Positions 1 through 64,000 of a stretch of 64,000 bases of DNA are shown piece by piece; the first letter of the stretch is position 1, and each line of letters opens with the position of its first letter. The translations under genes and the position numbers were made by a program. The DNA is from Escherichia coli (GTDB lineage: Bacteria > Pseudomonadota > Gammaproteobacteria > Enterobacterales > Enterobacteriaceae): NCBI RefSeq assembly GCF_024223415.1, contig NZ_CP100500.1; one strand, written 5' to 3'. Below the pieces are notes generated by a model that worked only from the letters and a program-made list of their open reading frames with translations, ran no database searches and was not told where the DNA came from.

Positions 1-76
1 GGAATGTAAGCGCCAGAAATGCCTGGTGCCGTCCGACCGTATTGAACTGACTCGCCATATGAAAGAGGCCATCTGA
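1..76 (+). CDS. hycF: formate hydrogenlyase subunit HycF, C-terminal end only (truncated by window start)
   Basis: Open frame from position 2 reads [24 protein letters not shown] then TGA at 74-76, overlapping the hycG ATG (TGATG); operon context. Confidence 0.7.
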
Positions 77-843
77 TGAGCAATTTATTAGGCCCCCGTG
101 ACGCCAACGGCATTCCGGTCCCGATGACGGTGGATGAATCCATCGCCAGCATGAAGGCGTCGTTACTGAAAAAAATCAAACGTTCTGCCTACGTTTACCG
201 CGTGGACTGCGGCGGCTGCAACGGCTGCGAAATCGAAATTTTCGCCACGCTTTCGCCGCTGTTTGATGCAGAACGCTTCGGCATTAAAGTCGTTCCTTCA
301 CCGCGTCATGCGGATATTTTACTGTTTACCGGCGCGGTCACCCGTGCAATGCGATCCCCTGCGCTGCGTGCGTGGCAGTCCGCGCCGGACCCGAAAATTT
401 GTATCTCCTACGGTGCCTGCGGTAACAGCGGCGGGATCTTCCACGATCTCTACTGCGTGTGGGGCGGTACGGATAAAATCGTCCCGGTGGATGTTTATAT
501 CCCTGGCTGCCCGCCAACGCCAGCCGCCACGCTGTACGGCTTTGCAATGGCGCTCGGCCTGCTGGAGCAGAAAATTCACGCCCGTGGGCCGGGTGAGCAG
601 GATGAACAACCGGCGGAGATCCTGCATGGCGATATGGTGCAGCCGCTGCGTGTGAAAGTGGATCGCGAAGCACGTCGACTGGCGGGTTATCGTTACGGTC
701 GTCAGATTGCCGATGATTACCTTACACAGTTAGGGCAGGGCGAAGAACAGGTTGCACGCTGGCTGGAAGCGGAAAACGATCCGCGTCTGAACGAGATTGT
801 CAGCCATCTGAATCATGTTGTTGAAGAGGCGCGTATCCGATGA
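76..843 (+). CDS. hycG: hydrogenase-3 small subunit HycG
   Basis: 255 aa ORF; NADH-quinone oxidoreductase 20 kDa-like Cys motifs ([12 protein letters not shown]); recognised as HycG. Confidence 0.95.
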
Positions 844-1250
844 GTGAAAAGGTGGTGTTCAGTCAACTGAGCCGTAAATTTATTGATGAGAACGATGCCA
901 CGCCCGCCGAGGCGCAGCAGGTGGTCTATTACAGCCTGGCGATTGGTCACCACCTTGGGGTTATCGATTGCCTGGAAGCAGCGCTCACCTGCCCGTGGGA
1001 TGAATATCTGGCATGGATTGCCACTCTGGAGGCGGGCAGCGAAGCCCGCCGCAAAATGGAAGGTGTGCCGAAGTATGGTGAAATCGTCATCGACATTAAC
1101 CATGTGCCGATGCTGGCCAACGCATTCGATAAAGCCCGGGCAGCGCAAACTTCGCAGCAGAAAGAATGGAGTACAATGCTGTTAAGTATGTTGCATGATA
1201 TTCATCAGGAAAACGCCATCTATTTTATGGTGAGGAGACTGCGTGACTGA
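840..1250 (+). CDS. hycH: formate hydrogenlyase maturation protein HycH
   Basis: 136 aa ORF overlapping hycG stop by 4 nt; recognised as HycH. Confidence 0.9.
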
Positions 1251-1713
1251 CGTTTTACTCTGTGTTGGCAATAGCATGATGGGCGATGATGGCGCAGGTC
1301 CGCTGCTGGCGGAAAAGTGCGCTGCCGCGCCGAAAGGTAACTGGGTGGTGATTGACGGCGGTAGTGCACCGGAAAACGACATCGTCGCCATCCGTGAACT
1401 GCGCCCTACGCGGTTACTGATTGTTGACGCTACTGATATGGGGCTAAACCCCGGCGAAATCCGCATCATCGACCCGGATGATATCGCCGAGATGTTTATG
1501 ATGACTACCCATAACATGCCGTTGAACTACCTTATCGATCAGTTGAAAGAAGATATTGGCGAAGTGATTTTCCTCGGCATCCAGCCGGATATCGTCGGCT
1601 TTTACTACCCGATGACCCAGCCGATTAAAGATGCGGTAGAAACCGTTTATCAACGACTGGAAGGCTGGGAAGGGAACGGCGGCTTCGCGCAGTTAGCGGT
1701 GGAAGAAGAGTAG
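1243..1713 (+). CDS. hycI: hydrogenase-3 maturation endopeptidase HycI
   Basis: 156 aa ORF, GTG start overlapping hycH stop; recognised as HycI. Confidence 0.93.
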   Translation: MTDVLLCVGNSMMGDDGAGPLLAEKCAAAPKGNWVVIDGGSAPENDIVAIRELRPTRLLIVDATDMGLNPGEIRIIDPDDIAEMFMMTTHNMPLNYLIDQLKEDIGEVIFLGIQPDIVGFYYPMTQPIKDAVETVYQRLEGWEGNGGFAQLAVEEE

Positions 1714-1784
1714 TTTTTCAATAAGGAATCAGGACAGGGATGTTCTTGATGGGGTGAACCAGCTCTGATGCCAAATGCTAAATT

Positions 1785-1864
1785 GCCCGATGCGCTGCGC
1801 TTATCGGGCCTACATGTCGCACGAACTATGTAGGCCGGATAAGGCGTTCACGCCGCATCCGGCA
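1785..1864. repeat. REP/BIME element (two inverted REP units)
   Basis: gcccgatgcgctgcgcttatcgggcctaca ... tgtaggccggataaggcgttcacgccgcatccggca; classic REP palindromes between convergent hycI and ascB. Confidence 0.85.
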
Positions 1865-1871
1865 CGGTTAC

Positions 1872-4762
<2,891 letters not shown>

Positions 4763-4846
4763 CGGAGTTTATCCTGTTATCAGTAGGGTAGATGTAGTTG
4801 TTATCAGTCGACGTGACGGAAAAATGCCGATGCTGAAACGGAATTA

Positions 4847-4936
4847 AGAAACCGGTTTCACAAAATCATGAATAGTTGCCACCAAATAAGCAAGAGAGTT
4901 AATTGTTCATTTTTTATATTTGTGAAACCGGTCACC
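4847..4936. promoter_or_regulatory. ascFB/ascG divergent control region with two LacI/GalR-type operator palindromes (putative AscG boxes)
   Basis: agAAACCGGTTTca at 4847-4860 (perfect 12-bp palindrome) and tgAAACCGGTcacc at 4923-4936, between divergent ascF and ascG starts. Confidence 0.55.
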
Positions 4937-5021
4937 TGAATATTTTTCCCGCCGATTGCGCAAGGACAATCGGCAAACGGTGCAGTACACTGCGTTGATT
5001 GCGTGTAAAGGGATGAAAATG

Positions 5022-6032
5022 ATGACGACGATGCTGGAAGTGGCGAAGCGCGCCGGGGTTTCAAAAGCGACCGTTTCCCGCGTGCTTTCAGGTAATGGCT
5101 ACGTCAGCCAGGAGACTAAAGATCGCGTGTTTCAGGCGGTAGAAGAGAGCGGTTACCGTCCAAACTTGCTGGCGCGCAATCTGTCGGCGAAGAGTACTCA
5201 GACGCTGGGGCTGGTAGTGACCAACACGCTTTACCACGGCATTTATTTTAGTGAATTACTGTTTCATGCCGCGCGAATGGCGGAAGAGAAAGGGCGGCAG
5301 TTGCTATTGGCAGATGGTAAACACAGCGCCGAAGAAGAGCGCCAGGCGATTCAGTATCTGCTGGATCTGCGCTGCGACGCGATCATGATTTATCCGCGCT
5401 TTTTAAGCGTGGATGAAATTGATGACATCATTGACGCGCACAGTCAGCCGATAATGGTGCTTAATCGCCGCCTGCGCAAAAATAGCAGCCATAGCGTCTG
5501 GTGCGATCATAAACAGACCAGCTTTAACGCCGTGGCAGAGTTGATAAACGCCGGACATCAGGAGATTGCTTTCCTTACCGGCTCGATGGATTCCCCCACC
5601 AGCATTGAACGTCTTGCCGGGTATAAAGACGCGCTGGCGCAGCATGGTATTGCGCTCAATGAAAAACTTATCGCTAACGGTAAATGGACGCCCGCCAGCG
5701 GGGCCGAAGGGGTAGAAACGTTGCTCGAACGTGGGGCTAAATTTAGCGCGTTAGTTGCCAGTAACGACGATATGGCGATAGGTGCGATGAAAGCGTTACA
5801 CGAGCGCGGCGTAGCGGTGCCAGAGCAGGTGTCAGTTATCGGATTCGATGATATCGCAATTGCCCCCTATATCGTTCCGGCGCTCTCCAGCGTAAAAATT
5901 CCGGTGACTGAGATGATTCAGGAAATTATTGGACGGCTGATTTTTATGCTCGATGGCGGGGATTTCTCACCGCCGAAAACCTTCAGCGGAAAACTGATCT
6001 GCCGCGACTCACTCATTGCTCTTTCGCGATAA
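5022..6032 (+). CDS. ascG: LacI-family repressor AscG
   Basis: ORF 4956..6032; start moved to MTTMLEVAKRAGVSKATVSRVL (HTH) giving 336 aa. Confidence 0.92.
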   Translation: MTTMLEVAKRAGVSKATVSRVLSGNGYVSQETKDRVFQAVEESGYRPNLLARNLSAKSTQTLGLVVTNTLYHGIYFSELLFHAARMAEEKGRQLLLADGKHSAEEERQAIQYLLDLRCDAIMIYPRFLSVDEIDDIIDAHSQPIMVLNRRLRKNSSHSVWCDHKQTSFNAVAELINAGHQEIAFLTGSMDSPTSIERLAGYKDALAQHGIALNEKLIANGKWTPASGAEGVETLLERGAKFSALVASNDDMAIGAMKALHERGVAVPEQVSVIGFDDIAIAPYIVPALSSVKIPVTEMIQEIIGRLIFMLDGGDFSPPKTFSGKLICRDSLIALSR

Positions 6033-6055
6033 ACATTGTCATCACATGTCATCGT

Positions 6056-6090
6056 CACTAGTGTCGATGACATCTTTTTTCCTGCATTAT
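6056..6090 (+). terminator. intrinsic terminator downstream of ascG
   Basis: atgtcatcg / cgatgacat 9-bp stem with 10-nt loop followed by cTTTTTT. Confidence 0.7.
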
Positions 6091-6180
6091 AGAAATTAAT
6101 TTCCTTAAATAACAGTGAATTAAAAACTGGCATGATTTGTGAATGTATCGGCGCATTAACTGTCATTGCTGGAGAATTTG

Positions 6181-6708
6181 ATGAACCGTTTCATCATTGC
6201 TGACGCGAGTAAATGTATTGGTTGCCGTACCTGTGAAGTGGCGTGCGTGGTTTCTCATCAGGAAAATCAGGACTGTGCATCGCTGACCCCGGAAACATTT
6301 TTACCGCGTATCCATGTCATTAAAGGTGTGAACATTTCCACGGCGACAGTTTGCCGTCAGTGTGAAGATGCACCGTGCGCTAACGTCTGCCCGAATGGTG
6401 CTATCAGCCGTGATAAAGGGTTTGTTCATGTGATGCAGGAACGTTGCATTGGTTGCAAAACCTGCGTTGTGGCTTGCCCGTATGGCGCGATGGAAGTGGT
6501 GGTACGTCCGGTGATCCGCAACAGCGGCGCGGGGCTGAATGTGCGGGCTGACAAAGCCGAAGCCAATAAATGCGACCTGTGCAACCATCGTGAAGACGGC
6601 CCGGCGTGTATGGCGGCTTGCCCGACTCATGCGCTAATTTGTGTCGATCGTAATAAACTTGAACAACTGAGCGCAGAAAAACGCCGCCGTACGGCGCTGA
6701 TGTTCTAA
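6181..6708 (+). CDS. hydN: 4Fe-4S ferredoxin-type electron transfer protein HydN
   Basis: ORF 6166..6708; start at MNRFIIAD gives 175 aa; four CxxCxxCxxxCP clusters. Confidence 0.92.
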
Positions 6709-6860
6709 AAATCTTACAGAACTGTTCTGGCATCAAAGGAATTCCCGGAAATATTCGTAGAATACGGAGCGGGCGGTATCGCCGACCTGAGACTGCCGGA
6801 TACGACGCTGTCGTGTCCGGCAGGGCGGGTTACGCAATTCATGATGGCGGGAATAACTCA

Positions 6861-9113
6861 ATGGCAAAAAACACATCTTGCGGTGTCCAACTGCGTATTC
6901 GTGGCAAAGTGCAGGGCGTCGGTTTTCGTCCGTTTGTCTGGCAGCTGGCACAGCAATTAAATCTTCACGGCGATGTCTGTAATGACGGCGATGGCGTAGA
7001 AGTCCGGCTGCTGGAAGACCCGGAAACGTTTCTTGTTCAATTGCATCAGCACTGCCCGCCGCTGGCGCGTATTGATAGCGTTGAGCGTGAACCGTTTATC
7101 TGGTCACAACTGCCCACTGAGTTCACTATCCGTCAGAGCGCGGGCGGCGCCATGAATACGCAAATTGTTCCCGATGCCGCCACTTGCCCTGCTTGCCTTG
7201 CCGAAATGAATACCCCAGGCGAACGGCGTTATCGTTATCCATTTATCAACTGTACCCACTGCGGCCCGCGCTTCACCATTATTCGCGCCATGCCTTACGA
7301 TCGCCCGTTTACCGTGATGGCGGCGTTTCCGCTGTGTCCAGCCTGTGATAAAGAGTACCGCGACCCGCTCGATCGTCGCTTCCACGCCCAGCCGGTGGCC
7401 TGCCCGGAGTGTGGCCCGCATCTTGAATGGGTAAGTCATGGTGAACATGCAGAACAAGAGGCGGCATTACAGGCGGCTATCGCACAGTTAAAAATGGGCA
7501 ACATTGTCGCCATCAAAGGGATTGGCGGATTTCATCTTGCCTGCGATGCACGTAACAGTAACGCGGTGGCGACACTTCGGGCGCGCAAACATCGCCCGGC
7601 GAAACCGCTGGCAGTCATGTTGCCAGTGGCTGACGGTTTACCAGACGCTGCGCGCCAGTTGCTTACCACGCCCGCTGCGCCGATTGTGCTGGTGGATAAA
7701 AAATACGTACCTGAGATTTGTGATGATATCGCCCCTGGCCTTAACGAAGTCGGGGTGATGTTGCCTGCGAACCCGCTCCAGCATTTGCTGTTACAGGAAC
7801 TGCAATGCCCGCTGGTGATGACCTCCGGCAACCTGAGCGGTAAACCACCGGCTATCAGCAACGAACAGGCGCTGGCGGATTTGCAGGGCATTGCCGACGG
7901 ATTCTTGATACATAACCGCGACATCGTGCAGCGGATGGATGATTCGGTGGTGCGCGAAAGCGGCGAAATGCTGCGCCGTTCGCGGGGGTATGTGCCGGAT
8001 GCGCTGGCTTTGCCTCCGGGCTTTAAAAATGTTCCGCCTGTGCTGTGTCTCGGCGCGGATCTGAAAAATACCTTCTGCCTGGTGCGCGGTGAACAAGCGG
8101 TGTTGAGCCAGCATCTGGGCGATTTAAGTGACGATGGCATCCAGATGCAGTGGCGCGAAGCGTTACGCCTGATGCGAAACATCTACGATTTCACCCCGCA
8201 ATACGTTGTGCATGACGCACATCCTGGCTATGTCTCCAGCCAGTGGGCGCGCGAAATGAATCTGCCGACGCAAACGGTGCTGCATCATCATGCCCATGCA
8301 GCGGCGTGTCTGGCAGAGCATCAGTGGCCGCTGGATGGCGGTGATGTCATTGCTTTGACGCTCGACGGTATCGGTATGGGGGAGAACGGCGCTTTGTGGG
8401 GCGGCGAGTGCCTGCGGGTGAACTATCGCGAATGTGAGCACCTGGGCGGCTTGCCTGCAGTGGTGCTTCCGGGTGGCGATTTGGCGGCGAAGCAGCCGTG
8501 GCGTAACCTGCTGGCGCAGTGCCTGCGCTTTGTGCCGGAGTGGCAGAATTACCCTGAAACGGCAAGTGTGCAACAGCAAAACTGGAGCGTGCTGGCGCGG
8601 GCCATTGAGCGTGGAATTAACGCGCCGCTGGCGTCATCGTGTGGGCGTTTGTTCGATGCTGTGGCGGCGGCACTGGGCTGTGCGCCAGCCACGTTAAGTT
8701 ATGAAGGTGAAGCGGCTTGTGCTCTGGAGGCGCTCGCAGATTCGTGCGACGGAGTGACGCATCCGGTGACGATGCCGCGGGTGGACAATCAACTGGATCT
8801 CGCCACTTTCTGGCAGCAGTGGCTGAACTGGCAGGCACCGGTTAATCAACGCGCGTGGGCGTTTCATGATGCGCTGGCGCAGGGTTTTGCCGCGTTGATG
8901 CGTGAGCAGGCCACGATGCGTGGTATCACTACGCTGGTATTTAGCGGCGGGGTTATTCATAACCGTTTGCTGCGTGCACGTCTGGCGCATTATCTCGCTG
9001 ATTTCACATTGCTCTTCCCGCAGAGTTTACCGGCGGGTGATGGCGGTTTGTCTCTGGGGCAGGGGGTTATTGCTGCGGCGCGTTGGTTAGCGGGTGAACT
9101 CCAGAACGGATAA
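6861..9113 (+). CDS. hypF: [NiFe]-hydrogenase maturation carbamoyltransferase HypF
   Basis: ORF 6813..9113; start at [25 protein letters not shown] (acylphosphatase domain) gives 750 aa; zinc-finger CxxC pairs, YrdC and Kae1-like domains. Confidence 0.93.
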
Positions 9114-9137
9114 AGCGTGTTGCATTTGGACACCCTT

Positions 9138-9220
<83 letters not shown>

Positions 9221-9240
9221 TTTTGGGCACAGTAGCCCGC

Positions 9241-10374
9241 CTACACCGGCAATGTTTTCAACAATCCAAATGCCTCTTTCATCCGATCCTCACTGACCAC
9301 AAAGGCGCGAAGTTGGTCTGCATCGTCAACACCGCGCGCCACCATTCCCTGGCGTTCGGTATTAATTTGCCAGCGTAAATCCTGACGCTGGGTTTCGCCT
9401 GCCAGATGCAGCGGTAATTCCGGCGTTTTGATTTTCACCAGCATCGCCGGTAGTTTCAGTGGCGTGTTATTGCCGAGAAGATTTTTTGCCAGCACCATCG
9501 CGCTAAGTTGAATCGGCTGCAGGAACGGCAGTACCTGACCGTTAATTTCCGCGCAATCGCCCAGCGCGTAAATATCGGCATTACTGGTTTGCAGATAACT
9601 ATCGACGCAAACGCCGCGATTAATCGTCAGCCCGGCGCGTTGTGCCAGGGCTGTTTCCGGGCGCAGTCCGGTGGCGGCAATTACCGCATCCACTTCGATA
9701 CTACGCTGGCGGTCCAGCGTTGCCAGAATGCCAGAATCCGTTTTTTCCAGCCCCTGCAACTGAGATTTCAACAGCAGATGAACGCCCATCTCCGTCAACC
9801 GATGCTGCAAGCGACTGCTTACTTCCGGTGGCATTAACGACGCCAGAATACTGGCAGCGTTGTCGATTAGCGTAACCATTTTGCCTGCACGACAAAAATC
9901 CATCGCCAGTTCGCTACCAATCAAACCACCGCCAACAATCAACACGCGTCGGGCATTCCGCAGTTGCGTTTCACAGGCGCGATACTCTTGCTGACTATTT
10001 AACGTCAGCATTAACTCACGCCCAGGCACTGGCGGGACAAAGGCGCTGGCACCGGTTGCCAGCACCAGCTTGTCGTATTGCCACTGATTATTCTGGCTTT
10101 TCACCACACGGGCTTCGGCATCGATATCCGTCACCCAGGTTTGCGGAAACAGGAGCAGATTAAACTGCTCGGCAAATTCACCCGCCGTCTGGCGGGTAAG
10201 GTCGTCGGCACGTTGCCCCTGACTGATAACATGGCTGAGGTCAGGTTTGTTGTACTCATCCATGCTGTCGGCGGCAATCAGGGTTAATGGAATACTGGCG
10301 TCCTGTTTGCGAATATTTTTCACCAGTTGGCGGGCGGCGAAGCCCGAACCAATGATCACAATGCCGTTGCTCAT
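9241..10374 (-). CDS. norW: NADH:flavorubredoxin reductase NorW
   Basis: 377 aa; FAD/NAD Rossmann motifs ([19 protein letters not shown]). Confidence 0.93.
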
Positions 10375-11810
10375 TTTGCCTCCGATGCCAGTTCGTCAAA
10401 GACGTCTTTGCCGAGGGAGCATTCCGGGCACAGGAAGTTATCCGGGACTTCACTCCACGGCGTTCCTGGCGCAACGTCCTGCATTGGCTCGCCTTTTGCC
10501 GGATCGTAAATCCACTGGCAGACGCTGCACTGCATCCGTGGGCCGAGGTCAGCCGTCGTGGTGGCAGAGGTTTCTTCTTTAACTACCGTATTCACCGTGC
10601 TCTGCGGCAGCGGCGCGAGCGCCCACTGACGGGCGATTTCGCGACCGTGTTCACGGCATAACTCCAGAGCGTCCTGGTCTGGTCGCCATTTCGCTTTCAG
10701 GCTAAGCGACATTTCGAAACCCGCATCCTGCAGGCGCGTGGAAAGACGATCCACCGCACCGCCGCTCCAGCCGTGAGAGCCGAAAGCACTGGCGCGTTTG
10801 TTACGGAAGCGTAATCCGGTCATCTCCTCCACCAGCCCGGCGATTTTCGGCATCATCACGTTATTCATCGTCGAAGTGCCGACCAGCACGCCTTTTGAGC
10901 GGAAGACATTGGTCAGGATTTCGTTTTTATCGCTTCGGGCGACGTTGAAAATTTTCACCGCCACGCGTGGGTCGGTTTCCGCAATCCCCTGGGCGATAGC
11001 GTCAGCCATCATGCGGGTGTTATTCGACATGGTGTCGTAGAAAATGGTGATTCTGTCTTCCTGATAATCAGCGGCCCACTTCAGGTACAGCTCGACAATT
11101 TGCGTCGGGTTATCGCGCCAGACCACGCCGTGGGAGGTCGCTATCATATCGACTGGTAAGTTAAAGCCCAGGATCTCGGTAATTTTCGGCGTTACCAGGC
11201 GGCTGAACGGCGTCAGGATATTGGCGTAGTAACGCTGGCACTGCTCGAAAAGCTCCGTCTGATCCACTTCATCGTTGAACAGATGCTCGTCGCAGTAGTG
11301 CTGACCGAAAGCATCGTTACTGAACAGCACCGCGTCGCCTGTCAGGTAAGTCATCATGCTGTCCGGCCAGTGCAGCATTGGTGTTTCGACAAAAATGAGC
11401 TGTTTGCCGTTGCCGATATCCAGCGTGTCGCCAGTTTTCACCACATTAAAATTCCACTCCGGATGATGGTGATGACCATTTATCGAGTCGATAGCGTTGG
11501 CTGTACAGTAGATCGGCGTATCGGGAATTTGTGCCATCAGTTCGGTTAGCGCCCCGGCGTGGTCCTCTTCTGCATGGTTAATCACGATGTAATCGATATC
11601 CGCCAGATCGATTTCATTACGCAGGTTCTGCACAAATTCGCGGCTGAATTTATGGTCGACGGTGTCGATCAGCACGTTTTTTTCTTCGCGGATGAGGTAG
11701 CTGTTGTAGCTGCTGCCGCGCAGCGTTTTATATTCCGTGCCGTGAAAATCTCGTACTTCCCAGTCACGTTGACCCACCCAATGAATGTTATTTTTCACCA
11801 CAATAGACAT
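10371..11810 (-). CDS. norV: anaerobic nitric oxide reductase flavorubredoxin NorV
   Basis: 479 aa; metallo-beta-lactamase-like, flavodoxin-like, and C-terminal rubredoxin Cys motifs (CSVCQW...CPEC); 4-nt overlap with norW. Confidence 0.93.
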
Positions 11811-11857
11811 AGCAACCTCAATTTATTCAGCGTGTTCTAAAAAGATGTCTTGCTAAT

Positions 11858-11873
11858 TGCAGATTGCGTGCCA
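11858..11873 (-). promoter_or_regulatory. sigma-54 (-24/-12) promoter of norVW
   Basis: Minus-strand reading TGGCACgcaatCTGCA, about 35 nt upstream of norV start. Confidence 0.75.
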
Positions 11874-11928
11874 GTTTTTTATCTAATTGTTTTTACTCTA
11901 TAAATAAAATTATGCTCATTAGTGAGTA

Positions 11929-11984
11929 GTCAAAATGACTATCAATCAAATGGTCGATATGACAATATCTATAGTCAAATTGAC
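11929..11984. promoter_or_regulatory. three NorR enhancer sites (GT-N7-AC inverted repeats)
   Basis: GTCAaaaTGAC 11929-11939, GTCGataTGAC 11953-11963, GTCAaatTGAC 11974-11984, in the norR-norV divergent region. Confidence 0.8.
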
Positions 11985-11996
11985 AGTGAGGCAAAG

Positions 11997-13511
11997 ATGA
12001 GTTTTTCCGTTGATGTGCTGGCGAATATCGCCATCGAATTGCAGCGTGGGATTGGTCATCAGGATCGTTTTCAGCGTCTGATCACCACGCTGCGTCAGGT
12101 GCTGGAGTGCGATGCGTCTGCGTTGCTACGTTACGACTCGCGGCAGTTTATTCCGCTTGCCATCGACGGGCTGGCGAAGGATGTACTCGGTAGACGCTTT
12201 GCGCTGGAAGGTCATCCACGGCTGGAAGCGATTGCCCGCGCGGGTGATGTGGTGCGCTTTCCCGCAGACAGCGAATTGCCCGATCCCTATGACGGTTTGA
12301 TTCCAGGGCAGGAGAGTCTGAAGGTTCACGCCTGCGTTGGTCTGCCGCTGTTTGCCGGGCAAAACCTGATCGGCGCATTGACGCTCGACGGGATGCAGCC
12401 CGATCAGTTCGATGTTTTCAGCGACGAAGAGTTACGCCTGATTGCCGCGCTGGCGGCGGGAGCGTTAAGCAATGCGTTGCTGATTGAGCAACTGGAAAGC
12501 CAGAATATGCTGCCAGGCGATGCCGCTCCATTTGAAGCGGTGAAACAGACGCAGATGATCGGTCTGTCGCCAGGCATGACGCAACTGAAAAAAGAGATTG
12601 AGATTGTGGCGGCGTCCGATCTCAACGTCCTGATCAGCGGTGAGACGGGAACCGGTAAGGAGCTGGTGGCGAAAGCGATTCATGAAGCCTCGCCACGGGC
12701 GGTGAATCCGCTGGTCTATCTCAACTGTGCCGCACTGCCGGAAAGTGTGGCGGAAAGTGAGTTGTTCGGGCATGTGAAAGGAGCATTTACTGGCGCAATC
12801 AGTAACCGCAGTGGGAAGTTTGAAATGGCGGATAACGGCACGCTGTTTCTCGATGAGATCGGCGAGTTGTCGTTGGCATTGCAGGCCAAGCTGCTGAGGG
12901 TGTTGCAGTATGGCGATATTCAGCGCGTTGGCGATGACCGTAGTTTGCGGGTCGATGTGCGCGTGCTGGCGGCGACTAACCGCGATTTACGCGAAGAGGT
13001 GCTGGCAGGGCGATTTCGCGCTGACTTGTTCCACCGCCTGAGCGTGTTTCCACTTTCGGTGCCGCCGCTGCGTGAGCGGGGCGATGATGTCATTCTGCTG
13101 GCGGGGTATTTCTGCGAGCAGTGTCGTTTGCGGCAGGGGCTCTCCCGCGTGGTATTAAGTGCCGGAGCGCGAAATTTACTGCAACACTACAGTTTTCCGG
13201 GAAACGTGCGCGAACTGGAACATGCTATTCATCGGGCGGTAGTGCTGGCGAGAGCCACCCGCAACGGCGATGAAGTGATTCTTGAGGCGCAACATTTTGC
13301 TTTTCCTGAGGTGACGTTGCCGCCGCCAGAAGTGGCGGCGGTGCCCGTTGTTAAGCAAAACCTGCGTGAAGCGACAGAAGCGTTCCAGCGTGAAACTATT
13401 CGTCAGGCACTGGCACAAAATCATCACAACTGGGCTGCCTGCGCGCGGATGCTGGAAACCGACGTCGCCAACCTGCATCGGCTGGCGAAACGTCTGGGAT
13501 TGAAGGATTAA
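11997..13511 (+). CDS. norR: sigma-54-dependent NO-responsive regulator NorR
   Basis: ORF 11922..13511; start at [16 protein letters not shown] gives 504 aa (ORF-track extension would cover the NorR sites); GAF, AAA+ ([14 protein letters not shown]) and HTH domains. Confidence 0.92.
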
Positions 13512-14473
13512 ATAATCCCGGCCTGATAGAAATCCTGCAGGTTAATTGCGCCGACGAGTTTGCCGTTTTCATCTACCACCGGTGCGGCAGTGATTTTGCG
13601 CTTCATCAGGATCTCTTTGGCGTCGATGGCGCGGCTTTGTGCCTGTAATGTGGTACCGCCTGTCGTCATCGCTTCATTAACTGGCGTGGTGAGTGCGCCG
13701 CCGCCAACCAGCCAGCGACGTAAATCGCCGTCGGTAAAGACGCCTTGTACCTGTTGTTGAGCGTCACATACCGCCACCAGCCCCAGACCGGTGCGGCTGA
13801 GTTCCAGCATCGCATCCATCACGCTGGCGGTTAACGCTACCTGTGGGATAGCGTCATCACGACGCATCAGATGATGCACTTTATTCAGCAAGCGAGCGCC
13901 CAGTGCCCCGGCTGGGTGGGAGCGGGCAAAATCTTCTTCATTAAATCCGCGCGCCTGCATGACCGCCATCGCCAGCGCGTCACCCATCATCAGGGTATTG
14001 ACGGTGCTGGAGGTCGGCGCAAGGTGCATCGGGCAGGCTTCGCGTTCTACGGAGATATCCAGCACCGCTTTCGCCGCCAGGCCCAGCGGTGACGTCGGTT
14101 TGCCGGTCATCGCCAGCAGCGCGATAGATTTGTCTTCCAGACGCGGAATAATCAGATCCAGTTCCTTCGCCCCACCGGAGTAAGAGATAAACAGCATCAC
14201 ATCGCGGCTTTCGATCATCCCCAGATCGCCGTGCAGCGCTTCTGCCGGATGGACAAAAAAAGCCGGTGTGCCGGTACTGGCAAGCGTTGCGGCGATTTTC
14301 TTACCAATGTGGCCCGATTTGCCAATTCCCGAAACCACCACTTTGCCTTCGCAGTGCAGGATGATATTGGCGGCGCGAACAAAATCATCGCCCAGACGTT
14401 CCGGTAAACGGCTTGCTTCCTGCAATTCCAGCATTAACGTCTGACGTCCCGCGTTCAGTAGTGCTTCACTCAT
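13508..14473 (-). CDS. gutQ: D-arabinose 5-phosphate isomerase GutQ (SIS + CBS domains)
   Basis: 321 aa; convergent 4-bp overlap with norR stop. Confidence 0.92.
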
Positions 14474-15239
14474 TGCTCTCTCCGGTTATGATCACATCGA
14501 TCCCTTTCTCTTCCAGCGCCTGACGAAACGCCGGATCGATACCTGCGTCGGTAATCAGCTTATCGACGCTTTCAAGACTGCAAACTACGTTGGGGCTTTT
14601 ACGGCCAAACTTTGATGAGTCAGCCATCAAAATCACTTCGCGCGCGGCATTACACATCGCCTTACTGACGGTATAGACCTCGTTGAAGGTGGTTACGCCC
14701 GCATTGAGATCGATGCCGTCGGTGCCCATAAACAATTTATCGAAGGTGAAATGCTCGAAGGCATTCTCTGCCAGCTGCCCGTGAAATGAGGCCGATTTTT
14801 TACGAAACGTTCCGCCTGGCATCAGGATAGTTTGTTCGTTATCCAGTTCAGATAGCGCATTGACGATATGCAGACTGTTGGTCATCACCGTGATGTTATT
14901 AAAGCGCGAGAGCAGAGGCACCATCTGCAAAACGGTGCTGCCAGCATCAAGAATGATCGAATCGCCATCATGAATAAAACCAACGGCAGCTTCTGCTATC
15001 AGCTCTTTCTTGTGGGTGTTGATGAGTGTTTTATGATCGATAGGCGGATCGGCTTCCTCTTTATTCAACACCACTCCGCCATAAGTACGAATGACGGTTC
15101 CGGCATGTTCCAGAATGACCAGATCTTTGCGAATGGTTGTGCCTGTGGTGTCAAAGTATTGCGCCAATTCTTCAACCGAGCATTTACCCTGCTTTTGCAG
15201 ATACTCCAGAATGGCGGCCTGACGCTGACGAGGTTTCAT
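14466..15239 (-). CDS. srlR: DeoR-family glucitol operon repressor SrlR
   Basis: 257 aa; recognised as SrlR/GutR. Confidence 0.92.
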
Positions 15240-15305
15240 GGGCGTGATTACCTGATTTAGGTTTCAAAATGATAACTTCGCAAGCAAGTAACATTCACAA
15301 CGAAA

Positions 15306-15665
15306 TTATCCACGTTTCAGTTTAAGCGCCAATGATAGAGCATTCTGTGATAGTGGATCATGGGGAAAGATCACATCGGGCTGTAAATCACCCGCATGCA
15401 TGCCGGTAATTGCGGGAATTTTTTGCGGTCGGGCGAAGACGGTCAGTCCTTTCATAAACAAGGTGTCGGCGATGCGCTGCTGATCGTCCAGGGCGATGGC
15501 GACCACGACCCGCGGTTTAAAGCGCCCGCTGGAACGGCCCACGCCAACCCGCCCTTGCTGGCATAGTGTGTCGAAGGCACGGTTAAAACGAGAAATTTGC
15601 CAGCCGCCTAAGGCCAGTTGCGCACACCAGGCGATAACGGCGACAGTGATGAGTGCGGATACCAT
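15306..15665 (-). CDS. gutM: glucitol operon activator GutM
   Basis: 119 aa; recognised as GutM. Confidence 0.9.
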   Translation of the reverse strand: MVSALITVAVIAWCAQLALGGWQISRFNRAFDTLCQQGRVGVGRSSGRFKPRVVVAIALDDQQRIADTLFMKGLTVFARPQKIPAITGMHAGDLQPDVIFPHDPLSQNALSLALKLKRG

Positions 15666-15695
15666 AACTTTTCCTTAATGTAGTGGCGGAAGTCC

Positions 15696-15726
15696 TGTAG
15701 GCCTGATGAGCGTAGCGCATCAGGCA
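15696..15726. repeat. single REP unit
   Basis: tgtaggcctgatgagcgtagcgcatcaggca between srlD and gutM. Confidence 0.8.
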
Positions 15727-15740
15727 TTCTATTAGTCTCA

Positions 15741-15763
15741 CGGAGATCCTTAACGGATCTCCG
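15741..15763 (-). other. perfect 9-bp stem hairpin immediately downstream of srlD
   Basis: cggagatcc-ttaac-ggatctccg; no U-run, so probably an RNA stability or processing structure rather than a strong terminator. Confidence 0.5.
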
Positions 15764-15770
15764 CTGTTGA

Positions 15771-16925
<1,155 letters not shown>

Positions 16926-16935
16926 GTTTCAGCCT

Positions 16936-18473
<1,538 letters not shown>

Positions 18474-18710
18474 TTATTGTTTTATTACCAAACGGCAACC
18501 TAATCTAATCAGATCGAAAGATTTAAAAGTGTTATTTTGATCGCAAAATGAAAGATAAATATTTTAATTTGAAAGTTTGAGTAAAAGGATAGCGAGGAGA
18601 ATGAGTTGAGTTATGTAAAGTCCGTATCGGGCAGTGACTACCGCTTCCTTGTGCGGGGCGTGATGCTTTACCATACTTGCCCCTGGTTGAATCTGTTAAA
18701 TGGACCCCTC

Positions 18711-19796
18711 ATGTTCAAGCGTCGTTATGTAACATTGCTTCCCCTTTTTGTGTTGCTTGCCGCCTGTAGCAGCAAGCCAAAACCTACTGAGACTGAAACG
18801 ACCACCGGAACGCCGTCTGGCGGCTTCCTGCTTGAGCCGCAGCACAATGTGATGCAGATGGGCGGTGACTTCGCCAATAACCCGAATGCCCAGCAGTTCA
18901 TCGACAAAATGGTGAACAAACACGGTTTCGATCGTCAGCAGTTGCAGGAAATTCTGTCCCAGGCGAAGCGTCTGGATTCGGTGCTGCGGCTGATGGATAA
19001 CCAGGCACCAACCACATCGGTGAAACCGCCATCAGGTCCGAACGGCGCATGGCTGCGTTATCGCAAAAAATTTATTACGCCGGACAACGTGCAGAATGGT
19101 GTGGTTTTCTGGAATCAGTATGAAGATGCGTTGAATCGCGCGTGGCAGGTGTATGGCGTACCGCCGGAAATTATCGTCGGGATTATCGGCGTTGAAACCC
19201 GCTGGGGGCGCGTGATGGGGAAAACTCGCATCCTCGATGCGCTGGCAACGCTGTCATTTAACTACCCACGCCGCGCGGAGTATTTCTCTGGCGAGCTGGA
19301 AACCTTCCTGCTGATGGCGCGCGACGAGCAGGACGATCCGCTCAATCTGAAAGGTTCCTTTGCCGGGGCGATGGGCTACGGACAGTTTATGCCGTCGTCT
19401 TACAAACAATATGCGGTAGATTTCAGCGGCGACGGGCATATCAACCTGTGGGATCCGGTTGATGCGATCGGTAGCGTGGCGAACTATTTCAAAGCGCACG
19501 GTTGGGTGAAAGGCGATCAGGTCGCGGTAATGGCAAACGGTCAGGCTCCAGGCTTGCCAAATGGCTTCAAAACCAAGTACAGCATTTCGCAGCTTGCCGC
19601 GGCAGGTTTAACGCCACAGCAGCCGCTGGGCAACCATCAACAAGCCAGCCTGCTGCGTCTGGATGTCGGTACCGGTTACCAGTACTGGTACGGTCTGCCG
19701 AACTTCTACACCATTACCCGTTATAACCACAGCACCCATTACGCAATGGCGGTCTGGCAGTTAGGACAAGCCGTGGCGCTGGCGCGCGTGCAGTAA
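18711..19796 (+). CDS. mltB: membrane-bound lytic murein transglycosylase B (lipoprotein)
   Basis: ORF 18606..19796; start at MFKRRYVTLLPLFVLLAAC (lipobox LAAC) gives 361 aa. Confidence 0.92.
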   Translation: MFKRRYVTLLPLFVLLAACSSKPKPTETETTTGTPSGGFLLEPQHNVMQMGGDFANNPNAQQFIDKMVNKHGFDRQQLQEILSQAKRLDSVLRLMDNQAPTTSVKPPSGPNGAWLRYRKKFITPDNVQNGVVFWNQYEDALNRAWQVYGVPPEIIVGIIGVETRWGRVMGKTRILDALATLSFNYPRRAEYFSGELETFLLMARDEQDDPLNLKGSFAGAMGYGQFMPSSYKQYAVDFSGDGHINLWDPVDAIGSVANYFKAHGWVKGDQVAVMANGQAPGLPNGFKTKYSISQLAAAGLTPQQPLGNHQQASLLRLDVGTGYQYWYGLPNFYTITRYNHSTHYAMAVWQLGQAVALARVQ

Positions 19797-19940
19797 CTAT
19801 TTGCAAGAGGGGGGCGTGAGCTTCCCTCTGGCTAATCAGCTTTTTTCTGAATCCTCCTCGTAAAATTGCAACGCCAACACCATCTTCCTGACGAAAGTGC
19901 TATCTTGTCCGGCATAAATTTTTGACTGACAGAGGTTGTG

Positions 19941-20434
19941 ATGACTGACAGTGAACTGATGCAGTTAAGCGAACAGGTTGGGCAGGCGCTGAAAGCCCGT
20001 GGCGCAACCGTAACAACTGCTGAGTCTTGTACCGGCGGTTGGGTAGCGAAAGTGATTACCGATATTGCCGGTAGCTCCGCCTGGTTTGAACGCGGATTTG
20101 TCACCTACAGTAACGAAGCCAAAGCGCAGATGATCGGCGTACGTGAAGAGACGCTGGCGCAGCATGGCGCGGTGAGCGAACCCGTCGTGGTGGAAATGGC
20201 GATAGGCGCACTGAAAGCGGCTCGTGCTGATTACGCCGTGTCTATTAGTGGTATCGCCGGGCCGGATGGCGGCAGTGAAGAGAAGCCTGTCGGCACCGTC
20301 TGGTTTGCTTTTGCCACTGCCCGCGGTGAAGGCATTACCCGGCGGGAATGCTTCAGCGGCGACCGTGATGCGGTGCGCCGTCAGGCTACTGCGTATGCAT
20401 TGCAGACCTTGTGGCAACAATTTCTACAAAACAC

Positions 20435-20438
<4 letters not shown>
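19941..20438 (+). CDS. pncC: NMN amidohydrolase PncC (CinA C-terminal domain family)
   Basis: ORF 19938..20438; second Met gives 165 aa MTDSELMQLSEQVG. Confidence 0.9.
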
Positions 20439-21579
<1,141 letters not shown>

Positions 21580-21610
21580 TCGTTCGTTATTGATGATAAT
21601 AGATAATGTG

Positions 21611-21670
21611 TGCACGGACGGTCCCCTCGCCCCTTTGGGGAGAGGGTTAGGGTGAGGGGAACAGGCCAGC
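21611..21670. repeat. GC-rich imperfect palindromic intergenic repeat (boxC-like)
   Basis: tgcacggacggtcccctcgcccctttggggagagggttagggtgaggggaacaggccagc in the recA-recX spacer; assignment to a named repeat family is from memory. Confidence 0.5.
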
Positions 21671-21773
21671 ACTGGCGTGAAAAATTACTCTCACCTCGAT
21701 CCTCTAACGAATTGGGCCTGCGGGAACATTCTGCACACTCATTGACTATTAAATCTGTTTATCAGCAAAACCT

Positions 21774-21803
21774 GGGTCGCATCTGCGGCCCTTTTGCTTT
21801 TTT
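21774..21803 (+). terminator. intrinsic terminator between recA and recX
   Basis: gggtcgc-atct-gcggccc stem (one G-U pair) followed by TTTTgCTTTTTT. Confidence 0.75.
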
Positions 21804-21821
21804 AAGTTGTAAGGATATGCC

Positions 21822-22322
21822 ATGACAGAATCAACGTCCCGTCTCCCGGCATATGCTCGCCTGTTGGATCGTGCGGTACGCATTCTGGCGGTGCGCGATC
21901 ACAGTGAGCAAGAACTGCGACGTAAACTCGCGGCACCGATTATGGGCAAAAATGGCCCAGAAGAGATTGATGCTACGGCAGAAGATTACGAGCGCGTTAT
22001 TGCCTGGTGCCATGAACATGGCTATCTCGATGACAGCCGATTTGTTGCGCGCTTTATCGCCAGCCGTAGCCGCAAAGGTTATGGACCTGCGCGTATTCGC
22101 CAGGAACTGAATCAGAAAGGTATTTCCCGCGAAGCGACAGAAAAAGCGATGCGTGAATGTGACATCGACTGGTGCGCACTGGCGCGCGATCAGGCAACGC
22201 GAAAATATGGTGAACCTTTGCCAACTGTCTTTTCAGAAAAAGTTAAGATCCAGCGTTTTCTGCTCTATCGTGGCTATCTGATGGAAGATATCCAGGATAT
22301 TTGGCGAAATTTTGCCGACTGA
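21822..22322 (+). CDS. recX: RecA inhibitor RecX
   Basis: 166 aa; recognised as RecX. Confidence 0.92.
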
Positions 22323-22449
22323 ACGCATACGGTATTTTACTTCCCAGTCAAGAAAACTTATCTTATTCCCACTTTTCAGTTACCAGCCCGGCGGTTAAGA
22401 CACGCTGGAGCTGGTGGCGATATTTCGTTAGCTTGATTTCAGGATAATT

Positions 22450-25080
22450 ATGAGCAAGAGCACCGCTGAGATCCGTCAGGCGTTTCTCGACTTTTTCCAT
22501 AGTAAGGGACATCAGGTAGTTGCCAGCAGCTCCCTGGTACCCCATAACGACCCAACTTTGTTGTTTACCAACGCCGGGATGAACCAGTTCAAGGATGTGT
22601 TCCTTGGGCTCGACAAGCGTAATTATTCCCGCGCTACCACTTCCCAACGCTGCGTGCGTGCGGGTGGTAAACACAACGACTTGGAAAACGTCGGTTACAC
22701 CGCGCGTCACCATACCTTCTTCGAAATGCTGGGCAACTTCAGCTTCGGCGACTATTTCAAACACGATGCCATTCAGTTTGCATGGGAACTGCTGACCAGC
22801 GAAAAATGGTTTGCCCTGCCGAAAGAGCGTCTGTGGGTTACCGTCTATGAAAGCGACGACGAAGCCTACGAAATCTGGGAAAAAGAAGTAGGGATCCCGC
22901 GCGAACGTATTATTCGCATCGGCGATAACAAAGGTGCGCCATACGCATCTGACAACTTCTGGCAGATGGGTGACACTGGTCCGTGCGGCCCGTGCACCGA
23001 AATCTTCTACGATCACGGCGACCACATTTGGGGTGGCCCTCCGGGAAGTCCGGAAGAAGACGGCGACCGCTACATTGAGATCTGGAACATCGTCTTCATG
23101 CAGTTCAACCGCCAGGCCGATGGCACGATGGAACCGCTGCCGAAACCGTCTGTAGATACCGGTATGGGTCTGGAGCGTATTGCTGCGGTGCTGCAACACG
23201 TTAACTCTAACTATGACATCGACCTGTTCCGCACGTTGATCCAGGCGGTAGCGAAAGTCACTGGCGCAACCGATCTGAGCAATAAATCGCTGCGCGTAAT
23301 CGCTGACCACATTCGTTCTTGTGCGTTCCTGATCGCGGATGGCGTAATGCCGTCCAATGAAAACCGTGGTTATGTACTGCGTCGTATCATTCGTCGCGCA
23401 GTGCGTCACGGTAATATGCTCGGCGCGAAAGAAACCTTCTTCTACAAACTGGTTGGTCCGCTGATCGACGTTATGGGCTCTGCGGGTGAAGACCTGAAAC
23501 GCCAGCAGGCGCAGGTTGAGCAGGTGCTGAAGACTGAAGAAGAGCAGTTTGCTCGTACTCTGGAGCGCGGTCTGGCGTTGCTGGATGAAGAGCTGGCAAA
23601 ACTTTCTGGTGATACGCTGGATGGTGAAACTGCTTTCCGTCTGTACGACACCTATGGCTTCCCGGTTGACCTGACGGCTGATGTTTGTCGTGAGCGCAAC
23701 ATCAAAGTTGACGAAGCTGGTTTTGAAGCTGCAATGGAAGAGCAGCGTCGTCGCGCGCGCGAAGCCAGCGGCTTTGGTGCCGATTACAACGCAATGATCC
23801 GTGTTGACAGTGCATCTGAATTTAAAGGCTATGACCATCTGGAACTGAACGGCAAAGTGACCGCGCTGTTTGTTGATGGTAAAGCGGTTGATGCCATCAA
23901 TGCAGGCCAGGAAGCTGTGGTCGTGCTGGATCAAACGCCATTCTATGCGGAATCCGGCGGTCAGGTTGGTGATAAAGGCGAACTGAAAGGCGCTAACTTC
24001 TCCTTTGCGGTGGAAGATACGCAGAAATACGGCCAGGCGATTGGTCACATCGGTAAACTTGCTGCGGGTTCTCTGAAAGTGGGCGACGCGGTGCAGGCTG
24101 ATGTTGATGAAGCTCGTCGCGCCCGTATTCGTCTGAATCACTCCGCAACGCACCTGATGCACGCTGCGCTGCGCCAGGTTCTGGGTACTCATGTAACGCA
24201 GAAAGGTTCACTGGTTAACGACAAGGTGCTGCGCTTCGACTTCTCACACAACGAAGCGATGAAACCAGAAGAGATTCGTGCGGTCGAAGACTTGGTGAAC
24301 GCACAGATTCGTCGCAATTTGCCGATCGAAACCAACATCATGGATCTCGAAGCGGCGAAAGCGAAAGGTGCGATGGCGCTGTTCGGCGAGAAGTATGATG
24401 AGCGCGTACGCGTGCTGAGCATGGGCGATTTCTCCACCGAGCTGTGTGGCGGTACTCACGCCAGCCGCACTGGTGATATTGGTCTGTTCCGCATCATCTC
24501 TGAATCGGGTACTGCTGCAGGCGTTCGTCGTATCGAAGCGGTAACCGGAGAAGGTGCTATCGCCACCGTTCATGCAGACAGCGATCGCTTAAGCGAAGTC
24601 GCACATCTGCTGAAAGGCGATAGCAATAATCTGGCTGATAAAGTGCGCTCAGTACTGGAACGTACGCGTCAGTTAGAAAAAGAACTACAACAGCTTAAAG
24701 AACAAGCTGCCGCACAGGAGAGCGCAAATCTTTCCAGTAAGGCAATTGATGTTAATGGTGTTAAGCTGTTGGTTAGCGAGCTTAGCGGTGTTGAGCCGAA
24801 AATGTTGCGTACCATGGTTGACGATTTAAAAAATCAGCTGGGGTCGACAATTATCGTGCTGGCAACGGTAGCCGAAGGTAAGGTTTCTCTGATTGCAGGC
24901 GTATCTAAGGACGTCACAGATCGTGTGAAAGCAGGGGAACTGATTGGTATGGTCGCTCAGCAGGTGGGCGGCAAGGGTGGTGGACGTCCTGACATGGCGC
25001 AAGCCGGTGGTACGGATGCTGCGGCCTTACCTGCAGCGTTAGCCAGTGTGAAAGGCTGGGTCAGCGCGAAATTGCAATAA
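22450..25080 (+). CDS. alaS: alanine--tRNA ligase AlaS
   Basis: 876 aa; class II aaRS motifs, editing domain HxxxH / CGGTH, C-terminal DHHA1. Confidence 0.97.
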
Positions 25081-25094
25081 TATAAGCGTCAGGC

Positions 25095-25121
25095 AATGCC
25101 GTGGACTCGCTTCACGGCATT
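25095..25121 (+). other. hairpin just downstream of alaS stop
   Basis: aatgccgtg-gactcgctt-cacggcatt, 9-bp perfect stem, no U-run. Confidence 0.45.
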
Positions 25122-25314
25122 CGCATTAACGCTATCGACAACGATAAAGTCAGGTTGAAGTTGTGTATATCGGCTAAACTTAGGTTTAACAGAATGTAAT
25201 GCCATGACTGCTTAGATGTAATGTGTTTGTCATTGCTTACTTTTTGGCGTTATATGATGGATAATGCCGGGATACAGAGAGACCCGACTCTTTTAATCTT
25301 TCAAGGAGCAAAGA

Positions 25315-25500
25315 ATGCTGATTCTGACTCGTCGAGTTGGTGAGACCCTCATGATTGGGGATGAGGTCACCGTGACAGTTTTAGGGGTAAAGGGCAACCA
25401 GGTACGTATTGGCGTAAATGCCCCGAAGGAAGTTTCTGTTCACCGTGAAGAGATCTACCAGCGTATCCAGGCTGAAAAATCCCAGCAGTCCAGTTACTAA
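25315..25500 (+). CDS. csrA: carbon storage regulator CsrA
   Basis: 61 aa, exact CsrA sequence [48 protein letters not shown]. Confidence 0.98.
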
Positions 25501-25507
25501 TCTTTCC

Positions 25508-25533
25508 GCGTCTCATCTTTATCGGTGAGACGC
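25508..25533 (+). other. hairpin downstream of csrA
   Basis: gcgtctca-tctttatcgg-tgagacgc, 8-bp stem, weak or no U-run. Confidence 0.4.
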
Positions 25534-25725
25534 ACCCTCAAAATTTCTCCTTCACTCTATAGTCTTTTCGCTTTACTCCCGTTCATTCAACTTAAGTCTC
25601 CATTTTTTTACATTACTGCTATCTGTCAGACCTCCGTTTTTCTGTTGATAAAACACTCTTTTTGACGTTTTTACAGACTAATTGAGCGTGAAGTGTGCAA
25701 ACGATAAAAGTGTGGGAAAAATTGT

Positions 25726-25753
25726 TTGACTTATAAGTCTCAGAAAGTAATAT
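25726..25753 (+). promoter_or_regulatory. candidate sigma-70 promoter of the serV-arg tRNA operon
   Basis: TTGACT 25726-25731, 16-bp spacer, TAATAT 25748-25753, followed by GC-rich discriminator gcgccacgcagcg (stringent-type). Confidence 0.55.
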
Positions 25754-25815
25754 GTGCGCCACGCAGCGACGATGAGCGATAAACAAGTTCTTCGAAGCAC
25801 TCGTAAGAGGCGTGT

Positions 25816-25908
25816 GGTGAGGTGGCCGAGAGGCTGAAGGCGCTCCCCTGCTAAGGGAGTATGCGGTCAAAAGCTGCATCCGGGGTTCGAATCCCCGCCT
25901 CACCGCCA
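25816..25908 (+). tRNA. serV: tRNA-Ser (anticodon GCU)
   Basis: 93-nt cloverleaf with long variable arm; acceptor GGTGAGG/CCTCACC; anticodon loop ctGCTaa; genomic CCA. Confidence 0.95.
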
Positions 25909-25911
25909 TTT

Positions 25912-25988
25912 GCATCCGTAGCTCAGCTGGATAGAGTACTCGGCTACGAACCGAGCGGTCGGAGGTTCGAATCCTCCCGGATGCACCA
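25912..25988 (+). tRNA. argV: tRNA-Arg (anticodon ACG), copy 1
   Basis: 77 nt gcatccgtagctcagctggatagagtactcggctACGaaccgag...ggatgcacca. Confidence 0.95.
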
Positions 25989-26123
25989 TATTCTCCGTAA
26001 CCTTCAGCGATGAAGGTATGGAAGAGGTGGCGGTACTAACCGCAGGCACCAGGGAGGATAACGTTGCTTTAGCAACGGCCCGAAGGGCGAGCCGCAAGGC
26101 GAGTAATCCTCCCGGATGCACCA
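25989..26123 (+). repeat. structured 135-nt inter-tRNA element ending in a 19-nt tRNA-Arg 3-prime remnant
   Basis: Several short hairpins (ccttcagcgatgaagg, cgttgctttagcaacg); terminal aatcctcccggatgcacca at 26105-26123 matches the tRNA-Arg T-arm/acceptor 3-prime end; near-identical copy at 26404-26536. Confidence 0.8.
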
Positions 26124-26187
26124 TCTCTTACTTGATACAGCTTTAGTAGCGGTATCAAAAAATCTGCAGTAAAGTAAGTTTCCCGAT

Positions 26188-26264
26188 GCATCCGTAGCTC
26201 AGCTGGATAGAGTACTCGGCTACGAACCGAGCGGTCGGAGGTTCGAATCCTCCCGGATGCACCA
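26188..26264 (+). tRNA. tRNA-Arg (anticodon ACG), copy 2
   Basis: 77 nt, identical to copy 1. Confidence 0.95.
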
Positions 26265-26326
26265 TCTCTTACTTGATATGGCTTTAGTAGCGATATCAAT
26301 ATCAGCAGTAAAATAAATTTCCCAAT

Positions 26327-26403
26327 GCATCCGTAGCTCAGCTGGATAGAGTACTCGGCTACGAACCGAGCGGTCGGAGGTTCGAATCCTCCCGGATGCA
26401 CCA
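26327..26403 (+). tRNA. tRNA-Arg (anticodon ACG), copy 3
   Basis: 77 nt, identical to copy 1; only 62-nt spacer from copy 2. Confidence 0.95.
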
Positions 26404-26536
26404 TATTCTCCGAAATCTTCAGCAATGAAGATATCGAAGAGGTAGCGGAATTAACCGCAGGCACCAGGAAGGATAACGTTGCTTTAGCAACGGCCCGAAG
26501 AGCGAACGCCAGCGAGTCATCCTCCCGGATGCACCA
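26404..26536 (+). repeat. second copy of the structured inter-tRNA element with tRNA-Arg 3-prime remnant (26518-26536)
   Basis: about 90 percent identical by eye to 25989-26123; ends catcctcccggatgcacca; no intact tRNA follows. Confidence 0.8.
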
Positions 26537-26683
26537 TCTTCTCCAAAAAATTTCCTTCAAAAATATCTCATTTCTAAATAACTACTTTATCCATTTCCTG
26601 AATTTTCTTCTCCTTCGCCATCAGCGACAAAATCAAGCAATTACGCTAAAGTAGCGTCATATTTTTCGACTTGCGAGAAGACC

Positions 26684-27250
26684 ATGTACGAGCGTTATGC
26701 AGGTTTAATTTTTGATATGGATGGCACAATCCTGGATACGGAGCCTACGCACCGTAAAGCGTGGCGCGAAGTATTAGGGCACTACGGTCTTCAGTACGAT
26801 ATTCAGGCGATGATTGCGCTTAATGGCTCGCCCACCTGGCGCATTGCTCAGGCAATTATTGAGCTGAATCAGGCCGATCTCGACCCGCATGCGTTAGCGC
26901 GTGAAAAAACAGAAGCAGTAAGAAGTATGCTACTGGATAGTGTCGAGCCGCTTCCTCTTGTTGAAGTGGTGAAAAGTTGGCATGGTCGTCGCCCAATGGC
27001 TGTAGGAACGGGGAGTGAAAGCGCCATCGCTGAGGCATTGCTGGCGCACCTGGGATTACGTCGTTATTTTGACGCAGTCGTCGCTGCCGATCACGTCCAA
27101 CACCATAAACCTGCGCCAGACACATTTTTGTTGTGCGCGCAGCGTATGGGCGTGCAACCGACACAGTGTGTGGTCTTTGAAGATGCCGATTTCGGTATTC
27201 AGGCGGCCCGTGCAGCAGGCATGGACGCTGTGGATGTTCGCTTGCTGTGA
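26684..27250 (+). CDS. yqaB: HAD-family sugar phosphatase YqaB
   Basis: 188 aa; HAD motif I FDMDGTILDTE. Confidence 0.9.
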   Translation: MYERYAGLIFDMDGTILDTEPTHRKAWREVLGHYGLQYDIQAMIALNGSPTWRIAQAIIELNQADLDPHALAREKTEAVRSMLLDSVEPLPLVEVVKSWHGRRPMAVGTGSESAIAEALLAHLGLRRYFDAVVAADHVQHHKPAPDTFLLCAQRMGVQPTQCVVFEDADFGIQAARAAGMDAVDVRLL

Positions 27251-27675
27251 GTGAAGCGTTATCGCTTTTCTCATTGTTTGCCAGTAGTTTTCTCAGCGCT
27301 ACACTATTACCCGGCAACTCCGAAGTCGTGCTGGTGGCAATGTTGCTTTCCGGGATCAGTCATCCCTGGGTTTTAGTTTTAACAGCAACAATGGGTAATA
27401 GCCTTGGAGGGTTAACTAACGTTATCCTTGGGCGTTTCTTTCCACTGCGTAAAACATCGCGCTGGCAAGAGAAAGCTACCGGCTGGCTGAAACGCTATGG
27501 TGCAGTCACACTATTATTAAGCTGGATGCCCGTGGTTGGCGATTTACTGTGTCTCTTAGCGGGGTGGATGCGCATCTCGTGGGGACCGGTAATCTTTTTT
27601 TTGTGCCTTGGTAAAGCGTTACGTTATGTTGCAGTTGCAGCAGCGACCGTTCAGGGCATGATGTGGTGGCACTAA
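27247..27675 (+). CDS. yqaA: DedA/SNARE-associated family inner membrane protein YqaA
   Basis: 142 aa; 4-nt overlap with yqaB. Confidence 0.88.
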   Translation: MSEALSLFSLFASSFLSATLLPGNSEVVLVAMLLSGISHPWVLVLTATMGNSLGGLTNVILGRFFPLRKTSRWQEKATGWLKRYGAVTLLLSWMPVVGDLLCLLAGWMRISWGPVIFFLCLGKALRYVAVAAATVQGMMWWH

Positions 27676-27720
27676 TTGTAGGCCTGCACATATGGTCACC
27701 ATTACAGTTATGCTAATTAA

Positions 27721-29304
<1,584 letters not shown>

Positions 29305-29312
29305 CAGAAAAG

Positions 29313-29385
29313 AAAAAGGCCACTCGTGAGTGGCCAAAATTTCATCTCTGAATTCAGGGATGATGATAACAAATGCGCGTCTTTC
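29313..29385 (-). ncRNA. micA: MicA (SraD) small RNA
   Basis: Reverse complement reads gaaagacgcgcatttgttatcatcatccctgaattcagagatgaaattttggccactcacgagtggccttttt, with terminator hairpin ggccactcacgagtggcc plus U-run. Confidence 0.95.
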
Positions 29386-29453
29386 ATATACTCAGACTCG
29401 CCTGGGAAGAAAGAGTTCAGAAAATTTTTAAAAAAATTACCGGAGGTGGCTAA

Positions 29454-29969
29454 ATGCCGTTGTTAGATAGCTTCACAGTCGATCATACCCGGATGGAAGC
29501 GCCTGCAGTTCGGGTGGCGAAAACAATGAACACCCCGCATGGCGACGCAATCACCGTGTTCGATCTGCGCTTCTGCGTGCCGAACAAAGAAGTGATGCCA
29601 GAAAGAGGGATCCATACCCTGGAGCACCTGTTTGCTGGTTTTATGCGTAACCATCTTAACGGTAATGGTGTAGAGATTATCGATATCTCGCCAATGGGCT
29701 GCCGCACCGGTTTTTATATGAGTCTGATTGGTACGCCAGATGAGCAGCGTGTTGCTGATGCCTGGAAAGCGGCAATGGAAGACGTGCTGAAAGTGCAGGA
29801 TCAGAATCAGATCCCGGAACTGAACGTCTACCAGTGTGGCACTTACCAGATGCACTCGTTGCAGGAAGCACAGGATATTGCGCGTAGCATTCTGGAACGT
29901 GACGTGCGCATCAACAGCAACGAAGAACTGGCGCTGCCGAAAGAGAAGTTGCAGGAACTGCACATTTAG
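29454..29969 (+). CDS. luxS: S-ribosylhomocysteine lyase LuxS
   Basis: 171 aa; HTLEH metal-binding motif. Confidence 0.96.
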
Positions 29970-30000
29970 TCAGTAAACTATCTTCACAATTAATTGAAAA

Positions 30001-30024
30001 AAGCCAGTTCAAATGAACTGGCTT
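30001..30024 (-). terminator. intrinsic terminator of emrRAB (possibly bidirectional with luxS)
   Basis: aagccagttc-aaat-gaactggctt, 10-bp perfect stem; on the minus strand it is followed by TTTTTcAATT. Confidence 0.75.
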
Positions 30025-30032
30025 AGTTGTAC

Positions 30033-31571
30033 TTAGTGCGCACCGCCTCCGCCGCCACCTGCGCCAAAGGGCGGTTTAGCAAACCACACCAGCCCCAGCA
30101 AGACGAGGAATATCCCGGCTGACATCCAGAAGATCTCATTTGCGGAAATAATCAGCCCCTGATTGGTGATCTGCTGGGCAATCCAGCCTGATGCCTGCTG
30201 TTGTGTCATCCCAAGCCCTTCCAGTTGACTGTACATCGCCTGGGCATTCGGGTTGAACGGGTTTACCGACTCAGTCAACTGCGCATGGTGCATCGACTCG
30301 CGGTTGGTCCACATGGTCGTGGTTATCGACGTGCCAATAGACCCCGCCAGCGTTCGCGTAAAGTTGGAGAGGCTCGATGCCGCCGCCAGTCGTTCCGGTG
30401 GCAAACCAGACAGCGTAATGGTGGTCAGCGGCATAAAGAAGCAGGCCACCGCAAACCCCTGGATAAACTGCGGCCAGGCCGACGCGCCAAAATCCATACC
30501 CGGTTCAAAGGTATAGGCACGCCAGTAGAAGCAGACGGCATACATAATAAAGCTGAAGGTTACCAGCCGCCGCATATCCAGTTTATGCGCGAAGCGGCCG
30601 ATAATCGGCGACAGGATCACCGGAATAATCCCTACCGGCGCAGAGGCCAGACCTGCCCACGTTGCCGTGTAACCGTAGACCTCCTGCAACAACTGCGGCA
30701 GCAGAACAATAGCGCCGAAGTAGAGCATATACGCGAGGCTGATACACAAGCAGCCGATGGTGAAGTTGCGCGACTTAAACAACGACAGATCGACTATCGG
30801 GTTATCGTCGGTCAGCTCCCAGACAATCAGGAAGCAGATAGCCACCACCGCCACCACGGTAAGGATGATAATTTCCTGTGATGAAAACCAGTCCAGCTCT
30901 TTACCGCGGTCGAGCATAATCTGCAGGCTGCCGATACCAATAACCAGCAGTGCCAGCCCCACGGCATCAATCCGCCGCCGTTCGGTGCGGGTTTCACGTC
31001 CGCGCAGAGTTTGCAGTGTCATCAACACCACCGCCACGCCAATCGGCACGTTGATGAAGAATATCCAGCCCCAGTGGTAATTATCGCTGATATACCCGCC
31101 GAGGATTGGGCCGCAAATTGGCGCGACAATCACCGTCATCGACCACAACGCCAGCGCGATTGAGCGTTTGGCTGGCGGGTAATTATTCAGCAATAGACTT
31201 TGCGAAAGCGGGATCAACGGCCCGGCGACAATCCCCTGAATCACGCGGAAGAAGATCAGCATATTCAGGCTGCTGGAGACACCACACGCCCACGACGCAA
31301 TAGCAAAGGCGATGGTTGACCAGAGGAACAGTTTCACTTCCCCGACGCGCTTTGCCAGCCAGCCGGTAAGCGGGATCGAGATAGCATTCGCCACCCCGAA
31401 AGAAGTGATTACCCACGTTCCCTGGCTGAGCGATGAGCCCAGATTCCCGGCGATAGTGGGGATCGCCACGTTAGCAATGGTGGAGTCCAGCACCTGCATG
31501 AATGTCGCCAGTGACAGCGCAATCGTCATAATGACCAGTTGCGCGCCTTCCAGCGGTTTTTGCTGTTGCAT
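30033..31571 (-). CDS. emrB: multidrug efflux MFS permease EmrB
   Basis: ORF 30033..31580; start at MQQQKPLEGAQL gives 512 aa; 14-TMS-type MFS. Confidence 0.93.
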   Translation of the reverse strand: MQQQKPLEGAQLVIMTIALSLATFMQVLDSTIANVAIPTIAGNLGSSLSQGTWVITSFGVANAISIPLTGWLAKRVGEVKLFLWSTIAFAIASWACGVSSSLNMLIFFRVIQGIVAGPLIPLSQSLLLNNYPPAKRSIALALWSMTVIVAPICGPILGGYISDNYHWGWIFFINVPIGVAVVLMTLQTLRGRETRTERRRIDAVGLALLVIGIGSLQIMLDRGKELDWFSSQEIIILTVVAVVAICFLIVWELTDDNPIVDLSLFKSRNFTIGCLCISLAYMLYFGAIVLLPQLLQEVYGYTATWAGLASAPVGIIPVILSPIIGRFAHKLDMRRLVTFSFIMYAVCFYWRAYTFEPGMDFGASAWPQFIQGFAVACFFMPLTTITLSGLPPERLAAASSLSNFTRTLAGSIGTSITTTMWTNRESMHHAQLTESVNPFNPNAQAMYSQLEGLGMTQQQASGWIAQQITNQGLIISANEIFWMSAGIFLVLLGLVWFAKPPFGAGGGGGGAH

Positions 31572-31587
31572 CACACGCACCTCTGGA

Positions 31588-32760
31588 TTAGCCAGCGTTA
31601 GCTTTTACGATATCGTCGATCAGTTTATTGACAGGTGCCAGGCTGATTTCACGCGCGGTACTTACCGCAACCGGTGTGGAACGTACTTTATTTGCCAGTA
31701 CCTGACCGTCACGGTTAGTGGTATTGACGCTCACCAGCGTGGACAAACCGATACGCAGCGGATATTGCTCCAGCTGTTTCTGGTCCAGTTCGATACGCAC
31801 AGGCAGACGCTGAACGACTTTGATCCAGTTACCGGTCGCATTTTGCGCTGGAAGCAGTGAGAACGCGCTACCTGTGCCCATATCCAGACCAACCACTTTA
31901 CCGGTGTATTTCACATCATCGCCGTAAATATCGGTGGTGATGGTGACCGGCTGACCGATGCGCATATTGGCAATCTGCGTCTCTTTAAAGTTGGCATCCA
32001 CCCACATATTGGTGGCTGGAACGACCGCCATCAGCGGCGTCGTTGGGCTAATTTGCGCCCCAGGCTGTACCGCGCGGCGGGAGACATAACCGGTCATCGG
32101 ACTGACAATACGAGTACGCTCCAGCGCCAGCCAGGCGTTACGTACTTCGGTGGCAGCCTGTTGCACGGCAGGCTGATCTTCCAGTTTAGTCCCCAGAATC
32201 ATCGCCTGATTGGCATTGTATTGTTGAATCGCGACGTCCAGTTGCGCCTGGGCACTGGTAACGGCGTCGCGGGCGTGTTGCAGCTCTTCGCGACCAATCA
32301 GGTTGGCATTGCCCAGCGGCACACGGCGGTTGTAGTCGCTTTGTGCTTTCGCGAGGGCGATTTTTTGCACCTCAATATTCGCCTGCAACTGTTTGCTGTT
32401 AATCATCAGCTGGTGGGTTTGGCGAACGCTGGAAGCCAGTGCAGTTTTGGCTTTTTCAAACGCCTGGCGAGCATCTGTCGGGTCGAGAGTGACCAGCACG
32501 TCGCCTTCTTTTACAAAATCGGTGTTATCGGCCCAGACTTTCGTCACGCTGCCAGACACCTGAGACATAATTTGAATTTGATTCCCTGCCACGTATGCGT
32601 CATCGGTTTCTTCGAAGTGACGCAGTACCAAAAACCAATAAATCCCTATCGCTACGGCAATAATTATAAAGAGCAAGGTGAGAAGGAGGAGCAGACGCTT
32701 ACGTTTGCCGCTCTTCTTTACCGGTTGCTGCGGGGTTTGAGTCTCCGCATTTGCGCTCAT
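31588..32760 (-). CDS. emrA: multidrug efflux periplasmic adaptor EmrA
   Basis: ORF 31588..32772; start at MSANAETQTPQQ gives 390 aa. Confidence 0.93.
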   Translation of the reverse strand: MSANAETQTPQQPVKKSGKRKRLLLLLTLLFIIIAVAIGIYWFLVLRHFEETDDAYVAGNQIQIMSQVSGSVTKVWADNTDFVKEGDVLVTLDPTDARQAFEKAKTALASSVRQTHQLMINSKQLQANIEVQKIALAKAQSDYNRRVPLGNANLIGREELQHARDAVTSAQAQLDVAIQQYNANQAMILGTKLEDQPAVQQAATEVRNAWLALERTRIVSPMTGYVSRRAVQPGAQISPTTPLMAVVPATNMWVDANFKETQIANMRIGQPVTITTDIYGDDVKYTGKVVGLDMGTGSAFSLLPAQNATGNWIKVVQRLPVRIELDQKQLEQYPLRIGLSTLVSVNTTNRDGQVLANKVRSTPVAVSTAREISLAPVNKLIDDIVKANAG

Positions 32761-32815
32761 ATTGTTCTCCACGATCTTCTTAACTCATCGGCTGAGCCGA
32801 CCTGCTTGCCAAAAA

Positions 32816-32854
32816 GGCCAGCATGTTGCGATGCTGGCCAGTCATTTTTTCTTT
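32816..32854. other. stable hairpin between mprA and emrA
   Basis: ggccagcat-gttgcg-atgctggcc (9-bp stem) at 32816-32839; T-run on plus strand 32844-32854, TTTTTgg on minus strand. Confidence 0.55.
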
Positions 32855-32886
32855 TATAAATCTGGATTTTTGAGCGAGATGACGCG

Positions 32887-33417
32887 TTAGCTCATCGCTT
32901 CGAGAACCACACCGTCTTGTTCCATCTGGTCGAGACGGGAGAGCAATTTGCGGGTGATTTGCTCGAGCTGATCTTTTTCTGTTGTGCTGAGCGCGGACCA
33001 GAGTTGATGCAGGCAGTTATGCTGCGGTGGTAAAACCTCGCGCAAAAACTCGTGACCTTTTTCCGTTAATTGCAGATGCAGGCAGCGGCGATCGTTATCG
33101 CTTTCACGACGTTCGATCCAACCGCGTTTTTCCAGTTCATCGGCAATACGCGTCGCGTTGGTACGGGATGATCCAAGAGCACAACTTAATTCAGAAGGCT
33201 GAATACTGTGGTTTTCCTGAGACTCCAGCGTAATCAACGCCATAAACAACGTCTCGTTAATCCCCTGAGCCTTCAGCATTTTATTGCGGTTCTCCAGCAG
33301 CTTGCTTTGCATGTGCATGCAAAGACGAGTCAGAAGGATCTCCTGATAAGGAAAATCTTCGTGGCGGCTGGCGCGAAATTTTAGCATTTGTTCAATGGGC
33401 GTAAACGAACTATCCAT
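32887..33417 (-). CDS. mprA: MarR-family repressor MprA (EmrR)
   Basis: 176 aa; recognised as MprA/EmrR. Confidence 0.93.
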
Positions 33418-33507
33418 TTGGGTATGACCTCATTAATTTCAGCCGATATAGTAACGACAGTGACAAATAAAGTAAATGTATTGTTTTAGAAAAATGATTC
33501 TTGTGGG

Positions 33508-33843
33508 TTATATAATCGCCATCACTTTCCAGGCGAGCCCATAGGCCAGCGCACTAAGCAGTGTTGGGATGATAATGCTGCGTGTTTTATAGAAACTGGC
33601 ACCCAGTACCGCGAAGCCGACCAGCGTGGGCACGAAACGGCGTGTATCGTGCATCACTTCTGGTGCGGTAGAGACAACCAGCAGAGCGCATATCGAGGCG
33701 ATGCCAATGGTGTCGAGCAAAATACCTACCGCGCCACGTTTGGTTGGGCGGGCATTACCCACACGCAGGCGCAGCGGCAAATAGCGGAAGCAATAATTCG
33801 CTGCGCCAACCAGTAACCCAAGCAGCAGAACCTCATAGCTCAT
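33508..33843 (-). CDS. ygaH: branched-chain amino acid (L-valine) exporter small subunit YgaH
   Basis: 111 aa AzlD-like membrane protein. Confidence 0.88.
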
Positions 33844-34570
33844 CGGGCGCTCCTTGCCAGAATGCCTGGATTAACGCAGTGAGGCAGCCACAGACAATGC
33901 CTGCCAGAATGGCGACGGGAATAGAAAATAGCGTTACGCCTGCAAGGGCACCAACTAACGCTGCGGTAACGCAAAGAGATTGTTTGCGCTGGAAAGAGGC
34001 GAGCAGGAAACTCATAAAGAGTGCCGGAAGCATAAAACCTAATGCTGCTTCAACGGCGGGATAACCTTGCAGCAAGCCGCTGCCGGAGAATGCCCCTATT
34101 ACCGTACCAAATACCCACGATGACCATGAACTGAAGGCAATGCCGATCATCCAGTTCTCGCTCCAGCGGCGATTATTGCGTACCAGTTTTGCGGTGGCGG
34201 CGGCAAAAACCTCATCCGTCAGGCCAAACGCCCATAGGGCTGTTTTCGATTTTTGCAGACGCTGAATAATACGGCTACGCAGTGACGGGCCATACAAAAC
34301 ATGGCGAACATCCATTGCCATGACGGTCAGTGCAGCAACCCACAAACTACTCCCTGCTGCCAGCATCGCGGTAATGACGAACTGGCTCGCGCCTGCATAA
34401 ATGATGCAGGAGAAAAAAACGCTTTCGAGAGGAGAGAATCCCAGACGGGTCGCATTCAGACCGAACGCAAAGGCCACCGGAATATAACTAATAACAATCG
34501 GTAAACTGTCTTTGCATCCTTCCATGAAGGTCGCCGAACCAGGAGCAGGCTGTGGAGTAGGGCTTTCCAT
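33833..34570 (-). CDS. ygaZ: branched-chain amino acid exporter large subunit YgaZ (AzlC family)
   Basis: 245 aa; 11-nt overlap with ygaH. Confidence 0.88.
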
Positions 34571-34693
34571 AGAGTGTACGCTTAACGATTGTTAATATTA
34601 TAAATAGACTGAATGAATATCTTAACCTTATCAGACTGATGGGCTTCTTAACACCCTTATAAGTGTAAAGCCACGAAAACGGTTGCTGATTGC

Positions 34694-35878
34694 TTAATTT
34701 GCGGCTTCCTGACGATGAAAACCTCGCCACCAGACCAGTAAGTTAACCAGGGCAATCGTCGCGCCAGCCAGACAAACGCCAGCCCAACCGCCATGTTGCC
34801 AGGCTGAGGCTGAAATTAGCGAACCGGCGGCACCGCCAATAAAGTAGCTGGTCATGTAACCTGCGGTCAGGCGATTACGCGCATCAGGATGTATTCGATA
34901 AATTACCGTCTGGTTAGTGATATGCACGCCCTGCACGGTGAGGTCCAGCACCAGGATGCCGATAATCAGTGCCAGTACGGAAGTGTGTCCAAACCAGATT
35001 GCCAGCCATGAAAGTAACAGCAGCAGCAGACCGAAAGTTGTGGTGTGGTGCGATTTGCCCTTGTCGGCAAAACCGCCCGCCGGACGAGCGCTCAACGCTC
35101 CGGCAGCTCCCGCAAGCCCAAACAGACCAATGACACCATCGCTGTAGTTAAAAGGTGGAGCGGCAAGCAAAAAGGCCATTGAGGTCCAGAGAATGCTGAA
35201 GTTGGCAAAGGTCAGGCAGCCCAGCAACGCGCGGGTGCGCAGGATCTTATTGCTGATAAACATACTGAAAACGGAACCCAACAACTGTGGGTAATTGAGG
35301 TGGGTTTCTGATTTCATTTGTGGCAGACCACGCCATAATGCCAGCGCCATCAGTGCCATTAACACCGAGGCAACCCAAAAGACGGTGCGCCAGCCGCCGA
35401 GGTTTGCCAGTAACCCGGCAACGGTTCGTGCCAGCAAGATCCCCAACAGCAGACCGCTCATAATGGTGCCAACCACTTTGCCGCGTTTGTCCGGTGAAGC
35501 CAGCGTCGCTGCCAGTGGAACCAGAATTTGTGCCACGACTGAGAATAAACCGGTTAATGCCGTACCGAGGATCATCATCGCCAGCGACTGACTGCTGGCG
35601 GTAATCAACATGCCGCATGCCGCCAGTAAGGTCATCGAGACAATCAGGCGGCGGCGTTCAAACATATCACCGAGGGGAACAAGAAACAGTAGACCTGCGG
35701 CATAGCCCAACTGCGCGGCGGTAACAATAAAGCCTGCCGAACTGGCGGAAAGGGAAAAGTTACGCGCGATGGTGTCGAGCAATGGCTGGGCGTAATAGTT
35801 ACTGGCTACCGCCAGACCGGTGGCGATAGACATCAGCACGATCAGCGCCGGGCTAAGCTCATGATTAGGTTTAGTCAT
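34694..35878 (-). CDS. ygaY: MFS transporter YgaY, uninterrupted here
   Basis: 394 aa continuous ORF with about 12 hydrophobic segments. Confidence 0.8.
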   Translation of the reverse strand: MTKPNHELSPALIVLMSIATGLAVASNYYAQPLLDTIARNFSLSASSAGFIVTAAQLGYAAGLLFLVPLGDMFERRRLIVSMTLLAACGMLITASSQSLAMMILGTALTGLFSVVAQILVPLAATLASPDKRGKVVGTIMSGLLLGILLARTVAGLLANLGGWRTVFWVASVLMALMALALWRGLPQMKSETHLNYPQLLGSVFSMFISNKILRTRALLGCLTFANFSILWTSMAFLLAAPPFNYSDGVIGLFGLAGAAGALSARPAGGFADKGKSHHTTTFGLLLLLLSWLAIWFGHTSVLALIIGILVLDLTVQGVHITNQTVIYRIHPDARNRLTAGYMTSYFIGGAAGSLISASAWQHGGWAGVCLAGATIALVNLLVWWRGFHRQEAAN

Positions 35879-35978
35879 TATTTTTGTTCATCAGGTGATG
35901 ATTAAGCTGGAAATCAATAATAGCGGATGTTGATGAATATGGGATGAAAGATAGATTGTTGAAATGTGCGGTGTGGTT

Positions 35979-36060
<82 letters not shown>

Positions 36061-36069
36061 GAATAAAAA

Positions 36070-37062
36070 TTACTTCTGCGCTGCCAACGCCTCATTCACC
36101 CAGCCATCGAACTGTTGCTGGTGGGCTTTGATCCAGCCATCAACGTGGCCCTGAATATCGCCTTCTGAGGCTTTGCCGTCATGCATAATGGCGTTCTGGG
36201 CGTTAATATCTGCCACTGGCAACTGCATAATGGCAAACAGTTTCGCTGCTGCCGGGTTTTTCTCGGCCCAGGCTTTATTGGCAACGATATGCATGGTGCT
36301 GACCGGGAAGCCGTAATTCGCGCCATTCGGCAGTTTGGTATCGGCATTTTTATCGCCCGGCAGTGCAGAGAACGGCACCTGCAACCAGACCACATCTTTC
36401 CCTGGCTTCAGCTCATTACTCACCCAGTACGGCGTCCAGGTGTAGTAAAACACCGGTTTGCCCTCTTTGTAGCGACTGATGGTGTCGGCCATCATCGCTG
36501 CGTAGTTCCCCTGATTATGCGTCACGGTGTTGGTCAGTTCATACGCGGCAAGCTGGTGGTTGATCGCACCTTCGCAGCCCCAGCCTGGGTTACAACCGGT
36601 TAAATCCGCTTTACCGTCGCCGTTGGTATCGAACAGTTTGGCGATCTTCGGATCTTTCAGTTGTGCGATGTTGGTGATTTTGTACTGGTCGGCGGTTTTC
36701 TTATCGATCAGGTAACCCTGTGCCGCGCCGTTAACAAATACCCCTTCACGATAAAATTTCTTATCGCCACCGGCAGCTTCGTACATGTTGTCATGCAGTG
36801 GCGTCCAGTTCACGGCGGTGAAGGTTGCATCGCCGGAAGCAAGCGAGGTGTAGCCAACGTTGTAATCCACTTCGCTGGGTTTATTGACGGTATAACCTAA
36901 TTTCTCCAGCGCACGACTGACCAGCAGTGTCTGGAAGGTTTCTTCGGTGATGGTGCTTTGAACTGGATTAACAGTAATGCCTTTGCCCGGCAGATCGGCA
37001 GCAAAAGTTTGTGTAGAGATAAGCGTGGCAAACGCTGTCGCAAAAAGTACGCTATGTCGCAT
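36070..37062 (-). CDS. proX: glycine betaine/proline ABC transporter periplasmic binding protein ProX
   Basis: ORF 36070..37110; start at [21 protein letters not shown] (signal peptide) gives 330 aa. Confidence 0.93.
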
Positions 37063-37118
37063 TGTTATTCCTTTTTTTGGCAGGGTGATATGCCCGGCGT
37101 CACCGGGCAAGTGCAGAG

Positions 37119-38183
37119 TTACTTAATGAATGGGCGGGTCAGCAGACCGACAGGGCCAGTGGTGTACCAGCGACGGTTGCCGCGACTGCGTGAGTCGCGC
37201 CCAACGGCCTGCGTCAGGCGATCGAGGATAATGGCGAGGATCACAATCCCGACGCCGCCAACGGTGGCAAGCCCCATATCCAGACGACCGATACCGCGAA
37301 GTACCATCTGACCCAGCCCGCCGACGGCAATCATCGAGGCGATGACCACCATAGAAAGGGCCAGCATCAGCGTCTGGTTAACGCCCGCCATAATGGTCGG
37401 CATCGCCAGCGGTAACTGAACTTTGAACAGCATCTGGCGCGGGCTGGCACCGAATGAGCGCGAGGCTTCAATCAGATCCGCCGGAACCTGGTTAATCCCC
37501 AGAATGGTCAGACGGATAATCGGCGGCAGAGCAAAGATGATCGTCACCACCACGCCCGGCACGTTACCGATACCAAATAGCATGACGATTGGCACCAGAT
37601 AAACAAACGCTGGCGTGGTCTGCATGGCATCAAGCAGTGGACGAATAATTTTCGCCGCTCGCGGACTTCTCGCCAGCCAGATCCCCAACGGCAAACCGAT
37701 GACGATACAGAACAGCAGGGCGGTTAACACCAGCGCCAGAGTAACCATTGCCTGCGACCAGGCACCGATTGCGCCGATGGCAATCAGCGAAACCAGCGTC
37801 GCCACGCCCATTCCGACCCCGGAAATCTGCCAGGCGATGAGAGCGAAAACGATAATCGCCACCGGCGCGGGCATACCCAGCAGCAATTGCTGGAAACCGT
37901 TGAGGATATAATCAACCGGAACGCGCACGCCCTGGAAGACGGGACGGAAATGGGTAACGACCCAGTCGATCCCTTCAGTGACCCAACTGTCGAGCGGGAT
38001 CAGCGTTTTATGGAACGGATCGAGAATATTAAAATGCTCGACGTTTGGCGCAGGCGTACTGGTCAGCCAGTCAGCACCACCGCCGTCAGTCGGTGCAGTC
38101 GCCGGTGTACCCCAGGCGTCTGCGGATTGCGCGGCACTGTCCGCCGCTGGCGTGGTATCCCACGGATTATTTTGATCAGCCAT
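37119..38183 (-). CDS. proW: glycine betaine/proline ABC transporter permease ProW
   Basis: 354 aa. Confidence 0.93.
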
Positions 38184-39378
38184 TATTTACCCCCTCACGA
38201 TCTAAAGCGCGCAGCAGCATTCCTTTCGAAATGATGCCGACATACTGTTGGTCCTCGTCGACCACGGGCACCGCACAGGGTGCCTGTCCGACATGAGAGA
38301 GCAACTCGCTAAGAGGCGTTTGTGCATCGACCGCTAACGGCGCATCAATCAGCGCCGCATCAAGACCTTGCTGTTGCGTTAACGCGGTTTTAAGCGAATC
38401 GATAGACACGGCGCCGACAAACTTATTACCGCGTTCGATAACGTAGCCATATTCGCGGTCTTCATCCTGCAATAATTTCAGCGCCGAACGTGGGCCGAAG
38501 CCAGGGGTTTTACGAATTAAGCCATTCGGTGTCCGGCGGGCAATATCTTTCGCACTGAATACCTGACTAATATCAACGCCACGGAAGAAGGTACGGACAT
38601 AATCATTCGCCGGATTATTGAGAATTTCATCCGGTGTGCCGACCTGTACCACTTCACCATTTTGCATAATGGCAATTCGGTCGCCAATACGCATGGCTTC
38701 ATCGAGATCGTGGGAAATAAAGACAATGGTGCGCTGATGTTTCGCCTGTAATTTTACCAGCTCATCCTGCATCTCGGTGCGAATTAATGGATCGAGTGCC
38801 GAGAAGGCTTCGTCCATTAATAATATATCCGGATTAATCGCTAACGCGCGGGCTAATCCCACACGTTGACGCATCCCGCCAGAGAGTTCATCCGGGTAGC
38901 TGTGGGCATAATTTTCCAGCCCGACCTGACGCAGTGCATCAAGGGCTTTTTCCCGGCGTTCTTCGGCATTAATTCCGGCCAGTTCCATACCGAACGCAGT
39001 ATTGTCCAGCACGGTCATATGCGGCATTAAGGCAAAGGACTGGAAGACCATCGCAATCTTTTTTCTGCGCACCTCACGGAGTTCGGCGTCGGATATTTTG
39101 GCAATATCCACACCATCAATCAGCACTTGCCCGCGGGTGGGTTCAATCAGGCGATTGAGAAGGCGTACCATTGTGGATTTACCCGAACCGGATAATCCCA
39201 TGATGACAAATATCTCGCCTTCTTCAATGGCCAGACTGGCGTCTTTTACGCCAAGCGATAGCCCAGTTTTTTCCAGAATTTGTTCTTTTGAAAGTCCTTG
39301 TTCGATATATTTGAAAGCTCGCTGTGGATGCTCACCAAATATTTTATAAAGATTTTTAATTTCTAATTTAATTGCCAT
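38176..39378 (-). CDS. proV: glycine betaine/proline ABC transporter ATPase ProV
   Basis: 400 aa; Walker [11 protein letters not shown]-terminal CBS domains. Confidence 0.95.
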
Positions 39379-39587
39379 GCAATAGAAAGATTCCTGTTAT
39401 TTGTTTATGTCGATACATTACCCAATGGAAATAGTCACTTTTTTCTACCCTAACATACTGAGAATCTGAGGCAACCCCTGAGGGCAAATGTGGCATGAAT
39501 ATTGATGTGAGCAAATCGCCGGAATTTCCCATGATATAAGGGCTGAGAGCAAATCGAGAAAAGTTGATATTTTTTGTCAAAGATAGC

Positions 39588-39619
39588 AAAAAAACGCCTG
39601 AATATTGTGGTTTCAGGCG
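39588..39619 (-). terminator. intrinsic terminator of nrdHIEF
   Basis: Minus-strand hairpin cgcctgaa-accacaata-ttcaggcg followed by TTTTTTT. Confidence 0.8.
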
Positions 39620-39733
39620 AATAATGCAACAGAGTATTAGTGTAGATCACCACAAATTATTTACGTGATATAAAGCTATTTGGCGGGAATTATTTCCCTG
39701 TCGCGGGTAGTGATATTTTTGAAAATAACACCC

Positions 39734-40702
<969 letters not shown>

Positions 40703-42847
40703 TTAAAGTGCACAGGAGACGCAGCCTTCAATTTCAGTGCCTTCCAGCGCCATCTGACGCAGGCGGATGTAATAGAGCGTTTTGATACCTTTGCGCCAGG
40801 CGTAAATCTGCGCTTTGTTGATATCGCGAGTGGTGGCGGTATCGGGGAAAAACAGCGTCAGCGAAAGCCCCTGATCGACATGGCGAGTCGCTTCCGCGTA
40901 GGTGTCGATGATCTTTTCTGCGCCGATTTCGTAAGCGTCCTGATATAGCGCCAGATTTTCGTTAGTCATAAACGGGGCAGGGTAGTAAACGCGCCCTGTT
41001 TTGCCCTCTTTGCGTATCTCTACTTTCGCCACAATCGGATGAATACTCGACGTAGCATGGTTGATATAAGAGATAGAACCGGTTGGCGGCACCGCCTGAA
41101 GATTCTGGTTGTAAATGCCGTAGCGCATCACGTCGTCGCGCAGCTGCGCCCACATCTCACGGGTAGGTAACGTAATACCGCTACGGGCAAACAGTTCGCC
41201 AACTTTCGCCGTTTTCGGCTGCCAGTTCCCTTGCAGATATTGGCTAAAATATTCACCACTGGCATAGCGTGACTGTTTGAACCCGGCGAAGGTTTCACCG
41301 CGTTCGCGTGCCAGCAACATCGAGGTACGCAGTGCGTGCCAGGTGATGGCATAGAAATAGAGATTGGTGAAATCCAGTGCTTCCGGCGAACCATAAGCGA
41401 TGCCTTCTCGCGCCAGATAGCCGTGTAAATTCATCTGCCCCAGTCCGATGGCGTGCGAGGCGGCATTTCCGGCTTCGATGGACGGCACGCTGCGGATATG
41501 ACTCATATCTGATACTGCCGTTAAACCGCGCACGGCAGTCTCTACCGTGCGGGCAAAATCGGGGGAATCCATGGTGTGCGCAATATTCAACGAACCTAAA
41601 TTGCAGGAGATATCATGGCCTGTGCGGGCATAGTCGAGATTCTCGTCATACTCTGAGGCGCTGTTAACCTGCAAAATTTCTGAGCAGAGATTACTCATAT
41701 TTATGCGCCCGGCGACAGGGTTAGCACGGTTTACCGTGTCTTCATACATGATGTACGGATAGCCAGACTCAAACTGGATTTCTGCCAGTCGCTGGAAGAA
41801 ATCACGGGCGTTGAGGTATTTTTTGCGAATGCGTTCATCGGCAACCAGTTCGTCATAGTGTTGGCTGATGGCCACATCGGCAAACGGCTTGCCATAAACT
41901 CGCTCTACGTCATAAGGCGAAAACAGCGCCATCTGCGCATTCTCTTTTGCCAGATGGAAAGTGATATCCGGGATCACCACGCCCAGCGACAGTGTTTTAA
42001 TGCGGATTTTTTCGTCGGCATTTTCCCGTTTCGTGTCGAGAAAACGCAGAATATCGGGATGATGAGCATGTAAATAGACTGCACCAGCCCCCTGACGAGC
42101 GCCGAGTTGGTTGGCATAGGAAAATGCGTCTTCCAGCATTTTCATCACCGGAATTACGCCAGAAGATTGATTTTCAATACGTTTAATTGGCGCGCCCGCT
42201 TCTCGCAGATTCGACAGCAAAAATGCCACGCCGCCGCCGCGTTTCGACAGTTGTAGTGCGGAATTTACCGCCCGGCCAATCGACTCCATATTGTCTTCAA
42301 TACGCAGCAGAAAACAGGAAACCAGTTCGCCGCGCTGCTGCTTACCGCAGTTGAGGAATGTCGGCGTGGCTGGCTGAAAGCGTCCTGACAGCATCTCATC
42401 AGTGAGCTGCGTCGCCAGTGTTTCATCGCCTTGTGCCAGCGTCAGCGCCACCATCGTGACTCGATCGGCAAAATCTTCCAGATAACGTTTACCGTCGAAT
42501 GTCTTCAACGTATAGCTGGTGTAAAACTTCCATGCCCCGAGGAATGTCTGGAAACGAAAACCGCTGGTGTGTGCGTGGGCAAACAGCGTAATGACAAAGT
42601 CGCGAGGGTAGCGATTAAGAACGCTTTCATCATAGTAACCTTCGTTGACCAGCCAGTTCAGGCGCTGCTGCTGGCTACTGAAGGTCACACTGTTCGGACG
42701 CACATGCGTCGCAATAAAGGCGTCAACGGCCTGGCGGTCTTTATCGAACTGAATGCGACCTGCGCTATCGTAGAGGTTAAGCATCGCATTCAGCGCGTGA
42801 TAATCCATCGTTTCCTGCGTCAGGCGTTCTGCGGTTGTCGTTGCCAA
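40703..42847 (-). CDS. nrdE: class Ib ribonucleotide reductase alpha subunit NrdE
   Basis: 714 aa; C-terminal CVSC motif. Confidence 0.95.
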
Positions 42848-43230
42848 AATTCGGTTACTCCTTTACGAACGTTTTCGATATCGCTTTGCGTACCCATGAG
42901 TTCAAAACGGTACAGCCACGGCACGCCGCATTTCCGGGCAATCACATCTCCGGCGCGGCCATACGCCTCACCAAAGTTGCGATTACCCGAAGCAATAACG
43001 CCGCGAAGCAACGCCCGGTTGTGCTCGTCGTTTAAAAAGCGAATTACCTGTCGTGGCACCGCGCCAGCCGTACCGCCGCCGCCGTAAGAGGGCACGATCA
43101 GGATGTAAGGCTCGTCTACCTGAATCCGTTCCCGCTCATTGAGCGGGATGCGCACCGCGGGCAGACCTAAACGTTCGATAAAACGCTGCGTGTTTTCGGA
43201 GCTGCTGGAGAAGTAGACGAGCTGGCTCAT
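42820..43230 (-). CDS. nrdI: flavodoxin-like NrdI
   Basis: 136 aa; 28-nt overlap with nrdE start. Confidence 0.93.
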
Positions 43231-43472
43231 GCACTGGCCGCGTGTGGCGCTGGATGCAGACGGTTAATCATGTCCGGACGGAAACCAGACCAGCTAAGAT
43301 CGCCAGCAATCACTACCGGCAACTGACGAAAGCCCTGAGCACGCAACGCTTCTGCCGCTTCAGGAACGCGATCGACATTAATCATTTCAAAATCAAAGCC
43401 CTGGTTTTCCATCGCCCGTTTGGTGGCGTGGCACTGAACGCAATCGTTACGAGTGTAAATAGTAATGCGCAT
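43227..43472 (-). CDS. nrdH: glutaredoxin-like NrdH
   Basis: 81 aa; CVQC redox motif. Confidence 0.93.
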
Positions 43473-43658
43473 GATTCGTATTTCCGTTTAAAATGAAGAT
43501 ACGGCGCGATGATACGCGTCGGGTTGTCTCTCTGTTGATACAGAGATACTAGATGTAGTTGAAAAAAAATTCAACCACACAAGATATAGCAAATAGTGGT
43601 CGAAAGTACCCTGGGTATGAGCGTGACGGGGTAGGGGGATTTTTGTGATTCACCAGGC

Positions 43659-43688
43659 AAAAAGAAACCCCGAAGACAGGCTTCGGGG
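43659..43688 (-). terminator. intrinsic terminator downstream of ygaM
   Basis: Minus-strand hairpin ccccgaag-cctgt-cttcgggg followed by TTTcTTTTT. Confidence 0.75.
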
Positions 43689-43719
43689 TCAAAGACGCGT
43701 ATTTATTATCATTTTTGCA

Positions 43720-44049
43720 CTACGATTTACGCATGCTCAACAACGCACCGATAAAAATACCTACCGCAGCAGCAGTTCCCACACTACACCAGGGTCTTTC
43801 ACGAACAAAAGAATCCGCGCAGCCAACGGCATCGCGTGCGGCTTGCTGGACGCGAGTACGACCATGCATTCGCGCCCTGGTTTCTTTCAGCAATGCCTGA
43901 GCTTTACTGCGTGCGGCTTCAGCTTCCCCTTTGGCGTCGCTGCCCCAGGACTTCAATACAGATTCGAGGCTGTCAGCTAATTGATTGACATCATTCTGGA
44001 TATCCTGCACGCCATCATCAACGTCGTTGCGGTTCGGTCGGTTAAACAT
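43720..44049 (-). CDS. ygaM: ElaB/YqjD-family ribosome-associated tail-anchored membrane protein YgaM
   Basis: ORF 43720..44061; start at MFNRPNRNDVDDGV gives 109 aa; C-terminal TM. Confidence 0.85.
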   Translation of the reverse strand: MFNRPNRNDVDDGVQDIQNDVNQLADSLESVLKSWGSDAKGEAEAARSKAQALLKETRARMHGRTRVQQAARDAVGCADSFVRERPWCSVGTAAAVGIFIGALLSMRKS

Positions 44050-44200
44050 ATGATCCCCCATTAGAATTCGATGTAATTTTCAGTGTAGACCATAATTTTC
44101 TTAACTGAGGTTCATCGCGGCTTTATGGACTTTTCTGAAAGCGTTGTGAATGCGCAATCAGGTAAGGTAGGCCCGCGGTTGATAATAACGAGGATCAAAT

Positions 44201-44545
44201 ATGTATTTACGACCAGACGAGGTGGCGCGCGTACTTGAAAAAGTCGGTTTTACTGTCGATGTGGTAACCCAGAAAGCGTATGGTTACCGCCGTGGGGAAA
44301 ATTATGTCTATGTTAATCGCGAAGCGCGAATGGGACGTACCGCACTGGTAATTCATCCAACATTAAAAGAACGTAGTTCGACACTGGCTGAACCCGCTTC
44401 CGATATTAAAACTTGCGATCATTATCAACAATTTCCGCTCTATTTAGCAGGCGAGCGACACGAGCATTACGGTATCCCGCATGGCTTTAGTTCGCGTGTT
44501 GCGCTTGAACGTTATTTGAATGGTTTATTTGGCGAAGCCAGTTAA
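44201..44545 (+). CDS. ygaC: uncharacterized protein YgaC (DUF2002)
   Basis: 114 aa. Confidence 0.85.
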
Positions 44546-44551
44546 AGACGC

Positions 44552-44572
44552 GACTGGCGATGCCAGTCGCGA
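44552..44572. other. hairpin between convergent ygaC and alaE
   Basis: gcgactggc-gat-gccagtcgc, 9-bp perfect stem; weak U-runs on both strands. Confidence 0.45.
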
Positions 44573-44581
44573 AAAGAAGAG

Positions 44582-45031
44582 TCAGGCTTTTACCTGCTGG
44601 TAATGGCTGACTTTAAACAGTCGGCGGCAATAATCGAGGAAGTAGCCATAAACCGCCCCCATCAACATCGAAACAACGATGTTTGAACTGACCGCCGCCA
44701 TAATCTGATGCCAGTCTGCGCCCACCACTAACAAGATCGCCACATACACCGGTGACTGGAACGTCACATAAGCCAGGATATCCGCCAGATTTTTTATCCA
44801 GCCCGACGGGCTAACTTTGCGTGCCGCGCGCATAAACAGATCGCGGTACATACCGTATGGCCATGCAATTAAGATGTTCACCGGAATCGCTACCAATCTG
44901 GAATAAAAAGACTGTTCGAAGCTCATTCCGGAGAGGAAAACTTCAATACACATGTTCACGACAGAACAGTAAACAACCATCGCGAACGTATCTGCAACTG
45001 CATGACGCAAGCGTGACTGCGGTGAGAACAT
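44582..45031 (-). CDS. alaE: L-alanine exporter AlaE
   Basis: 149 aa membrane protein. Confidence 0.88.
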
Positions 45032-45697
45032 GCTAATGCTCCTTAATAAAAGCGTAATGGGATGTTAATGGAGATGAAAGCAGTGGATCTCATTGCCATC
45101 TGCATTTTCTCATAGCGTATATCGCTGGCTATGACTAATCAATTAGTGAAAAATTTTTATTTAGTCAGTTTTTGTAGATAAAATATTCCGTAACGGCTCG
45201 TTTTTTGTACATTGTGGGTTTTTACATGCCGATATGATTTATTTTCAATTAAATCAATTAGATATGACCTTGCCTTTAATTTCACTAATGAAAGTTTGGG
45301 GTGAGGTAACGCTATAAGCGTAGAGAATTCGGTGTATGTCGTGACCGGGTCATTTACAGCATTTTTTATGCCAGAAAATGTACATTAACAGCAGAAAGCA
45401 CCAGTGAGGGGTGTTTTCTTTTATTCTATTATATTGCATTTTTATTCACTTCGGTTTTGTCAGGCTTGCGGAATTAGCGAGCATAGAGCGCCACTCTGTT
45501 CACCAATAACCTAAATTACTCATCAAAATGGCTAATATATAATCTTGAAATTATTCTGAGAGTTTCAGAAAATAACAGCTGAAATAATCTCGCGCAGGAC
45601 TGTAAATAGATTAAATTTTGTGGAAATATAATAAGTGATCGCTTACACTACGCGACGAAATACTTTTTTGTTTTGGCGTTAAAAGGTTTTCTTTATT

Positions 45698-46102
45698 ATG
45701 TCCGTAATGTTACAAAGTTTAAATAACATTCGCACCCTCCGTGCGATGGCTCGCGAATTCTCCATTGACGTTCTTGAAGAAATGCTCGAAAAATTCAGGG
45801 TTGTCACTAAAGAAAGACGTGAAGAAGAAGAACAGCAGCAGCGTGAACTGGCAGAGCGCCAGGAAAAAATTAGCACCTGGCTGGAGCTGATGAAAGCTGA
45901 CGGAATTAATCCGGAAGAGTTATTGGGTAATAGCTCTGCTGCTGCACCACGCGCTGGTAAAAAACGCCAGCCGCGTCCGGCGAAATATAAATTCACCGAT
46001 GTTAACGGTGAAACTAAAACCTGGACCGGTCAGGGCCGTACACCGAAGCCAATTGCTCAGGCGCTGGCAGAAGGTAAATCTCTCGACGATTTCCTGATCT
46101 AA
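45698..46102 (+). CDS. stpA: H-NS paralogue StpA
   Basis: 134 aa; H-NS-like N-terminal coiled coil and C-terminal [12 protein letters not shown]-binding motif. Confidence 0.95.
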
Positions 46103-46110
46103 TTACTGAG

Positions 46111-46140
46111 GCCGGATGTCGCTGCCAGGGCGCGTCCGGC
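46111..46140. repeat. REP-like palindromic hairpin between stpA and ygaP
   Basis: gccggatgtcgctgccagggcgcgtccggc with gccgga/tccggc ends. Confidence 0.5.
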
Positions 46141-46148
46141 GTCGCTTC

Positions 46149-46673
46149 TCAAGCTCGTTGGTTCCACGGCATCTTATCTAACAACCTTGCCATTCCACAA
46201 AAACCGCTGATTCCTGCAAACAGTAACCCGGCACCAACAAAGCCACTTAATAAGAAGAAACCGCTATTTACGGTATAACCCAGTACAACGCCGATTAATA
46301 TTAAACCACCCGCAGCGATCTGCACCTGGCGCATTAACGGCAAGGGTTGAGATTTATTTACCGCTACTGGCAATCCTGCTTTTTTCCAGCCATCAATCCC
46401 ATCTTCGAGTAAAAAGATTTCTGCGGGGGCGGCAATCGCTGCTAATTTATCGGCATTATTACTGGTGCGTTTACCTGCCTGGCAGTGGAATATAATTTGC
46501 TCGCGACGTAATTTAGCCGGGAGACCTGACTGTTCCAGCACGGATAATGGAGCCAGATCTGCTTCAGGAATATGTTCACGAAGATATTCATCAGCGTCAC
46601 GAATATCGATTAACTTTGCGCCGCGTGCGATTAATTCTTGTGCATCATGCGGCGAAATGGTTGTCAAAGCCAT
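46149..46673 (-). CDS. ygaP: rhodanese-domain inner membrane sulfurtransferase YgaP
   Basis: 174 aa; rhodanese active-site Cys (HCQAGKR) and C-terminal TM helices. Confidence 0.88.
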
Positions 46674-46682
46674 AGTGACTCC

Positions 46683-46982
46683 TTACGGACAATAGACATT
46701 TTTCAGGGTGGCGATAATGGCATTTACCGCCTCATTTTTAATGGAATATAGAATGCGTTGGGTATCCCGTTGGCTGTCGATAAGCCCTTCGTCCCGCATA
46801 CGGGCGAGATGCTGTGATGTCGCAGAGGCACTCAGTCCGGTAATGCGCGTCAGCTCTCCCGCGCTGGTGCCGGGGGAACCGCTAAGCATGCACAGAATCA
46901 GCAACCGTTTAGGGTGGCTCATTGCTTTCAATAAGGCCGCTGCCTGTTCGGCACTGGCCTGTAATTGCGCGAGTTCAGTCAT
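46683..46982 (-). CDS. ygaV: ArsR/SmtB-family transcriptional regulator YgaV
   Basis: 99 aa; wHTH. Confidence 0.88.
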   Translation of the reverse strand: MTELAQLQASAEQAAALLKAMSHPKRLLILCMLSGSPGTSAGELTRITGLSASATSQHLARMRDEGLIDSQRDTQRILYSIKNEAVNAIIATLKNVYCP

Positions 46983-47164
46983 ATTTATTTAAGCATTTCC
47001 TAAATTAAGTAAACTCTAAACTAAAAATGCAACATATACCAGCCTCAGCAGCGTAAATGAGAGTAAAAGCGTAAGCTGAAACTGGCAGCCTCCGCTAAAA
47101 TTACTACGCTTAAGAGATAAAATCTCTTTTTAAACAATGAGTAATTTTCTTATAGGGAGTACAT

Positions 47165-47323
47165 ATGGGTTTCTGGAGAATCGTCATCACCATCATTCTG
47201 CCGCCGCTCGGCGTGCTGCTCGGTAAAGGGTTCGGTTGGGCGTTCATTATTAATATTCTGCTGACACTGCTTGGGTATATCCCCGGTTTGATTCACGCGT
47301 TCTGGGTGCAAACCCGCGATTAA
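47165..47323 (+). CDS. yqaE: Pmp3/UPF0057-family small membrane protein YqaE (52 aa)
   Basis: ATG at 47165 after GGGAG RBS; MGFWRIVITIILPPLGVLLGKGFGWAFIINILLTLLGYIPGLIHAFWVQTRD; below the ORF-track length cutoff. Confidence 0.85.
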   Translation: MGFWRIVITIILPPLGVLLGKGFGWAFIINILLTLLGYIPGLIHAFWVQTRD

Positions 47324-47406
47324 ACCTGTGCTCACCCCCGCGGCGTTAACGCGCCGCGTTCCTCTGCTACACTTTCTGAGTGTTTCCGTTAACGAATGAG
47401 GTAGCT

Positions 47407-47856
47407 ATGGGTCTGTTCAATTTTGTGAAAGATGCCGGAGAAAAACTCTGGGACGCGGTTACAGGTCAGCACGATAAAGACGATCAGGCGAAGAAGGTGC
47501 AGGAGCATCTGAGCAAAACCGGTATACCTGATGCCGATAAAGTGAACATTCAAATTGCCGACGGCAAAGCGACGGTCACTGGTGACGGTCTGAGTCAGGA
47601 GGCGAAAGAGAAAATCCTTGTTGCGGTGGGGAATATTTCCGGCATTGCCAGTGTTGATGATCAGGTGAAAACGGCGACACCAGCCACTGCCAGCCAGTTT
47701 TATACCGTTAAGTCTGGCGATACTCTGAGTGCCATTTCCAAACAGGTCTACGGTAACGCTAATCTGTACAATAAAATCTTCGAAGCGAATAAACCGATGC
47801 TAAAAAGCCCGGATAAAATTTATCCGGGGCAAGTGTTGCGTATTCCAGAAGAGTAG
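47407..47856 (+). CDS. kbp: potassium-binding BON/LysM domain protein Kbp (YgaU)
   Basis: ORF 47380..47856; start at [14 protein letters not shown] gives 149 aa; C-terminal LysM ([14 protein letters not shown]). Confidence 0.9.
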
Positions 47857-48519
47857 TTAATTGCCAGCCATCGCCTGCTGGATAATGGGAATTGGCGTCA
47901 GTAAATGCTGGCGCATTAACTCACTGGCGCGCGCGGTATCTCGCGCCAGTACCGCCGCAGTCAGGGTCTGGTGCTGATCGTGTTTATCCTCCAGCATTTC
48001 CACCGAAAGCACTGTTTGTCGCAGCCAGATAAATCGATAGCGCGCCGCCAGATCAAACAACCGTTCACGCATTTGCAGCAAATAGTGAGAACCACAGCCT
48101 GCCACAATTGCCGTATGAAACGCCTGATGACGCAGATCCCACTCATCAAGCATTTTCTCGCTGGCGTCACGGGCCTCAAGCTTACTCAACAGATGCGCTT
48201 TTGCGAGAACGTCTGCCTCCCACTCATCGCCACCGCGGGCAATCGCCAGACTCACTAACATCGCTTCCATATTGGCGCGGGCATCGAAAATATCGAGCAA
48301 CTCCTGCTCTGACATAGACGCCACCCGATACCCTTTTTGATTCACCACCGTGACCAGCCGTTCCGCCACCAGTTGCGAAAGAGCTTCCCGTAACGGCCCA
48401 ACGCCAAGTGCATAACGCGATGTCAGCAAACTCATTCGTAATTTTTCATCCGGTTGAAAATTACCGCGAATAATATCGTTCTTCAGCCAGCGATAGCCAT
48501 CCAGAGACGTAATGGTCAT
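47857..48519 (-). CDS. csiR: GntR/FadR-family regulator CsiR
   Basis: ORF 47857..48537; start at MTITSLDGYRWLK gives 220 aa. Confidence 0.9.
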   Translation of the reverse strand: MTITSLDGYRWLKNDIIRGNFQPDEKLRMSLLTSRYALGVGPLREALSQLVAERLVTVVNQKGYRVASMSEQELLDIFDARANMEAMLVSLAIARGGDEWEADVLAKAHLLSKLEARDASEKMLDEWDLRHQAFHTAIVAGCGSHYLLQMRERLFDLAARYRFIWLRQTVLSVEMLEDKHDQHQTLTAAVLARDTARASELMRQHLLTPIPIIQQAMAGN

Positions 48520-48539
48520 GGTGTGACTCCTGATCATTA

Positions 48540-49940
48540 TCAGCGCGTATTATGAACGGGTGTTTTTTGCCACAATACCAGCTTTTTCCAGCGAGCCATA
48601 ATTGGCACGGTACAGATAATCCCTATCGCTAATAAGCCGGTAGAGATCACTTCTAACTGTTGCGCCGGGCGGAATAACATCACCACCAACACAAAGGTAA
48701 TAAAGCCGATTACCAGCCAGGTGAGCCACGGGTAAAGCCACATGCGCAAGCGAATTTCGCTTCCTTCTGCTCGCAGAATTTTACGCATCCGCAACTGTGA
48801 AACGGCGATGACTAAATAAACCAGCAGGGCGATAGCACCGGAGCTGTCTATCAGGAATTTAAACACTTTCGCAGGTGCGTAATAGTTCACCACCACCGTT
48901 AAAAATGCCGCGCCGGTGGAGAGTAACACCGCCACGTACGGGGTTTTACTGCGGTTGATTTTACCCATTACCGCGGGCGCATCACCGCGACGGCTTAAGG
49001 AGTAGAGCATCCTGGAAGCGGTATACAGCGCCGAGTTCAGGCAACTGGTTACGGAAAGTAATATCACGCAGTCCATGATTAATTTCGCATGGGGAATATT
49101 GAGCAATTCCAGAACCGAGCGATAAGAACCAACGGCTTTCAGCCCCGGCATATTCCACGGTATTAATGCCACGACGACAAAAATAGAGCATAAATAGAAA
49201 ATAGAAATACGCCAGATAACCGAGTTGGTGGCGCGGACAATATGTTTTTCCGGCGTGTCGGATTCCGCGGCGGCAATGGTGACAATTTCTGCGCCCATAA
49301 ACGAGAACATGGTGATCAACATCGCGCTTAATACCGCGCCGAAGCCGTTGGGCATAAAGCCGCCGCTATCCCACAATCTTGAAATACCGCTCACGTCGGC
49401 ATACGGGTAAAAACCGCTAATTGCGACTGCACCAAGGAAAATAAAGGCCAGGATAGCGATGACTTTGCACAGCGCCAGCCAGAACTCAAATTCGCCGTAG
49501 TTTTTAACGCTTAATAAATTACTGCCAGTTAAGGCGAGGGTAATGACGAGGGAAAATAACCAGATGGGAATGCCTGGAACCCACGAGTGCAGGATCATGG
49601 CGGCGATGTTGGCTTCCAGTGGGATAACCAGTACCCAAAACCACCAGTACAGCCAGCCGATGGTATAGCCCGCCCAGCGGCCAATGGCTTTATCGGCATA
49701 GGTGGAAAACGAACCGGTATCGGGCGTGGCAACCGCCATTTCCGCCAACATCCGCATAATCATAACCACCAGTAGCCCGGCGAACAGATAGGCCAGTAAT
49801 ACCGCCGGGCCCGCTTCGGCGATGGCGACGCTGGAACCGACAAACAGACTTGCGCCGATAACACCGGCAATAGACAACATGGTGACATGGCGTGACTTCA
49901 GCCCGCCGCCTAACTCATGTGGTTGCGATGATTGCCCCAT
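48540..49940 (-). CDS. gabP: gamma-aminobutyrate permease GabP (APC family)
   Basis: ORF 48540..50003; start at MGQSSQPHELGGGLKSRHV gives 466 aa. Confidence 0.93.
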   Translation of the reverse strand: MGQSSQPHELGGGLKSRHVTMLSIAGVIGASLFVGSSVAIAEAGPAVLLAYLFAGLLVVMIMRMLAEMAVATPDTGSFSTYADKAIGRWAGYTIGWLYWWFWVLVIPLEANIAAMILHSWVPGIPIWLFSLVITLALTGSNLLSVKNYGEFEFWLALCKVIAILAFIFLGAVAISGFYPYADVSGISRLWDSGGFMPNGFGAVLSAMLITMFSFMGAEIVTIAAAESDTPEKHIVRATNSVIWRISIFYLCSIFVVVALIPWNMPGLKAVGSYRSVLELLNIPHAKLIMDCVILLSVTSCLNSALYTASRMLYSLSRRGDAPAVMGKINRSKTPYVAVLLSTGAAFLTVVVNYYAPAKVFKFLIDSSGAIALLVYLVIAVSQLRMRKILRAEGSEIRLRMWLYPWLTWLVIGFITFVLVVMLFRPAQQLEVISTGLLAIGIICTVPIMARWKKLVLWQKTPVHNTR

Positions 49941-50090
49941 CCTGAATCCTCTCGAAAGTGTGTCACTTGGGAGAGCGCCCCGACATTTCCCGCGTCGGGT
50001 CACGCGTTTAATTGTTATTGATTCTTTTTGCCGGAGAGCGGCTCCGCCTTACCCGGCCAACATAGATTTCTTCCTGTTCACGTACAGATT

Positions 50091-50167
50091 GTCGGATGCG
50101 GCGTTAACACCTTATCCGACCTACACTCTCGTAGGCCGGACAAGACGCGTAAGCGTCGCCTCCGGCA
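50091..50167. repeat. REP/BIME element
   Basis: gtcggatgcggcgttaacaccttatccgacctaca ... gtaggccggacaagacgcgtaagcgtcgcctccggca between gabT and gabP. Confidence 0.85.
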
Positions 50168-50178
50168 TGGGGGCGGTG

Positions 50179-51459
50179 CTACTGCTTCGCCTCAGCAAAA
50201 CACTGGCCGATGATCTCCAGACCCTGACGAATCTGAGCATCTTCAATTGTGAGCGGTACAAGGATGCGCAGCACGTTGTAATACGGGCCGCAGGAGAGAA
50301 GAATCAGACCTTTATCGCGGGCGCGCGCCACGATTTCGGCGGTGAGTTTGGCGTCCGGTTTGCTGTGATCGCCATCTTCAAACAGCTCGATGGCGATCAT
50401 CGCTCCCAGCCCGCGTACGTCGCCGATCTCCGGGTGTTTTTCGGCTATCGCCAGCAATCCATCTTTCAACTTCTGCCCCAGATCGTTGGCTTTTTGCAGC
50501 AGATTTTCCTGCTCAAACACCTTCAACACTTCCAGCGCAGCCACGCAGGCAATCGGGTTACCCGCATAGGTGCCGCCCAGACCGCCTGGAGCGACGGCAT
50601 CCATCACTTCCGCGCGCCCGGTGACGCCCGCCAGCGGGAAGCCGCCTGCGATCGATTTCGCAAAGGTGGTAAGATCTGGTGCCACGCCCATTTGCTCCAT
50701 CGCAAACAGCGTGCCGGTACGCCCCGCGCCGCTCTGCACTTCATCGGCAATCAGCATGATCCCGTGCTCATCACACAGCGCGCGTAAACGCTGCATAAAA
50801 GCTGGCGTCGCGGCGTAGAAACCGCCTTCGCCCTGAACCGGCTCAATCACGATGGCGGCAATATCTTCCGGCGCCGCATCATTTTTAAAAATTCGGTGGA
50901 TACTGGCGATAGCATCATCTTCACTGATGCCGTGCAGTGGGCAAGGATAAAGCGCGCGATAAACGTGCCCTGGCATCAGGCCCATGCCCGCAGAGTACGG
51001 ATTCACCTTGCCGGTCAGCGCCAGCGTGTAATGCGTGCGCCCGTGATACGCGCCGCTAAAAGCGATGGTGCCGCTACGTTTGGTGGCAGCGCGGGCGATT
51101 TTCACCGCGTTTTCCACCGCTTCGGAACCGGTCGTAACCAGCAGCGTTTTCTTGGCGAAATCGCCTGGCACCTTCTGATTCATAATCTCGCACAGCTCCA
51201 GATACGGCTCGTAAGCCAGCACCTGGAAGCAGGTGTGCGACAATTTTTTCAACTGCGCTTCCACCGCCGCAACCACTTTCGGATGCAGGTGCCCGGTATT
51301 GAGCACCGCAATGCCGCCCGCGAAATCAAGATACTCACGGCCTTCAACGTCCCACACCCGGCAGTTTTCCGCGCGGTCAGCGAAAATCGGGTGAATTTGC
51401 CCAACGCCACGGGGAATCGCCTGACTGCGGCGCTGCATTAACTCTTTATTGCTGCTCAT
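50179..51459 (-). CDS. gabT: 4-aminobutyrate aminotransferase GabT (PLP-dependent)
   Basis: 426 aa. Confidence 0.95.
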   Translation of the reverse strand: MSSNKELMQRRSQAIPRGVGQIHPIFADRAENCRVWDVEGREYLDFAGGIAVLNTGHLHPKVVAAVEAQLKKLSHTCFQVLAYEPYLELCEIMNQKVPGDFAKKTLLVTTGSEAVENAVKIARAATKRSGTIAFSGAYHGRTHYTLALTGKVNPYSAGMGLMPGHVYRALYPCPLHGISEDDAIASIHRIFKNDAAPEDIAAIVIEPVQGEGGFYAATPAFMQRLRALCDEHGIMLIADEVQSGAGRTGTLFAMEQMGVAPDLTTFAKSIAGGFPLAGVTGRAEVMDAVAPGGLGGTYAGNPIACVAALEVLKVFEQENLLQKANDLGQKLKDGLLAIAEKHPEIGDVRGLGAMIAIELFEDGDHSKPDAKLTAEIVARARDKGLILLSCGPYYNVLRILVPLTIEDAQIRQGLEIIGQCFAEAKQ

Positions 51460-51472
51460 TCGCGTTCTCCAG

Positions 51473-52921
51473 TTAAAGACCGATGCACATATATTTGATT
51501 TCTAAGTAATCTTCGATGCCATACTTCGAACCTTCACGACCCAGACCCGAGGCTTTAATGCCGCCGAACGGGGCCACTTCATTGGAAATAATCCCGGTAT
51601 TGATGCCGACGATGCCGTACTCCAGCGCTTCGCCCACGCGGAAGACGCGGCTTAAATCACGGGCGTAGAAATAGGCGGCAAGACCAAATTCGGTGTCATT
51701 GGCTTGCGCAATCACATCGGCTTCATCTTTAAAGCGGAATAGCGGGGCGAGGGGGCCGAACGTCTCTTCTTTCGACACTTTGGCGTTGGCCGGAACGTCC
51801 ACCAGAATGGTCGGCTGGAAGAAGTTGCCGCCGCGTTCATGTGCTTTACCGCCGCAAACCACGCGCGCGCCTTTCTCCAGCGCATCGGCGATATGCTCTT
51901 CCACTTTTGCTACCGCTTTTTCATCAATCAGCGGCCCAATAGTGACGCCTTTCTCCAGCCCGTCGCCGATGTGCAGTTTGCTCACCGCCTGCTGCAATTT
52001 TTCGGCAAAACGGTCATACACGCCGTCCTGCACGTATAAACGGTTGGCGCAGACGCAGGTTTGCCCGGCGTTGCGGAATTTCGAGGCCAGCGCGCCTTCC
52101 ACGGCTTTGTCGAGGTCGGCATCGTCAAAGACGATAAACGGCGCGTTGCCGCCCAGCTCCAGCGACACTTTTTTGATGTCTTTCGCGCACTGTTCCATTA
52201 ACTGGCGGCCAATTTCGGTCGAGCCGGTAAACGACAGTTTGCGTACCAGCGGGTTGCTGGTCAGTTCATTACCCACCGCGCCCGCCGAACCGGTGACCAC
52301 GTTAAACACGCCAGCCGGAATGCCCGCGCGGATCGCCAGCTCCGCCAGCGCCAGCGCAGAGAACGGCGTCTGACTGGCGGGCTTCAGCACCATCGTGCAG
52401 CCTGCCGCCAGCGCCGGACCGGCTTTGCGGGTAATCATCGCCGCCGGGAAGTTCCACGGCGTGATAGCCGCGGTGACGCCAATCGGCTGCTTGATAACAA
52501 TCAGGCGTTTATCGGCCTGGTGACCGGGAATGGTGTCGCCATAAATACGTTTGCCTTCTTCGGCAAACCACTCAATAAAAGAGGCGGCGTAGCTGATTTC
52601 ACCTTTCGCTTCAGCCAGTGGTTTGCCCTGTTCGAGGGTCATCAGGCGCGCTAAATCGTCCTGATGCTCCATCATCAAATTGAACCAGTTGCGCAGAATG
52701 TTGGCGCGTTCTTTGGCGGTGAGCGCACGCCAGGCGGGCAGGGCGCGGTTGGCGGCGTCGATAGCGGCGCGAGTTTCATCAGCGCCCATTTTCGGCACGC
52801 TACCCAGCTTGTCGCCGTTCGCCGGATTGGTGACGTCGATGACTTCACCATTGTTGGCGTCCAGCCATTCCCCGTTAATCAACGCCTGCTGGCGGAATAA
52901 TTTACTGTCGTTAAGTTTCAT
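51473..52921 (-). CDS. gabD: NADP-dependent succinate-semialdehyde dehydrogenase GabD
   Basis: 482 aa; aldehyde dehydrogenase motifs. Confidence 0.95.
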   Translation of the reverse strand: MKLNDSKLFRQQALINGEWLDANNGEVIDVTNPANGDKLGSVPKMGADETRAAIDAANRALPAWRALTAKERANILRNWFNLMMEHQDDLARLMTLEQGKPLAEAKGEISYAASFIEWFAEEGKRIYGDTIPGHQADKRLIVIKQPIGVTAAITPWNFPAAMITRKAGPALAAGCTMVLKPASQTPFSALALAELAIRAGIPAGVFNVVTGSAGAVGNELTSNPLVRKLSFTGSTEIGRQLMEQCAKDIKKVSLELGGNAPFIVFDDADLDKAVEGALASKFRNAGQTCVCANRLYVQDGVYDRFAEKLQQAVSKLHIGDGLEKGVTIGPLIDEKAVAKVEEHIADALEKGARVVCGGKAHERGGNFFQPTILVDVPANAKVSKEETFGPLAPLFRFKDEADVIAQANDTEFGLAAYFYARDLSRVFRVGEALEYGIVGINTGIISNEVAPFGGIKASGLGREGSKYGIEDYLEIKYMCIGL

Positions 52922-52943
52922 TGTTACGTCCTGTTTTCAAAGG

Positions 52944-54212
52944 TTATTGATTAAATGCGGCGTGTAAGGCATCCACACTACGTGCCGCTCGCAGCGTGCG
53001 TCCGGGGTTACTCTGGCTTGCCAACAGCGTTTGTACCTTGCTGACAATATGCGCACCAATAGGAATTGCTGATGTCGCTGCCGGGGAGGGCGCGTTGCAG
53101 GTGTGGATCGTGCGCGGGGTGGTGACAAACAGAAAATCGTCAATCAGCTTGCCGTCCGGCGATACCGCCTGCGCCCGCACACCGGCGGGCCAGGGCTGGA
53201 GATCGCTTAACGAAAGCCGGGGACAATACTTTTGCACCAGCCGCAGATAGCCGCTTTTGCAAAGCGAGTTTTTCATCTCGCCCAGTCCTGAGCGTAGATG
53301 GTTTTGCAGCACCCGGCGAATCCCCGACGAGCTCAAAATCTCCAGCGTGTCACTAAATGAGAAGTCGCGCTTGCGATAGCCTTCGCGTTTGAAAGCCAGC
53401 ACCGCGTTTGGCCCGACGGTCACGCTGCCGTCGATCATGCGGGTGAGATGCACGCCCAAAAATGGCATCGCCGGGTCGGGAATGGGGTAAATCAGGTGGT
53501 TAACAATCTGGTTATGCTCCGGCGCCAGGCGGAAATACTCGCCGCGGAACGGGCAGATGATAAAGCCCGGTTCGAGGCCGAGCATTTTCACTAGCCGGTC
53601 AGCCATCAGCCCGGAACAGCTAATCAGCGTCGATGCTTCATAGTCGCCGCCCTGACGGGTACGTATCACCACGCCGCTTTTATGCTCACTAAGGCCGCTG
53701 ACTTCGGCGTTATAGATAATCTCGCCGCCTCTGGCCTGGAAAATTTTTGCCATCGCCGCCGTTACTTCGCGGTAGCTGACAATGCCGCTGGACGGCACAA
53801 AAATACCGCCAAGCCCGGTGATATTCGGTTCGCGCTCGCGCAGTTCATCGGCGTTTAACCACTCGCGCTCGATACCGTTCGCGGCCGTGCGTTCCCATAA
53901 GGCGCGCATCCGTTCCATTTCGAGTTCAGACGTGGCGACCAGCATCTTGCCGCAGTTGTCGTAGCGAATGCCGTTTCGATCGCAAAAGGCTTTGGTGGCG
54001 CGGTTTCCCGCCAGGCAAAACTGCGCCTTCAGACTGCCGGGCGTGTAATAAACCCCGGCATGGATCACGCCGCTGTTGTGGCCCGTCTGGTGACAGGCCG
54101 GGCCGGACTCTTTTTCCAGCAACGCAATGCGTGCGTCCGGATAGACATCAATCAGTTGCATGGCGGTCGACATGCCGATGATGCCGCCGCCAATAATCAC
54201 AAAATCATACAT
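52944..54212 (-). CDS. lhgO: L-2-hydroxyglutarate oxidase/dehydrogenase LhgO (YgaF)
   Basis: ORF 52944..54278; start at MYDFVIIGGGIIG (FAD motif) gives 422 aa. Confidence 0.9.
   Translation of the reverse strand: MYDFVIIGGGIIGMSTAMQLIDVYPDARIALLEKESGPACHQTGHNSGVIHAGVYYTPGSLKAQFCLAGNRATKAFCDRNGIRYDNCGKMLVATSELEMERMRALWERTAANGIEREWLNADELREREPNITGLGGIFVPSSGIVSYREVTAAMAKIFQARGGEIIYNAEVSGLSEHKSGVVIRTRQGGDYEASTLISCSGLMADRLVKMLGLEPGFIICPFRGEYFRLAPEHNQIVNHLIYPIPDPAMPFLGVHLTRMIDGSVTVGPNAVLAFKREGYRKRDFSFSDTLEILSSSGIRRVLQNHLRSGLGEMKNSLCKSGYLRLVQKYCPRLSLSDLQPWPAGVRAQAVSPDGKLIDDFLFVTTPRTIHTCNAPSPAATSAIPIGAHIVSKVQTLLASQSNPGRTLRAARSVDALHAAFNQ

Positions 54213-64000: not shown

Follow-up and report, generated by a model that had tools for sequence, protein, structure and literature searches.

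The 52-codon open reading frame (ORF) lying between ygaV and kbp is the already annotated and studied Escherichia coli gene yqaE, and as a gene it is nothing new. It was analyzed here within a 64,000-nucleotide stretch of E. coli DNA (contig NZ_CP100500.1), referred to as the window. We are highly confident in the overall account, in which yqaE is a monocistronic gene for a two-helix inner-membrane protein of the Pmp3/RCI2 type that would be switched on by CpxR, repressed by the small RNA CyaR, and involved in tuning cation balance or membrane potential.

Identity and annotation of the ORF

The frame opens with an ATG at 47165 and runs through 52 sense codons to a TAA at 47321-47323, with a GGGAG Shine-Dalgarno (SD) core ending 5 nt upstream of the start codon. 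In the RefSeq annotation of strain EC1515, the CDS with identical coordinates is yqaE (WP_000508177.1, YqaE/Pmp3 family membrane protein). Between the end of ygaV and the start of kbp lie 425 nt over which EC1515 and the window are 100% identical. Of 5426 complete E. coli genomes, 5417 carry this stretch, on the chromosome every time, with "yqaE: YqaE/Pmp3 family membrane protein" as the annotated feature beneath the match. Farther out, the region is bordered by stpA and ygaP upstream and by csiR and gabP downstream. Coordinates of all features discussed are collected in Table 1.

Table 1 Features at and around yqaE, with positions in the window and the basis for each assignment
Feature	Position	Strand	Basis
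ygaV, ArsR/SmtB regulator, divergent to yqaE	46683..46982	-	RefSeq
CpxR-type direct repeat GTAAA-N5-GTAAA, perfect	47053..47067	+	98-112 nt upstream of ATG
Alternative -10-like TAAAAT	47096..47101	+	Sequence
Candidate sigma-70 promoter TTAAGA-17-AACAAT	47110..47138	+	Published prediction located in window
Antisense 61-aa GTG ORF, shadow of yqaE, not a gene	47150..47335	-	ORF listing
Predicted CyaR pairing region, SD (UAGGGAG) and codons 2-4 (GGUUUCUGG)	47153..47176	+	Complement of CyaR nt 35-52
yqaE Shine-Dalgarno AGGGAG (GGGAG core)	47154..47159	+	Read from sequence
yqaE CDS	47165..47323	+	ORF read; RefSeq CDS; Pfam; purifying selection; AlphaFold2 model
Candidate GC-rich hairpin GCGGCGUU-AACG-CGCCGCGU	about 47339..47358	+	Fold; 16 nt past stop codon
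kbp (formerly ygaU)	47407..47856	+	RefSeq
39-aa "hypothetical protein", WP_001120794.1	61283..61402	+	RefSeq; between recombinase gene fragment and ypjA

Comparison with E. coli K-12 MG1655 places the window gene as the orthologue of YqaE (b2666; UPF0057): the 52-aa protein is identical, its accession is the one also found in EC1515, and the order ygaV / yqaE / kbp is the same. The K-12 allele is a single synonymous base apart from that of the window (Leu33, CTG in the window and TTG in K-12), and four more single-base differences all fall in flanking non-coding DNA. A more distant allele was seen in SCPM-O-B-8794, a genome labelled E. coli, where 16 synonymous differences (dS about 0.6), the same level as in E. 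albertii, separate the gene from that of the window and leave the protein identical; this strain may represent a divergent Escherichia lineage.

An earlier note, made from the sequence alone, had described this ORF as ATG-initiated, 52 codons long, preceded by a ribosome-binding site (RBS) and placed between ygaV and ygaU, and had assigned its product to the Pmp3 family as a two-helix hydrophobic peptide. All of these points agree with the coordinates above and with the family match and structural model given below. The same note called the gene absent from the ORF track and did not identify it as yqaE. The absence is correct insofar as yqaE was unlisted, because the first ORF list stopped at 60 codons, but the gene is named and present both in RefSeq and in the literature, where its mRNA, promoter, small RNA control and mutant phenotypes have already been published (PMC5861431, PMC7145675, PMC11575346, PMC7835403). 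Given this regulatory literature and an annotation in essentially every E. coli genome, the discovery value of the ORF is low.

Coding evidence and conservation of yqaE

The length of the ORF is not significant by itself, because the few hundred bases around it contain several random ORFs of 45-61 aa, and the case for a gene rests on other evidence. A Pfam search matched the product to PF01679 (Pmp3, "proteolipid membrane potential modulator") at 69.3 bits, above the gathering threshold of 22.9 (E=2.7e-19); YqaE residues 3-48 align to model positions 2-47 of 49 (46/49 positions). A scan of YqaE against NCBIfam gave no matching model. For codon-level comparison, loci from 46 enterobacterial species were assembled with the window sequence as reference. 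The plus-strand yqaE frame is open in all 46 and any other frame in at most 21, while differences from the window, summed over the loci, are distributed 368:32:1249 over codon positions 1, 2 and 3. Wherever dS was unsaturated, dN/dS was between 0.02 and 0.08 (Nei-Gojobori). The ATG start is conserved in every locus (46/46), as is a GGAG or GAGG at -15 to -4. A homologue scan using one genome per species produced 442 confirmed relatives, of which the best 80 were retained; beyond the enterobacteria, it found homologues at 57-70% identity in Pseudomonas, Rhodobacteraceae, cyanobacteria and others. yqaE is a real, coding and conserved gene and a member of the Pmp3 family.

Two other readings of the interval were weighed against these data. 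The 61-aa antisense ORF is the sole ORF of at least 60 aa over the interval, and hence what a 60-aa track displays; were it the true gene, the yqaE frame would be its shadow. However, the antisense frame is interrupted by internal stops in 31 of the 46 orthologous loci in which the yqaE frame stays open, the substitution pattern fits the plus-strand frame only, the best Pfam hit of the antisense product does not rise above noise (E=0.19), and RefSeq carries no annotation for it. On the comparative data we reject it as a gene, giving the idea essentially no credence, and regard it as a shadow ORF. Alternatively, the plus-strand ORF could be a chance open frame in a non-coding region, such as an untranslated 5' leader of kbp. 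Frames of about 50 codons are indeed common by chance in this region, and the hairpin past the stop codon is without a clean U-tract, leaving read-through into kbp conceivable. Protein-level conservation nevertheless rules out an untranslated chance ORF: the strength of the PF01679 match, the low dN/dS, the start codon and SD conserved in 46 species and the distant homologues all speak against it, and E. albertii, C. youngae and Enterobacter have yqaE without kbp at the locus. We consider a chance frame every bit as improbable as a gene on the opposite strand, and the interval is treated as yqaE throughout.

Sequence and structure analysis of YqaE

The yqaE product (MGFWRIVITIILPPLGVLLGKGFGWAFIINILLTLLGYIPGLIHAFWVQTRD) is 52 aa long and, at a GRAVY of +1.22, strongly hydrophobic; GKG parts its two hydrophobic stretches, and hydropathy peaks at about residues 4-20 and 22-43. 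AlphaFold2 was supplied with an alignment of YqaE homologues, comprising 40 diverse sequences at 52-96% identity from enterobacteria, Pseudomonas, Rhodobacteraceae, cyanobacteria, Rubrobacter and others. The resulting model (mean pLDDT 89.7) is a two-helix hairpin, with a three-residue turn between the helices at residues 2-21 and 25-50. In size and topology (52 aa, two hydrophobic helices, short loop), YqaE corresponds to the tail-less type of Pmp3 protein, which is about 50-60 aa long. Across the 40 homologues, 16 positions are invariant (R5, P13, P14, G16, V17, G22, F27, N30, L33, T34, L36, G37, Y38, P40, G41 and H44), among them the residues of the PP and GY.PG motifs. Residues 7-22, VITIILPPLGVLLGKG, also fit the UPF0057 signature, PROSITE PS01309, which we take to be [LIVF]-x-[STAC]-[LIVF](3)-P-P-[LIVAM]-[GA]-[IV]-x(4)-[GKN]; this is a weak test. 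YqaE has been termed an inner-membrane protein (PMC11575346).

A Foldseek search of the AlphaFold2 model against the PDB gave nothing significant, returning non-significant matches to helical hairpins (best E=7.3), an uninformative and expected outcome because a 52-residue hairpin is so small. At the sequence level, the sole solved structure with detectable similarity to YqaE is PscF/Ric1 (PDB 7ueb_F, 8gwa), a small subunit in the reaction centre of Chloracidobacterium thermophilum, with E=1.3e-3 in a single-sequence search and 1.9e-7 in a profile search over residues 1-51. Both proteins have the PP and G(Y/W)IPG motifs in common. They differ in setting, PscF/Ric1 being a subunit of a photosynthetic complex from an unrelated phylum, whereas E. 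coli is without such a complex.

Genomic context and transcriptional control of yqaE

The order ygaV-yqaE-kbp is confined to some Escherichia, Salmonella and Citrobacter. In the E. albertii and C. youngae loci, kbp is missing downstream of yqaE and csiR follows directly; in two Enterobacter loci, the order is stpA-yqaE-LysR-type regulator. Neighbours likewise differ in Enterobacter, Klebsiella, Hafnia and Serratia. Synteny was therefore set aside as a functional clue, as the order is limited to part of three genera and yields no obligatory partner gene. With neighbours this variable across species, yqaE behaves as a self-contained single-gene unit with its own promoter box.

That box is the perfect CpxR-type direct repeat upstream of the gene. 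The 64-kb window contains this one exact match, against a chance expectation of 0.14. Among the 46 enterobacterial loci, an exact box lies 90-118 nt 5' of the ATG in 31, compared to one at any other place in the 281 kb scanned of these loci, and it is retained also in loci with different flanking genes. A CpxR site and footprint have been annotated at yqaEp (bioRxiv 10.1101/2025.05.13.653802), and the repeat in the window is probably this published CpxR activator site. For membership in the Cpx regulon, the window supplies the box and the literature supplies the induction: yqaE is induced by the TisB toxin and listed among CpxR-dependent genes (PMC11575346), and it rises 8- to 17-fold, along with cpxP and spy, upon treatment with a LolCDE inhibitor (PMC5105897).

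Shimada et al. (2014) predicted the yqaE promoter hexamers TTAAGA / AACAAT (PMC3946193), which were located in the window as a candidate sigma-70 promoter. If the alternative TAAAAT served as the -10 element, the CpxR box would lie at a more usual distance from the transcription start. A consensus promoter scan at yqaE called neither candidate, and the lack of a strong sigma-70 promoter in its output is in keeping with a promoter that depends on an activator. Downstream of the gene, the candidate GC-rich hairpin is without a clean U-tract and was not called by a terminator scan; it could be a weak terminator or a 3' stabiliser of the mRNA. The one terminator-like hit of the scan falls inside the yqaE coding sequence and was dismissed as chance, given its intragenic position.

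Post-transcriptional control by CyaR

yqaE is accepted in the literature as a target of CyaR, a CRP-activated and Hfq-dependent small RNA. Pull-down with MS2-CyaR enriched yqaE 70-fold by MAPS, according to PMC5861431, which credits the target to De Lay (2009). Sponging of CyaR by ArcZ raises yqaE mRNA (PMC7213987), and the cAMP-dependent repression of yqaE is gone in a cyaR mutant (bioRxiv 10.64898/2025.12.22.696124); across these three sources, the support also spans RT-qPCR and cAMP dose-response. A short Hfq-bound "yqaE RBS" fragment has additionally been described to build up without PNPase (PMC7145675).

The CyaR sequence used was confirmed both in E. coli genomes and by Rfam (RF00112, 100.7 bits). 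With the terminator-less body of this small RNA, a duplex of -21.1 kcal/mol was predicted over the SD and the first codons after the start; this energy is marginally better than that of shuffled targets (p about 0.04). Unrestricted folding of CyaR with yqaE gave an implausible full-length duplex in which the CyaR terminator was unfolded, and was dropped. The third base of the Gly2 codon, which lies inside the predicted duplex, varies among species. Because of this variation and the narrow advantage over shuffled targets, the exact CyaR-yqaE base pairs are offered as a prediction.

Proposed function of YqaE and related systems

YqaE shares its Pfam family (PF01679), approximate size and two transmembrane helices with yeast Pmp3p and plant RCI2/LTI6, and the PP motif of helix 1 is conserved in all of them. 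Yeast cells with a pmp3 deletion become sensitive to Na+ and to cationic drugs, and the deletion also reportedly hyperpolarises the plasma membrane (Navarre and Goffeau, 2000). Loss of the gene leads to salt-related phenotypes in the Pmp3p/RCI2 systems and in E. coli alike, and complementation across kingdoms has been reported, according to a review (PMC7835403). There, Kwok et al. (2020) are cited for a sensitivity of E. coli lacking YqaE to NaCl deficiency as well as to NaCl excess, and a dinoflagellate RCI2 homologue is stated to complement the NaCl-deficiency phenotype of a yqaE mutant. The same review (PMC7835403) lists differences from the eukaryotic systems: the sensitivity of the E. 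coli mutant to low as well as high NaCl is one, and the response to 200 mM KCl, in which yqaE expression falls while that of yeast PMP3 rises, is another. Control through CpxR and CyaR exists in bacteria only. Deletion of yqaE caused no defect in recovery from TisB (PMC11575346).

Yeast Pmp3 and plant RCI2 as analogues, together with the salt sensitivity reported for the E. coli mutant, make it most likely that YqaE tunes the balance of cations or the membrane potential when cells face envelope or ionic stress. In the mechanism we propose, the Cpx envelope-stress regulator CpxR would switch yqaE on via the GTAAA-N5-GTAAA box about 100 nt upstream, and under conditions that activate cAMP-CRP, Hfq-dependent CyaR would pair across the RBS of yqaE and repress it post-transcriptionally. 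The protein, with its two transmembrane helices and short G-K-G turn, would sit as a hairpin in the inner membrane and adjust cation balance or membrane potential during envelope or ionic stress, probably by forming a small oligomer or by joining a bigger membrane complex as an accessory subunit.

A small hydrophobic peptide whose RBS is repressed by a small RNA also brings to mind a membrane-depolarising type I toxin, for which CyaR would be the antitoxin-like repressor rather than YqaE being a homeostatic protein; yqaE has moreover been studied beside the small toxin TisB as an induced gene. Type I toxins are recognised by a dedicated adjacent or overlapping antisense RNA gene and by toxicity on expression, and no such RNA was found at the yqaE locus: an Rfam scan around yqaE, at E up to 1, returned no riboswitch, leader or antisense RNA. 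CyaR itself is trans-encoded next to yegQ, far from yqaE, has multiple targets and is controlled by CRP, and is no dedicated cis-antisense RNA. In addition, the family occurs throughout bacteria, fungi and plants, yqaE is a single-copy core gene under strong purifying selection, and stress sensitivity arises from loss of yqaE and not from its expression. A toxin function is accordingly unlikely, to the point that we would be very surprised by it, and a homeostatic role in cation balance or membrane potential is preferred.

Small genes and other features of the window

The earlier note had further suggested that other genes below 60 aa could be hidden in intergenic regions, and had called for a systematic small-ORF scan. 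Such a scan was run in simple form over the intergenic DNA of the whole window (15-59 aa, ATG or GTG start, SD core at 4-10 nt spacing). It is crude, in that long ORFs were masked greedily and the conservation test was applied to yqaE and not to the other candidates. Eight ORFs were returned, and yqaE stands alone among them in having an ATG start together with a length above 20 aa, and also in being strongly hydrophobic. Of the others, one is an internal csrA start and the rest are short or GTG-started ORFs near tRNA or island DNA. The scan recovered yqaE but no other convincing gene in the window, leaving a suggestion that is reasonable in general but finds little support here. Besides yqaE, the only RefSeq CDS shorter than 60 aa in the window is the 39-aa hypothetical protein, which lacks both an upstream SD and a Pfam match and is probably island debris or an over-call.

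Rfam matches elsewhere in the window were to the small RNA MicA (RF00078, 83.9 bits; 29314..29385, minus strand), which lies between gshA and luxS and has no entry in the matching strain's RefSeq feature table, and to naRNA4/CssrE (RF02564, 76.4 bits; 35983..36060, minus strand), a REP-derived nucleoid-associated RNA beside proX. The window and EC1515 are collinear around yqaE; elsewhere, indels occur in the tRNA-Ser/Arg cluster after csrA (about 25800..26400), and a difference of about 180 nt precedes tRNA-Ile (ileY) at about 58356. These differences indicate that EC1515 is not the strain of the window but a close relative within E. coli.

Implications for small-gene annotation and the Pmp3 family

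yqaE serves as a calibration case for ORF listing, as a 60-aa cutoff drops a real and deeply conserved gene and displays a spurious antisense ORF in its place. The gene is cleanly recovered once small ORFs are screened for an SD, for a family HMM match and for conservation by codon position. The window provides no new handle on the biochemical role of Pmp3/YqaE proteins. The example of PscF/Ric1 does show that Pmp3-like hairpins can serve large membrane complexes as accessory subunits, and it does not indicate a partner for YqaE. A narrower version of this idea would have YqaE not as a modulator of membrane potential acting by itself but as a Cpx-induced accessory subunit that docks on a specific larger inner-membrane complex, for example a cation transporter, and tunes its activity, much as PscF/Ric1 sits in the photosynthetic reaction centre; we consider it a doubtful though conceivable proposal. 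If it were true, the adjacency of yqaE to kbp in Escherichia, Salmonella and Citrobacter, kbp encoding a K+-binding protein, would hint at a module for K+/Na+ homeostasis.
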